A stretch of 64,000 nt of DNA from a virus (lineage: Duplodnaviria > Caudoviricetes), in the IMG/VR virus record IMGVR_UViG_3300023263_000002, positions 1 to 64,000 of that record. One strand, written 5' to 3'. How positions within the stretch are numbered: position 1 is the stretch's first letter; every line of letters begins with the position of its first letter. The translations under genes and the position numbers were made by a program. Of the stretch, positions 1-64,000 are shown piece after piece. The notes beneath the pieces were generated by a model. That model was not told the DNA's origin and did not search any database. It saw only the letters and a list, made by a program, of their open reading frames with translations.

Positions 1-288
1 TAGTGCAAGTCTGCTGTTATCAATACGCTCATGGGAGTCTCCTAGAGGCAGGGCTTGTATCCCCGTGGGCAGTTCTCAGTCATACAACCATCGAACAGCG
101 GAGCCTTGGTATCTCGATTACAGGTGGAGCACACCTGGTCGCGGCGCTTACCGGTGTAGCTTCTCGCCTCTGCGCGGTCAACTACAAATTGATCTCCGGA
201 TACAACGTACGCATCAAGCATTCGCTGCACCTCCATGATGGCACCTTTCTCTGTAGTCTGGCGCCCCATCCAGATGTCTACAAGAACC

Positions 289-948
289 CTATGCCGCTTC
301 AGGCGGCGTGCCTTCGACGACTCGCGTGCCGGGCTCCGTGCCTTCCCCTGAGATGTATTCGACGACTCGTTCATATTTCTTCACCATCTCCATCTTATCA
401 GGCGCCCGAACCTGTAAGCACGGAACGCCCTCCTCGATAAACATATCGACACATCCGGCGCGGTCGTCGAATGCCAGTATAAGGTTGTAGCCCTTCTCCT
501 TCAACATGCGAACCATCTCGCACTTAACCGCGTGATCAGCACGGTAGTCACCGTCCGCTCGCATCAGAAGCATATCGTAGCCGATCACACTCGGGCCCAA
601 GGTGGTCAGCCATTGATCAGTATCGCTGCGGATCCGCTCAGGCCGGCCGGTCATCAGAATGATCGTAAAGCCCTTCTTCCAAAACATGTGCAGCAGCAAC
701 AGGTTATGGACGATCGGAAGGTCGGCGCCAGCACCAGCGAAGAAAGCATCCCAATCAGGCTTCCCTTCCAAAAGGTGCAGCCGGTGAGAGCAGTCAGCGA
801 TACAGCCATCCAAATCAAAAATAACGCTCTGGCCATCACCAGGAGTATTCAAATACTTCGTGAGCATGTCGTCTCCTCTTGTTACACTATCACAATCTTC
901 ACCACATGGACCGTAGTCATGAACGTCTTGGACACTACAGTTACACAT
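289..948 (-). CDS. HAD-superfamily phosphatase (polynucleotide kinase 3'-phosphatase-like domain)
   Basis: DLDGCIAD motif I, TGR motif II, FDDR motif IV; alternative start at 867 with AGAGGAG RBS. Confidence 0.8.
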   Translation of the reverse strand: MCNCSVQDVHDYGPCGEDCDSVTRGDDMLTKYLNTPGDGQSVIFDLDGCIADCSHRLHLLEGKPDWDAFFAGAGADLPIVHNLLLLHMFWKKGFTIILMTGRPERIRSDTDQWLTTLGPSVIGYDMLLMRADGDYRADHAVKCEMVRMLKEKGYNLILAFDDRAGCVDMFIEEGVPCLQVRAPDKMEMVKKYERVVEYISGEGTEPGTRVVEGTPPEAA

Positions 949-959
949 GATACAACTCC

Positions 960-1484
960 TTACAATCGAATTCGTCTGATCCTGCCATCGTACTCAGAAG
1001 TCACGATGTCGTGAAACCTGAAGATGCTGCAATGCATATGGACAACGTCCACTCGAAAGATTCGTGTATTTCGCATCCAATGCTCAGGCATGTGCGATCT
1101 CTTCGCTACCCACAAGACGGGCATCCAGTTCTGCTTCACAATCAGCACTGGCTTGAGCCCGTACGACCTAGCCTCGTTCTGAGTCTTCTGCCAGAACGCA
1201 CCTAGGACACCTTTGCCCTTCACAAAGAAGGCAGCGAAGTCTAAGCTCTTGTAGAACTTCAACTCGAAGTAGAATTTATTCGTCAGGTCGTTTCCTTCTG
1301 GCGCCACTGAACAGATATCACCTGACTGCCTGAAGAGCGATCCCTTTTTCTTGAACACTGTCGCCCGACCGCCGGACATCGCAGTGCGCCAGAACACGTC
1401 CTTCTTCTCTCCTGCCGTAACCCATTCGGACAGCTTCACGCATACCTCGCGTTCGAACGCTGCGCCCTTCCCTTGACCGACCAT
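960..1484 (-). CDS. Holliday junction resolvase, Hjc-like PD-(D/E)XK nuclease
   Basis: KGAAFEREV N-terminus, GDI...FELK catalytic pattern. Confidence 0.75.
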   Translation of the reverse strand: MVGQGKGAAFEREVCVKLSEWVTAGEKKDVFWRTAMSGGRATVFKKKGSLFRQSGDICSVAPEGNDLTNKFYFELKFYKSLDFAAFFVKGKGVLGAFWQKTQNEARSYGLKPVLIVKQNWMPVLWVAKRSHMPEHWMRNTRIFRVDVVHMHCSIFRFHDIVTSEYDGRIRRIRL

Positions 1485-1597
1485 TGAGCCCCTTTGAATC
1501 TCTGCGAGCGACTGGCACAACGCCTCTCTCCGCTGCTGCCATAGCGGAGAGCCTGAACGTCCGCGAGTCTATGCCAGATTCGCGGAGCATCGATGGA

Positions 1598-2086
1598 TCA
1601 CTTTTCGTCTATGATCCGAGTACCGAAATACTGGCCTGTGCTCCGGACATGAATAATCGGAGCGAAGATCCAGAAGTACGAAACAGCACCATCAAAGTCG
1701 TGCCAAACTTCAACCTTGACGTTGTGCTTCTCCGTACTCATACCTCTGAACAGACCAGCCATCGTGTTGAAATCGAACCGTGGCTGGTTCGCGCCCTTGC
1801 TCTTGAAGTTGATCTTCTTCGCAGCCTTAGGACCTACCTTATCAAGCTCGGCGAGGAAGAGCCACACGCCGTGTCTCTTCATATCAAATTCTGTCGTGAA
1901 GCCACGCTGGCTGAGATCGACTTTGTAAGAAGTCTGCATCTGCTGATTACTGATGATGGTGAGCCTCGGCCATGCGGTTGTATCAGGATCGTCCGTGTGC
2001 TTTTTCACAACAGACCATTCTGCATCTAACTGCATGTCACCAAGAGTGGCGTTCGGCGTTGGTCTCTTTGCTGCTGGCATCACCAA
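1598..2086 (-). CDS. hypothetical protein
   Basis: 162-aa ORF in a tightly packed minus-strand operon. Confidence 0.55.
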   Translation of the reverse strand: MVMPAAKRPTPNATLGDMQLDAEWSVVKKHTDDPDTTAWPRLTIISNQQMQTSYKVDLSQRGFTTEFDMKRHGVWLFLAELDKVGPKAAKKINFKSKGANQPRFDFNTMAGLFRGMSTEKHNVKVEVWHDFDGAVSYFWIFAPIIHVRSTGQYFGTRIIDEK

Positions 2087-2337
2087 TCCTCTAAGGGTTC
2101 TTCGTCGTAGTCACCGTCATCTTCGTTCGGCCACAGCGTGAAAATGTACTCCTCGTTGTCCCGATGGCTCAGCACCACGCCCATGTTGAGCTTGATGCTA
2201 ATTCCTCCGGCACTGTTTGTCCAGCCAGCACCAATCTTGGCTGCACCTTTCTTATCGCGATCGCGCGACTTCATCTTCAATATGAAGTCAGGTGGATCGT
2301 TGGTCTTCACCTTCTTCTTCAGTTTCGGCCTACGCAC
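2080..2337 (-). CDS. hypothetical protein
   Basis: 85-aa ORF with KIGAGW motif, directly after recA. Confidence 0.6.
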   Translation of the reverse strand: MRRPKLKKKVKTNDPPDFILKMKSRDRDKKGAAKIGAGWTNSAGGISIKLNMGVVLSHRDNEEYIFTLWPNEDDGDYDEEPLEDW

Positions 2338-2339
2338 GA

Positions 2340-3356
2340 CTACCTCCTGTACTTGCTACGCTTCGGCATGAAGGAAGATTCGATCTCGTACCATCGCGCA
2401 GTCACCACCTTATGGATTCGCTTGACTGCACGAGCGTATTCAGCATCGTCCATCTGGTCGAGGCTTTTCAGGTACGGCTTGATATCGTCCTTCTCGATAT
2501 CAAGAAGGTCGAGGGCTTTCGTCGTCTTCAACCATTCGAGGCAGGAAGGGATATCATCAATCCCGTACCCAAATGACAGATTGAACTCAGCTTCTCGAAA
2601 CGGAAGGCTGACTTTGTTCTTATCAACCTTCGCCTTCAGCGCGATACCGATCGGACGCTCTACACCTTTGATCGTCTTCTTCAGCTGACCCTTCTGCGCG
2701 AGGACCAAGGTCTGGCTGGAGTAGAAATCGAGTGCGCGACCGCCGGAGCGAGTCCAGGTCCGGCCGAACGTAACTCCGATGTTGTCTCGGATCTGCGATA
2801 CGATGAGAAGCGTGACTTTCGACTTCTCCATCTCGCGGATTAGGCGCCGGAACATCTCCGACATCTTCTTCGCCTTGGCTGCTCCAAAAGATCCCTTGTC
2901 AATATCGCGATCCATCTCGTCGCGATCAGACAGAGAATCGAGCGAGTCCACGATGTACAGAATAGGATACTTCTTCGCCTGCTTGAGCACCTCGGTGAGG
3001 TCTTCGAATAGGTCCTCGACTGTGCTCAACTTATCACCGAAATCTACTCGGTCCAGAGGCATTCCCAGCGCCTCAGCGTACTGGGGATCAAATGCAGCTT
3101 CGCACTCCCGGTACATGATTTTTCCATCATCATGCTTCGCGACAAAATTAGCGCAAGCCTCAATGCAAAGTAGACTTTTTCCGGTGGCCTTGTCTCCGAT
3201 GATATTCGCAACTCGATTTTCAATCCACCCTCCTCCAAGTGCTAGGTCTAGCATCTTCGAGCCGGTAGGGATAAACGAGAGGCTCGTTTTAGGAGCGGAG
3301 AAATACGACCCGCCCTCCTTAACACGCTCCCGCATCAGACGTTCGCGCTCTACCAT
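2340..3356 (-). CDS. recA: RecA/UvsX-like recombinase
   Basis: IPTGS..LD.ALGGG, Walker A GDKATGKS, Walker B IVDS, SQIR, SGG.AL.FY, KNKV; AGGAG RBS. Confidence 0.95.
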   Translation of the reverse strand: MVERERLMRERVKEGGSYFSAPKTSLSFIPTGSKMLDLALGGGWIENRVANIIGDKATGKSLLCIEACANFVAKHDDGKIMYRECEAAFDPQYAEALGMPLDRVDFGDKLSTVEDLFEDLTEVLKQAKKYPILYIVDSLDSLSDRDEMDRDIDKGSFGAAKAKKMSEMFRRLIREMEKSKVTLLIVSQIRDNIGVTFGRTWTRSGGRALDFYSSQTLVLAQKGQLKKTIKGVERPIGIALKAKVDKNKVSLPFREAEFNLSFGYGIDDIPSCLEWLKTTKALDLLDIEKDDIKPYLKSLDQMDDAEYARAVKRIHKVVTARWYEIESSFMPKRSKYRR

Positions 3357-3372
3357 TCTAACTCCTGTGTGC

Positions 3373-3406
3373 AAAAAGTCCCGGGAAGACTGAGCTCCCC
3401 AGGACT
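3373..3406 (-). terminator. intrinsic terminator between SSB and recA
   Basis: minus strand AGTCCTGGGG...CCCGGGACT hairpin followed by TTTTT. Confidence 0.55.
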
Positions 3407-3421
3407 GATTTCAGCTAAAGC

Positions 3422-4729
3422 CTAACGCCCGAATCTTTTCGCGCGTGCCGACTTTCCTCCAGATGACTTACTCTCCTTAGAAGAGGATTTCTTTGCAGGG
3501 CGCTCGTCCTCCTCCTCGTCCTCGTCATCCTCATCTTCATCGTCGTCGTCGCGGCTGCGTGAAGACTTTTTAGAGGAAGTTTTGCCAGCCTTTTTCTTAG
3601 GCTGCTCATCCTCATCCTCTTCATCTTCGTCGTCATCCTCGTCGTCGTCATCGCGACTACGCTTGGAGGATTTCTTCTTCGGACGTTCATCTTCCTCGTC
3701 CTCATCATCATCGTCATCATCGTCCCGAGAAGACTTTTTGGAGGACTTCTTCTTCGGACGCTCGTCCTCCTCCTCATCCTCATCGTCGTCATCATCACGA
3801 CGCTTGGCCGGCTTCTTCTTTTTGGCGGGACGCTCATCTTCGTCCTCGTCTTCATCTTCATCGAACGGAGGATCCTCGTCCTCATCGTCCTCGTCCTCAT
3901 CGTCGTCATCGTCACGACGCTTCTTCTTGTCGGTTTTCTTCTCAGCCTTGCCGGCCTTTTTCTTCTTCGGACGCTCGTCTTCGTCCTCGTCCTCATCTTC
4001 GTCTTCATCGGTCTCCGGCTCGGCGCCAGAGATGATAGCCTTCAGATGATCGTAGCTGTAATACTGCAGGACCGAAGGGATAGGCGTCTCGCGGATCTGC
4101 TCAAGGATCTGATCCTGCACTTCCTCGTCATCAGAGATCGGGCTAGGATCGCTATCGATCCGGTGGCCGAAGTACTTCGTGTTGAGAGCCTGGCCCCGCT
4201 TCTGGATCGTGATGTCTCGGCCATCATCCGGATGGTCAATCGCAACCACCTTGCCCGAACGCTTGTGCGTGCACAGAGCAGCGATCGCCTGATCCATCGA
4301 CCAACTCATGTCAATAATCTTCGGACCTGTGCTCTCATCATCACGATCGATCGCCCAGAAAAGGTAACGCTGCTTCGCGGATAGCTGCGCAGCCTCCTCC
4401 TTGTCGCCGGCATCGCGAGCGTCTTTGGCGGCATCGCAGATCGGGCACTTCTCCTTCTTCATCTGCGCCGGGCAAAGGTACGTGCCGTTGTTGGCGCCGA
4501 CATAAGGATGGACAAAAACCTCCAGCCCGTAGTATTCAGCGTTGTCCCAAGTCGGGGGCAGGATGCGGAAGGTATTGTCGCCGTTCTTGAATTTGAACAG
4601 TTCAACGCCGTTCTTGAAGATGCCGTCAAAGCGGCTGCCGGTCTGTTCGGCCTGTCGCTTCAGCCGATCAGCACTTGTGGCCTTGTAAACAAAGCCACTA
4701 CCTTTTTTCTTCTTCTTGTCCTTCGCCAT
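3422..4729 (-). CDS. single-stranded DNA-binding protein (T4 gp32-like) with long acidic/basic disordered tail
   Basis: FRILPP, H..C...CPIC zinc motif, DG.DI.I.K.G; position between UvsY-like gene and recA. Confidence 0.75.
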   Translation of the reverse strand: MAKDKKKKKGSGFVYKATSADRLKRQAEQTGSRFDGIFKNGVELFKFKNGDNTFRILPPTWDNAEYYGLEVFVHPYVGANNGTYLCPAQMKKEKCPICDAAKDARDAGDKEEAAQLSAKQRYLFWAIDRDDESTGPKIIDMSWSMDQAIAALCTHKRSGKVVAIDHPDDGRDITIQKRGQALNTKYFGHRIDSDPSPISDDEEVQDQILEQIRETPIPSVLQYYSYDHLKAIISGAEPETDEDEDEDEDEDERPKKKKAGKAEKKTDKKKRRDDDDDEDEDDEDEDPPFDEDEDEDEDERPAKKKKPAKRRDDDDDEDEEEDERPKKKSSKKSSRDDDDDDDEDEEDERPKKKSSKRSRDDDDEDDDEDEEDEDEQPKKKAGKTSSKKSSRSRDDDDEDEDDEDEEEDERPAKKSSSKESKSSGGKSARAKRFGR

Positions 4730-4756
4730 TTAGGATACTCTCCTTTGAGTTACAAC

Positions 4757-5305
4757 TTAAGCGCGCCGGGCGAGCCGTTCCTTAGTCGCACGCTTTACAT
4801 CTTCTGCGCGTGCGGCTCTCTCACCACGCTCCGCCTCGTTACCACTGTAGTAATTCGAGATGTACAACGCCACCAGATCCTTCAAGACGTAGGACCGCTG
4901 CGTGAATGCTTCCTTCAAGGTTGTTAGGTCGCGCACACGTGCTTCAGCATCCATCAGAATCTGAGTAGCTTCGATGACATCTGCGTTGAGAATTTTGCGG
5001 TTCTCAACAGTAGTCTCAGTTAACTTTTCTCCTGCCTCCTTTGCCTCCCCACGAATTGTACCATCGACGCGAGCCTCGATAGTTTTAAGGTAGTGCTTCG
5101 CAGCATCGCGTCTCGATACTTCGAGACTTAGACGCTTCGACACTTCATAGTAGGACGGGACCTGACTTTGGAGCTCCTCCTCGAGAGCGTGCTCGTCAAT
5201 CTGTAGGCCCTCTTCCTGAACGTCGATGAAGCGGATGTGCTCCGCTGGAACTATCGGCATCCGAAACTCGAAGCCAGCCTCGGACACCCTTTCGCGTTTA
5301 GCCAT
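4757..5305 (-). CDS. UvsY-like recombination mediator (coiled coil)
   Basis: helical protein with K.TE...E and AF.QR...L pattern; next to SSB and recA. Confidence 0.55.
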   Translation of the reverse strand: MAKRERVSEAGFEFRMPIVPAEHIRFIDVQEEGLQIDEHALEEELQSQVPSYYEVSKRLSLEVSRRDAAKHYLKTIEARVDGTIRGEAKEAGEKLTETTVENRKILNADVIEATQILMDAEARVRDLTTLKEAFTQRSYVLKDLVALYISNYYSGNEAERGERAARAEDVKRATKERLARRA

Positions 5306-5343
5306 TAGACACCTCACACATGTTACATATCGCTACCGAGAAA

Positions 5344-6276
5344 CTACTGAAGCAAGATGCGCCCTAGTGATAACAAGAGTGGGGCGAGCTTCTCTGACTG
5401 ATTGTATGTACCCTCGAACGCTTCGAGGATCGCCAGCAGTCGCCCAGCGTCCTTATCAGACTTCGTGTTCTTGAGAACTGCTGCAACGTAGTTACAGACA
5501 ACGATCCGAACACCCTCAGGTTGCTCTTCCTTCAGCCGGCTGACAATTTCCATCGCTTTCGCCCAGGAGCCGCCCTTCCCAGTCAGGAAGCGACACAATT
5601 CTATCGTCGCATCAGACGCGATCGCTGATTTCAGAATGTCAGCAGCCTCCTTCCGAGTCTTGGAATCGGCACAGGCATCGAGGTTCACAAGCGCCTGCCT
5701 AGGAGACCCACGAGCCTCAGCAACAATCACCTCGAGGACGTCATCAGATATCTTCAGACCTTCGCCCTTAGCTGCGCGTTTAACAACAGCACGAATCTGA
5801 TCAGACGAAAGCGGCGCGAGGCCAATGGACGTGCAACGGGTCTTGATTGTGGCTGGAACCTTATCAAGCTCTGTTGTGCATATGAACCAGTACACGTGCG
5901 ATGGCGGTTCTTCCAACGCCTTCAACAGCGAGTTCCACGCTGCCTTGGAAAGCATATGAGCCTCATCAAGGATAACAGCTTTCCTGCCTTTACCTTGACC
6001 CATCGGCAGGTATCGAAGCGTGTCCTGAATATCGCGAGCGTTGTCCACTCCGTTATTTGTAGCTGCGTCCACCTCCATGATGTATCCGGGCTCGCAGCCA
6101 ACCTCAGCAGCAATGATTCTAGCCAAGGTCGTCTTGCCTGTGCCTGACGGACCATGGAACAGAAAGGTCCTGGAGGTCTTCCGCTGAAGGATGCTCTGGA
6201 GAGACTTTAAAACTGACGTGTGGCCAACAACATCCTCAAAGGCGCTAGGACGGTATTTCGCGTGCAATGATGTCAT
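5344..6276 (-). CDS. dnaX: clamp loader, DNA polymerase III gamma/tau-like AAA+ ATPase
   Basis: KYRP..F.DVVG, GPSGTGKTT, DEAHMLS, LLKALEEPP, TIKTRC. Confidence 0.92.
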   Translation of the reverse strand: MTSLHAKYRPSAFEDVVGHTSVLKSLQSILQRKTSRTFLFHGPSGTGKTTLARIIAAEVGCEPGYIMEVDAATNNGVDNARDIQDTLRYLPMGQGKGRKAVILDEAHMLSKAAWNSLLKALEEPPSHVYWFICTTELDKVPATIKTRCTSIGLAPLSSDQIRAVVKRAAKGEGLKISDDVLEVIVAEARGSPRQALVNLDACADSKTRKEAADILKSAIASDATIELCRFLTGKGGSWAKAMEIVSRLKEEQPEGVRIVVCNYVAAVLKNTKSDKDAGRLLAILEAFEGTYNQSEKLAPLLLSLGRILLQ

Positions 6277-6277
6277 C

Positions 6278-6595
6278 TTACAACCTAATTCGCGTTGGAG
6301 TAGATTTTAATCGAATTCGTTCTATCTTCTTGATGGGCTTAGTCGGATTCTTCATCACGTCGTCGAAGCTGATCCAAGAGCGGCCTTCTCCAGACACCTG
6401 CCTCCAACACTGACGTAAACAGAGCCCCATGTCCTTATCGCGGCCGTAGTAGTATACCCCATTCGACTCAGCTGCCACGAACCAGGTTCCGTCTCTTGCC
6501 TGCCAGAAGCCGCTCACGATAAACTTCGTCTTCGCGAGCTTGGCCAGGAACTGATCCATAGTCAACTTATCGTCGAGCGACATACTACCTCCCAA
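6278..6595 (-). CDS. hypothetical protein
   Basis: ORF coupled between polymerase and dnaX. Confidence 0.55.
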   Translation of the reverse strand: MGGSMSLDDKLTMDQFLAKLAKTKFIVSGFWQARDGTWFVAAESNGVYYYGRDKDMGLCLRQCWRQVSGEGRSWISFDDVMKNPTKPIKKIERIRLKSTPTRIRL

Positions 6596-9158
6596 TACTA
6601 CCGTTCCAATTGTCGGAGAAGTATTCTCCTACGTTCTCGATGTTGGCCCAGTTCGTGCCAACGGACATCTCAACGCTCATTGGTACAATATGAACCCACT
6701 CATAGGATGAGTTGAGCATCACCGAGATGACCGTTTCAGCGTTCCGATCAACAGCCTTCTTTGGCCAGATGAATGTCAGGTCGTCATGGATCTCAAAGGT
6801 CGGAATGAACCGATCCTCATCAAGGTCGGTGAGGCGGATCAGAGCATCGAGAACGATAACCGATTCGTCTGATTGGATCGGAGTGTTGATGATCTCCGTT
6901 GGCGCGACAGGTGCGCGACGCCGGAACCCAGACAACCCCGTCACGTATCCATTCTTGCGATAAGACTCTCGTGTCTTCTTCTGCCACTTCGCAATCCCCG
7001 GGAACTCCTCCTTGAATTCATCTCCCAGGGCGTATCCGATAGCTTCAGGGACACCTAACCCTGATGATGTCGTCCGAGCGCCAGCGCCAAAGAAGAGTGG
7101 GAACACCAACTTGTTCTTGGACTGCTGGCGGTAGTGCTTCGCCAGCTTCGTATCCTTCGCTACTTTCTTCGCCCCTTCCTTGATCCACTGCGGATGCCTA
7201 CGAATGATTCTCTCCATCCAGTCCGTGTGGATATCATATCGCTCGTGGAAATACTTAATCAAGGTGGCGTCTTTTGATTCCATCGCGACGTTGCGAGCCT
7301 GGATACCACCAAAGTCAAACGCGACCACGACCAGGTCGCCACCTGGCTCGATGATCTCACGTACTTCCTTACCTTCGTACTTCGGCCAGTTCTGCGAGTT
7401 CGGCGAGTCCGAAGATGTCCGCCAGGTACGGGTCGTTGTCGTAGATACGATCGGATGGAACCGATTGCCGAACAGGACAGGGGATCCTGGCAGAGCAGCC
7501 GAGACGTATGTCGAGTGCAGCTTCGCAATCTTGCGGCGCTTCAGGATGAGAGTAGCTTCCTCACCCAATCCCTTGATGGCATTCTCATCAGCTGACGTTA
7601 TCTCGAAGTGTCCGAGAATCTTGGTCATCAGCTTCTTCACGTCATCGTTGGATCCTGGCTTGAAAGGAGCCTGGAAGACCTTCTTGTATTTCTGCACAGA
7701 CTCAAATGCCTCGAGCTTCTTATCGATCACCGCGATCTGCGCCAAATACTTTTTGTCGAACTCTGCCGCCTTCTTTTCGTTTACAGGAACACCCTTAACC
7801 TGCATCTGCACAAGGGCGGCGACCCTCTCCAGATTGTGGTAATATTGTTCCAGGAGGTCGTCTGATTCCAGCCGCTCAGCTTGGGCCAGGTACACTAGCC
7901 GGTGGTACTTAGCATCAACTCCGTTGTAGAGCAGGACATCTTGGAGCGGCAGGTTGTCGAGGTTGGCCCGATCCAGAGAATTGATCGACTTGATTGAGAT
8001 GCCAAAATACTGAAGGCATAGACCATCGAGGCTCAGGACGCCTGATCCGTACCGTTCATCGAGTATGTAGGCCTGCGATTGCGAACAACCCCAGCGGCCG
8101 TTCTTCAGCGTATCCTTGCCAAACTTAGTCACACTCCACTCAAGCTCGAATGGCAGATTGTGCACAACCTTGATGCACTTCGACCCTTCGAGGAAGGCCA
8201 CGTAAGCAGCCTCCAACTTCTTGAGCTGTTTAGGCGTCCAGGGTGCCTGTTTGTGTCGCAGCGGGAACGCGATTGAGTGCCCACCCTTACCACTCAGTCC
8301 GACGGTTAGGATTTTGGATCCTTCTGCGAATGGCCGGAGACCGTTCGTCTCGTAGTCAAGACCAACAACTTTCTCCTGCTCAAACTTGTTGAGGTAGTAG
8401 ATGATCTTCTCAACGTCATCGTCGCCGTTGGAGCCGTCGATAAGTTTTACGCGCGACTCTGCGTCAAGCCTAGTGTGGACTTTCGGCTTGGGCAGTTTAT
8501 CAACTATCGAGAAGGCCCGCTTCAGATGCATCTCGAAAGCGAACTCTTCTTCAGAGCCGTAGTCTTTATCACCGCCCTTACCACCGCCCCCGCGAACGAT
8601 GAACGACGGGTGATACATCGGGAAGTACCAGCAGACGTGCTCACCGATTTTAACAGGCATGTGCCGGCCGCACCACATGGAGATTCCCGAGAGACCTGTC
8701 GCCCACGTCAAGGGAATGTTTCCGAAGCCGAATATCGCCTTGGGCTTCGACTTCTCGATGTCTTGCACGACGCTGGGCCGGCAGCACTCGATCTCGATGT
8801 AGGTTGGGGTCTTGTTCTCAGGTGGACGAGTCCTGACGACGTTGTTCCAGCGAAGCTTCTCCAACCACTTGGAAGGAATTCTATCGCGCAGCAGAGAGCC
8901 CGACACGCCTACAAAGTGCTTGCCGGTTCTGTCTTCTTCCTGGCCTGGAGCTTCACCTAGAATGTAAACCACTGGCGTGTCCGAGCCAGTCGGTTTCATA
9001 TGCGGATGCTTCAACCCGATAGCACTACTCAGTGGACAAGCGGCGCACTGTGCCTTGTGCAACATTTCCTTGGAGTATCGAGTAGCTGGCGTAGTCGCCT
9101 TGCTCTTCTTCTGTGAAGATTCTAATCCGACGAATCCAGTCATAGACGTAATGCCCAT
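6585..9158 (-). CDS. polA: family A DNA polymerase with N-terminal uracil-DNA glycosylase family 4-like domain and 3'-5' exonuclease
   Basis: C..CPL, GEAPG, YHPSF (UDG4); DYET, HN..FE, YN..D (exonuclease); R.SS..PN.QN.P, motifs A/B/C incl. IHDD. Confidence 0.92.
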   Translation of the reverse strand: MGITSMTGFVGLESSQKKSKATTPATRYSKEMLHKAQCAACPLSSAIGLKHPHMKPTGSDTPVVYILGEAPGQEEDRTGKHFVGVSGSLLRDRIPSKWLEKLRWNNVVRTRPPENKTPTYIEIECCRPSVVQDIEKSKPKAIFGFGNIPLTWATGLSGISMWCGRHMPVKIGEHVCWYFPMYHPSFIVRGGGGKGGDKDYGSEEEFAFEMHLKRAFSIVDKLPKPKVHTRLDAESRVKLIDGSNGDDDVEKIIYYLNKFEQEKVVGLDYETNGLRPFAEGSKILTVGLSGKGGHSIAFPLRHKQAPWTPKQLKKLEAAYVAFLEGSKCIKVVHNLPFELEWSVTKFGKDTLKNGRWGCSQSQAYILDERYGSGVLSLDGLCLQYFGISIKSINSLDRANLDNLPLQDVLLYNGVDAKYHRLVYLAQAERLESDDLLEQYYHNLERVAALVQMQVKGVPVNEKKAAEFDKKYLAQIAVIDKKLEAFESVQKYKKVFQAPFKPGSNDDVKKLMTKILGHFEITSADENAIKGLGEEATLILKRRKIAKLHSTYVSAALPGSPVLFGNRFHPIVSTTTTRTWRTSSDSPNSQNWPKYEGKEVREIIEPGGDLVVVAFDFGGIQARNVAMESKDATLIKYFHERYDIHTDWMERIIRRHPQWIKEGAKKVAKDTKLAKHYRQQSKNKLVFPLFFGAGARTTSSGLGVPEAIGYALGDEFKEEFPGIAKWQKKTRESYRKNGYVTGLSGFRRRAPVAPTEIINTPIQSDESVIVLDALIRLTDLDEDRFIPTFEIHDDLTFIWPKKAVDRNAETVISVMLNSSYEWVHIVPMSVEMSVGTNWANIENVGEYFSDNWNGSIGR

Positions 9159-9269
9159 GAAATCCCGTCCCCCGTGATCCTGTGAAACTAAGGCAGAGAC
9201 GGGCGGAACGCGATCCAGCTATGCTTCCCTGCCTGGATCGCGAATCGCCCGCTGCTCGCAGAGCTCGAC

Positions 9270-10358
9270 CTACCGGCCCTGCACTGCGATCAAATGGTAC
9301 ATATCGCTGCCGCTGGCAAGGACGATACACTTCGGATCAAACAGGATCCGGTCAAACTTCGTGAGATCGCACTCACGGAAACGCGCCAGGTCGATCTTGA
9401 TATTGACTTCAGGATGCGTGCCGAACTCAACTGGTTCTGTCACGTCGCCATGCTCAGACTTCGAGATGATGCGGAGAGTAGTATTGTCGTCATCATCCGC
9501 GACCACCTTGATTCGTGTCGTCGGTTCCAACGCCTTGTGCACTACAAGGTAAGCTCTGTCGAGTGCTGCAGGCAGGTCCTTGGGAATCGCTGCCAGCTGA
9601 TTGTCGGCACCAGCAGGGAGGTAGCTCGCGACAATGCTTTCGAACTTCGGCGGGTTGGGATCATCAACGAGCCGGCCGTAGAGAATTGTTCCATCATCAA
9701 AGAGCATGTTGACGTGTTCTTTGTCGATGTAAAACAACGCACCTTCGACGTCGGTTCGCTGCAAAAGCTTCAGAGCAATCTCACAGAACAGTTTTGATAG
9801 AGTGACGTGCCCTTCAAGCTTGTGGTCCTTCGAGGCGACAGAAGCCGACGATAGTGTCACGGAATCTGTGCTGTAGAACTTCAACTTGTTCTTGGTCGGA
9901 ACCACCGTAACACCAAGGCGCTGGGGTTCGGAGACTCGCCGGCTGAGAGACTGCAAACAGATGTCCAGCGCACGAATCAACGCGTGCTTTGATTTCCGTG
10001 ACACGACCAGCGTCTCGTCGCCGGGAACAACTTTGGGGAAGGTGAACAGAAAGGAGTCGGGCGGCATGAGCGGGATACGCATCTTGGAGCGGCCGGACTT
10101 CACGAGCACGTTGCCTTCCTCGGGGACGAGCGATACTTCCTCGCCGTCGTACTTACTCAAAACACCACTTAGGAGCGATCCGCGAATCGCCCCTTTGAAA
10201 TCTGTCTTGAATGGAACCGAGATGGCCACGATATCATTGTAGGCCATCACCGCTTTCCCCGTGAACCAGAAGTGCGTCAGCACGGGGATGAGATCGTTTG
10301 ATGCGATGGCTGGATCAACAGTCGAAAGGACTTCCAGCAGACTCTCACGCTTCATCAA
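9270..10358 (-). CDS. dnaN: DNA polymerase sliding clamp (beta subunit-like)
   Basis: 362 aa, PVLTH, YSTDSVTL, GRLVD..PP.F..IV; next to polymerase and clamp loader. Confidence 0.75.
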   Translation of the reverse strand: MMKRESLLEVLSTVDPAIASNDLIPVLTHFWFTGKAVMAYNDIVAISVPFKTDFKGAIRGSLLSGVLSKYDGEEVSLVPEEGNVLVKSGRSKMRIPLMPPDSFLFTFPKVVPGDETLVVSRKSKHALIRALDICLQSLSRRVSEPQRLGVTVVPTKNKLKFYSTDSVTLSSASVASKDHKLEGHVTLSKLFCEIALKLLQRTDVEGALFYIDKEHVNMLFDDGTILYGRLVDDPNPPKFESIVASYLPAGADNQLAAIPKDLPAALDRAYLVVHKALEPTTRIKVVADDDDNTTLRIISKSEHGDVTEPVEFGTHPEVNIKIDLARFRECDLTKFDRILFDPKCIVLASGSDMYHLIAVQGR

Positions 10359-11565
10359 GTTGTTCCTTTATCACCTGTAGAAAATATTCATCCTTCGGAT
10401 CGACATATGGGGGAGTAGTTCCTCGACGTAAGGTTCTCTCAGCCAGCTGGATCCTTCTCCGGTTCCAGTACTCTGCCCGCCCCCAATTCTTGAAACGCAA
10501 CGTCCTCCGCTGACCAGGAGACTTCACTGCGCCGTACTTCGCGTAGGCAAAGATCTCCGCGGGGTCAGCGTCACGAAGATCGAAGTAAGATAGAAGCCTC
10601 TCCTTGATTCCAAGCCTGTTTAGGATCTCCGACCGGCGCGTATTTCCCGTAGGCCCAACTGCAAATATCGCCTTCTTCATCTCCCACTGCGGAAGCTCAG
10701 ACTCGTGGCTGGAGGGAAAGAACGTTCCGCGCTTCCGATACGGAGCATACTTCAACAGCCTCGAGAGATTCTGGTAGTAGATCGCCATGGCTTCCATACG
10801 AATGTAGGGATCGTATCGAAGGCTGTGCATAGACGTCTTTACTTCATTCTCGATAAACCGTCGAGCCAAGGCCTGATATTCCAAGCCCTGCATCTCGATC
10901 TCGTACCGATCATTCTTTCGCTCAGATCCGGTGACCCAAACAGATACAGGATTCTCCTTGTAATTGGAGCCACCTGAAGGCTCCGGGCGAGGAACGAAGA
11001 TACAGCCATATCCTGACTTAATCACCCAGGTTACGCTATCAAAGCTGTACCAAGGAAACTGCCACAGCACGGGAACAGCCGTGACTCCGAAACCATGTGT
11101 CTTGACGTACGGCCGGCCTTGGGAATCTGTTATCCGATCGAATACCTGATCGAACCAACCCGTATTCATCGAGATAGAGTCACCAGAAGGCGATATCCCG
11201 ATATACGGCTCACCGTCCTCGAGCAGCCGCTCGAGATGACGCCACTCTTCACCTTGATGGAAGACTGGAACAGCCGGGATACCTGCTGCCTTCATCTCCT
11301 GGAGATTCTCGTACGAACGGCGTGCGCCGATCTCCACGTCCTGAGTAGTCTTCTTCCGTCCAAAGTCACCTGGGATAACGTCAAGGTTGACGATGGAATG
11401 AAATAGATGTCCGTACTCCTTGACGAAAGCGATGTAATCCTGGACCTTGATCTCCTCGCCCCGGGTCCACGCTCCAAAGGCGCCAGAGTCTAACATCAGC
11501 TCTACGTCGATAGGCTGCAAACCTTCGGTTCGCACCTTAGGAGAGTTTACCCGAATTCTTTTCAT
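10345..11565 (-). CDS. TGT-fold DNA guanine transglycosylase (DpdA-like)
   Basis: MLDSGAF, NLDVIPG, PVFHQGE, HGFGVT, PWYSFDS.TW; coupled to folE. Confidence 0.75.
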   Translation of the reverse strand: MKRIRVNSPKVRTEGLQPIDVELMLDSGAFGAWTRGEEIKVQDYIAFVKEYGHLFHSIVNLDVIPGDFGRKKTTQDVEIGARRSYENLQEMKAAGIPAVPVFHQGEEWRHLERLLEDGEPYIGISPSGDSISMNTGWFDQVFDRITDSQGRPYVKTHGFGVTAVPVLWQFPWYSFDSVTWVIKSGYGCIFVPRPEPSGGSNYKENPVSVWVTGSERKNDRYEIEMQGLEYQALARRFIENEVKTSMHSLRYDPYIRMEAMAIYYQNLSRLLKYAPYRKRGTFFPSSHESELPQWEMKKAIFAVGPTGNTRRSEILNRLGIKERLLSYFDLRDADPAEIFAYAKYGAVKSPGQRRTLRFKNWGRAEYWNRRRIQLAERTLRRGTTPPYVDPKDEYFLQVIKEQLDEA

Positions 11566-12197
11566 ATGCGAACGTCCTTATCTGCCATCTCAACAAACTT
11601 CAGGAACTCCGCCCGCGCCTCAGGCTCATGCAGGAAGTCACCTTCTAGATGCGACGTGTAGGTAATCGTCCCCGGCTTCTGCACGCCGCGCATCTCTATG
11701 CACATATGGCGGCAGCGAAGCACCACACCTACAGCCTTAGGATCGAGGTACTCTTCCAGCGCCTGAGCGATTTGACGAGTAAGCCTCTCCTGGACCTGGA
11801 ACCGCTGCGCGAACATATTCACCAAGCGCGCGATCTTCGACAGGCCGATGATCTTCCCATCAGGAATGTAACCAACATGTGCTACCCCAAAGAACGGGAG
11901 CATATGATGCTCGCACAAACTGTAGAGTTGAATCTGGCCCTGAAACACCAGACCACCGTAACCCTCCGCCCCGTCTTTGAATGACTTCAAGAAGGAGCTC
12001 GCATCGACGCCGTATCCGGAGGTCAAGGTCTCCATAGCTTTAACGTATCTCGCCGGAGTTTCGGCCATGCCTGGGCGCAGTCCGCTGGGGCCATTATCAG
12101 TCAGGCCAAGGATAACGTCTTTAACGCTTTGCTCAACTCTGGCGCGTAGAATAGGATTGGTGATAGCCACTGAATGTACCCCGGATAATGATAACAT
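11562..12197 (-). CDS. folE: GTP cyclohydrolase I
   Basis: ETPAR, SLCEHHMLPF, GLSKIAR, QVQERLT, HMC..RGV. Confidence 0.97.
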   Translation of the reverse strand: MLSLSGVHSVAITNPILRARVEQSVKDVILGLTDNGPSGLRPGMAETPARYVKAMETLTSGYGVDASSFLKSFKDGAEGYGGLVFQGQIQLYSLCEHHMLPFFGVAHVGYIPDGKIIGLSKIARLVNMFAQRFQVQERLTRQIAQALEEYLDPKAVGVVLRCRHMCIEMRGVQKPGTITYTSHLEGDFLHEPEARAEFLKFVEMADKDVRI

Positions 12198-12253
12198 CAG
12201 GGGAACCGAGCGGACCCAGTTCCCCTACTAGAGATCGCCGCTAGTAGAAGCGA

Positions 12254-12985
12254 CTACTCCTCCGACATCTTCGCCGCGAGCGCCTTGCTGAGGCCGCCGC
12301 CTGCCAGCATGATCTTCAGCGTATGCCGAAAGTCGGCGCGGACGGTGGTGACCGTCATGTTGCTGATCGTCTCGAAGCCGGCCTTGGCAAGTTTCTTGGT
12401 GAGGTCTTCAACCGAGATAGCGGGATCCTCGAGCATGATCGTCTTGATGCTCGCCGTAACGCCGGTGGCGCCGCCGCGCTTGGTTCCGCCCTTGTCGTCA
12501 GCCTTGGCTTTCTCCTTGCCGGCCTTCTTCTTCGACTTGGCGTCGTCCTCGTCTTCTTCTTCGTCCTCGTCTTCTTCGTCCTCGTCCTTGGCCTTCTTCT
12601 TCTTGTCGTCCTTCGCCGGCTTCTTCTCCTCCTTCTTGGCGGGCTTCTTCTCCTCCTTCTTCGCCGACTTCTTCGCCGGCTTCTCGTCTTCTTCTTCCTC
12701 GTCTTCGTCCTCGGCGGCCTTCTCGTCTTCTTCTTCCTCGTCCTCGTCTTCATCCTCGTCGGCGTCGGCCGGGAAGCTCGGGAGGTCCTTCTTGGACTTG
12801 GCCTTCTTGGCGGCCTCGTTTGCCCACTTCTGCGCCGGCTCGGAGAGATCCGACCAGCCGTCATCGCTGAGGTCGTCGATGGCTTTCAGCACGCGGCCGA
12901 GATAATCCTGCTCGTCCTCGCCGGACTTCTGCTTCTTAACTTTCAGAGCCTTCAACAGCTCTGCTTCAACCTTAGAATTCGCCAT
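12254..12985 (-). CDS. Lys/Glu/Asp-rich protein with folded termini, possible nucleic-acid binding
   Basis: 243 aa, strongly biased codon usage, AAGGAAA RBS. Confidence 0.7.
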   Translation of the reverse strand: MANSKVEAELLKALKVKKQKSGEDEQDYLGRVLKAIDDLSDDGWSDLSEPAQKWANEAAKKAKSKKDLPSFPADADEDEDEDEEEEDEKAAEDEDEEEEDEKPAKKSAKKEEKKPAKKEEKKPAKDDKKKKAKDEDEEDEDEEEDEDDAKSKKKAGKEKAKADDKGGTKRGGATGVTASIKTIMLEDPAISVEDLTKKLAKAGFETISNMTVTTVRADFRHTLKIMLAGGGLSKALAAKMSEE

Positions 12986-13038
12986 TTGTATTTTCCTTGC
13001 TATTGCTGTTCATTCAGAACAAACAGGTTTAAAAACGT

Positions 13039-13752
13039 CTAAGCAGCGTACTCCGTAGGATCGGTGACGCCAACCAATTGAAACCCTGCGCGGCGTGCCC
13101 GACAGGTTGGGCACACTCCACAATGTAACTCACCTCCTTTGTAACAACTCCAGGTGCTATCCCAGGCTACGCCGAGCCGCTCACCCAGAAGGATAATATC
13201 CCCCTTAGTCAACCATTGCAAGGGGGTACAGAGCCTAACCTGCTGATACGTGCCAATGAAGATAGCGTTCGCCATCGCTCCATTGAATTCAGGCGTGCAG
13301 TCAGGATAGGCCCAACCTTGAGCATCCTCGGCGTGTGCGCCGTAATACAAGGAATGCTCGCCGGCATTCTGGACGCTTGTTGGTTCGCCGAACTCGCCGT
13401 TCTGCAATCCACCGTGGAACGCTGATGCTGCTGCGGAGAGCATCAAGCCATTGCGGAATGGAACGTAAGTCGGAGACGTACCAACGATGTCGCTGTACGA
13501 GATGTTTGGAACCTCGCGCGTATCATCGGTCAACATCGTCGGAGGGATAACCGAGTCAAGGTTGATGACTTTCCGCTGCACACCAAGCTGTGCACACGTC
13601 TTGTCGGCGAACTCGATTTCCTTCTTGTGGCGCTGGCCGTAATGAACAGACATCCCAATCACGAACTCGTTGCCGTGATTCCGGCACGCCAGATGTAACG
13701 CCACGGTGCTGTCAATGCCACCGCTCAAAAGTACCGCTGCCCTGCCACCCAT
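13039..13752 (-). CDS. queC: 7-cyano-7-deazaguanine synthase
   Basis: LSGGIDS, YGQRH, TYVPFRN, YPDC, TWSCY.....CG.C..C. Confidence 0.97.
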   Translation of the reverse strand: MGGRAAVLLSGGIDSTVALHLACRNHGNEFVIGMSVHYGQRHKKEIEFADKTCAQLGVQRKVINLDSVIPPTMLTDDTREVPNISYSDIVGTSPTYVPFRNGLMLSAAASAFHGGLQNGEFGEPTSVQNAGEHSLYYGAHAEDAQGWAYPDCTPEFNGAMANAIFIGTYQQVRLCTPLQWLTKGDIILLGERLGVAWDSTWSCYKGGELHCGVCPTCRARRAGFQLVGVTDPTEYAA

Positions 13753-13764
13753 GAGTAACTCCTA

Positions 13765-14340
13765 CTAAGCTTCGAGAAGATATTGCTTCGTCATCGACAT
13801 GAGGTCAAGATCTGCGCCAATGCCGATGTAGCGACTGATGCGAGAATTTACGGTCTCCCTAGACCCATCCAGCCTCCTCCGAAAAGGACGCCGCATAATA
13901 CATACCCCAGCTTCAGACACCAGGAATTTTAATACAGATCTAATGGGCTCTGACGCCTCGACTATCGCACGACTAACAAGCGGATCAGTACACAAGTCTC
14001 CTGACTGCCCGCTCCTGCTGTACAAGGTCTCAAGAAGGTTGGGCCGGTTCTCGACAAGTGCATCGAGGCTCTGCTTCAGATAGTTGTAGCTCTTGTCCTT
14101 GTCGCGCGAAGCAGTCCAGATGATATGATTGGAGAACGTCATCTTGAAAAGGCTCATCAGACGTCCGTCCTGTGTCAGATCGCCGACATTGGTGTACTTA
14201 TTCACGACGATGGCCCAGCACATATGACCGTCCTGTATCAAGTCTTCGACATCGTCATATATGTGCCGGACCTTCCAGTAATTCTTACGAGCGTACATCT
14301 TCAACCAAGAAGTGCCGCCTGCATCTAATTGTACTCTCAT
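13765..14340 (-). CDS. putative RNA polymerase sigma-factor-like protein
   Basis: DVEDLIQDG region-2-like motif; C-terminal helical segment. Confidence 0.45.
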   Translation of the reverse strand: MRVQLDAGGTSWLKMYARKNYWKVRHIYDDVEDLIQDGHMCWAIVVNKYTNVGDLTQDGRLMSLFKMTFSNHIIWTASRDKDKSYNYLKQSLDALVENRPNLLETLYSRSGQSGDLCTDPLVSRAIVEASEPIRSVLKFLVSEAGVCIMRRPFRRRLDGSRETVNSRISRYIGIGADLDLMSMTKQYLLEA

Positions 14341-14426
14341 ACTACCTCCCGCGCTTATGCGGAGGCGAGCTTAAAGGCCAATTTTATATTTTGCAAGAGG
14401 TATGGAAGAACCGCTTTAGCTCGCGG

Positions 14427-14891
14427 TTACAATGGCTTGGCGGCGCAGATCGCGGAATTCCCGCCGTGCTCTGAGACCTCGACCGATACGAGGAAACACC
14501 GAGGGCCGAATCCAGCGGCAATCAACCACTGCTGAGCGTATTCGAAGATGAAGGAAGCGAAGGATTCACAGCCGGTGGCGGGAACGACGCGCATCTGAAT
14601 GATGCCGAGGCTGGCCAAAGATTCCATAACAGACAGGTGAGGATCGTCTTCGGCAACAAGAGTGGTGTGGTCGAACCATTGTTCGAGCCAGCCCTTGAGA
14701 TCTTTCAATCCGCCGAAGTCAACTACCCACTTGTTATTATCGAGTTCGTTGGCGCCGAATGTGAATTTTACTTTGAGGGGGTATCCGTGGAGGAATCTAC
14801 AATGCGAGTGTGCACGCCACTGCCGGAAGGTGCAGGTGAACCCTGCTTCGTGCATATAGGTTTTCGTGGAGAAATGTAGAGTCTGAGTCAT
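14427..14891 (-). CDS. queD: 6-carboxy-5,6,7,8-tetrahydropterin synthase
   Basis: HC..LHGY, VVDFGGLK, FDH, V.VSEH..N.A. Confidence 0.93.
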   Translation of the reverse strand: MTQTLHFSTKTYMHEAGFTCTFRQWRAHSHCRFLHGYPLKVKFTFGANELDNNKWVVDFGGLKDLKGWLEQWFDHTTLVAEDDPHLSVMESLASLGIIQMRVVPATGCESFASFIFEYAQQWLIAAGFGPRCFLVSVEVSEHGGNSAICAAKPL

Positions 14892-15002
14892 GCACATACA
14901 CCTTGTTTTCATTGCTTTTTGTAAATGGGGGTTTCTCGGTATACGGGACCCCCGGCTCCGCCACAGGAAGATCGCGGACCATGCAGCTGGACGCGATCAC
15001 GC

Positions 15003-16025
15003 CTACCGAGAAAAGGCAAATAGACTAAGGAAATCTTTTTTCGTTAACTCTCCAGGGTCCTTCAGGTGACCCGGGAGATGTAGAACTTCAAGATTCGTAG
15101 ACGAAAGCACACCATCAAATTCATTCTTTAGCGCAAGAGATTTCGACAGGGTGCCTTCGTCTAGAAGCAAGAAGCGGTTTCTGAATTTCGGTAGTACTCT
15201 ATACAAACAATCTATCTGCCGTTTAGACGGCGCAGAGGTGAAGAAACATGTTGCGATTAGAGCATGGTGACGTTCTCCTAAGGTTCTCAACTTCAGCGCG
15301 TCAAACGGACCCTCAACTACTACAAGCGTGCTATGAGATCCGACGCATAGTTCATCATACCAGAGCAGGAAGTCACTTATGTTGCCTGCTGCGGGTTCGA
15401 GCCCTAGCACACTAGCACGATCGGGGTCCACGGTCAATGTTTTATATCGCAAAGTATCGGACGAAAATATAGATCTTGCCGTCCACGTTACCAGCTTTCC
15501 TTCATAAAAAACTGGGAATATGATACGGCCCCGGAACGGACCGTTCTTACAATAGCGCAAGCCGTACTTTTTGGTGATACCATTGATTTGTTTTTCGGTG
15601 TACCCACGCCGCGTTAGGTAGGATCTATAGAACCGCTCACCGCGACCGCCAGTGAATGGTAGAAATTCTTCAGGCATTTTCAGACTGCGCAGCGGGGCCG
15701 GGTCGGAGGGCGGGGCCAGCAGGGCTTCAACGCTGCCTAGCAGGTCCGCCGGTAGGCTCGCGGTCTCGCCTGCGATTCGCTGGGCTTGCTCCCAGGAGCA
15801 CCCAGTAAGCAACTGGATCAGTCGAGCCACGCTCTTGCCGCGATGCGCCGGATCTCGCCAGCATCCCCACCATGGGCCTACGAGTGAGATGCCCAAGTGG
15901 TGCGAAGGGTCCCCCGCACCACACAATGGACAATGCACGTTGACGTTATTCTTGGCGACGTTCGCCCCCGCGGTGACATACTCGATACCCTGTCGATCCA
16001 GGAAGGCGATCCAATCGAACATCAT
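15003..16025 (-). CDS. DNA primase (zinc finger + TOPRIM)
   Basis: CPLC....H...CW zinc finger, RIIFPV, VVVEGPFDAL, LLD. Confidence 0.88.
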   Translation of the reverse strand: MMFDWIAFLDRQGIEYVTAGANVAKNNVNVHCPLCGAGDPSHHLGISLVGPWWGCWRDPAHRGKSVARLIQLLTGCSWEQAQRIAGETASLPADLLGSVEALLAPPSDPAPLRSLKMPEEFLPFTGGRGERFYRSYLTRRGYTEKQINGITKKYGLRYCKNGPFRGRIIFPVFYEGKLVTWTARSIFSSDTLRYKTLTVDPDRASVLGLEPAAGNISDFLLWYDELCVGSHSTLVVVEGPFDALKLRTLGERHHALIATCFFTSAPSKRQIDCLYRVLPKFRNRFLLLDEGTLSKSLALKNEFDGVLSSTNLEVLHLPGHLKDPGELTKKDFLSLFAFSR

Positions 16026-16672
16026 CTGCCTTTCTTCAAATCTACAACTTCGATGGCCGAGAGGTCGGGGACCTTGCCACCGGTAATCAACTTCCAGTAC
16101 GCGTCCTCCTCGAGATTGTCAGTCTCCTTGAAGGTGAGCTTCATCAGGTTTCGATAGTACACTCCCATCAACTTGTAATTCATTGGAGAGATCGATGGGT
16201 CGCTCATATGGGCCAATGCATGGGCATGTGGTACATATGAAACCCGCGTGAGAGCCACAGGAGGAACCTTCCCGTAGTACGTCCCTGTTCCCATCCCCTG
16301 TATAGAGTCAAACCAGTGGTGCCGAAACTCTGTAAGAGCTCGCTTCCGAAACCACATGGTCCGAGCCTTCATGGTTCGCCCCGCTTTCGTGAATTTTGGA
16401 TTTCGTCGCGTAACCTGCTCAAGGAAATCCTCGTCTGGAGCAATAAGGTCTTGGGCCAACATATCGAGATCGAACTCGAATACCGCGAAGCGCTCAGTGC
16501 CCTCAGCACAACACTTCGAGAAATGCAAAGCGTAGGCTGTGGTGAAATACACAGCCTTGTTGTTTGACGGGACGCTATGATCCCAATTGCCTTTTCCGCG
16601 GCCGCGCGAGACCAGCCCATTCTGAATGATGGCGCTGGCGTACCGCTCGCTTGTTCCATGATACACCAGCAT
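16022..16672 (-). CDS. putative ADP-ribosyltransferase-fold (NAD-binding) protein
   Basis: VYHGTS....I...GL and VYFTT motifs. Confidence 0.5.
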   Translation of the reverse strand: MLVYHGTSERYASAIIQNGLVSRGRGKGNWDHSVPSNNKAVYFTTAYALHFSKCCAEGTERFAVFEFDLDMLAQDLIAPDEDFLEQVTRRNPKFTKAGRTMKARTMWFRKRALTEFRHHWFDSIQGMGTGTYYGKVPPVALTRVSYVPHAHALAHMSDPSISPMNYKLMGVYYRNLMKLTFKETDNLEEDAYWKLITGGKVPDLSAIEVVDLKKGR

Positions 16673-16676
16673 GACC

Positions 16677-17108
16677 TTAAATCCCATCATCGTCGGAGCG
16701 GACGTCCGAATGCTCCGCGCGCCCGTAGCCATTCTTCCAAGCTCGATCCAGCGTGCTGTTCAACGGGTAGGGGCTCATTGCCTCAGCAGGAGATACGCTG
16801 CTCTCGAGGAAAGCGGTGTATCCTTCGTGATCGGCATCTTCGATCTGCTCGCGAGTAGCAGTGTCATCAGGATCCGGCTTCCGAAAAGCGGGGAAGGACC
16901 CCGACGGCGTCTGATTGCGATTCGGATACTTCTGCTGTGAGTACGTCAGCCTCTGCTGATACATTGGAGGAGTAGGCGGAGGAGACAACATGGGCGGAGG
17001 AGCGTCTGGAGTGATCTGCTCCATCGTGACCGAAAGAGCTTCGGCCATCTGCAACGCGTTTCCAATGATAGGCCGCGTAGGAAATACAATCGTAACTTTC
17101 CAAGGCAT
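16677..17108 (-). CDS. Pro-rich protein with C-terminal ribosome modulation factor-like motif
   Basis: EGY.AF....SPYP......AW.NGY. Confidence 0.5.
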   Translation of the reverse strand: MPWKVTIVFPTRPIIGNALQMAEALSVTMEQITPDAPPPMLSPPPTPPMYQQRLTYSQQKYPNRNQTPSGSFPAFRKPDPDDTATREQIEDADHEGYTAFLESSVSPAEAMSPYPLNSTLDRAWKNGYGRAEHSDVRSDDDGI

Positions 17109-17159
17109 GGTATTCTCCTGTGTGAGTATAGGAGGGCACTGAGGCCCTCCGAGCAGCAG

Positions 17160-18137
17160 TTACTTCTTCGTCTTCTCCAGAGCGATCTGGAACGCCAACT
17201 TCTTGATGTCGCCGGTGTATCCGAACCAGGCGCCGGTCAGACCGTTGTCACGCGTGCGACCCATCTCGTGGTCTATAACATATGTGACCGCGTTCAAGGC
17301 GCCCCAGAGCGTTCCCTTGCTCGACTTCAGGTCGTGGCCAGGGGCCACCTCGAGAGCTTCTTTGAACTTATTCAACATGCTCGGGATGCGCAGCGTGCCG
17401 TCCTTCCGAACCTTCGCCTTCTGCGGATCGTACTTCAGGACCTCATGGAAGTAGTCCAGGATCATATCAGACTTCATCTTCGTCTTGGCGAACACCTTCA
17501 CCGCTTCCTCGTACTCTGCCGCCTGCTCCATCGCGATTCCGAGGGCCCGCTCGGCCGCAGCCTTGGCAACATCGTTGAACTCGATCGAGTGCGGAATGCT
17601 GAAAGACCGGCCAGGTGTCCGCTTACCATTCAACGCAGCGCCGAGTGCAAAGTTCAACGTGTTCCAGCACACGACGCGAACCGACGTAAACTTCACCGTC
17701 CGGCTGTATCCGTAGATATGAGGATTGCAGAGAAGGAGATACGAGCGCATCTCGTCGTCTTTGCCGATCGTGAAATCCTTCTTCACACGCGCCAGGCACC
17801 ATACGTATTGACCACCCTTCAACGAGCCGGCTGTCTCAAGCTCCATGTCGCCGGCTTCGACGAACTTGCGGAAGAACTCGAACACGTCAGAGTTCTGAGT
17901 AACCTTGTACGTCGAGCCGACGATAGAAATAACCTTCCTATCGGTGCTGCGCACGACGGCGTGCATCTTCGGGACTTCGATGTTGTCCTGAAGATAAAGT
18001 GGCTCCTTCACCACCTGCCAATCAAGGCCGGAGGCTTTCAACATCTCGTCGGTGCTGATGTTCGACTGGACCTGATATCCAAGACCGTGCCATGGGGTCT
18101 CGTTCGCAAACGCCATGCTCTCTACTTCGTCAGCCAT
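17160..18137 (-). CDS. DUF932-family phage/plasmid protein
   Basis: PWHGLG, GLDW.V, ETAGSL.GG, VRVVC.NTL, GTLWGA.NAVT. Confidence 0.88.
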   Translation of the reverse strand: MADEVESMAFANETPWHGLGYQVQSNISTDEMLKASGLDWQVVKEPLYLQDNIEVPKMHAVVRSTDRKVISIVGSTYKVTQNSDVFEFFRKFVEAGDMELETAGSLKGGQYVWCLARVKKDFTIGKDDEMRSYLLLCNPHIYGYSRTVKFTSVRVVCWNTLNFALGAALNGKRTPGRSFSIPHSIEFNDVAKAAAERALGIAMEQAAEYEEAVKVFAKTKMKSDMILDYFHEVLKYDPQKAKVRKDGTLRIPSMLNKFKEALEVAPGHDLKSSKGTLWGALNAVTYVIDHEMGRTRDNGLTGAWFGYTGDIKKLAFQIALEKTKK

Positions 18138-18199
18138 TGTATACTCCTGTGGAATTCTGAGGGGGTTGCCGGGTGACCGACCCGGCGGCGGTATTGATG

Positions 18200-18952
18200 C
18201 TACTCGAGCATACCAGCAGGCTTGTTGTTGCTTGTGATCTGCGCATCGAGGCCGATGCTATCACCTGCTTTACGACCGGCGATCATGCCGTCGCGATCGT
18301 AGTTCTGCGGCCGGTTCTTCACCGACTTGAGACCGCCGAGCTCGTTCTCCAGAAACTCGGTAACCTCCTGCTGCGTCTGGTTGTACAGGTTCGCCAAGGC
18401 CGGAAGGTTTCCGCCAGGGCTTGCCGGAGCAGTGCTGGTCTGCAACTTGTCCATCATCCTCTCGTAGACTCGCTGGGCGCACGCCGTCTTGAAGCCGGTC
18501 TGGAAAGACCAATACTTCTTCTTGTCCTCCATCCTGTCGGCGGCCTCTTTCGCGAGGCGGTCGATCGTCTTGATGAGGTACTCGAACATCATCAACGCGA
18601 TGTCCGCGTTGTGCTGCTCGCCGGCGAAGCAATGACGCTCACGGTTGTAAACGTTCTTGCTCTTCGATTGCGTCGGCACAACCTCGAAGTAGTGCTTGGC
18701 AAAGTACAACTTGCCGACCGCGACACCGACACGCCGCTTGTGCGCGAACACGTCAGTGATCTTGGTTTTCATGATAGCGAACTTCTTCTCGCCGGACTTG
18801 ACGACATCGGCCATCGAGAGGTTGTACTTCGCGAGCAACTCCTGCGCCTTCTCCATCGCAGCTGTTGCTTCAGCTTCGTTCGGGGAGGTGGCAAGGTTGA
18901 GCAGGGCTTGGATCTTCTGGGCGGGGGTGAGCTTTGTCTTCGGCGTGGTCAT
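18200..18952 (-). CDS. DUF2786-domain protein
   Basis: KIQALL.LA.SPN.AEA..A..KAQELLAKYNL. Confidence 0.82.
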   Translation of the reverse strand: MTTPKTKLTPAQKIQALLNLATSPNEAEATAAMEKAQELLAKYNLSMADVVKSGEKKFAIMKTKITDVFAHKRRVGVAVGKLYFAKHYFEVVPTQSKSKNVYNRERHCFAGEQHNADIALMMFEYLIKTIDRLAKEAADRMEDKKKYWSFQTGFKTACAQRVYERMMDKLQTSTAPASPGGNLPALANLYNQTQQEVTEFLENELGGLKSVKNRPQNYDRDGMIAGRKAGDSIGLDAQITSNNKPAGMLE

Positions 18953-19003
18953 TAGAATCTCCTGTGTGGAAGAGTGCGGGGGATTTCTCCCCCGCGAGTT
19001 CTA

Positions 19004-19240
19004 CTAAGCGCTTACCGTGTAGATGTTGTTTTTGATCAGCGCTCCGAGCCAAAAGCTGTTTCTATCGGTGACGACTGCAACGGCGGTGAACTTTTTTCCG
19101 ACCTGCATGACGAAGGTGAGTGGGCCGTTCTCTTCTTTGCCTAGGCAACGCGTGATGCGATTCTCGGCGCCTTTTTGAGTGGAGCAGCCATACTTGGCGG
19201 CGGCTTCGAGGAAATGCGGGTCGCTGTTGAGATGCTTCAT
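19004..19240 (-). CDS. hypothetical early protein
   Basis: ACAGGA RBS, downstream of repeated promoter. Confidence 0.65.
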   Translation of the reverse strand: MKHLNSDPHFLEAAAKYGCSTQKGAENRITRCLGKEENGPLTFVMQVGKKFTAVAVVTDRNSFWLGALIKNNIYTVSA

Positions 19241-19264
19241 TTTCTGTGTCCCTGTGTGCTTGTC

Positions 19265-19306
19265 TGCCTATGCATTATGTGTATGGTAAAGTTCCTACTA
19301 CTGCAA
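19265..19306 (-). promoter_or_regulatory. early promoter, conserved family copy
   Basis: TTGCAG-N11-TTTACCATACACATAATGCATAGGCA. Confidence 0.7.
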
Positions 19307-19334
19307 ATAGAAACTTTACCTTCACGGAATTTTT

Positions 19335-19487
19335 TTATTCCGTCGATGCGTCTTCGAAACCCCGCTTCCAGGCCCGCCAAGAATGCGAGCCGTATGGATA
19401 GGGATTTGCTTCGATATCACCATGTCGGTGATATGCTGCCTGACCCAGAAAATAAGCATCCGGGTCAGCTTGCTTTTCGTAGTCCAT
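19335..19487 (-). CDS. 50-aa ribosome modulation factor-like small protein (below ORF-track cutoff)
   Basis: GGAGGTG RBS; MDYEKQADPDAYFLGQAAYHRHGDIEANPYPYGSHSWRAWKRGFEDASTE. Confidence 0.65.
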   Translation of the reverse strand: MDYEKQADPDAYFLGQAAYHRHGDIEANPYPYGSHSWRAWKRGFEDASTE

Positions 19488-19495
19488 TTCACCTC

Positions 19496-20680
19496 CTAGC
19501 TTACAACTTTAACTCGAGTGAGCAGCGTCTCCTTGGCACCTTGGTATTCGCTGTGCTTCTTGACAGACGCGTCAATCATGAACTCGTCGCCGTTGTGCTT
19601 GTCCGTGCCACTGCCCGTGATCCAGGTCAGAACGTTGCCGGCCTCGGTGACGAACTTGTACAAGATCGAGTCTCCGTAGTAGCCACCCGAGATCACACGA
19701 GCCGTCTCCTGCCGGACCTTTATCTGGCGCAGACGCTGGCCCTCTGTACCAAGCCACTCACTCTTGGCAGCGTCCGCTTTCCGCTGTGCGTAAGCCAGCT
19801 CGCGGGCGATGGTCTTGCAGTAGGCCGATACAGCGGATACAAGAATGCCCAGGTACCGCGAGCTCGTAAGAACATCAGCCAGGCCGACCGTCTTCAGATT
19901 CTGGTCGTAATCGCTCTTGACGACTAGGACGTTGCGCAGCCAGCCCAGCGTATCCTCAGCCAGCTTGCGATCGGCATCAGACATGTTCTCCTTCACGAAC
20001 CGACGCCACTCGTTCTTCTCCTTCTTGTCGTCTAAGACGGTGTAAACAATAGAGCTGGTCGAGGGCGTCTCGTCGTTGGAAGCTGACTTCGGGCACCAAC
20101 CGTTGGTGCGGACGATACAAGCCGTAACCTCGAGAATCTCAAGAGTAGCGCGAGCCCACTCCATCCGACCATAGCTCTCCGAGAAATCGTTGAACCGCTT
20201 GATGGTCTCGAACTTCCGGATGATAAGTTCTGGGTTGTCGATACCAAGGAAGTCGCGAAGGCATGTGCGACCCACCTGAAGCTGATGACCGTGGATGTTG
20301 TGGCGAACGACAAAGGTGTCGATCCGCTTGCGGTCGCGCTTGCAGTGCTCGCAGCCGGAAGCTGCGTGCCACCACTTCTTGTCAACTTGGCCTTCAAAGT
20401 CTGGGTGGACCATGACCATGTTGGCCATACCCTGCGGGTGGTCGATGCGGGCGAGGAAGGTGTAGTCTCCGACGCGCGGGGCCTCCCCCACGACGTGGAT
20501 ATCGACGACGTGGACGCGAACCTTGCGAGGAGTGTCGTCCCAGTCGTGAACTGTCCGCTCTTGGATGTACGGGGCTCCGACCGTATAGGAGATTTCGCCG
20601 CCGTAGCGATTGGCACGACGGACCAGCTTGTCGAGCTCTTTGCGGGCTTCGTCAAGGCGTTCTGCGAGAATGGTTGGCAT
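19496..20680 (-). CDS. phage protein with zinc-binding motif and probable C-terminal OB fold
   Basis: CEHC...R.R, QVG.TC..DFLG; KKHSEY.G.K.T.L.RVK. Confidence 0.7.
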   Translation of the reverse strand: MPTILAERLDEARKELDKLVRRANRYGGEISYTVGAPYIQERTVHDWDDTPRKVRVHVVDIHVVGEAPRVGDYTFLARIDHPQGMANMVMVHPDFEGQVDKKWWHAASGCEHCKRDRKRIDTFVVRHNIHGHQLQVGRTCLRDFLGIDNPELIIRKFETIKRFNDFSESYGRMEWARATLEILEVTACIVRTNGWCPKSASNDETPSTSSIVYTVLDDKKEKNEWRRFVKENMSDADRKLAEDTLGWLRNVLVVKSDYDQNLKTVGLADVLTSSRYLGILVSAVSAYCKTIARELAYAQRKADAAKSEWLGTEGQRLRQIKVRQETARVISGGYYGDSILYKFVTEAGNVLTWITGSGTDKHNGDEFMIDASVKKHSEYQGAKETLLTRVKVVS

Positions 20681-20743
20681 GATCTTATTCCCTGTGGTGG
20701 GGTTGGAGGTTTCGGGGGAAGCTTTTCGCCTCCCCCTAGTTGC

Positions 20744-20974
20744 TTAGATAACGATGTTGTTGTATGCTACGATAGCAGGTGCGCCTGTCGGGTAGGTGCC
20801 GAGAAGCACGATAGCCCTCGAAGACTTATCGAGCCGCGTGAGCTCGAACACCTGATCCACTGCATTGTAGTGCAGCGAGTAGCGGTACATGGTATCGGCC
20901 TTGGACGCGATATCGACCGGACGGCCTAGAACGGCATCAAGATCGGCTTGCGTCAGGTCACGAATTCTGGCCAT
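20744..20974 (-). CDS. hypothetical early protein
   Basis: ACAGGAG RBS, downstream of repeated promoter. Confidence 0.65.
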   Translation of the reverse strand: MARIRDLTQADLDAVLGRPVDIASKADTMYRYSLHYNAVDQVFELTRLDKSSRAIVLLGTYPTGAPAIVAYNNIVI

Positions 20975-20993
20975 TTGACTCTCCTGTGATTAC

Positions 20994-21035
20994 TGCCTAC
21001 TCATTATGCGTAAGGTAAAATGCGTCGCTTCGCAA
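20994..21035 (-). promoter_or_regulatory. early promoter, conserved family copy
   Basis: TTGCGA...TTTACCTTACGCATAATGAGTAGGCA. Confidence 0.7.
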
Positions 21036-21054
21036 TAGGAAATTTTCCTGATTC

Positions 21055-21291
21055 CTAAGAATCTCTTCGGTACTTGTTGATCTCCTTTCCTCTCGCGAAT
21101 CGCCGGACTGCTGCAACCATATTCTTGATACAGCGAGGCTGTGGCTGGCTGCGACCGATAAAGGTTACGACGCGATCGCCGACAACAATGGCGTCGTGGT
21201 TTGTCTTCTGAACCAGGTGCCACTTCAATCGATTTCGAACAAGTTCTGTGCGAACTGGCTGAGGTAGTCCTGGATGGCTTCTCATCTTCAT
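21055..21291 (-). CDS. hypothetical basic protein
   Basis: GGGAG RBS just after hammerhead 1. Confidence 0.6.
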   Translation of the reverse strand: MKMRSHPGLPQPVRTELVRNRLKWHLVQKTNHDAIVVGDRVVTFIGRSQPQPRCIKNMVAAVRRFARGKEINKYRRDS

Positions 21292-21301
21292 GTGTACTCC
21301 C

Positions 21302-21378
21302 TAAGCTGCCTTATCAAGCCGGGGGCGCTTATCCCTCAGCGACCGTCGGGGAAGATTTCTCCTCCCCTAGGTTTCGGC
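21302..21378 (-). ncRNA. type II hammerhead ribozyme 1 (U3-A8 core variant)
   Basis: GCC-GAAA-CC..stem III..GG-UC-GCUG..CGGC-UUGAUAA-GGC; loop UAAGC complementary to 3' GCUUA. Confidence 0.88.
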
Positions 21379-21609
21379 TTATTCGTGGCCTCCACCGCCA
21401 TGCTCTTCTTCGCTGTCATCGCACGCGAGCATCACTGCGAACCAAATCGTGCCCGTCCCTTTGCTTTTTCCAAGGTCTCTGACAGTCTGCGGAAACTTCT
21501 TCTCGTAGCTGCGCATCTTTGCATACAGCTCAGCGACCGCGTCGGAGTCTTGGTGGCTGCGAATAAGGTTGGCGATGTCCTGCATAATTCCTGCGAGCTG
21601 ATTGGCCAT
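21379..21609 (-). CDS. hypothetical protein
   Basis: AAGGAG RBS; stop codon abuts hammerhead 1. Confidence 0.65.
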   Translation of the reverse strand: MANQLAGIMQDIANLIRSHQDSDAVAELYAKMRSYEKKFPQTVRDLGKSKGTGTIWFAVMLACDDSEEEHGGGGHE

Positions 21610-21668
21610 TTTCTTTCTCCTTGCTGATACGTATGATGGCCCCGGATTGTCGCCCGGGGCCGGTATTC

Positions 21669-21989
21669 TTAGAGGGTGCCTTTCGCCTTACGCTTGTAGT
21701 AGGTGCTCTTGCTGATTCCGAGAACCTCCCAGGGCTTCTGCTTGGTCTCGGGAGCAACCTTCTCCTCCGTGACTTCGACGACGGGCGCGGCCGGCACGAG
21801 CTTCTCCGTCACCGTCTTTACTGGCTTGCTGCCCTTCGGCGTCCACCAGCTGAACCAAGAGCTGGCTCCAGCGGCCGTGTATCCGAGTTCCTTGATCGCG
21901 TAGGCCAGGGCCGCTTTCCGGTCCATCGTGTTGAAGGCGGTATGCAGCTTGGCGGTACGCTCTTTCCGGTGGATGGTCATCGTGGTCAT
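21669..21989 (-). CDS. small protein with C-terminal HTH
   Basis: KPWEVLGISKSTYYKRK. Confidence 0.7.
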   Translation of the reverse strand: MTTMTIHRKERTAKLHTAFNTMDRKAALAYAIKELGYTAAGASSWFSWWTPKGSKPVKTVTEKLVPAAPVVEVTEEKVAPETKQKPWEVLGISKSTYYKRKAKGTL

Positions 21990-22018
21990 TGTCCTTCTCC
22001 TGTGTGTTTGTATTTGTC

Positions 22019-22060
22019 TGCCTATGCATTCTTTGTAGTACGAAGCGTCTACTTACGCAA
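22019..22060 (-). promoter_or_regulatory. early promoter, conserved family copy
   Basis: TTGCGT...TACTACAAAGAATGCATAGGCA. Confidence 0.6.
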
Positions 22061-22144
22061 CGGTAAATTTTATATCAGCTAAAAAAATTTTAGCCCACCG
22101 TTGACAGTGTGAAAGGAGGGCCACGACGGGCCCTCCTAGTTGAC

Positions 22145-23218
22145 TTACGCGACTACCTTCAGGTGGGCGCGCTTGGCTGCGTGGTTCTGCAGACGCTTCT
22201 CCGACCACTGGCGCTTGGGCTTGGAAGCCATCGCGGCAGCAAGCTCCGGATCAGCGGCGATAGCGGCTTTCTTGGCGGCCATGGTAGCAAGGCGCTTGGC
22301 AACAATCGCTGCCTTCTTCGCCTGCTTCTCAGCGTCCATCTTCTCGGCCGCATCCTGCTTCTTCTTCAAGGTGGCCTTGCGACGCTTCACGGCCAGGTTC
22401 TTCTTGGCCTCGATCGCGGCAGCTTCGCGGTCCTGCTTCGCCTCTACAAGAGCGGCGATCTTCTCTTCCTTCTCGCTAACCTTCTGAGCGGCGCGAGCAA
22501 TCCGCTGCTTGGCTGCCTTCCGGCGGGCCTTACCGAGGCTGTACGCGTAGCCGATCATCCGGCAAGCCGAGCCGGACAGCAGGCTCATGAGCTCCATCAT
22601 CAGCATCTGGAAGATGACGAGCGACATGGCCGTCGCCGTGTCAACCTTCTGACCGGAGACACCAATCATGGTCTGCGCGAACAGGGCCTTACCCGACATC
22701 TCGTCGGTGGTGGCAACTTCCTGCTTCGCGGTCGCGGTCTTGATCTCGGCCTCGAGGGTCTCGACGCGGGCATTCAACTTCTCGCATTTCGGGCCGCAGC
22801 CCTTCTTCTTCGACTCCGCCAGCGCCATCTCACGAGCGGTAGCTAGGGAAGCGCGAAGATCTGCGAGGTTCGTGGCGCCGATCGTCTCAACCTTCTTGGA
22901 AGTCATGTCCGTGACGAACTTGGCACCGAACATGTCAGCAGTGGCGTAGAAGGCGCAAGCGAAAGAAGCGACAACCGCCAGCCAGTACAGCGAGCGGAGC
23001 AGCATGGACTTGCCAACGGCGTGCATCGTGATCGGAAGGACCATCTTCACGATGTCGCCTAGGCCGAGCATAATCGCAGCAACCAGGCCCATCTGCAGGC
23101 CAACTGCGACGTTAACGTATAGGCTCAAGCCGCCAGCGGCAAAAACCAGGGTGAAAAGAACCGTGCCGATCGTCCAAGCTGTGGCGGCGGACACGAACTT
23201 CAGAGTAGATTTCTTCAT
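22145..23218 (-). CDS. membrane protein with coiled coil and Lys/Ala-rich tail
   Basis: several hydrophobic helices, GCGPKC, ACAGGAG RBS; start moved to 23218. Confidence 0.75.
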   Translation of the reverse strand: MKKSTLKFVSAATAWTIGTVLFTLVFAAGGLSLYVNVAVGLQMGLVAAIMLGLGDIVKMVLPITMHAVGKSMLLRSLYWLAVVASFACAFYATADMFGAKFVTDMTSKKVETIGATNLADLRASLATAREMALAESKKKGCGPKCEKLNARVETLEAEIKTATAKQEVATTDEMSGKALFAQTMIGVSGQKVDTATAMSLVIFQMLMMELMSLLSGSACRMIGYAYSLGKARRKAAKQRIARAAQKVSEKEEKIAALVEAKQDREAAAIEAKKNLAVKRRKATLKKKQDAAEKMDAEKQAKKAAIVAKRLATMAAKKAAIAADPELAAAMASKPKRQWSEKRLQNHAAKRAHLKVVA

Positions 23219-23238
23219 GACAAACTCCTGTGTGTTTT

Positions 23239-23317
23239 TAGGATGCCTCATCGGGCCGGGAGCTCCTACCTCTCGGCGACCATCGGGGGAAGCTTTCACC
23301 TCCCCCTAGGTTTCGGC
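23239..23317 (-). ncRNA. type II hammerhead ribozyme 2
   Basis: GCC-GAAA-CC..GG-UC-GCCG..CGGC-CCGAUGA-GGC; loop UAGGA complementary to 3' UCCUA. Confidence 0.88.
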
Positions 23318-23725
23318 TTACTTCAGAACCAGGCTACCAACCTCGATCCAGAAGGCCCGTTTCGCATCCTCGATCAAGTTGCTCGAGGCGGAAGTGGACC
23401 GGCTGCTCAACCGCATGTCCGAGAGGACATTGGTGAGAGCCGTTTTCCGAATCAGCTCGGGGATCGCTGCACCATCCTCGAGATTCTTAAGATAATGCAG
23501 CAGGATCGCTGCCTCGTTGGCGGCGGTAGCTGCCACCGGCAGATCTACCGAATGCCACGCCAACCAACTCATCTGATTGTGGAAGGTTACGTCTCCCTTC
23601 TCTTTCGCGTACGCTACGTCGGCCTCGACGTTTTTGGTGAGTTCGAGCAGCAGACCATTATACGTCTTGGCCTTGCAGTTTAGGAAGCGACGAAGTCCAC
23701 CAACGTCTTTAGCGCCTTCAAACAT
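23318..23725 (-). CDS. hypothetical protein
   Basis: ACAGGA RBS; lies between hammerheads 3 and 2. Confidence 0.65.
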   Translation of the reverse strand: MFEGAKDVGGLRRFLNCKAKTYNGLLLELTKNVEADVAYAKEKGDVTFHNQMSWLAWHSVDLPVAATAANEAAILLHYLKNLEDGAAIPELIRKTALTNVLSDMRLSSRSTSASSNLIEDAKRAFWIEVGSLVLK

Positions 23726-23744
23726 TGTATCAAGTCCTGTGATT

Positions 23745-23819
23745 TGAGATGCCTCATCGGGCCGGGGTCTCTCACACCTCAGCGACCTTCGGGGCAATTG
23801 CTTGCCCCTAGGTTTCGGC
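23745..23819 (-). ncRNA. type II hammerhead ribozyme 3
   Basis: GCC-GAAA-CC..GG-UC-GCUG..CGGC-CCGAUGA-GGC; loop UGAGA complementary to 3' UCUCA. Confidence 0.88.
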
Positions 23820-24116
23820 TTACTGCTTCGGATACTTCTCTTCGAAGTACTTTCTCAAGCGCTGGCCCTCAGCAGCGTTAAAAGCTGCGCGGTTGCGATA
23901 AAACTGCACCAGGTTTTGATCTCCGTCGAGTTCTGCGTGCTTGGCTAGGTTTTCGTACTTGGCGGCCTTCTTTTCGGCTCCGTCGGCCCAACCAGCCACC
24001 GTCGCGCATTTGATAGCCTTCCAAGTTATCTTGGTCCCGCATCTCTCATCCACATCAGATGCCATTGCCGGCGAAGCTGCGAGGATTGTGAAGAGAATAA
24101 CTAGGGCCTTTTTCAT
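23820..24116 (-). CDS. small secreted/periplasmic protein
   Basis: signal peptide MKKALVILFTILAASPAMA; ACAGGAG RBS. Confidence 0.7.
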   Translation of the reverse strand: MKKALVILFTILAASPAMASDVDERCGTKITWKAIKCATVAGWADGAEKKAAKYENLAKHAELDGDQNLVQFYRNRAAFNAAEGQRLRKYFEEKYPKQ

Positions 24117-24134
24117 TTACTACTCCTGTGTGTC

Positions 24135-24205
24135 GAGCTGCCTTATCAAGCCGGGTAGCTCATTTCCCGACGACCTCCGAAGAATTTCTTCTCCGAGGTT
24201 TCGGC
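24135..24205 (-). ncRNA. type II hammerhead ribozyme 4 (U3-A8 core variant)
   Basis: GCC-GAAA-CCUCGGA..UUCGGAGG-UC-GUCGGG..CCCGGC-UUGAUAA-GGC; loop GAGCU complementary to 3' AGCUC. Confidence 0.88.
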
Positions 24206-24430
24206 TTTTCTTCTTCTCCAGCGGAGCGCCTCGCGGCCTCTTGGCTGGTAGGGCTAAGACGAAGGATTTCCTTGCGCTTCTCTTGATGTTCCCAGCTTCC
24301 GCTTCGGTCGGTGCCTGGTTCCCCTTTTCGGGTGCCTAGTCCTCTCTAGGCTCTTCTCAAGTTGCGGTCGGGCCTTTCTGCCTTCCCTTTAGGAGTTCGG
24401 AGGGGCCTTTCGGCTCTTGCTCCTCATTTC
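24206..24430 (-). ncRNA. candidate structured ncRNA between a promoter and hammerhead 4
   Basis: no credible ORF; purine-rich with hairpins GCC-GAAA-GGC, CCC-GAAAA-GGG, GCC-GCGA-GGC, GCCUAG..CUAGGC. Confidence 0.5.
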
Positions 24431-24614
24431 CTATGATTACAATATAGACATTTATTTGTATGACGCAATAGGTTTTATAAGATATAAAGCTGAAACCTAA
24501 AAAAATTTGGTGGAACATGGTCACAATTTTGTGAACTACAAAGCTTCTTTGCCACCAACTTCTTCTCTGCTCTGCTTATGCATTGTATATAGTAAGACAT
24601 CTACAATACTGCAA
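24429..24614 (-). promoter_or_regulatory. two tandem early promoter copies (24429-24468, 24573-24614)
   Basis: TTGCGT...CTATAT...CATAGGA and TTGCAG...CTATATACAATGCATAAGCA. Confidence 0.6.
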
Positions 24615-24677
24615 TAAGAAAATTAGGTATCACCTAAAATAATTTTGGGGCAGGTGTTTCCACCCGCCCCGCTACAC

Positions 24678-25019
24678 TTATTGCAGCTTGCAAACATCTG
24701 CAGAAGAACCAAGAACCCAGCGGCCTTTAGAGATGTAGGCACAAAATACATCTCCGTTTCCTTGGTCTTCGAACACGGCATAAAAGTGATGTCCGTATCC
24801 GTAGGCCTTATCAGCTGCGTCCTGCACTCTTTCAAGGTCAGCGAAAGTTGATACCTTGATATACGCAAGCAATTCTTTTGCGGTCGAAAATACTGGCTTC
24901 TCGCTGTACTTCGTATCGTTGTTGGTAAAGCCGAGAAACTTGCAAGTGTCGAGGTGCTTGCGATATCCAACTTCGAGAATGTCGCCGGCCTTGATATTCG
25001 AAAAAGTTTTGCGGGTCAT
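24678..25019 (-). CDS. hypothetical early protein
   Basis: ACAGGA RBS after repeated promoter. Confidence 0.7.
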   Translation of the reverse strand: MTRKTFSNIKAGDILEVGYRKHLDTCKFLGFTNNDTKYSEKPVFSTAKELLAYIKVSTFADLERVQDAADKAYGYGHHFYAVFEDQGNGDVFCAYISKGRWVLGSSADVCKLQ

Positions 25020-25045
25020 TGTCTTTATCCTGTGTGTTTATCTAC

Positions 25046-25087
25046 TGCCTACTCATTATATGTAAGGTATAATTACTACAAACGCAA
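25046..25087 (-). promoter_or_regulatory. early promoter, conserved family copy
   Basis: TTGCGT...TACCTTACATATAATGAGTAGGCA. Confidence 0.7.
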
Positions 25088-25108
25088 TGAAATAATTGTC
25101 AAACAACC

Positions 25109-25140
25109 AAAAAAAAAAGCCCCACCTTTCGGCAGGGCTT
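25109..25140 (-). terminator. intrinsic terminator
   Basis: GCCCTGCC-GAAA-GGTGGGGC hairpin followed by about 10 T on the minus strand. Confidence 0.8.
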
Positions 25141-25156
25141 AGTCCTCGCTCGGCTA

Positions 25157-25453
25157 TTACCACTTATACGTCTCGACACAACTGCGGATCGTATCAGCTG
25201 CATACTCCCGATCCCAGTTGAACATCCGAACAACACCTTCGAACGTCTTCGCGAGGGCGTTCTGATCCTCCTCGCTCAATTCATTAATTCCGACTTTATT
25301 TCCCACCTGCATCAAGCCGGCGACAATAAGGCCAATTGCTCCCGCGATCTCTGGAGCGACTGTATGCGAAACAGGGGCGGCTTCAATCTCGTTCGCGATC
25401 TCGAGAAGACGAACACCAATCTGCGCAGTAGAAGGAAGAACAGTCATTTGCAT
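25157..25453 (-). CDS. hypothetical early protein
   Basis: ACAGGA RBS after repeated promoter. Confidence 0.65.
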   Translation of the reverse strand: MQMTVLPSTAQIGVRLLEIANEIEAAPVSHTVAPEIAGAIGLIVAGLMQVGNKVGINELSEEDQNALAKTFEGVVRMFNWDREYAADTIRSCVETYKW

Positions 25454-25474
25454 TTTCCTGTGTTTGTATTTCAC

Positions 25475-25516
25475 TGCCTACTCATTATGTGTAAGCTAAA
25501 GCGCATACAAACGCAA
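25475..25516 (-). promoter_or_regulatory. early promoter, conserved family copy
   Basis: TTGCGT...TTTAGCTTACACATAATGAGTAGGCA. Confidence 0.7.
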
Positions 25517-25524
25517 GAGAAAGC

Positions 25525-27117
25525 TTAGCTCAAACTAATGTTTTTCTTTCTGCCGCGCAGCACATCCTCCAGTAGATTCTTGCCCTCTTCTAGAGATACA
25601 AGGTTGGCGTGGTCGTATGTTCCCTGAGTCACCAGATCGTATATGAAGACACTACTGTGCTCTGATCCCTGCCGCTCGACCCTGCGTCGTGTTTGCTTGC
25701 GCATGATGGGACAGATTGGACTCTCGTAGTATATCCCGTATCGAGCGATTTGTAGATTAAGTCCAAAGCCGCCGCAATCGTTGTTAAGTAGAAGTACTCT
25801 ACACTTCTCATCTTTCTTGTACGTATTCAATACTGCTTTCTGGTCTTTGGTCTTCCCGTAGATCCGCTCGAATCCAATTCCCAACTTCTTCATATCTCGA
25901 GCGATCATATCTCCGGAGATTGTGAACTGGTGAAAGACAACTGCTTTGTGTCGGGGCGCAACTTCTCCTAGGATGCTCATCAGCATTTCAAGCTTGGGGT
26001 TGTCTTGGAACTGTAGAGATGCTCGCTCGCCGGTCTCGTCGTCCTGGTACCCAATGAACCCAGAAGATATTTGCCGGAGACGTATGAATGAGTTCTTGAT
26101 TACCGTCAGGCTCTTTGGACCAGTACCGGCTAACGCGTCTTTGAACTCAGACTGGACTGCGTAGTAGTGCGCCTCAGCGTCGGCTGACATGGGCACTTCT
26201 TTCACGATGGAGACCATCGATGGCAGCGAGGCCGCATCTGCTGTATACTCGATCGACCTCGCAGCGATAAAATCATGCAGCAAGGTCGACTTCTTCTTCT
26301 CGAAGTGGTACTCGGGGAACCCCGTCATCGTGTTGACAGTCTCGGAGTAGAACGCTGATCTGAACAGCCCCAGGGTCTCACCAAGGCTGCTGCCGCGATC
26401 TACTAGGAACATCTGTGCCCAGAGCGGCTTGGGATCCTTTCCGAAAGGCGTGCCGGTCAAAGGGTATACAGGCCTGAGCCGATCTTTGGCCATCGTGAAT
26501 CGCCGGCAGATTCGATACGTCAAGCTATCAGGATTTCCTAGCTCAGTAGACTCGTCGAGGAAGAAGCCATCGAGCAGCCGTAGTAGCTCGTTGATTTTCT
26601 TGTCCCACGGAGTCATCTTGTTAACCTTCTTCTTGGTCTGCGTGGTTTTGCAGACCATATGAAGGAGGCCCATGTAGGTCGTCACGTAGAGCAGCGATTC
26701 TCCTTTGCGCAGCTCTTCCCACTTCTGATCGCTGGTCCCGCCTAAGATCGAGAACTTGGTTTTCGGGGAGTGCTTCTCGATCTCGTCCTTCCACTCGAAC
26801 ATGTTGATTCGATTTGGAACGAGAACCAGGTATCGCTTGCCAAGCTTCGCCTTCTTGTAGTATCGAGCTAGGGCGATAGACAGTAGGGACTTCCCGCAAC
26901 CCGTATCAAGGAAGAAGGCCCAGCTGCCATGCAGGGCCCCTAAAAGAAGACACACTCTTTGATGTTGTCGAAGCTTCTTCCATATCGGAGGTCGGACGGG
27001 GAGCTTCGCACGCATTATCGCGTTAAGCTTGTTGAGCCTGTATCGCTTCCATCTGCGAAAGTCCGGCCTCTCGCGTTCGAGGAACTTCTTGATTACTGTC
27101 TTGGGGATGACTCCCAT
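25525..27117 (-). CDS. SNF2-family helicase
   Basis: DTGCGKS, LDES, LTGTP, LRQISSGF, GFGLNLQ, Q...R..R.G. Confidence 0.9.
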   Translation of the reverse strand: MGVIPKTVIKKFLERERPDFRRWKRYRLNKLNAIMRAKLPVRPPIWKKLRQHQRVCLLLGALHGSWAFFLDTGCGKSLLSIALARYYKKAKLGKRYLVLVPNRINMFEWKDEIEKHSPKTKFSILGGTSDQKWEELRKGESLLYVTTYMGLLHMVCKTTQTKKKVNKMTPWDKKINELLRLLDGFFLDESTELGNPDSLTYRICRRFTMAKDRLRPVYPLTGTPFGKDPKPLWAQMFLVDRGSSLGETLGLFRSAFYSETVNTMTGFPEYHFEKKKSTLLHDFIAARSIEYTADAASLPSMVSIVKEVPMSADAEAHYYAVQSEFKDALAGTGPKSLTVIKNSFIRLRQISSGFIGYQDDETGERASLQFQDNPKLEMLMSILGEVAPRHKAVVFHQFTISGDMIARDMKKLGIGFERIYGKTKDQKAVLNTYKKDEKCRVLLLNNDCGGFGLNLQIARYGIYYESPICPIMRKQTRRRVERQGSEHSSVFIYDLVTQGTYDHANLVSLEEGKNLLEDVLRGRKKNISLS

Positions 27118-27326
27118 CAGTTACTCTCAACAGGTTTTCTAGTTGGTATCGGTGTGCCGTACGAATACGTGTACGATTTCCTGTGGCACCAGCAAATCGG
27201 CTTACTCGGACGCGTCTCGAATTGCTTCGCGTATCGTCCGCATTGTTTCCAATCCTTGTAGTGTCCACGAGGCTGCCAGTCGTTACCACTAGCCAGGATG
27301 CAGCTGATAATGATTATCGGTTTCAT
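27117..27326 (-). CDS. hypothetical protein
   Basis: coupled between queE and the helicase. Confidence 0.5.
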   Translation of the reverse strand: MKPIIIISCILASGNDWQPRGHYKDWKQCGRYAKQFETRPSKPICWCHRKSYTYSYGTPIPTRKPVESN

Positions 27327-27327
27327 C

Positions 27328-36810: not shown

Positions 36811-37284
36811 CTTCGGCTCCCACGGAAAGACAACCCAATCGTTTGATGGGATACAGACGCTGTAGAAATCAGGGAAGGACTGGCTAGTATGCCGAACATA
36901 AATCGATGCGAAGTAAGCAGCCGGAAATATCGAATCAAACGCTCGATGCGTCTTTCCGGAATCAACGATATCATCAACGAACAGAACGCTGCGGTTGTTG
37001 AAAATGTATCGGGTAGATGAATCAACAAGGAACGCGGGCTCTTGTATCTGGACGCCTTCGGAATACGAGCTAACCGCGATAGAGCGGACATCGCGGACGT
37101 TCAGAGCATTGGCTATAACAGCAGCCGGAACCAGCCCTCCGCGAGCGATAGCCACGATGCAATCGATATCAAGCGCAACGTCTTTAAGGCTTTTGAGCAG
37201 CACAGCGCACTGGAAGTCAAACTCAGTCCACGAGATGTTCAATAAATTCTTAACTTCTTCTGTCACTAGACCCTCCGTCAACAA
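36802..37284 (-). CDS. purine phosphoribosyltransferase (Gpt/Hpt-like)
   Basis: AIARGGLVPA, VLFVDDIVDSGKT PRPP-binding motif, WVVFPWE. Confidence 0.92.
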   Translation of the reverse strand: MLTEGLVTEEVKNLLNISWTEFDFQCAVLLKSLKDVALDIDCIVAIARGGLVPAAVIANALNVRDVRSIAVSSYSEGVQIQEPAFLVDSSTRYIFNNRSVLFVDDIVDSGKTHRAFDSIFPAAYFASIYVRHTSQSFPDFYSVCIPSNDWVVFPWEPKRT

Positions 37285-37727
37285 TCAATGAAACCATTCT
37301 TAACTGCAAGGCTAAATTCATCCACCGCAACCCGCCGAAGCGTTGCGGAGGTGTTCGTATATCGTGGAACCCTACGCATCGATCCCTCTTCGGCCGCTTG
37401 CGCGAGGTACTGAGCCATCATGCCGTTGATGGCGTGCGAGAATCGCGGCGCCGAATACGGACACGCTTTAAGCATCGCCTGTACTCGACGCAAGCTCAAC
37501 CGATCGGAGACATACTGCACCTGCTCAAGGTCGCTTTCGGGGACGGTGAAGTACGGATAGTCACCATCAGGATTGAGCACCACTGAGATGTGCTTCACTC
37601 CTGTAAGAGCAGTATCGTCTGCTGCGAGGCCGTAGTCGTATTTCATGCAGCGGTAGACAACCTGCCCAGCCTTGACACTAGGCTCGATAGTTGAATCCTT
37701 CAGCATGATGTATCGCGGCGGTTTCAT
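37278..37727 (-). CDS. hypothetical protein
   Basis: GGAGGAGG RBS; YDYGLA.DD...G..H.SV...GDYP.FT.P. Confidence 0.7.
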   Translation of the reverse strand: MKPPRYIMLKDSTIEPSVKAGQVVYRCMKYDYGLAADDTALTGVKHISVVLNPDGDYPYFTVPESDLEQVQYVSDRLSLRRVQAMLKACPYSAPRFSHAINGMMAQYLAQAAEEGSMRRVPRYTNTSATLRRVAVDEFSLAVKNGFIDC

Positions 37728-37744
37728 TGTTTCCTCCTCCTAAG

Positions 37745-37972
37745 TTATTCGTACTCCGCTCGTAATTCTGGAAGGTTGAGACCTGCAGGCTCGTTGCCCC
37801 ACTCGTGGTCCCAGTGCCATAGCTGACATACTAGGCACCAGCGCTGCCGCTCCCCTTTATCGAGACGCTCCTGCGCATCAGCGTGAGCAGTTAGGAAGTC
37901 GAAGTTATCTGGCGTGTGCCACTCACAACGCTCGACCTGGAACCTACTTTTTCGCATGATGTTGTCCCGCAA
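37745..37972 (-). CDS. hypothetical zinc-binding protein
   Basis: C..HTP...H.....QRWC..C. Confidence 0.55.
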   Translation of the reverse strand: MRDNIMRKSRFQVERCEWHTPDNFDFLTAHADAQERLDKGERQRWCLVCQLWHWDHEWGNEPAGLNLPELRAEYE

Positions 37973-38231
37973 GCTCGCGAAAGATTTTCCGAGCCTCTCG
38001 ATAGGTTTTCACTGATGTCAGGTGCGGAGCGCAATCAGGACGCAGACCAAGCCGTTTGTAGTGCGCAGTTTGAGTCTCGTTCGCCATGGTGTTCGCCCAG
38101 CTTGCATGATACAAGCGAAGTTGCCAGGCTCCACGATTTCGGAAGTATTTAGCGGAGGCAACAACGACATTGCCCTGCATGACAGTCATGCCGTGCCTGG
38201 CACCGAAATCATGGAGCACTGGGAACATCAT
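37944..38231 (-). CDS. hypothetical protein
   Basis: operon position. Confidence 0.55.
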   Translation of the reverse strand: MMFPVLHDFGARHGMTVMQGNVVVASAKYFRNRGAWQLRLYHASWANTMANETQTAHYKRLGLRPDCAPHLTSVKTYREARKIFRELAGQHHAKK

Positions 38232-38232
38232 C

Positions 38233-38463
38233 TTACGACCTTAAGTTCCATCGTGTGATTGCGACGTCTCTGGTTTGATTAGAAACCATCTTTCCTTCTT
38301 CATGCTTGGTCTCTACAGCAGAGCTTGTATGACCGCAGACCGAACATCTCACGAACGTCCGGTCAACTTCTTTCCCGTAGTGCGTATGAGTCGAGATCCT
38401 GTTGTTCTTGGCTTTGCACTCCGGACAATCTCGAATGAGTACCGTCATTGGCGTAAGTTCCAT
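38233..38463 (-). CDS. Lar-family restriction alleviation-like zinc protein
   Basis: CPEC...FVRC..CG.....AI.RWN.R. Confidence 0.6.
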   Translation of the reverse strand: MELTPMTVLIRDCPECKAKNNRISTHTHYGKEVDRTFVRCSVCGHTSSAVETKHEEGKMVSNQTRDVAITRWNLRS

Positions 38464-38678
38464 CTTGCTATGGCAGCCAAGGTAACTGACGTGCTCACCT
38501 TTTCGCCGTAATTGTGCGGTGTTTCAACTGCCGGACCTGATGCCTTACATTCGCCGCACTCAACGAATGTACGATCCGGGGTTGGGTAAGGACCGCGCGT
38601 ACCTTGTAAAGTGATTATCTTCAAGGTTGCGGTGGACGTGCATCCACAGAATGGACAGCTTGCTGCTACACTGGTCAT
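38445..38678 (-). CDS. Lar-family restriction alleviation-like zinc protein
   Basis: CPFCG...FVEC..C.A.GP...AI.RWN.R. Confidence 0.7.
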   Translation of the reverse strand: MTSVAASCPFCGCTSTATLKIITLQGTRGPYPTPDRTFVECGECKASGPAVETPHNYGEKVSTSVTLAAIARWNLRQ

Positions 38679-38921
38679 CTACTTCTTCTCCTCCTTCATA
38701 ATCATCATGAGGGTTACTTCCATCGCTGTACCTTCTTCGTCGACACCGTCATATTCAGTGCAGGTGCCGCGGATAGGTATCCCGTCAGAGCGAGCAGCGT
38801 CGAAAGCCTCCATGATGTGCATCATACAATCGTCCTCCGTCGGTACAGTCTTGTAGACAGGCAGCATAACACCTGTATTCGGAAACTGCACCAAGAAGAC
38901 GAGCAGCCAGACCTTTACCAT
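38679..38921 (-). CDS. hypothetical protein
   Basis: GGGAG RBS; first gene of the leftward arm. Confidence 0.55.
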   Translation of the reverse strand: MVKVWLLVFLVQFPNTGVMLPVYKTVPTEDDCMMHIMEAFDAARSDGIPIRGTCTEYDGVDEEGTAMEVTLMMIMKEEKK

Positions 38922-40055
38922 CGCATTCTCCCTTCCACCTCTGTTATCTTGGCATAATGGCAAGAGCCTACTAACGCAAGCCATAAATCCCAAGTATCCA
39001 ATAAAGCTGTATCTACTTGACCTTCTTCAACCTGAACGGAGTTGGTCAACCTCGAACCTCGATTGATTCTTCTTCGCGCGAGAAGTATGTCACCTTAACC
39101 TAGAATTTATCACCTAAGAAATATCGATCATTTAGGAATCTGTAGGGCTAGAGCCATAGCTTGCCCATCAGGACGAACAGCTATGGCACTCACATCATTT
39201 GAGGCTGTGAGGGAAGGTCTCAGATGAGACACGCCATGCAGCGAAGTAGAGAGGAGATGTATAGAAGGTCTTTTTGTAAGAATACTTCTACAACCCATTC
39301 AATCTACATACTGCGCTAGAAGTGTACAACCTGAGTCTAGTCAGGAATGGTGGGGTTACTCTATCACCTTTACGTACAGCTTGCTCAGAAGCAACGGAGA
39401 CTGATCCAGCTAAGGATCTGTAGAACGAGCTCTTCTAACAACAAGTTCTACGTCACGCAGGTTGTAAGTTACCAGAGCCTGCTCCAGGTGTGGTTCTTCT
39501 CGAGCTTTTTCCACACTCACTAGTTAGGATTTTTCCTAACGCTTGTCACGACGATGCCCTTCGTCATCTTTCCTTGTAAGCTCTCGCCTACGGTAGGGGA
39601 CATTAGGTCCTGGCTATGAGCTGCTCAGATTCGCGTGCATGTGCGGTTGCGATAAGTGCCAAGTGCGGCACGCATTGAGCCCGGGCAGCTCATATAACAT
39701 ACCGACCGCGTTCTAGGATTTTTTAGGTGGGGGTTTGAAAGCGCGAAGAATCGCGGTACGCAAGAGCTTCCAAGGCTGCGATGCTGCCCCAGACTCTGCG
39801 ATAGACCGGAACTATGGACGATCCCCTAGCGATACCGCTGAGCAGCGATGAGCGTCCAGAGTCGTGCCAGATTCGCGAGCGAGAAAGAAAGACTTCAAAC
39901 AAAGGAAAACCGGACCTTCATCAACGTAGGCGGGTGCTCGGGGGGCGTGAGCACTACGTATCTGAAGGTCCGGCGACGCGACGAGCCAGGTTGGGGTACT
40001 TGTGGCCCGTCGATCGGTATAAGTGCGTCTAGCCATTAGGTCAAGCGGCAAATTA

Positions 40056-40084
40056 TTGACCTATCCTAAAAAAAGGGTTATAGT
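40056..40084 (+). promoter_or_regulatory. sigma70-type promoter
   Basis: TTGACC-17 nt-TATAGT. Confidence 0.8.
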
Positions 40085-40117
40085 GCAAGGATGCGAGAAG
40101 TCAACGGAGAACCAACG

Positions 40118-40390
40118 ATGAGTCTAAACAGTACGCAGCTACAGGCAGAGCTGGATAAACTCCTGACCGTCCACGACATGTGCGACATGTTCAACATCAC
40201 AGCGATGACCTTGTACACTTGGCGGAAGGATCGCAAGCTGCCAACCGTCCAAATCAAGGGTGGTCCGCGTGAGAACATGCGAGCCTCGATTCGCTTCCAT
40301 CCCGACGACGTAGCGGCATGGGCGAAGACTCAGGGTCTCCAGGCGAAGGCGTTGCCGAATACTCAGCGGCGCGTGCGCTTGGCGGCATAA
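40118..40390 (+). CDS. excisionase/MerR-like HTH DNA-binding protein
   Basis: LLTVHDMCDMFNITAMTLYTWRK...LP.....IRF...DV..W. Confidence 0.85.
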   Translation: MSLNSTQLQAELDKLLTVHDMCDMFNITAMTLYTWRKDRKLPTVQIKGGPRENMRASIRFHPDDVAAWAKTQGLQAKALPNTQRRVRLAA

Positions 40391-40448
40391 CGCTCCTCCA
40401 GATCGGGGGGCGTTTCCATGAGACTCGTGGAACCAGACCTTAGACGCT

Positions 40449-40483
40449 AGAGACCCTCGGCTTACCACCGGGGGTCTCTTTTT
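40449..40483 (+). terminator. intrinsic terminator
   Basis: AGAGACCCTCGG..CCGGGGGTCTCT followed by TTTT. Confidence 0.8.
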
Positions 40484-40552
40484 GTGCTCTTGCGGAGCCA
40501 CGCTTTACCTACTATAAAGCACGTGCGCATTACGCGCGAAGGAGTACTGCAA

Positions 40553-40801
40553 ATGGATGCCATGATTATACAAGGCCTGATCTCCGACCTGTTCTTCAAT
40601 CACGAGAACGAGGAGTTCCGAGGCCTCTGCAAAATGCAGCCGGAGTATACAGCCGACCAGCTACGCGCAGCCATCCAAAAAGACTCGGAGACTTTCACCA
40701 AGCACTACTTCGATCTGTTCAAACAGATCCCTGGCGTACCGTGGAAGGACGAAACTGAGATGGCCGAGTGGCTTCACAAGGATTTCCGCCGCCGCCTCTG
40801 A
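40553..40801 (+). CDS. hypothetical protein
   Basis: AAGGAG RBS. Confidence 0.65.
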   Translation: MDAMIIQGLISDLFFNHENEEFRGLCKMQPEYTADQLRAAIQKDSETFTKHYFDLFKQIPGVPWKDETEMAEWLHKDFRRRL

Positions 40802-40861
40802 TCGCATACCGGAGGGGAGTGATCCCCTCCTCCCTACAAACCAAATCACAGGAATTGAACA

Positions 40862-41134
40862 ATGGTTGATACAGTCTACATCACGACGTATTCCATGGCC
40901 GCAGCATCGCCCATTGACGACGTATTCGCCTCACTTGAAGGAGCTAAAAGATCCCTCAGAAAACGGGCCAACCATCTTCTCGAAAAAGATGGTCGGGCGA
41001 AAGAGAAGTTAGCCATTTCCTTTACGTTCGACATATCACTCAACCTTTGGTCGGTATTCACCGCACTCGAAGAAGGGTCAAACGAAGCCAAGCTGTTCGC
41101 GCACATCCACGTGAAACAGGTCCGCTTCGAATAA
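40862..41134 (+). CDS. hypothetical protein
   Basis: ACAGGA RBS. Confidence 0.6.
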   Translation: MVDTVYITTYSMAAASPIDDVFASLEGAKRSLRKRANHLLEKDGRAKEKLAISFTFDISLNLWSVFTALEEGSNEAKLFAHIHVKQVRFE

Positions 41135-41151
41135 ACATGTGGGAGGGTCCG

Positions 41152-41385
41152 ATGTACAGAATGTCCTGGATCAAATACTGCAACACGAGAACGCTTCGAT
41201 ACTCGCACAAGGAGGTCTGCGCGAAGCTAGGTGCGGCTGGGTTCCTGGTTAAAATCGACCCTCCCGCAACTATGATAGCCTACATCGAGATCGAGACAGC
41301 TGAGCAACGCAAGCGTGCTACTGAGGTCCTCAATCTAATCTCGAGGAATTTCCCCCACCTCTTTGAGAAAGTACAACAGTCATGA
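41152..41385 (+). CDS. hypothetical protein
   Basis: GGAGG RBS. Confidence 0.55.
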   Translation: MYRMSWIKYCNTRTLRYSHKEVCAKLGAAGFLVKIDPPATMIAYIEIETAEQRKRATEVLNLISRNFPHLFEKVQQS

Positions 41386-41690
41386 CAAGCTATATCGAAT
41401 ATCAACTACCCTGCCCGCATTGCGATAAACATTTGCGGTTGACACTTCACCATCCGGAACTGCGTCCGATGACGATGCAAATGTTTTCTGCAGGTGGTGG
41501 TGGTGGCGGTGGGTTCTCGGGCGCGAGCGGAAGTGGTGGACCCGGCGAAGGCTTCACCATTTTAGCCGAAGGCGGAGGTGGGGTCGGTGGAGGCGGAGGT
41601 GGTGGAGGAGGTACTAGCTTCCCCAAGAACATTCGCTATCCGCTTACCATTCCGAAGAATGTCCGCTGGTGGCACTTCTGGAGAAAATAA
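41382..41690 (+). CDS. glycine-rich protein with CPHC motif
   Basis: ATGA overlap with upstream gene; poly-Gly tracts. Confidence 0.5.
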   Translation: MTSYIEYQLPCPHCDKHLRLTLHHPELRPMTMQMFSAGGGGGGGFSGASGSGGPGEGFTILAEGGGGVGGGGGGGGGTSFPKNIRYPLTIPKNVRWWHFWRK

Positions 41691-41714
41691 TTTTCCGTGA
41701 TATAAAGTTTCTGC

Positions 41715-41756
41715 TTGCGGCTAGTGGCACTTTACCTTACACATAAATCACAGGCA
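41715..41756 (+). promoter_or_regulatory. early promoter, conserved family copy
   Basis: TTGCGG...TTTACCTTACACATAAATCACAGGCA. Confidence 0.7.
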
Positions 41757-41775
41757 AGCAGAAACACAACGGAGA

Positions 41776-42012
41776 ATGAAAATGTTCATCGAAGACACCA
41801 AAAACCTGACCGAGTATCAGCCGCATCATTTCTGCACTGAAGCATCCACCCTAGGTCTGCGCCCCGGCCAATGGCCCGAGAAGATCGAAACCAAGATCGG
41901 CAACGGTCAGCCCTTCTACATCATTTCGAAGAAGAGCACGGACGGCGATATCGAGTACGCCACTTACCGCCAAGACTGCGGTTGCGTTGTCCTCCGCGTC
42001 TTCAACGACTAA
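41776..42012 (+). CDS. hypothetical early protein
   Basis: GGAG RBS; EAS.LGL.PG.WP...GNG.PF...VFND. Confidence 0.7.
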   Translation: MKMFIEDTKNLTEYQPHHFCTEASTLGLRPGQWPEKIETKIGNGQPFYIISKKSTDGDIEYATYRQDCGCVVLRVFND

Positions 42013-42035
42013 ACCCCGAGCCACAGGAGAAGAAA

Positions 42036-42524
42036 ATGACCACCGCCGCTATGCAGCTTGAATTGACCCAAGTTCACATCCGCGCCATCATCTTCGACAT
42101 CGACGACTCCGAAGATGGATATGGTGGAGCTATCGTCCGAGACATCTACGAAGTCGACAACACAGAGAACGGCAAGAAGTGTCTTCGCTCGATTGTCACA
42201 ACCCACTGCCCCGACGTCATGCATGTACGTCTTCCGAAAGCCACGATTGGAACCGTCCAAGTCGGGAACAGTAACTGTATTCCGGCTCGCACGCGTTCGA
42301 TGCTGTGGAAGAAAGCCTGGGCTAACATCTACGACAGCACCGTTCCTATCGTTGCCGAAGAAGAATTCGTCGAGCCGGAGATCACCAAAGAGCAGCTTCT
42401 CGCCAACGCGTTGTTCGACGTCCTCGACAGCCTTGGAGCCCTCGGCAACCCCGATGAGCTGTGCGGGCATGGATTTTCGTCCGAGCGGGCCAAGGAAATC
42501 GTCCGGCTCGTCCACAAGGGGTAA
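42036..42524 (+). CDS. hypothetical early protein
   Basis: ACAGGAG RBS. Confidence 0.65.
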   Translation: MTTAAMQLELTQVHIRAIIFDIDDSEDGYGGAIVRDIYEVDNTENGKKCLRSIVTTHCPDVMHVRLPKATIGTVQVGNSNCIPARTRSMLWKKAWANIYDSTVPIVAEEEFVEPEITKEQLLANALFDVLDSLGALGNPDELCGHGFSSERAKEIVRLVHKG

Positions 42525-42548
42525 TTTGCCTGACGGTAAGGTTTCCGC

Positions 42549-42590
42549 TTGCAGTAGCGGGAGCTTTACCTTACACATAATTCATAGGCA
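42549..42590 (+). promoter_or_regulatory. early promoter, conserved family copy
   Basis: TTGCAG...TTTACCTTACACATAATTCATAGGCA. Confidence 0.7.
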
Positions 42591-42612
42591 ATGCAGACCA
42601 CAGGAGAACGAA

Positions 42613-42867
42613 ATGCACTACATTCACCCAGACGATGAATCCGGCGGACTGGCCACCGATGTTGAATCCTGCCGCGAATACGCTCGCAACGTTGGCATGG
42701 AAAATCAGGACGTCGCTTGGATCAACACGCCGCAGGATACTTGGGAGCGCAATCCCTTCTATCAGGGCCCAGCAGTTCGTCATCCCGAAGACGACGATTA
42801 CGACGAGGAGGTGTACGGTCCGTTCCTTCCGCGCACGTCTTACGCCGACGACGAAATTCCTTATTAG
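42613..42867 (+). CDS. hypothetical acidic early protein
   Basis: ACAGGAG RBS; WI....DTW..NPFY.GP...HPE. Confidence 0.7.
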   Translation: MHYIHPDDESGGLATDVESCREYARNVGMENQDVAWINTPQDTWERNPFYQGPAVRHPEDDDYDEEVYGPFLPRTSYADDEIPY

Positions 42868-42877
42868 GAGGCAGCAA

Positions 42878-43195
42878 ATGTCACGGGGGCACAAGATGTC
42901 GAACGATTCAGAATTCAGTCGCAGCTACTTGGCCCTCGTGCACAAGGATGTGAAACGGATCCCGAACGGGCCCAAGAACGTCTGGTCAGCAGCCTGGACT
43001 TACAAGTTTGGGCGGGACTGTTATGAATTCCACGGTCCAGATCAATTCTACTGCACCGTGTCAGCGACCAACGGTTACGAGGCTCGGGCTAAGGGCTGGG
43101 ATTCATACATTCGGCAGAGGCATCCGACGCTTCACGCACAGCTTGAGGCCGAATCCGAGAAAGTATTTGAAACTCTTGGTAAGGAGGGGCTGTGA
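42878..43195 (+). CDS. hypothetical protein
   Basis: AGGAGG RBS. Confidence 0.65.
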   Translation: MSRGHKMSNDSEFSRSYLALVHKDVKRIPNGPKNVWSAAWTYKFGRDCYEFHGPDQFYCTVSATNGYEARAKGWDSYIRQRHPTLHAQLEAESEKVFETLGKEGL

Positions 43196-43334
43196 AATAC
43201 AAACGCATCTATGAGCTACTGAAAGCGAATGGACATTCAGCAGCAGTAGCAGCAGTAATCATTCGCGCAGCTAGGCGGAAAGATCTCTTTTCGCTTAACT
43301 GGATTAAAACCTTTTTCAAAGGGAGGCACTCGAA

Positions 43335-43526
43335 GTGACACAACTGCATACCCGCGTGACGATAATCGGGCGGACGACAGGAGGCTCTTCCCGTAGCGTC
43401 AACTTCGGCATCAAGTACCAGCCGGATCGCGGCCTTGCTCGCCAGGACCCAAAGGTGAGTGCGGCGGTAATCGAGCTACAGAAGTTCTATCCTCTCATCT
43501 CAGTAACCTTCAACGACACCAATTAG
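43335..43526 (+). CDS. hypothetical protein
   Basis: GGAGG RBS. Confidence 0.55.
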   Translation: MTQLHTRVTIIGRTTGGSSRSVNFGIKYQPDRGLARQDPKVSAAVIELQKFYPLISVTFNDTN

Positions 43527-43643
43527 AGGCAGCAGCAAGAATGATCCGTAGACTCATCCCCTTCATCGCAGCGCTGATGGCAGCTATTGCTATCGGCATC
43601 ATCAACCCAAGCGTTCCGACAACGCCACAGCAGGAGGCTAGCA

Positions 43644-43829
43644 ATGGGAAGAAAGCGGAAAACGGAAGTGGGCAGCAAAGGCCCGGTCAATCGGGCCACG
43701 CACATCAAGCTCGCTGAAGAAGCGGAAGCCAGAGCAGCGAAGGAGAGCAATCGCGAGAAGCGTGAGTCGCTTGAAAACCTTGCGAAGCAACATCGCAACA
43801 TTGCAAACACTGGGAAACCCGATGACTGA
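43644..43829 (+). CDS. hypothetical basic protein
   Basis: AGGAGG RBS. Confidence 0.5.
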   Translation: MGRKRKTEVGSKGPVNRATHIKLAEEAEARAAKESNREKRESLENLAKQHRNIANTGKPDD

Positions 43830-44121
43830 GGAGACACTCGAGGACGGCGCCATCGCCGTCCTGCTACCCGCTAGAGAGATTCCACTGGGTTCGGAGGTGA
43901 CTAGACGCACAGGAGAGAAGCGTGTCACCATCATCGATAAGATTCGGATCTTTGATGAGAGCGGCACTGCTCGGGAGATCAAGGCTGAAGGCGACACACG
44001 ATTCCTCTCTAGCTCGCGCGGGGACTTCAACGTAGTGCCAGGCGGAGTACTACTGCTGTGGCGGACTACTGGCCATGAGCTACTCGACTTCCTCCGCGAT
44101 CTGCACGAAGGGACGGATTGA
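43822..44121 (+). CDS. hypothetical protein
   Basis: overlap-coupled ORF. Confidence 0.55.
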   Translation: MTEETLEDGAIAVLLPAREIPLGSEVTRRTGEKRVTIIDKIRIFDESGTAREIKAEGDTRFLSSSRGDFNVVPGGVLLLWRTTGHELLDFLRDLHEGTD

Positions 44122-44330
44122 TGTCGCAGCCAATCAGAGTCTGGGAATACGAGGGCGCTCCGAAAGACTTGCGCGAGCTGACAGCACTCAAAGGCAACTG
44201 GATAGCTGAGATCCCTCCTACCTGGGTTGATAAACTGCCCGCGTGGCTGTCCGTGCTTGGACGAAACATAGTCATGCGTCAGCATCCGAACAAGCCGAGT
44301 TGGCGGGTTCGCATCTGGTCGGATAGTTAA
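44118..44330 (+). CDS. hypothetical protein
   Basis: overlap-coupled ORF. Confidence 0.55.
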   Translation: MMSQPIRVWEYEGAPKDLRELTALKGNWIAEIPPTWVDKLPAWLSVLGRNIVMRQHPNKPSWRVRIWSDS

Positions 44331-44338
44331 AACTACAA

Positions 44339-44380
44339 TTGCGCTCACGCGGACTTTATCCTATATAAAATGAGTAGCCT
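44339..44380 (+). promoter_or_regulatory. early promoter, conserved family copy
   Basis: TTGCGC...TTTATCCTATATAAAATGAGTAGCC. Confidence 0.6.
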
Positions 44381-44399
44381 ACAACACAGGGATAACCAA

Positions 44400-44582
44400 A
44401 TGCGCACCTACACCATCAGCATAAGTGAGCAGCAACGCGCTCATATCGTCGACGCTCTTCGCAAAGCCAACATCCAAGTCGATCTGGAAAACGACGAGCT
44501 GTCTAGCCTCATTCAAATGCTTACTAATATGCCGCAAATCGAAGAGGACAACCCCGGAATTCTACACGGGCTCTGCCTCTAA
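44400..44582 (+). CDS. hypothetical early protein
   Basis: ACAGGG RBS after promoter. Confidence 0.6.
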   Translation: MRTYTISISEQQRAHIVDALRKANIQVDLENDELSSLIQMLTNMPQIEEDNPGILHGLCL

Positions 44583-44624
44583 CAACTGGGGGCTTCGGCC
44601 CCCGCCCTTCTCAGGAGCACGAAC

Positions 44625-44999
44625 ATGGGATACGCAGACGAAGGTTCCGAACACGCCAAGCTCGTTCTTGAAAACCTCGACAGGGACATCGCTAGGTGGC
44701 ATCGATCCAACACAGTCCATGCCAGGTTCAACTTTTTCTACATCTGCGCAGCCCTGGCCATCTTGTTCAGCCTCTACATGCTCATGGGCGAACTCGGCTA
44801 CCGGGAAGGATACACAGGGCCGCAGTGGGCTGCGCGCCGGAACCGTAACAGCAACTACTACGACGACCGCTACGAAGAGGGCGGGATGTATAGACGACCC
44901 AGCAGAAACTACTATTACGAAAGGGACGAGCGTGGCAGATACTACTCCGATCAACCCGTATACTCAAGTGACCGTCAAAGGGAAAGAAGGTGGCGCTAA
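44625..44999 (+). CDS. single-pass membrane protein with Arg/Tyr-rich tail
   Basis: AGGAG RBS; one hydrophobic helix. Confidence 0.6.
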   Translation: MGYADEGSEHAKLVLENLDRDIARWHRSNTVHARFNFFYICAALAILFSLYMLMGELGYREGYTGPQWAARRNRNSNYYDDRYEEGGMYRRPSRNYYYERDERGRYYSDQPVYSSDRQRERRWR

Positions 45000-45147
45000 G
45001 GTCTGGGCTGTAATAATTCCTTTCAACATTCCTTGGACGCCCAATCGATCTGAGGCCCGGAAACATCCCGATGTCGTGTGTCGTGTAGAGGCCGTCGGGA
45101 AGCGATACCCGGTTGTAGATGTAGTTTTTCGAGACATGGATGTCTGA
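44932..45147 (+). CDS. hypothetical protein
   Basis: GTG-start ORF coupled to the next gene. Confidence 0.4.
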   Translation: MADTTPINPYTQVTVKGKEGGAKVWAVIIPFNIPWTPNRSEARKHPDVVCRVEAVGKRYPVVDVVFRDMDV

Positions 45148-45389
45148 TGGCTCTAGTAATCTGCAAGAACTGCGCGGGGGTCGGGGGTTTCCTCGTCCCC
45201 AACAAGAATAACCTAACCACAGGCAAGGGCTGGGTGACGTGCCAGGTATGTAAAGGCTCGTGCCATGTGGAGGTTGATAACAGGTGCACCAAGTGCAGCG
45301 GCACAGGGAGGATGCTAAAATACAGTAGGCTTACGCAAGCTGATCAGTATGTCGATTGCGACGGTTGTAATGGCAAAGGCACAATTTAA
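45147..45389 (+). CDS. DnaJ-type zinc-finger protein
   Basis: four CxxCxGxG-type repeats. Confidence 0.75.
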   Translation: MALVICKNCAGVGGFLVPNKNNLTTGKGWVTCQVCKGSCHVEVDNRCTKCSGTGRMLKYSRLTQADQYVDCDGCNGKGTI

Positions 45390-45420
45390 CAACAGAGTGT
45401 AAGAGTGAGAGGGGAATACA

Positions 45421-45765
45421 ATGTCAGCCGCACGGGACGCCTTGGTTTTAACAGTAAAAGATTTCATTCGTGATCTTAATCGGAGCAAGTGGATCTGCCA
45501 CCACGCATACAAGGTCTACGTTCGCAGGGACATCGAGAAGACCAGGTTCTGGATTGCCAGTGTCGAGGTCTACAAATCCGGGCAGGGTACATTCAAGAAT
45601 GTGATCCTCCCGGCTTGTGAGAAAGCTGCAAAGGAGGCCGGGTTTAAACAAATCACTGTCGAGAACGTTGGCAGCCCGCGCTTCGCCGAATTCTTCCGCA
45701 AGCTGGGCTGGACGGAAGTCGCGTACGGAGGAACTCCAACCTTCTACAAATCGTTACAGGAGTAG
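45421..45765 (+). CDS. GNAT-like acetyltransferase
   Basis: IASVEV..SGQG.F ... ENV......FF.KLGW. Confidence 0.6.
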   Translation: MSAARDALVLTVKDFIRDLNRSKWICHHAYKVYVRRDIEKTRFWIASVEVYKSGQGTFKNVILPACEKAAKEAGFKQITVENVGSPRFAEFFRKLGWTEVAYGGTPTFYKSLQE

Positions 45766-45767
45766 GG

Positions 45768-46028
45768 ATGAGCGAGGACGAAGAAAACGCGTATCGAGTT
45801 GCTGCTATCGATGCGTTGATATCAGCCACAAAATCAACTCAGGGGCATGAGGTCCCTGACACAAAGGTGCCCAGCGTCAAGACCTTGGACAGCTTGCGGC
45901 ACCGTGTCGCTGCCTTCCTTCGGGAGATGCCCGAGCTTATGACTGTCGAGGAGATCTTGGAGGCCTTAGAGCGGCCCGTGGATAAGGCGGAGCTCCACAG
46001 TGGCAGCACCGTGGCTGTAAAACCTTAA
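45768..46028 (+). CDS. hypothetical protein
   Basis: AGGAG RBS. Confidence 0.55.
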   Translation: MSEDEENAYRVAAIDALISATKSTQGHEVPDTKVPSVKTLDSLRHRVAAFLREMPELMTVEEILEALERPVDKAELHSGSTVAVKP

Positions 46029-46418
46029 GCGAATCAAGGCTCATATACACCATGACAGACGATCCTAAGAAGAGCAAAGACGAGTCTAAGCAGAAGGATA
46101 TCGTAAGAAAGGAGATCCAGGAGAAGGGAAAGCAGAGCGTAGTAGACAAGTACCGCATCGATCCTGATAAGCCATATAAGCCGCACACACCTAAAAGAGG
46201 GATCAGGGAACAATGATACCCGAACGAACCCACTCGCAGATACGCTGATGAAGTCTTAGCTGGGGCTGAGATGTCAATCCGTGAAGCGAAAGGGTCTCGG
46301 CTGGCTCCGAAGCCCGATAGAGCCGCAGAGAGCGGTGGGAAGCAGGCACGGACCGGCTAGGGTAGCGGAGAGCTCATTGTGCCAGCTCATTCGCTGGCGC
46401 TCGCAGAGCTCTCCCAAT

Positions 46419-46448
46419 AAAAAGCCCGCGTACCCTGGAGCACGCGGG
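46419..46448 (-). terminator. intrinsic terminator ending the late minus-strand operon
   Basis: CCCGCGTG..TACGCGGG followed by CTTTTT on the minus strand. Confidence 0.7.
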
Positions 46449-46474
46449 AGTTTACCTCCATTGCAGTTCCGCAG

Positions 46475-46705
46475 TCACTTCAACGGAGGGCACTCACTCA
46501 GGTACGTAGCGTTGTGCTCGCGTACCTGCTTTACTGTTTCAACCGTGTCGTTCTTCGCGGAATACCTAATCGGCTTGTAGATTATGCAGTTCGCCTTAGG
46601 CGTCGTTATCACGGTTGAAGGGGTCGTCGCGCACGCTGCGGTCATCATGCTTAAGGGCACGACGAGCAGCCTCAGCCTTGGCAATCGTCTCCAAGTCCTG
46701 CGCAT
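46475..46705 (-). CDS. o-spanin (Rz1-like lipoprotein)
   Basis: basic N-terminus, hydrophobic stretch, TAAC lipobox; overlaps i-spanin in another frame. Confidence 0.7.
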   Translation of the reverse strand: MRRTWRRLPRLRLLVVPLSMMTAACATTPSTVITTPKANCIIYKPIRYSAKNDTVETVKQVREHNATYLSECPPLK

Positions 46706-46841
46706 GTTGAGCAATTTCTTGTTCACGTTGCTGCTCCACTCTTCCTTCCCGCCGACCCATAAAATACGAGATAAGATGAGTAAGCGGCGTTGTTATCAGT
46801 TTCGTTACAACTGTAGATAACCATGCGTAGAAGGCAGCCAT
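46596..46841 (-). CDS. i-spanin (Rz-like)
   Basis: N-terminal membrane anchor, coiled coil, DPFNRD end. Confidence 0.65.
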   Translation of the reverse strand: MAAFYAWLSTVVTKLITTPLTHLISYFMGRREGRVEQQREQEIAQHAQDLETIAKAEAARRALKHDDRSVRDDPFNRDNDA

Positions 46842-46850
46842 AGTCTACTC

Positions 46851-48668
46851 CTATTGATCACAGGTACGTATACCTGTCGTGGGATCGTAGACACACGCAC
46901 CATTTGTAAGAGGGGCGAAGGGCTCCTCAGCTACCACAACCTCAGGCTTCTCTTTCGTCGGAGCCTTGAGAATCCCCATACGCTTGCCGTCCGGCCGGAA
47001 GGTAGTGAAACCTTTCAGACCCATTTCCCACGCGCGCATGTAGATGTTCTGGAATGCCCCAAACTCGATGTCGGGGCCGATGTTGCTCGTCTTCGAACAA
47101 GATGAGTCAACGTATTTGGATGCGATGTTGAGCACGTTGAGGTGATCATCAATTGTGCAGTCACCAGCGGTCTTACCTCGCACGCCGAACCGAGCCACAC
47201 CATAGTCCTGCATGATGAAAGTTTGCAGACCGCTCGGCGTATACATCTTGCGCTCGTACTCGTATGCGAATACCGGCTCGATGCCCGACGAGATGTTATC
47301 GGCCGTGACCGATATCGTCCCCGTCGGAGCAATGGACAGGAGGTGCGAGTTTCGGATGCCCTGCTCGTGGATCTTGTTCTGCACGTCCTCGGGGAGGGTA
47401 TCGATAAACCTGCTCTCCATATACTTGTCGCGATCGAAGAGCGGAAAGGATCCCTTCTGCACAGCAAGGTCGCTCGACGCTGCATACGCTGTATCACGAA
47501 GGGTCTGCATGATCTTCTCGAAGATTTCGAGAAAGTCAGGAGACCCATATGGACATCCCAGAGCTTCGATAGCGTTGGCTACGCCTGTTACCCCCAAGCC
47601 CATCCGGCGCTTATTCATCTGCTCTTCGCGCTGCTCTGGAAGTGGGTAGGTGGCAGTGTCGAAGATGTTGTCCATGCCCTCGACAACCGGAGGGATATCA
47701 GCCTTGAAAGCTTCGAAGTCGAAAGTGAGTTTATCGCTGCGACGTACGACATACTTTACAAGGTTGAAGGATCCCAACATGCAAACACCGAACGGCGGCA
47801 AAGGCTGCTCACCGCACGGATTCGTGGCAGCGAGTTCTTCGCAATACCACAGGTTGTTCATCTTGTTGATTTGATCGATGAACAGGATGCCAGGCTCTGC
47901 CCAATCCCAGGTGCCGCGCATGATCTCGGACCAGAGATCGCGAGCACGAACCGTGGAGTAGACCCGGCCGCCGTACGTCAACTGGAAGTCGGTGTCGTCC
48001 TTGACGGCTTGCATGAACTCATCAGTGACGGCAACCGAAACGTTGAAGTTGGTCAGGCGCAGCGTAGACTGAAGCGCGTTGAACATCTCCTGCCGACGAA
48101 TGGGGTTCGTCTCAGCCTCAGCGAGATCCCAAAGCACCTGGGTTTCCATTGGTGCGCGTTTGCAGCGAATGAAGTCCAGGATATTCGGATGATCGCAACG
48201 CAGCACGCCCATCATGGCTCCGCGGCGATGTCCGGCCGACTTGATTGTCTCGCAGACCGCGTTGAAGATGCCCATGAAGCTAACCGGGCCAGATGCCTGA
48301 GAGCCAAGAGAGGCGATCATATCTCCTGATGGTCGTATGGTTGAGAAGTCACCTCCCCAGCCGCCGCCCATACGCAATGTTAGCGCGCAATACTCGGCCG
48401 CGCGCATGATGCCTTCCATCGAGTCATCGATAGTTGAACTCACGTAGCAGTTGCCTGCCGTAACCTTCTTCAAGCTTCCCACCGCTGCTTGTATCCGCCC
48501 TGCCGGCAAGAAGCTCATGTCGCCGATGATTGATTTCAGACGATAGAAATGTGCGCTATTCGACGCCATCCCGCCGCACATTCTAACTACGGCATCACGG
48601 AAAGTTTCATTCGCTCCGCGATACTTATCGTAGTGCGTCTGATCAGATATAACTAGAGTTGGACCCAT
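46851..48668 (-). CDS. nrdJ: ribonucleotide reductase, class II (B12-dependent)
   Basis: PAGR, NC, RRGA, EPG..F.D, TNPCGEQ, APTGT, C-terminal Cys pair; no beta subunit nearby. Confidence 0.9.
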   Translation of the reverse strand: MGPTLVISDQTHYDKYRGANETFRDAVVRMCGGMASNSAHFYRLKSIIGDMSFLPAGRIQAAVGSLKKVTAGNCYVSSTIDDSMEGIMRAAEYCALTLRMGGGWGGDFSTIRPSGDMIASLGSQASGPVSFMGIFNAVCETIKSAGHRRGAMMGVLRCDHPNILDFIRCKRAPMETQVLWDLAEAETNPIRRQEMFNALQSTLRLTNFNVSVAVTDEFMQAVKDDTDFQLTYGGRVYSTVRARDLWSEIMRGTWDWAEPGILFIDQINKMNNLWYCEELAATNPCGEQPLPPFGVCMLGSFNLVKYVVRRSDKLTFDFEAFKADIPPVVEGMDNIFDTATYPLPEQREEQMNKRRMGLGVTGVANAIEALGCPYGSPDFLEIFEKIMQTLRDTAYAASSDLAVQKGSFPLFDRDKYMESRFIDTLPEDVQNKIHEQGIRNSHLLSIAPTGTISVTADNISSGIEPVFAYEYERKMYTPSGLQTFIMQDYGVARFGVRGKTAGDCTIDDHLNVLNIASKYVDSSCSKTSNIGPDIEFGAFQNIYMRAWEMGLKGFTTFRPDGKRMGILKAPTKEKPEVVVAEEPFAPLTNGACVYDPTTGIRTCDQ

Positions 48669-48743
48669 TTAGACACCCCTTGGAGATTTATATAGCGTCC
48701 GCAGCGGATACGGACGCTATATGTTACATATCGACCACGAATT

Positions 48744-48977
48744 CTACTTGTTTTCGTTGGTGGCCGTAATCTCCTTCTTCGCGTACACGCGGCCCCACAG
48801 CGACGCGGCGCCGGCTAGGGATGTCACGATGGCGACGATGAGACCGGGTAGCTGATCGGCGATAGTTGATCCAGCGGCCTGATCAACAAAGCCGAGGCTG
48901 ACTGCCACACCAACGAGAACCTGTACAAGGCTGGCCCACACGCCGATTGACTGATACCAGGGTTTCGTTTCGTTCAT
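48744..48977 (-). CDS. holin
   Basis: KPWYQS..VW, two transmembrane helices, GR..A. Confidence 0.7.
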   Translation of the reverse strand: MNETKPWYQSIGVWASLVQVLVGVAVSLGFVDQAAGSTIADQLPGLIVAIVTSLAGAASLWGRVYAKKEITATNENK

Positions 48978-49004
48978 ATTACTTCTCCATGTTGTAGATA
49001 TTGC

Positions 49005-49286
49005 TTATTTGAACGGAAGGTATCGTGAGATAACCTCCCAGACGAATCCTCCTAGTGCGGCTGCGAAAGCCAACATGCTGAATAGCATCCGCTTACCACC
49101 CTCTACTCGAACCATGTAGTTTTTAAGTTCATCTACATCAGCTTTTAAACTCTTCAGCTCTTCGCGATCAGCCTCGCGCCGCTCCTCCATATGCCTATCG
49201 TTACGATCAAGTCGATCATGTAATGCCTTGACTTCTGCAATAAGCTGTCCGAGTAGACGATCTGTTGACTTGTCAGCAGCAACCAT
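49005..49286 (-). CDS. coiled-coil protein with C-terminal transmembrane helix (lysis-associated)
   Basis: architecture and position next to holin. Confidence 0.6.
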   Translation of the reverse strand: MVAADKSTDRLLGQLIAEVKALHDRLDRNDRHMEERREADREELKSLKADVDELKNYMVRVEGGKRMLFSMLAFAAALGGFVWEVISRYLPFK

Positions 49287-49441
49287 GGCCAGTTATTCTC
49301 GCTGATCTACAATCGTACGAATCTGCGGTAACAAGCAGGACTGATTTGCATCAGTATCGACTCCTAATGGTGATGCCATTAGCGTTCCCCTTCTATGAGC
49401 CATCTTCTATCTTTGCTTGTGCGAGAATAGATAGTTTGAAT

Positions 49442-50017
49442 TTAGCTTACCCGGTCATTGAATTCCTCCGTAACTTGATTGAACGTCGTCACCTCCCCCG
49501 CATCGATCTTACTGCTGACTTCTGCTTCGGCTGCAAAGCACTTCTGCACGTGAGCATATACAGCTTCGGCAAGCGGAAGGAATTTTTTCATCGTCTGCTT
49601 CTTGAAACTACCCGATCCTGCTTTGTAAGTGAACAGTTCGTTGGGGAATTGTTCGGCACGCAGTCGAACCTCCGCAAACAACTTCTGCTCTTCTCGAGTA
49701 GTTTTGATGGGTTCAGATTCCCAGACGATACCAGAGGTCTCTGCGAAGTATCTTAGGTCTGCCAAGAAGGCGTGCAACTCTTCCGCAGACTTTGGCACCG
49801 CTCCAGGATGCGTGAACTTGGCCCCATCGTACGACCAACCAACACTTGGAATCGAGCCGTCCTCGGTTCTGAATGGAACAAGGTCGTGGCCGTCTTCATC
49901 GACTTCCGAGAGGCGCACCATTGTCTTTCCGGGGATCCCAAAATCGGAGTCCCCTAGTATGACATTCTCCACTAGTCCAGTAGTTCCGATAACAGCAATC
50001 TTGTAATTCTTGTTCAT
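49442..50017 (-). CDS. tail fiber assembly-type protein (DUF4376-like)
   Basis: GWSYDG.KF, RY..ET.GI, HVQKCF..E. Confidence 0.7.
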   Translation of the reverse strand: MNKNYKIAVIGTTGLVENVILGDSDFGIPGKTMVRLSEVDEDGHDLVPFRTEDGSIPSVGWSYDGAKFTHPGAVPKSAEELHAFLADLRYFAETSGIVWESEPIKTTREEQKLFAEVRLRAEQFPNELFTYKAGSGSFKKQTMKKFLPLAEAVYAHVQKCFAAEAEVSSKIDAGEVTTFNQVTEEFNDRVS

Positions 50018-50022
50018 GACTA

Positions 50023-51162
50023 TCAACCGAGTGTCCATACCCGAACCTCCCCACGAGCGCCAGCACCGCCGCCACCGTTGTCAGAAGCACCACCACCGCC
50101 ACCGGGAGCCGATCCAGCACTACCAACAACGCCGGTAGTACCGCTACCGCCGCCATCGCCGCCTACAACAGAGTTGCCTCCAGCTGTGGTGGAGCCTGCA
50201 GCACTAGCACCACCACCGCCACCGCCGCCATATAATGACTCACCACCGATAGACGCGATACTGGCACCACCGGCACCACCACCGCCACCGCCGAATATCG
50301 CTGAACCACCAGTAATTACTGTAGTGTTAGAGCCGCCACCGCCGTAACGCCCAGCAGTACCGCCTGATGGAGTTTGGCCAGATATACCCGGCTCACCTGG
50401 AGTGGATCCAGATCCAGCACTTGTAGCACCACCACCGCCACCACCAATTCCGCCGGCCACGCCACCACCGCCACCAAATGCTGATAAATGTGTTCCGAAG
50501 GTTGATGAGCCACCTGCACTACCGTTGGCGCCCGAGCCGCCGCCACCACCCGCTGCTACAGTAACTGTAACTGTGGCAGCCAAGTCGCCGGCACGAAACG
50601 TATATACCGTGTACGCACCGCCACCGCCACCACCGCCACCGTTAGTATTACTGCCGCCACCGCCACCGCCACCCCACAACTCTACACGCACAAGAGCATC
50701 GGCGCTAATATCTTCTGGCTTGGTCCAGGTGCCGGAGGCTGTGAATACTTGACGGTCAATCTGAGCCCCGCCGCTGCTGGCAACCTGAACCGTTACAGTT
50801 CTAAACTCACCATTGTTAAACAGCACACCGTAGGTAACGCCAGCTACAATCTCACCAGCAGCAAACGGGTCTCCGTTAACCTTGACCCAATTGTAGTATG
50901 GATTGGAAGAGGATACTCGAAGCCGCGCAACATCTGTATTGTCTTGTTCTGGAGTAACCCAGAATAACATTCCAGATACGACATCAGCATCGAGGACAGG
51001 ATCAACGATGATAGTGTAGTCATTTCCGGTATTCGAGATAGACGTTGGAACCAACGCGATGGCATCAAACATGATGCCAACCTTCTCCGCTAGGTTGTCA
51101 ACTAGCTCCTTTCCTGTAACAGGAGGAGTACTTGCAGATGTAAACGTCGTCCGAGTAGCCAT
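50023..51162 (-). CDS. glycine-rich tail fiber protein
   Basis: FTASGTWTKP, WGGGGGGG, GEVRVW. Confidence 0.85.
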   Translation of the reverse strand: MATRTTFTSASTPPVTGKELVDNLAEKVGIMFDAIALVPTSISNTGNDYTIIVDPVLDADVVSGMLFWVTPEQDNTDVARLRVSSSNPYYNWVKVNGDPFAAGEIVAGVTYGVLFNNGEFRTVTVQVASSGGAQIDRQVFTASGTWTKPEDISADALVRVELWGGGGGGGSNTNGGGGGGGGAYTVYTFRAGDLAATVTVTVAAGGGGGSGANGSAGGSSTFGTHLSAFGGGGGVAGGIGGGGGGATSAGSGSTPGEPGISGQTPSGGTAGRYGGGGSNTTVITGGSAIFGGGGGGAGGASIASIGGESLYGGGGGGGASAAGSTTAGGNSVVGGDGGGSGTTGVVGSAGSAPGGGGGASDNGGGGAGARGEVRVWTLG

Positions 51163-54100
51163 TAGACAGAAACTCCAAAAACCTCACCAAACATTTCCGA
51201 GGCCTCGTCAACACAAACAAGCTGAGCTTCCAGATTGATTTGCGGCGATATCTCAGACACAACTAACCGTTTGTACTCACTCCCGAGAACACCAGCGACA
51301 ACCAAACATCCAGGAGCCACTGTGTGGATCGGATGTCTATCGAAAGTAGAATTATGTCCGTATCGGATGGGTATCGGAGTAGTAAACTCAAGCTCATCTG
51401 TTAGGCCTGAAACCGTGCTCAAGCCGTGAGTGGTGGTCTGCCCATTCGTCAGTCGAATAGCAACTCCAGTTGTTATTCCGAGGGCTAGAACATCTTCTAC
51501 TTCCAGCATGTCGTATACATCGAGGACGTCTTCTTCAGTAACCACCTCGATAGGAGCATCGAGAATGATTCCAGTGATTTCATCTTCGTCGTATATAACG
51601 TCTGCTATGCGCGCGTATCCGTACTGTGACTGCAGGATATCGTGAGTGACACCAATCAGATCACCGCGGCGGCAGACGATTGATTCAGAAGGAGCATTCA
51701 AACTGTAGAATGCTGCACGACGCTCAGCTTGGAGTAGATCAAACCTAGCCCTACGAATAACATCGGCCTCTCGAATAAGCCCGTCGTATGTCACCTGTTC
51801 CAGGCGATTAGATGAACCTTCGGCACCGGTCCGGTAAACGACAACCTGGTCGTTGCCATAGTCGAGTTCGAACTCTCTGAAGTTGATTCGGAACCCTGCC
51901 GGAAGTCTAGAGAACGCCTTCCTCCACGATAACCCTGAGCTATTCCTCGGAGAGAACACCTGAGTAGGTGTATCACCGCTCCGATCAAAATCTTGGATAA
52001 CTCCGAAGAGTTCTGAGCGGTACAGTCGCCCGAATCCGCATGAGGCAACAACACGCAGCAAGTCAGGAACCTCTAGTCCCTCGACCACCATATCGCACGT
52101 GAAGTCAGATGCTGCACATCTGCGCCACCAATCAATGATAGAGGTGTCGTCCAGAAGCTCTTCCGGAAGCGGATCAAAGTTTTGTGCTCCTGTAAGAACA
52201 TCACGAAAATGCGCAGCCGGGTTGCTCGTGACTCTAAACTCATTCCAATCAGTCTGCTTACCATTGTAAGGGAACATCGCGTTCTCCGTTACAAGGAATG
52301 TCGCATTAGCTACGACCCAGAAGTTTGTCCAACCTGATGGATTTGCTCCGAGCGTGTCGGAACTAAAATCAGTAGCGAGCGTTGCTAAATCGGGCGGACT
52401 GGGCGCTGTATCACCATCACTCGCAGAAAACCAATTTATACTCGATGATGCATCTGTTCCGAGTTGGTTGAAGAAAATACCAACCCTACCTGATGTGAAA
52501 GCAGTATCAGTTGTTTCTAGAGTCCAATCATCCGGCTCAGATAACGCAGCCGACCACACTTTGGCCTTTAACGCAGAGCCACGCACCTGGAACCGAATAA
52601 AGTAGTTTCTGCCTTCTTCGACTGGAAAAGGCGTTGTTGCAATAACAGTGAATGCCGGTGCGAACTTGTTAATCTCCAGTCGTGCTGTATTCGTAGCATC
52701 TGCCAAACGAAGCGTTGCCCTGTACCCAGTCTCAGTTGCAGCCGCACCTCCCACCCTAAGCATAGGTGTGCCCTGAATCTCACCTTCGTCAACAACAAGG
52801 GTGGGCCTGAGGAATATAAGCACTTCAGGATCGATCATCGTTCCCGCAGCATCATACGTGAATACGGTTCGATTCGTTCCAGAGGACCTAGCTGTAACTG
52901 GGCCACGACCTTGCGGAAGGTCTTTCACGTACCCTGAAGCGATAACCGACAACTTCTTAACTGACCGGTTCCGAGCCGTAAGAGCAATGAGCGTCATCCC
53001 TGCTTGTACGATGGGATGCTCGTTCCACACGTTCACCAACCGAACGAGTGTGATAGAGTCGAGGAGGCCTTCTCTTGTTACTGGAAGCTCACCAGCATCA
53101 GTCCGACCAAAAAAGTTTAGGATGCTTCCGCTATACGTGTACGTTGACGAAGTGAAGTTCGCCGATACAAGAGTCGCACCACGCTTGATTTCAATATCGT
53201 AGATTCCCGGTGTCCAGTCAGCTGCACTGAGGTAGATATCAGCGTGCTCAGCGAACAAGACAACATTTCGCAGATTTGTAGTTAGCTCCGTTCCCGCTAC
53301 AAGAATATCGTTTCCCGCACCCGCAGAAAAGTACGCGTCTGATTCAAAAATAGTTCCCAGCGGTTGTACGTTTTGCGCAGGGACAAGTTTGCGCGCAGAT
53401 ACAAATCCGATAGTAGACGGCACTGGTGGAAAGGCAGAAGTGTAGGCCTCTCCCCAGTAAATCTTTATCTGCAACCTGACTGAACTCTGCGTCTCATTCT
53501 GATAGTGAATCTCAGGCAAATCACGCCAAAGAGTATCACCTCGTCTCCGCATCCGCAAGCGAATTGGAATACGCAAACTTCCTGTAGCGTCTTGCCGAGC
53601 CAGACCTTGTAGATTCAAATGGATCCAGTTCTCGTCAGGATCAATGCGTGTGGTGACAGCATGGAACACGGGAAGCGGATCAGCACCTTGAAGCGTATCC
53701 TGATTCTCTGGATCTACTGTATGAACCGACAATTCAATGTTTGGCTCAGTCGTCCTGCCTTGCCTCTCAGTCAAGGTAACGGGGATGTCTCCTGGGAGAC
53801 CATTCCGCACCTCGATCTCGATATCCGTCGCATCGGCCGACTCCAAGTCGATGGAAGCGTCACCTAGGCGAATATCTTCTAGAGCGTGCGGACCTGCGAG
53901 TCCCCAGACAGCTTCGACGATCTCGTCCTGACCGATGAGTTCAATAATCGGCTCAGTGAGGAACGGCGGGAACATCCGCCGTGTGCCGATCACGCGAGGA
54001 ACCGGGGCATTCGCCTCCAGCAGATTGCCGTCGATAGAAGCGGCCTCAAGCCGGAGACCGGCTCCCTTTTGCTCTGCTCCGGGCTTTGCCGTTGGGGGCG

Positions 54101-54524
54101 GTGTCAGCGCTTGAATCGCCAGAGCTCCGGCAATGCCGACCACGCCGGACAGAACAGCCGCGCCGATCGTTCCCGCAGCGAACCCCGCTCCGAGGACTGG
54201 GGCGAGCAGACCAGCACTGATACCACCAGTAACGACAGTAAGAGCGATGGCAGCAATCAAGCCAAAGACTTGTTTGCCACCACCGCCTGCGCCGCCCCCG
54301 ATGTAATCATGCATCGATATGATTGTACCGGTCTTGGGTCTGACTCTTTTCCAATACTCCCTAGGCACGAGATCGCCATTGATCGTTACCGACCCGCGCT
54401 CGAGGAAGTCCTTTGGCAGATGTGAGTTGAAGCTGACGATCTCATAGAGCGTAAAACCCTCCCCAATCTGACTGATATGAGGAGAGCCCAGAGCAAAAGG
54501 ATCGCGATATACTGTATGCAGCAT
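51162..54524 (-). CDS. tail tip / host-specificity protein (lambda I+J-like) with inserted lectin-like module
   Basis: 1120 aa, PVPRVIG, SNPA..F.DVL.G, RGDLIGV.HD; follows NlpC/P60 gene. Confidence 0.85.
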   Translation of the reverse strand: MLHTVYRDPFALGSPHISQIGEGFTLYEIVSFNSHLPKDFLERGSVTINGDLVPREYWKRVRPKTGTIISMHDYIGGGAGGGGKQVFGLIAAIALTVVTGGISAGLLAPVLGAGFAAGTIGAAVLSGVVGIAGALAIQALTPPPTAKPGAEQKGAGLRLEAASIDGNLLEANAPVPRVIGTRRMFPPFLTEPIIELIGQDEIVEAVWGLAGPHALEDIRLGDASIDLESADATDIEIEVRNGLPGDIPVTLTERQGRTTEPNIELSVHTVDPENQDTLQGADPLPVFHAVTTRIDPDENWIHLNLQGLARQDATGSLRIPIRLRMRRRGDTLWRDLPEIHYQNETQSSVRLQIKIYWGEAYTSAFPPVPSTIGFVSARKLVPAQNVQPLGTIFESDAYFSAGAGNDILVAGTELTTNLRNVVLFAEHADIYLSAADWTPGIYDIEIKRGATLVSANFTSSTYTYSGSILNFFGRTDAGELPVTREGLLDSITLVRLVNVWNEHPIVQAGMTLIALTARNRSVKKLSVIASGYVKDLPQGRGPVTARSSGTNRTVFTYDAAGTMIDPEVLIFLRPTLVVDEGEIQGTPMLRVGGAAATETGYRATLRLADATNTARLEINKFAPAFTVIATTPFPVEEGRNYFIRFQVRGSALKAKVWSAALSEPDDWTLETTDTAFTSGRVGIFFNQLGTDASSSINWFSASDGDTAPSPPDLATLATDFSSDTLGANPSGWTNFWVVANATFLVTENAMFPYNGKQTDWNEFRVTSNPAAHFRDVLTGAQNFDPLPEELLDDTSIIDWWRRCAASDFTCDMVVEGLEVPDLLRVVASCGFGRLYRSELFGVIQDFDRSGDTPTQVFSPRNSSGLSWRKAFSRLPAGFRINFREFELDYGNDQVVVYRTGAEGSSNRLEQVTYDGLIREADVIRRARFDLLQAERRAAFYSLNAPSESIVCRRGDLIGVTHDILQSQYGYARIADVIYDEDEITGIILDAPIEVVTEEDVLDVYDMLEVEDVLALGITTGVAIRLTNGQTTTHGLSTVSGLTDELEFTTPIPIRYGHNSTFDRHPIHTVAPGCLVVAGVLGSEYKRLVVSEISPQINLEAQLVCVDEASEMFGEVFGVSV

Positions 54525-54526
54525 AA

Positions 54527-54943
54527 CTACCCACCGATATCTTTATGTCTTCTGAAGCCTACGATCCTCGATCTGATTGTCATGTGCCCCAGAGGCACCA
54601 TAACAGAATCTACCGATCTCTCAGTATGAAGGACCGCGGTTCCGCCAGCAACTACTACTCCCACATGCCCAACCTTTCGAGCGCCATAAAACCGCATTAC
54701 GACAACATCGAAAGGCATTATATCTTCTCGCGCGATCTCTCTCCACGGCTCGAGTATGTAGTTTCCTTCTACCATCTGCGAGACGGCCACGAGATCATTC
54801 GCTGAGATTTCTCCGTAGGTTGGCAACTCGATGCGAAGCTCATTCAGATAGATCAACCTGACCAACCCCCAGCAGTCGCAGCCTGTCCGCTCGCGACCTT
54901 GATCCTTGAAAGGAATGCCTACATACTTCGAGAGCCAATTCAT
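54527..54943 (-). CDS. NlpC/P60 tail tip assembly protein (gpK-like)
   Basis: GIPF...GR...GCDCWGLV, HVGV, LH. Confidence 0.9.
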   Translation of the reverse strand: MNWLSKYVGIPFKDQGRERTGCDCWGLVRLIYLNELRIELPTYGEISANDLVAVSQMVEGNYILEPWREIAREDIMPFDVVVMRFYGARKVGHVGVVVAGGTAVLHTERSVDSVMVPLGHMTIRSRIVGFRRHKDIGG

Positions 54944-55458
54944 CTGAACAACCCCGGAAACCGAGTCTTGGTCGCCATCATTCCTGGCCACAGCTCTTGC
55001 GTATAGTCCCATGACACAATACGCGCAGTCAACTGCATCGCATCAGTTTCAATCTCGGTTAGAAACAACTGAGGAGCATTGTACGTGTACACTGCAGATC
55101 CTGCTCCGTTCTTTTCTGTGCAGGGCGTCTCGTCAAGGTTGAACTCGCTGCCTGCGAACACTTGGATGTGTACGCGCGCGGGAGCTACTGCTGCGAGGAT
55201 GCCTTCGGGTATCTGCTTGCTGATGTTCTGAATAGTCAACTGCGAGAACGGCGCCGCTTCATTATCTGACAAGAGTCGGATATCAAACTGGAACCCAATA
55301 TGCTCGTGACCATCCAGTACGAAATTACGGGGATCCGAAACAACACGAATCGCATCCGAGAGCGCCGGATGCGATATAGTCAGGAACACAACGTAGAACT
55401 CTGCTGAGTCCTGCCTATTGAGTTCCCGCAATACTGCCGATGGAAGCGAACGAGGCAT
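54940..55458 (-). CDS. DUF1833-family minor tail protein
   Basis: LTISHP....IRVV, L.I.N, FPGLF. Confidence 0.8.
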   Translation of the reverse strand: MPRSLPSAVLRELNRQDSAEFYVVFLTISHPALSDAIRVVSDPRNFVLDGHEHIGFQFDIRLLSDNEAAPFSQLTIQNISKQIPEGILAAVAPARVHIQVFAGSEFNLDETPCTEKNGAGSAVYTYNAPQLFLTEIETDAMQLTARIVSWDYTQELWPGMMATKTRFPGLFR

Positions 55459-57060
55459 CTAGTCCAACCTTATCACTGAAAAGGATACCTGGTATATCCC
55501 ATTCGTATAGTCAGGACCAGGAGACCGTTGTATAGATTCTTGGTATGCCGGATCGTCCGAGCCGAACTTGAATGTCTTCTCCAAACCAGTGAACGGATCC
55601 GTAATCATGAAAGGCAGAGTGCCTTCCTTCAGAGTTGTATGATAGAACTCAACAAAGGCGAGGTATTCCTCCTGCGTCAAGCCGGGGCAGTTTACTTGAT
55701 ACAACCGATTGGTTGCACTCGCGCGGCGACGATCGATAGGCGGTCCGATATCAGGTTTGAACGAGATCTTATTCGACTGCGGACCACCTTGGATATCAAC
55801 CGTCCAGTTGTTCGGGATGGTATCAGTCGGCCACTCCGTAACAAGCTCAGTGATTGCAAAGTGCCCAAGCTCGAATACCGTGCCTGTGTAGAATTGGAAG
55901 ATGCCCGAGCGTCCTGCGACTGTAATATCGCTATCAGACGTATCGAGGAGCCAAGTCGATGGCTCTGTAGAACCCTCGGCCCAGATCCTAGCCTTGAGTG
56001 ATGAGCCGCGAACTCGGAACCGCATCCAATAGTTTGTATTTAGAGACCAGCTGAAGTTCTCTACATCGAGAATCGAGGTCCCTGCGAGGTGCTTCGCGAT
56101 ACTGACCGTGTCGCGCAGTCCTGCACTAGACTGGGTGAGCAAAAATGAGTAGGCCTGCTCAGAAGCGGCGGCTCCTCCGCCACGGACAGCAATGCCTACA
56201 CGCGCGAGATCACTCTGGGCTGTAACCCTGATTAGTGCCAGCGCTTCGACATCGTCCAAGAGTGGGATCACATCCCAGGACCACATCGTCAGAGCATTGG
56301 AACTCTGCTTCGTGAATTCAGCACCCTGGCCAGACGGGAAGTATGGAACAGGGGTGTCAAAGGCGATTGCAGCCCAGCCACTCTGAGAAGGAACATCGTT
56401 TGTACTCACTGCGATGCTGATCGAGGACTCTTCTGTCTTAATCAACTTATCAGCAGCAGACCGATACGATGTACCATCAACTAGTCCGTCTACGCGCTCG
56501 TCGAGCGTAGACCAGAACATGTCAATTCCAGCGACACCTCCTGTTACTGCTTGGGCCAAGACCACGCTGCGTTGCGCTACAGCGATTGCCGCCTCAGCGT
56601 TCACTGAAGGCGACGTAACTTCTGCGTCGTGCGTAGCTTCATCATTGCCATACAGTCTCCAGACAACAATGGCACACCGATTGAAGGCCGATACGAAGGT
56701 GACTGTTATATCGCCATGCGCGAAGCTGCTTGGCTCCAACATGAAGAAGGCATTGATCTGATTGCCACCGGGCTGCTGCTCTAATATCTGATTGCCACCG
56801 GTTCCGTCAATCGTCACAGAGGCGATGCCAATCGCGTTATTCGTCTGCCCTTGCACAGCAACGATGTACGTGCCGAACTCATCGATCAATCCAGAGAAGG
56901 TGTACGATGTGGCGTCAGTACCATCTACTCCAGACCCAATAAACTCGTAGCCGATGCCGAGGACCTCAGCAACGGCCGCTGTATTCCAACGCTTCGTCCA
57001 ATCAGATTCCGACAGATCGCCAGCTGCCAGATACCCACCAAACTTGGTTATGTATGACAT
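55459..57060 (-). CDS. distal tail protein with two N-terminal accessory domains
   Basis: C-terminal GP...RRR, F..FY..TLK.G.LPF...DP; follows tape measure. Confidence 0.7.
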   Translation of the reverse strand: MSYITKFGGYLAAGDLSESDWTKRWNTAAVAEVLGIGYEFIGSGVDGTDATSYTFSGLIDEFGTYIVAVQGQTNNAIGIASVTIDGTGGNQILEQQPGGNQINAFFMLEPSSFAHGDITVTFVSAFNRCAIVVWRLYGNDEATHDAEVTSPSVNAEAAIAVAQRSVVLAQAVTGGVAGIDMFWSTLDERVDGLVDGTSYRSAADKLIKTEESSISIAVSTNDVPSQSGWAAIAFDTPVPYFPSGQGAEFTKQSSNALTMWSWDVIPLLDDVEALALIRVTAQSDLARVGIAVRGGGAAASEQAYSFLLTQSSAGLRDTVSIAKHLAGTSILDVENFSWSLNTNYWMRFRVRGSSLKARIWAEGSTEPSTWLLDTSDSDITVAGRSGIFQFYTGTVFELGHFAITELVTEWPTDTIPNNWTVDIQGGPQSNKISFKPDIGPPIDRRRASATNRLYQVNCPGLTQEEYLAFVEFYHTTLKEGTLPFMITDPFTGLEKTFKFGSDDPAYQESIQRSPGPDYTNGIYQVSFSVIRLD

Positions 57061-57070
57061 GCCTCATCCC

Positions 57071-59383
57071 TTACCGGCGAGTACCGACTACTTGGTTTCC
57101 GTAGCGGCCTCGCATCGAACCATCAAAGGCTCCGCGGGTCATACCCTTGTTTGTCTCTTCAATGACAAACCTACGGATTTCCTCACCATCTGAACTCCGC
57201 GTTGACTCTTCCTTAACCTGAGCGCTGGAGTTGTTTATAATCTGAACCGTCACCCGGCCATTGTCATTCTCGCCGCGCGGAATAACCTTCTCACCTTTTT
57301 GAAGGATCGCCGGTACTTCATCAGCGCCAAGGATGCTGCCGCCTTTGTGCATCCGCGGAGCACCCATGAGAGCAGAAGCAGAAACCATTCTCCTCACGCC
57401 GCTACCGCTACCAACCACACCACCTGAATGGAACAGTGACATGAGCGCCTGTCCCATGGCACCACCTCCCTGCACCTGTCCGCCTCCGAACAGCGGTTGC
57501 AGCACAGCCATGCGAAGTGCGATCATTGCAATGTCAGCGATAATGGATCTCGTCAACTCGTTAAAGTCGATCTTTCCGGTCTCGATAAAGCTACGGAAGG
57601 CACCTTCCAGTCCACTCGATATCGCGCCAGTGATGTCTTCAACGAACTTCAAATCCTTTGCGCGCAACTCCTCGAGCTTCTTCTGCGTGACTGCTGCCAA
57701 CTGCTCGCGCGCTTGGTTATACTGCTCCTCGGAAATCAACTTCTGATCAAGGAGTTCTTTAAACTTCTCGAGTTCGCGATCGTGTTCAACCTGTATGAGT
57801 CGCGCGTTCTGTTTGGTCGCCTCGAGATATTCAGACTCCAAAGCTTGAAGCGCGCTAAGGGCTGCCTTCTGTTTTGCTGCCTGGCCCTCAACATCAGCGG
57901 GAGGAGGAATATCTTTATCGTCTGTACGCTCGATTGTTTTTCCGGGAGGCGCCTGGCCTGCGAGCGTTGACTGTAGCTGACCTTGGAGACGAATGAACTC
58001 CTGCGTGGTCGCCATATTCTCGAGCATCGCCTTTCGACCGGCCTCGAGACGATTAATCGCACTAAGCGGACGGTTGCCTGCTCGTGATTCTGCGAGAACT
58101 CTATCAAGCTGATCAAGCTCTGCCTGCTGACCTTCCAAGGTGGCTTGAAGAGTGTTGAGTGACTGCTGCTGTAGCGGGGCCATTCCCTTCAAGCTTGTGG
58201 CCATCGACCTGAGTGCTTGTGCAGCTCTATCAGCCAACACCTCGAACGCGTGCCCGAGGCCGCTCTCTCCGATTGCGACAGCGAGACCTTTCGCCGCCGA
58301 GCCGAGTTCGATAAACGCGCCTTTCAGACCTTCCATCTGAGTAGCAGCGATTCGCTTTGATGTTCCTGACACCTTACTCAAGGCGCCCTCAAAGCGATTA
58401 AGCTCATCTGCTCCGGCCTTGGTCAAAGCTGCAATGCCCTGGAATGGTCGTGCACCAAACACTGTGCTCAAATCAGCGAGGCCGCGAGCACCTGCTTTGG
58501 ACATCGGCTCGAACTGCTTCACGATCTCAACAAGGGACTTGAGCTTCCCTGTCGTGTCAATTACACTGATTCCCCAAGCCTTCATAATCTTAGCAGCTTC
58601 GGGGACGGGATCAATCAAGCGCTGGATGATGCCGCGCAGAGCAGTACCTGCTGTAGAACCTTTCGTACCGGCTTGGGCCATGACACCGATAGCCGCGGCA
58701 ACTTGTTCAATGCTGTACCCAGCTTGCTCAGAGATGCCAGATGCGTATTTGAACGCGTAGGCGAGTTCGGTAACGCTAGTCGTAGAATCAACACTCGTCT
58801 TTGTCAGAACGTCAACGGCGCGGTCGAGGTCTTTAACTGTTAGACCCATACCCGTCATAATGTTGACAACCGCCTCAGTAGACGTCGCCAGGTCCATGCC
58901 TTCAACAGCGGCTAGGTTCAAGGTGCTGGCCACGCCTCCGTACACCTGCCCAGCGTTCATGCCGGCCTTGGCCATAAGAGTCATCGCCTCAGCAACCTGT
59001 TCTGCTGAGTAGCGAGTGGTAAGTCCTAACTCCTGCGCTTTGTTGTTAAGCAGGGAGAACTCCGAGCCTGTCGTTTGCAAGACAGCTCGCACCGTATTCA
59101 TGTTGTATTCGAATTCAGCGAACTGAGCAGTTACCTTATACAGTGCAAAGCCGGCAGTCAACGTCCCGAGGAACGCGAACTGCCGGGCGAACACTGATAT
59201 GGCTCCACTCGCCCTTGTCGAAGCGGCGCCGAGCGTATCGAATTGCTTGGCTGTGGTGCCTGCTGCGCGAGTCGCAGAAGCATCGAATCTTGCGAGCTCC
59301 GCACGCGCGCGTTGTAGATCGCGCAAGAACAAAGCCATGTTCGCACGAACCGCAACTTCCACAGATCCAGCAACTTGCGTCAT
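57071..59383 (-). CDS. tail tape measure protein (TP901-type)
   Basis: LG.TT.YSA, KGS.AGTALR, FH.GG.V, EVPAILQKGE.V. Confidence 0.92.
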   Translation of the reverse strand: MTQVAGSVEVAVRANMALFLRDLQRARAELARFDASATRAAGTTAKQFDTLGAASTRASGAISVFARQFAFLGTLTAGFALYKVTAQFAEFEYNMNTVRAVLQTTGSEFSLLNNKAQELGLTTRYSAEQVAEAMTLMAKAGMNAGQVYGGVASTLNLAAVEGMDLATSTEAVVNIMTGMGLTVKDLDRAVDVLTKTSVDSTTSVTELAYAFKYASGISEQAGYSIEQVAAAIGVMAQAGTKGSTAGTALRGIIQRLIDPVPEAAKIMKAWGISVIDTTGKLKSLVEIVKQFEPMSKAGARGLADLSTVFGARPFQGIAALTKAGADELNRFEGALSKVSGTSKRIAATQMEGLKGAFIELGSAAKGLAVAIGESGLGHAFEVLADRAAQALRSMATSLKGMAPLQQQSLNTLQATLEGQQAELDQLDRVLAESRAGNRPLSAINRLEAGRKAMLENMATTQEFIRLQGQLQSTLAGQAPPGKTIERTDDKDIPPPADVEGQAAKQKAALSALQALESEYLEATKQNARLIQVEHDRELEKFKELLDQKLISEEQYNQAREQLAAVTQKKLEELRAKDLKFVEDITGAISSGLEGAFRSFIETGKIDFNELTRSIIADIAMIALRMAVLQPLFGGGQVQGGGAMGQALMSLFHSGGVVGSGSGVRRMVSASALMGAPRMHKGGSILGADEVPAILQKGEKVIPRGENDNGRVTVQIINNSSAQVKEESTRSSDGEEIRRFVIEETNKGMTRGAFDGSMRGRYGNQVVGTRR

Positions 59384-59679
59384 TTCTTCTTCGCTTTCTT
59401 CTTAGGAAGTTTTACTTTGCCTGTCTGCACAAGAAGATTGTGTGTCTTTGCGAACTGTTTGATCTCGTCCGCTTTGGCTGTCTTCGGACGGTCCGCTGTG
59501 TCCCTAGATCCGAAGAGTAGTTGAAACATCTCCATCCTGCCTTGGTACGCATAGAGGAGATAACAGATGTCGCATTCTAACGCTTGTTCTGGTTGCCATC
59601 CGAGCCAACCCGCTGCAAACTCCAGCAGCTTGCTGTAATACTGCGAAAGAGTTACAGGCTCGGACTTGGAGGGTTTCCC
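59380..59679 (-). CDS. -1 frameshift extension of the tail assembly chaperone (gpGT-like)
   Basis: GGGAAAC slippery site at 59679-59673; open -1 frame KPSKSEPVTLSQYYSKLLEFAAGWLGWQPEQA... ending in ATGA overlap with tape measure start. Confidence 0.85.
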   Translation of the reverse strand, partial: GKPSKSEPVTLSQYYSKLLEFAAGWLGWQPEQALECDICYLLYAYQGRMEMFQLLFGSRDTADRPKTAKADEIKQFAKTHNLLVQTGKVKLPKKKAKKK

Positions 59680-60026
59680 TCTTCTTCCTGCTCCTCAGTA
59701 GTCTTGTCAACGTTGATAGGCCGGCCGCCGTTGTTGACCACATGAATGAACGATATCAAGGCTGGCCGGAGTTCGACCAATCCCGTCTTGTATACCTTCT
59801 CCTGGAGCTCTTTCGAGACTGGACGGTTCAATCCAAAACCGACGACGGAGACGATGGTATCGAAATCCATCGCCATAACCTTGCTGGCGGTCTCGTGCGG
59901 ATTGTTGTGCAGCCGCGATACACTCATGCAAGCCTTGAGAGAAGGCTTCAGGAAAAGATCTTCACCATCGAGGGTGAAGGGAATGTCACCTGATCCAGGT
60001 AGCGGCAGTTCTACTGTCTTTGTCAT
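59652..60026 (-). CDS. tail assembly chaperone (gpG-like)
   Basis: between tail tube and tape measure; L.PSL.A, NGGRP. Confidence 0.85.
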   Translation of the reverse strand: MTKTVELPLPGSGDIPFTLDGEDLFLKPSLKACMSVSRLHNNPHETASKVMAMDFDTIVSVVGFGLNRPVSKELQEKVYKTGLVELRPALISFIHVVNNGGRPINVDKTTEEQEEEGNPPSPSL

Positions 60027-60166
60027 TGCTTGTCTCAGTTAGATTTCAGGAAAATGTGAGCTCGAGATCCACGAATCTGGACGAACGAGCGGTCGAAAGG
60101 GCTTTCCGCTATCTGCGGGGCGGCTAAGTCCCTTCCACGAGCGAGCGCCTGCGATTCGCAGAGCAA

Positions 60167-60631
60167 TTAGGTAGCGGTAACCTCAAGGATCTCGGTATTG
60201 ATACCGACCATGAACGTCTGCCGGACGATGTTGTTCACCTGGCCGACGTTACGGGTCTTTGACATCACCTTTCCGCTGAAGAATAACGTGGTGGGTGATC
60301 CACCGAGCGTCAGCTCATCGTTCAGCGTGACTTTGAAGTTGTAATCAAAGTCGGTGGCGAACGCAGCAAGGAGGGCTTGCTGGCCCGAATCAGCCGGATC
60401 CGATCCGGTGATGATTGTCAGGGTCCCGGCGTTGAATGATCCCTTGAACTTCCGAGTGCGCCGATCCGCAAGAGCGGTGAACGTCACCTCCTCAGCCGTG
60501 TCGCCGAACTCACCGAGATCCTCGACCTCGCCAACTTCGACGTAGCTGTCAGATTCGTAGTCGATGACACTGTTCGCCTGCCCAGTGGTGCCGATGAACA
60601 CCCTAGATTCCGCTGCTGTATTAACCGTCAT
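60167..60631 (-). CDS. major tail tube protein
   Basis: GEVEDLGEFGD, R.RKFKG..NAG, D.GQ. Confidence 0.9.
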   Translation of the reverse strand: MTVNTAAESRVFIGTTGQANSVIDYESDSYVEVGEVEDLGEFGDTAEEVTFTALADRRTRKFKGSFNAGTLTIITGSDPADSGQQALLAAFATDFDYNFKVTLNDELTLGGSPTTLFFSGKVMSKTRNVGQVNNIVRQTFMVGINTEILEVTAT

Positions 60632-60644
60632 AGCACGTTCCTTT

Positions 60645-61904
60645 CTACGCTGTCTGTAAACGAATTGTTAGTGTGACTCCCCTAGCAATATGTTGGTAAT
60701 CATCTGTTGGCGCAGGGAAGGGACCAACTACTACGATGTCGATAATGTCGTATCCTGACACAGTCAAACTATCGGGATTGCGATGGAATTTATCACGAAG
60801 GTAATACCCAAGTTCTTCTACTACGCGATACTGACCATCCTGCTCACCGTACGCAATCACGTCACGAGTGATAACCGGTCTCCGAGAAACAAGTGCATCC
60901 TCGTTGATGATGCTCGTGTCAGGATTAACAACGATCATAGGGTATTCAGCACCCTCAGGAACCGGCCGCCGTGTATGAATAGAAGGCGACATGAATTGAC
61001 CGAGCCTAGAGGTTATGTATAAATCATCAGCCAATGCAGCATATATCGAAGAAGCCAGGTTCAAGGTGGCGCCGCCGCCCACGAGAGTGACAGCCTGTCC
61101 TTGTACTGCGACATCAACCGGGTCTACAGCTATTTGTAGATTGATAATGTCAATGGTCTGTCCCGCAACTGCCGCTGCTGCTGCTGTTACCGGAATAGGA
61201 TCTTCAAATAAGTCGATGGTCTGTCCGGCTACTGCTGCTTGAGCGGCATCGACTCCAACCACGCTCGCAGTAGAGAACGAAGCAACTACTTTTGCCGCGG
61301 CGTCATTAAGTAGAGTCGCTGTAATGGTGCGAGGCGTTTCAGCAGAAACCGCGCTGGCATACGCAGTGCTAAACCTGTTGGAGCCTTCTGCCGCAACGTC
61401 AATATCAGAGACCTCAGTAAGCCCTGTCCAAATGACTGTGTTGCCATTTCCATCGTAGCTGGATCCAACAACAATGCCATCGGCTGACGTATTTACGCTG
61501 ACATCAGAAACTCCAAGCGCGGCTGTCTTTGTAGCAAACGCTGATGAGCTAGCATCAGGAGAAACAGCGACAGCGACAGCGTGCCGAATACAAACCTGAT
61601 CATGTGTTAGAACGATATCAACATCTGTCTGGTTTGGATCTGGTAGGTTGTTCCTCGGCAGGACGAAAATGCCGACGTTAGATCTGACGTTGCCTCCGTC
61701 ATTCTGACTAAAGAAAACGGCCTGTGTTGCAGCGACGCCGTCTACTGAGCACGCCATGGTTGAGGCGTTAGCTATAGTACGAGCGCCAGCCGAAATATAC
61801 AGGACATCGCTACCGCCATTCGCGCCGATCGCCTGCGCCGCAAACGTCGGAGTCGCTGTGTCCGTTGAGCTGGACGCGATTGCGGTCTGTGTGACGCTCG
61901 CCAT
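60645..61904 (-). CDS. tail terminator (DUF3168-like C-terminus) with large N-terminal extension
   Basis: IYAAL..D....L, P..AEYP.IVV, L...FHR; directly before tail tube. Confidence 0.65.
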   Translation of the reverse strand: MASVTQTAIASSSTDTATPTFAAQAIGANGGSDVLYISAGARTIANASTMACSVDGVAATQAVFFSQNDGGNVRSNVGIFVLPRNNLPDPNQTDVDIVLTHDQVCIRHAVAVAVSPDASSSAFATKTAALGVSDVSVNTSADGIVVGSSYDGNGNTVIWTGLTEVSDIDVAAEGSNRFSTAYASAVSAETPRTITATLLNDAAAKVVASFSTASVVGVDAAQAAVAGQTIDLFEDPIPVTAAAAAVAGQTIDIINLQIAVDPVDVAVQGQAVTLVGGGATLNLASSIYAALADDLYITSRLGQFMSPSIHTRRPVPEGAEYPMIVVNPDTSIINEDALVSRRPVITRDVIAYGEQDGQYRVVEELGYYLRDKFHRNPDSLTVSGYDIIDIVVVGPFPAPTDDYQHIARGVTLTIRLQTA

Positions 61905-61939
61905 ACTGTTTGTATCTCCCAGGAACGATCAACTAAAAC

Positions 61940-62383
61940 CTAGCTAACAGTTCCCGCTCCCAGCCGCAGCAGCCCAAGGGTCGCGCTAAAGTCAAGAGTC
62001 CGGCTCTGTCCATCAGCCAGCGAGATGCCTGAGCCTACATCAAGATAGCCGATCAGCGGATCCAGCGGAGACGACGGCGTGTCATCGTACAGCACCGGAT
62101 ACCGCCAGGTTGCCATCGTGCCACCGCTCGCAGTGATCACCAGATCAGAAGCAATCAGCTCAGCGACAGCACTATCGAGCGTAAAGGTAATACCTGAGAG
62201 CGTGAACCCGCCGGTCGTGTATCCGTTACCATTCGCGATCTGTGTGATGTCGCTCAGCAAAGCTTGCGTGGCGATATTCGGAGCCGAGTTCGTCAGAGCC
62301 ATCTTGAGCGCGTTGGTGTGCAGGTTATGAACACCGCGACCAACGTTCTGAAAGAACTGATTGAACAGAACCAAAGCTGCCAT
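61940..62383 (-). CDS. virion structural protein
   Basis: LK.ALTN.AP, GNGYTTGG, VLYDDT, LIGY.D.G. Confidence 0.7.
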   Translation of the reverse strand: MAALVLFNQFFQNVGRGVHNLHTNALKMALTNSAPNIATQALLSDITQIANGNGYTTGGFTLSGITFTLDSAVAELIASDLVITASGGTMATWRYPVLYDDTPSSPLDPLIGYLDVGSGISLADGQSRTLDFSATLGLLRLGAGTVS

Positions 62384-62398
62384 GATAATAAACTCCTT

Positions 62399-62815
62399 TT
62401 ATCGACCGCCGCCGGCCAGGTAAGCTCTAACCTCAGCAGTCACTCTTGCGTTGATTTGCGCCGTGTGTACTGCCAAGGCCGGCCGCAGGAATGGCCGAGG
62501 CTCCATACGCACCGTGCCGTACTCGAGAGCAGCAGCATAACGCGCGCCCGCGTTGACATACACGTTCAACTTTGCAGCATCGATGCGCAGAGTGATTGAA
62601 TTCTGTAAGGTGCCAATATCACCGGCTGGCGGCTCACCTGGCGCTGAAGCCTGATGCACTTTACCGCCGCGCGAATATACAGCACCAGTCTTTGGTCCCT
62701 CGACTATCGAGTTGATTGCGTAGTTACGAACGTCGTTTCCTACGCTAACCAACCCGCGCATGATAGCGTTGCGAACACCGATAGTTATTCTATCGCCATT
62801 CCAAGTTGTAGACAT
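62399..62815 (-). CDS. HK97 gp10-like neck/tail completion protein
   Basis: HQASAPGEPPA...G.L..SI, YA..LEYGT..M.PRPFLRPA. Confidence 0.88.
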   Translation of the reverse strand: MSTTWNGDRITIGVRNAIMRGLVSVGNDVRNYAINSIVEGPKTGAVYSRGGKVHQASAPGEPPAGDIGTLQNSITLRIDAAKLNVYVNAGARYAAALEYGTVRMEPRPFLRPALAVHTAQINARVTAEVRAYLAGGGR

Positions 62816-63468
62816 TAGAATACTCCCCTCCGGATAAACACCATCCGAGTGCACTTCTTCGAACGATCGGGAAGCGTCTTGTGATACTCGAATCCCGCAT
62901 CAAGGAAATCTTGCATTCCGGAAGTGCCGTTCCGAATATCAACAATCACAGGATTTCCGTAGCTCAGACTCTTCCGAGCTAGGTCCATGTAAGTTGATGC
63001 TGCGTAATGATGCGCCCATGACCGAGTAGAGATTATCAGGTCTACAGGAATAGGTGCAGCCGGATGCGGATCAGCAGTGTGCCGATATACTACGGCGCCA
63101 CCTTTGACATTCCGCTTCACGATGTCAGTACCAATTCCAACATCGGCCCACGCCAAGGTGCTTGGTTTGATTCCTGTAATCCGCGGGATATTCTTTTCGC
63201 CGTCCATTAGGCGGATAGTAGAAACCTTTGAGATGCGCGCGAGGAAGACGTCGATGACGGCTAAGCCACAACCAATGTCGAGCGAGCGATCTGACTTGAA
63301 CTCTGCTACTACTTCTTTGATTGTGTCGAACCGCGTGGCGATCGACTCAACATGACGATGGAGATAAGAAGTAATAAACGCAGGATTCTGATTCTCGAAG
63401 TAGGGCTTTACTACATCGAGGTCAAATTCAACTGGACCATATGCGCTATCTACTTCTACGAGGGTCAT
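62815..63468 (-). CDS. class I SAM-dependent methyltransferase
   Basis: LDIGCG.A..D, DLIIS..SW.HHY. Confidence 0.8.
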   Translation of the reverse strand: MTLVEVDSAYGPVEFDLDVVKPYFENQNPAFITSYLHRHVESIATRFDTIKEVVAEFKSDRSLDIGCGLAVIDVFLARISKVSTIRLMDGEKNIPRITGIKPSTLAWADVGIGTDIVKRNVKGGAVVYRHTADPHPAAPIPVDLIISTRSWAHHYAASTYMDLARKSLSYGNPVIVDIRNGTSGMQDFLDAGFEYHKTLPDRSKKCTRMVFIRRGVF

Positions 63469-63839
63469 GTCGGATCCGCTATCTGAAAACTCTGCAATTC
63501 CCAAGTTGCGATGCCTGGGTCTGTTCCAAGCCTGCGAACCTGGTACCAGACGCCTCGGAACCGAACCTGATCATCTTTCCGAGGGGCGATTGCGAGGCTG
63601 CCAGCGATAATCAACAGCTTCACATCAGATTCTGGGATACCGGCTTGGGCTTTGTAGAAGGCTGAGTAGGTGTCCACAAAGCCTTCCAGGTTGTATGTAG
63701 TGTACGTCTTCTCTGTAGGATCACCTAGAGAGTCAACGACACCACTAAACGTTGCTCTGCGCAGAATCCCCGTCAGCAGCCGGCCTTTGAACCCTTTGTA
63801 GATTTCGTTTCTTATCTGCGTTTCCAGAAACGACGGCAT
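63465..63839 (-). CDS. head-closure / head-tail joining protein
   Basis: D.KLLI, P...D, DP..ATW.LQ. Confidence 0.75.
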   Translation of the reverse strand: MPSFLETQIRNEIYKGFKGRLLTGILRRATFSGVVDSLGDPTEKTYTTYNLEGFVDTYSAFYKAQAGIPESDVKLLIIAGSLAIAPRKDDQVRFRGVWYQVRRLGTDPGIATWELQSFQIADPT

Positions 63840-64000
63840 TGTCAGCTTCCTTTTCTTTCGCTTGGATAGTCTCCGCTAGAGAGATAATCTTCGCGCGGTC
63901 ACTTCCGGGCCTTGGAATCTTATGCCGCGCCGCTAGCCAACTCACGATAGCAGCAGTAGGCAACTGTTTGAAGTCGATTGAATGCGGAGCAATCAAGGCC

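Follow-up and report, generated by a model that had tools for sequence, protein, structure and literature searches.

Type II hammerhead ribozymes clustered around single prophage genes were described by Perreault et al. (2011, PLoS Comput Biol; PMC3088659), with examples in Agrobacterium tumefaciens, where a triple array surrounds ardA, in Azorhizobium caulinodans and in Clostridium scindens. The clustered ribozymes cleave in vitro, and those of A. tumefaciens also do so in E. coli (PMC3088659). In addition, a pseudoknot between loop I and the 3' tail, a 2-bp stem II and natural U3-A8 covariation have already been documented, and both transcript processing and circular RNAs have been proposed; circular or spliced products were sought, and none was detected (PMC3088659). 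A 2019 review regarded the purpose of bacterial and phage hammerheads as still open and called for more work.

Here we describe four such elements in an uncultivated tailed phage of ~101 kb (virus record of 100,945 bp), all within the window, that is, the 64-kb stretch of DNA that was analysed (Table 1). The arrangement has been known since 2011, and the present locus is a good new example rather than a new kind of system. It shares with the prophage arrays a short open stem II, capped stems I and III, the pseudoknot, intergenic placement around small genes, U3-A8 covariation and the proposed cutting of long phage transcripts into single-gene RNAs, but it belongs to a different, uncultivated ~101-kb lineage, all of its cores are non-canonical, one copy follows a structured non-coding leader, and it is known from sequence alone whereas the published arrays have been assayed (PMC3088659). 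Another relative in kind is HHphage of the haloviruses HF1/HF2, which likewise has a variant core, belongs to a tailed virus, precedes a gene of the early region by a few nucleotides and has a mapped transcript 5' end near its cut site; it differs in occurring only once, in a 2-nt insertion within its core and in its archaeal, high-salt setting (PMC3088659).

Table 1. Hammerhead elements, neighbouring ORFs and leader of the phage locus (positions in the window)
Feature	Coordinates	Strand	Core	Predicted cut 3' of	RF02276 score (bits)	Remarks
Leader	24206..24435	-				structured, non-coding, ~230 nt; conserved; 3' end would come from the predicted HH1 cut
HH1	24135..24205	-	UUGAUAA (U3-A8)	C24172	23.4	81 bits with a model built from the four copies
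ORF A	23820..24116	-				98 aa; signal-peptide-like N-terminus; no family match; lies between HH1 and HH2
HH2	23745..23819	-	CCGAUGA (U4C)	C23784	22.7	5' end directly after ORF A TAA
ORF B	23318..23725	-				135 aa; no family match; lies between HH2 and HH3
HH3	23239..23317	-	CCGAUGA (U4C)	C23278	22.8	5' end directly after ORF B TAA
ORF C	22145..23218	-				357 aa; hydrophobic N-terminal part, Lys/Ala-rich tail; downstream of HH3; weak match to phrog_3793
ORF E	21379..21609	-				76 aa; no family match; directly upstream of HH4
HH4	21302..21378	-	UUGAUAA	C21341	19.1	5' end directly after ORF E TAA
ORF F	21055..21291	-				78 aa; directly downstream of HH4

Identification of the four elements

A preliminary description of this DNA had proposed four minus-strand hammerheads, and a pattern search together with reading of the sequence located all four exactly there, with core and pseudoknot sequences as quoted and predicted cuts in agreement with an independent count. 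It had also placed a TAA stop directly before three copies and a ribosome-binding site soon after every one. This holds for three of the four (HH1 is the exception, its upstream side being the non-coding leader without a stop codon) and for all four, respectively, the distance from ribozyme 3' end to Shine-Dalgarno/ATG being 5-18 nt; the 3' tail of HH4 adjoins the GGGAG ribosome-binding site of ORF F. Sequence, folding and alignments to the RF02276 consensus structure agree on type II topology in each copy, with stems I and III closed by loops and stem II open, and unaided minimum-free-energy folding yields the three-way junction in three of them. All four have a GCC/GGC stem II and near-identical 5' halves.

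A loose hammerhead pattern matched four times, against 0.00 matches expected from 100 shuffles. The Infernal comparison with Rfam that the preliminary description had proposed as a check came out in two ways: in E-value mode RF02276 (Hammerhead_II) was the top match for every copy over its full length (1-66), the expected structure being shared across these positions, but scores of only 19-23 bits fall below the gathering cut-off of 37, and at that threshold no Rfam match was obtained in the 64-kb window. The gathering score is a curated search threshold rather than a biological feature, and most members of other viral hammerhead arrays fall below it as well. The low scores are likely due to 21-27 nt inserted in the long stem III, to substitutions in the core and to the differing pseudoknot sequences. 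A covariance model built from the four copies found no further ones in the whole 100,945-bp record. An 11.8-bit match at 3596-3684, from an Rfam family search of the phage's own genome that missed all four copies, was disregarded.

Covariation and conservation among relatives

Within the four copies, 96.2% of cells are paired; the pseudoknot is 100% paired with three of its five pairs changed on both sides, and the 3-8 pair is CG in two copies and UA in two. The comparative set comprised 24 distinct homologues from 8 related phage contigs, in which 95.9% of cells are paired and both sides have changed in 17 of 26 pairs, among them pairs of the pseudoknot and of stem II as well as the core 3-8 pair. 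None of 500 shuffles reached the observed pairing values, and sliding of the partners lowered pairing to 34-47%. Pairing is ~99-100% in stems II and III and 88% in stem I, where an A.C mismatch recurs and accounts for the lower value. The pseudoknot is paired in 97.5% of cells, four of its five pairs covary, and it spans 5-8 bp in the same register in every copy (the type II criterion being at least 4 bp); its proposed covariation is thus borne out both in the four copies and across the homologues. The 3-8 pair is CG in 14 homologues, UA in nine and UG in one. G5, A6, A9, G12-A14, A15.1-U16.1 and C17 are kept in all four copies and all 24 homologues. At the level of sequence, it is well supported that the four elements are genuine type II hammerheads with a covarying pseudoknot between loop I and the 3' tail and a covarying 3-8 pair.

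Orthologues can be followed copy by copy. HH1 has orthologues in contigs L134, L178, L182, L185 and L187, where compensation is seen in stem II (GCC/GGC to GUC/GAC), in stem III and in the pseudoknot. The 3' half of HH2 (stem I, core and pseudoknot) is identical in seven related sequences, while its stem III varies with compensation. In HH3 the pseudoknot changes from UAGGA/UCCUA to UGGGA/UCCCG, and the orthologues include one with U3.G8 (UCGAUGA) and two with N7=A (CCGAAGA). HH4 is missing at the equivalent position in L134, and HH4-type copies in L178, L179, L181, L182 and L185 are placed after a different ORF of 52-53 aa. The hammerhead positions are syntenic despite flanking proteins that in L134 are only 43-58% identical.

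The genes that the ribozymes flank gave no informative family in Pfam, PHROGs or NCBIfam, and ORF C matched only unnamed viral clusters in a protein atlas. ORF B has homologues in the related contigs (57-83% identity); a search of viral contigs with it returned no related loci, and the ORF C alignment run against metagenome contigs matched the L134 contig alone. No cultured phage matched the 6-kb region by blastn, and the best match to the helicase protein is 31% identical, leaving this phage without a close cultured relative.

Proposed mechanism and transcription units

We consider it probable that the four hammerheads, through cuts in the intergenic spacers, divide transcripts into single-gene RNAs; the functional reading as originally put, with single-gene cutting and possible circles, is plausible, and cleavage is predicted. 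Each transcribed spacer would fold into a three-way junction with a 3-bp open stem II, a stem I hairpin and a long stem III hairpin capped by a GNRA loop, and the loop of stem I would pair with the 5 nt after stem II. The RNA would then cut itself after the C of GUC, as the motif and published assays on similar arrays lead us to expect. The upstream product would retain its stop codon and terminate at the stem III hairpin, carrying a 2',3'-cyclic phosphate there. The downstream product would open with the stem I hairpin, bearing a 5'-OH, and its ribosome-binding site would follow 5-18 nt after the end of the ribozyme. This would probably yield separate single-gene RNAs, each protected by hairpins at its ends and provided with a standard 5' leader, the expression and decay of each gene being uncoupled from its neighbours; HH1, as an exception, would part the first gene from the structured leader RNA of ~230 nt. 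In synthetic insulators such as RiboJ, a hammerhead removes upstream RNA and leaves a hairpin and a defined leader before the ribosome-binding site, which makes expression independent of upstream context. RiboJ is an engineered part, and a natural insulating function of the phage hammerheads would be an analogy.

The locus had been taken for a single polycistron, which it probably is not. A terminator-like hairpin (22136-22115) follows ORF C and is succeeded by a promoter-like motif (22075-22019), and these split HH1-3 from HH4, which thus appears to belong to a separate transcription unit. Because a sigma-70 scan did not flag the promoter-like motifs, we treat them at the motif level; terminators, promoters and "early" timing are all putative and motif-based, the label "early" being taken solely from position inside the replication-gene region.

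Non-canonical cores and alternative readings

The canonical core CUGAUGA occurs in none of the four copies, each of which has one or two deviations among the 13 positions of the family definition, all with natural precedent. The core had been described as covarying so as to keep the 3-8 pair; the pair does covary, but CCGAUGA also carries U4C at a normally invariant position. U3-A8 variants are a documented natural covariation and are reported to be active (PMC3088659). In four relatives the core holds an extra nucleotide (UUGAAUAA); an insertion after A6 was reported to lead to low activity (PMC3088659). The same U4-to-C change as in HH2 and HH3 is known from a viroid variant (Ambros and Flores 1998, as cited in PMC3088659), in which, according to Perreault et al., activity in vitro is considerably lowered yet sufficient in vivo; the viroid ribozyme is of type III and serves genome processing, whereas here C4 is fixed across DNA-phage orthologues. 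Moreover, both Aedes primer sets in the table of Perreault et al., one of them with U4C, correspond to the two Aedes entries among the inactive RNAs of their figure (PMC3088659). Since U4C lowers activity and the Aedes sets match inactive RNAs, efficient cleavage by HH2 and HH3 is an assumption.

The closest competitor, which we regard as rather unlikely, is that these are real ribozymes that are deliberately slow or conditional, their rate being tuned by the non-canonical cores (U4C, U3-A8 or a 1-nt insertion), so that cutting would be partial or would depend on conditions such as Mg2+ or on the termination of ribosomes at the stop codon next to stem II. This would fit the rarity of the canonical core, found in only 1 of 23 distinct clade members, and the retention of C4 in every HH2 and HH3 orthologue while nearby helices change with compensation, but the persistence of C4 could equally reflect near-neutrality once the pseudoknot stabilises the fold. 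It would also fit a survey of an unrelated sample of 73 well-formed viral type II hammerheads, in which CCGAUGA occurs nine times and any other non-consensus core only twice, although in that survey stem II was fixed as GCC/GGC and the stem filter was crude. Some of the CCGAUGA copies share arrays with canonical copies that pass the Rfam cut-off, and Perreault et al. suggested that slower phage variants may be regulated (PMC3088659).

It is less likely still that the elements are dead, hammerhead-shaped RNAs kept as stabilising hairpins, translation-insulating spacers or joints for cassette swapping. Their cores are all non-consensus, and the ORF A slot differs among close relatives, with an unrelated 43-aa ORF in L178 and nothing in L181 and L183, where a single chimeric HH1/HH2 element, joined at the cleavage site, stands in place of two. 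However, the GUC site, the tertiary pseudoknot and every other catalytic nucleotide show strict conservation over substantial divergence, which argues against dead RNAs because hairpins or recombination joints alone would not need them, and the reported activity of U3-A8 variants points the same way (PMC3088659).

A third possibility, to which we give very little weight, is that a doubly cut gene RNA is circularised, or the RNAs flanking it are spliced, with resealing by the ribozyme or an RtcB-type ligase. Stem II is the same in the 3' half of one copy and in the 5' half of the copy after it, and therefore a nicked hammerhead can be rebuilt; the common GCC/GGC helix and near-identical 5' halves favour this, and hybrid ribozymes would be structurally possible because the 3' half contains loop I as well as its pseudoknot partner. 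The chimera of L181 and L183, with its junction at the cleavage site, may be read in the same sense, but it is a single DNA-level case that recombination accounts for as well. In addition, a 3-bp stem II closing a loop of 300-400 nt is weak, and Perreault et al. sought such products from similar arrays and detected none (PMC3088659). Rolling-circle translation is not implied, since the ORFs have normal stops. Finally, the view that the elements resemble ribozymes by chance, or form a generic intergenic repeat that has nothing to do with them, for which only the scores below the Rfam cut-off could speak, is effectively refuted by the pattern statistics, the full-length model matches and the covariation in all helices and the pseudoknot. 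By inspection, the internal loop of stem III fits neither a kink-turn nor a UAA/GAN motif.

A possible modular array and its leader RNA

Beyond single-gene cutting, which remains our preferred reading, we tentatively raise the possibility, on balance still doubtful, that the array is a modular system of RNA units that combines a leader ended by HH1, hammerheads as cassette joints and selected non-canonical cores. HH1 could form the 3' end of a structured ~230-nt RNA of an undescribed class. Cassettes could be gained, lost and swapped at insulating hammerheads while RNA processing is kept, an idea suggested by the chimeric ribozyme of L181 and L183 and by the variability of the ORF A slot. Moreover, U4C, U3-A8 and UUGAAUAA could be the selected norm in this phage clade; if so, tuned rather than maximal cleavage would be implied. 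The locus leaves the concept of hammerhead arrays unchanged and offers a clean natural test case, with four ribozymes in two short putative transcription units, documented non-canonical cores, orthologues in at least five diverged lineages that reveal features under selection, and close relatives whose sole difference is the gene enclosed by two ribozymes. It could show whether U4C hammerheads with a pseudoknot are fully competent, whether cleavage sets the stability of single-gene RNAs, and whether a structured non-coding RNA of a phage owes its end to a ribozyme.

As for the leader, we infer from a promoter-like TTGCGT-16 nt-TATATT at 24468-24441 where its 5' end would lie. No credible Rfam family matched it in E-value mode at E<=10, and the 64-kb window contains no tRNA or tmRNA gene. 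A switch at HH1, in which a purine-rich linker would form a helix alternative to stem III, was dropped when the complementarity proved not to be kept in L134. A leader 15-mer gave 26 matches in viral contigs, of which only L134 and L142 were homologous by blastn, and nhmmer with the leader alignment over more than 180 loci confined the leader to this phage clade. Its indels, of 14 and 10 nt, make coding potential unlikely. The leader is 94-100% identical to that of L178, compared with 72-90% for neighbouring coding sequence, and in an alignment of seven sequences (six distinct) its 46 predicted pairs are 97.1% paired, ten of them changed on both sides.

Identity and conservation of the hammerhead elements

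Four hammerhead elements (HH1-HH4) lie on the minus strand exactly where the preliminary description placed them, as inspection of the sequence showed, and their cleavage sites agree with our own count. A TAA stop codon directly adjoins the element in three of the four copies, and in all four the next ribosome-binding site and ATG follow 5-18 nt past its end. From 5' to 3', each consists of the stem II 5' strand GCC, GAAA, a long GNRA-capped stem III hairpin, U, C and the cut site, the stem I hairpin, a 7-nt core, the stem II 3' strand GGC, one A, and 5 nt complementary to loop I. A loose hammerhead pattern gave 4 matches versus 0.00 expected (100 shuffles), a still looser one added a single, unrelated match, and minimum-free-energy folding recovered the three-way junction unaided in three copies. 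The suggested comparison with Rfam type II models was borne out in part: Hammerhead_II (RF02276) is the full-length best match of all four elements in E-value mode, but at 19.1-23.4 bits versus a gathering cut-off of 37, at which none of the four matches any Rfam family. These low scores are probably explained by 21-27 extra nt in stem III, pseudoknot sequences foreign to the seed, and a deviating core in every copy. We assign all four to type II hammerheads with high confidence; a covariance model built from them found no fifth copy in the 100,945-bp virus record.

Pattern scans, together with look-ups by protein, led to related phage contigs (L134/L142, L178, L179, L181-L183, L185/L186 and L187). 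In DNA, L178 shares about 80-90% identity with the window, and L134 is syntenic with the window, the flanking proteins being just 43-58% identical. In these contigs the covariance model identified 28 hammerheads, which give 24 distinct sequences. Standard pairs occupy 95.9% of the cells of their alignment and 17 of 26 pairs have both-side changes, values reached by none of 500 shuffles; when partners are slid out of register, pairing falls to 34-47%. Compensatory changes include GCC/GGC to GUC/GAC in stem II and C-G to U-A at the base of stem III, and the core 3-8 pair is CG in 14, UA in nine and UG in one. The pseudoknot between loop I and the 3' tail, first described as covarying among the four copies, does so across the 24 as well (97.5% paired, four of five pairs covarying). 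Sequence comparison thus provides strong evidence of selection on the entire fold together with its tertiary contact.

Two structural details were also seen. The fifth stem I pair is an A.C mismatch, which may be a protonated A+.C wobble, in HH2, HH3, HH4 and altogether 12 of the 24 clade members, and G-C or U-A in the others. In addition, many unrelated viral type II hammerheads (L125-L143, L039, L100) have the same base of stem III, interrupted by an asymmetric internal loop; its 5' side, CCUA-GGGG, was the only one imposed by the search pattern, and its 3' side reads CCCC-GA(U/C/A)-GG. This feature may mark a conserved contact, either tertiary or with a protein.

Coordinates of the array, its surroundings and related loci
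Feature	Location	Strand	Remarks
HH1	24135-24205	minus	core UUGAUAA, predicted cut 3' of C24172
HH2	23745-23819	minus	core CCGAUGA, predicted cut 3' of C23784
HH3	23239-23317	minus	core CCGAUGA, predicted cut 3' of C23278
HH4	21302-21378	minus	core UUGAUAA, predicted cut 3' of C21341
Stem I fifth pairs (HH2, HH3, HH4)	about 23765/23751, 23259/23245, 21322/21308	minus	A.C
Leader	about 24435-24206	minus	non-coding
Leader homologues	L134 6214-6457; L178 3319-3564; L182 2771-3022; L181 3160-3411; L185 50-279; L187 2764-3009		
Promoter-like motif	ends near 25475, 25046, 24573, 22019, 20994, 19265	minus	before small genes
Promoter-like motif variant	24468-24441	minus	TTGCGT-16 nt-TATATT
Putative unit I, 5' part	from 24468-24441	minus	variant promoter, leader, HH1, ORF A, HH2
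Putative unit I, 3' part	to hairpin 22136-22115	minus	ORF B, HH3, ORF C, hairpin
Putative unit II	from motif 22075-22019	minus	motif, ORF D, hairpin, ORF E, HH4, ORF F
Possible small RNA unit	24629-24492	minus	hairpin and T-run 24548-24492
ORF A cassette present	window 23745-24205; L182 3013-3492		
ORF A cassette absent	L181 3402-3492; L183 3402-3492		
Hammerheads with core UUGAAUAA	L134 6131-6223; L187 3000-3092; L185 270-366 and 3474-3571; L179 2729-2820		

Core variants and expected activity

No window copy carries the canonical CUGAUGA core. The two cores present had been read as covariants of the 3-8 pair; this pair is indeed preserved, but CCGAUGA additionally carries U4C. Non-canonical cores predominate in this phage clade: its 23 distinct sequences comprise CCGAUGA (11), CCGAAGA (two; U4C with A at N7), UCGAUGA (one; U3.G8 plus C4), UUGAUAA (four; U3-A8), UUGAAUAA (four; U3-A8 and a 1-nt insertion) and a single canonical CUGAAGA, and C4 is kept in all HH2 and HH3 orthologues. 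An independent sample of viral contigs, matched to a pattern with positions 3 and 4 free, gave 73 candidates with well-formed stems, of which 62 have CUGAUGA, nine CCGAUGA and two any other core, so U4C seems to be the most frequent core variant found naturally in phage type II hammerheads with this stem II type.

Published results bear on activity. U3-A8 is a natural, active covariation (Perreault et al. 2011, PMC3088659), and a viroid U4C variant is considerably less active in vitro, yet sufficiently so in vivo (cited in PMC3088659). An insertion after A6 leads to low activity, and both tabulated Aedes primer sets, one of them U4C, match the two Aedes entries in a figure of inactive RNAs (PMC3088659). 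By analogy, cleavage is therefore likely for HH1 and HH4 and plausible, though perhaps slower, for HH2 and HH3. The 8-nt core UUGAAUAA occurs in two paralogue families, HH1-type and HH4-type, and is thus unlikely to be a one-off defect.

Genome context, putative transcription units and a candidate leader RNA

The virus record is rated 99% complete and encodes tape-measure and tail-fibre proteins, DnaB-type and SNF2-type helicases, a family A DNA polymerase, a clamp-like factor, a single-strand DNA-binding protein, ribonucleotide reductase and a DpdA-like transglycosylase; no close relative was found among the cultured phages compared. The hammerheads lie among small ORFs, with the SNF2 helicase on one side and the polymerase on the other. 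A promoter-like motif occurs six times on the minus strand at 19.2-25.5 kb, and also in L134; it reads TTGCG, about 20 nt, TTACACAT, then AATG[A/C][A/G]TAGGCAG. Its spacing is wrong for standard sigma-70, and a consensus scan gave no flag. Such motifs and hairpins point to two transcription units, so the array is probably not the single polycistron first proposed; its putative 'early' expression was read from position only. Between 24629 and 24492, a region poorly conserved in L134, one motif is followed ~70-80 nt on by a strong hairpin and T-run with no ORF between, which may be a small RNA unit.

Directly 5' of HH1 lies a purine-rich leader of ~230 nt, not a gene. No other part of the region is as well conserved (94-100% identity to L178 versus 72-90% for neighbouring coding sequence), although the leader has indels of 14 nt and 10 nt between lineages. 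Among the loci searched it occurs in this phage clade only, and no matching Rfam family was found. Its consensus fold has 46 pairs, 97.1% paired and 10 doubly changed among six distinct sequences, and several hairpins vary in a compensatory manner (e.g. GCC-GAAA-GGC to GUC-GAAA-GAC); since the fold was derived from the same alignment on which it was scored, and from few sequences, this covariation is suggestive only. We regard the leader as a candidate for a new structured RNA of phages; the HH1 cut would generate its 3' end and release it as an RNA of ~264 nt.

Proposed processing model, possible gene cassettes and known systems

Each spacer would fold while transcribed and cut itself after C17. 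The upstream RNA would retain its stop codon and carry a cyclic phosphate at its end, behind the GNRA-capped stem III hairpin. The downstream RNA would open with the stem I hairpin, bearing a 5'-OH, and continue through the core remnant and pseudoknot tail to the ribosome-binding site; the RNA of each gene would thereby be protected by hairpins at its ends and have a standard 5' leader. For RNase E, which is stimulated by 5'-monophosphate, a 5'-OH is an unfavourable starting point. Upstream translation could modulate folding, since a ribosome terminating at the stop codon next to stem II would briefly mask the ribozyme's 5' part. By analogy with published arrays, a processing role is likely; circularisation of the cut RNAs, also suggested initially, is unsupported.

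The gene between HH1 and HH2 encodes 98 aa in the window and L182, is replaced by an unrelated 43-aa ORF in L178, and is absent from L181 and L183. These last two have one chimeric hammerhead, with HH1-type stem III and HH2-type stem I, core and pseudoknot, joined at the cleavage site. HH4 is also mobile relative to neighbouring genes. The pattern is consistent with hammerhead units that serve as exchangeable junctions between gene cassettes; ordinary recombination explains it as well, and the chimera counts as a single case.

The main ideas on this array, including the processing role, are not new. Type II hammerheads with this pseudoknot and a very short stem II, clustered in prophages and flanking individual genes as in the window, were described earlier, and reduction of long phage transcripts to single-gene RNAs was already proposed (Perreault et al. 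2011, PMC3088659). Three such arrays cleave in vitro, that of A. tumefaciens also in E. coli, and circular or spliced RNAs were considered and tested, with none detected (PMC3088659). A 2019 review still lists hammerhead function as unsettled. Given these arrays and larger viral ones, the window array is a further case of a known system, and the finding is modest, gaining somewhat if the leader RNA, tuned cores or cassette behaviour prove real. Among the larger arrays, L022 (IMGVR_UViG_3300038412_000035) has 10 pattern matches in about 5 kb and L043 has five; in these and L095, just some members score above the Rfam cut-off, and U4C copies stand beside canonical ones.
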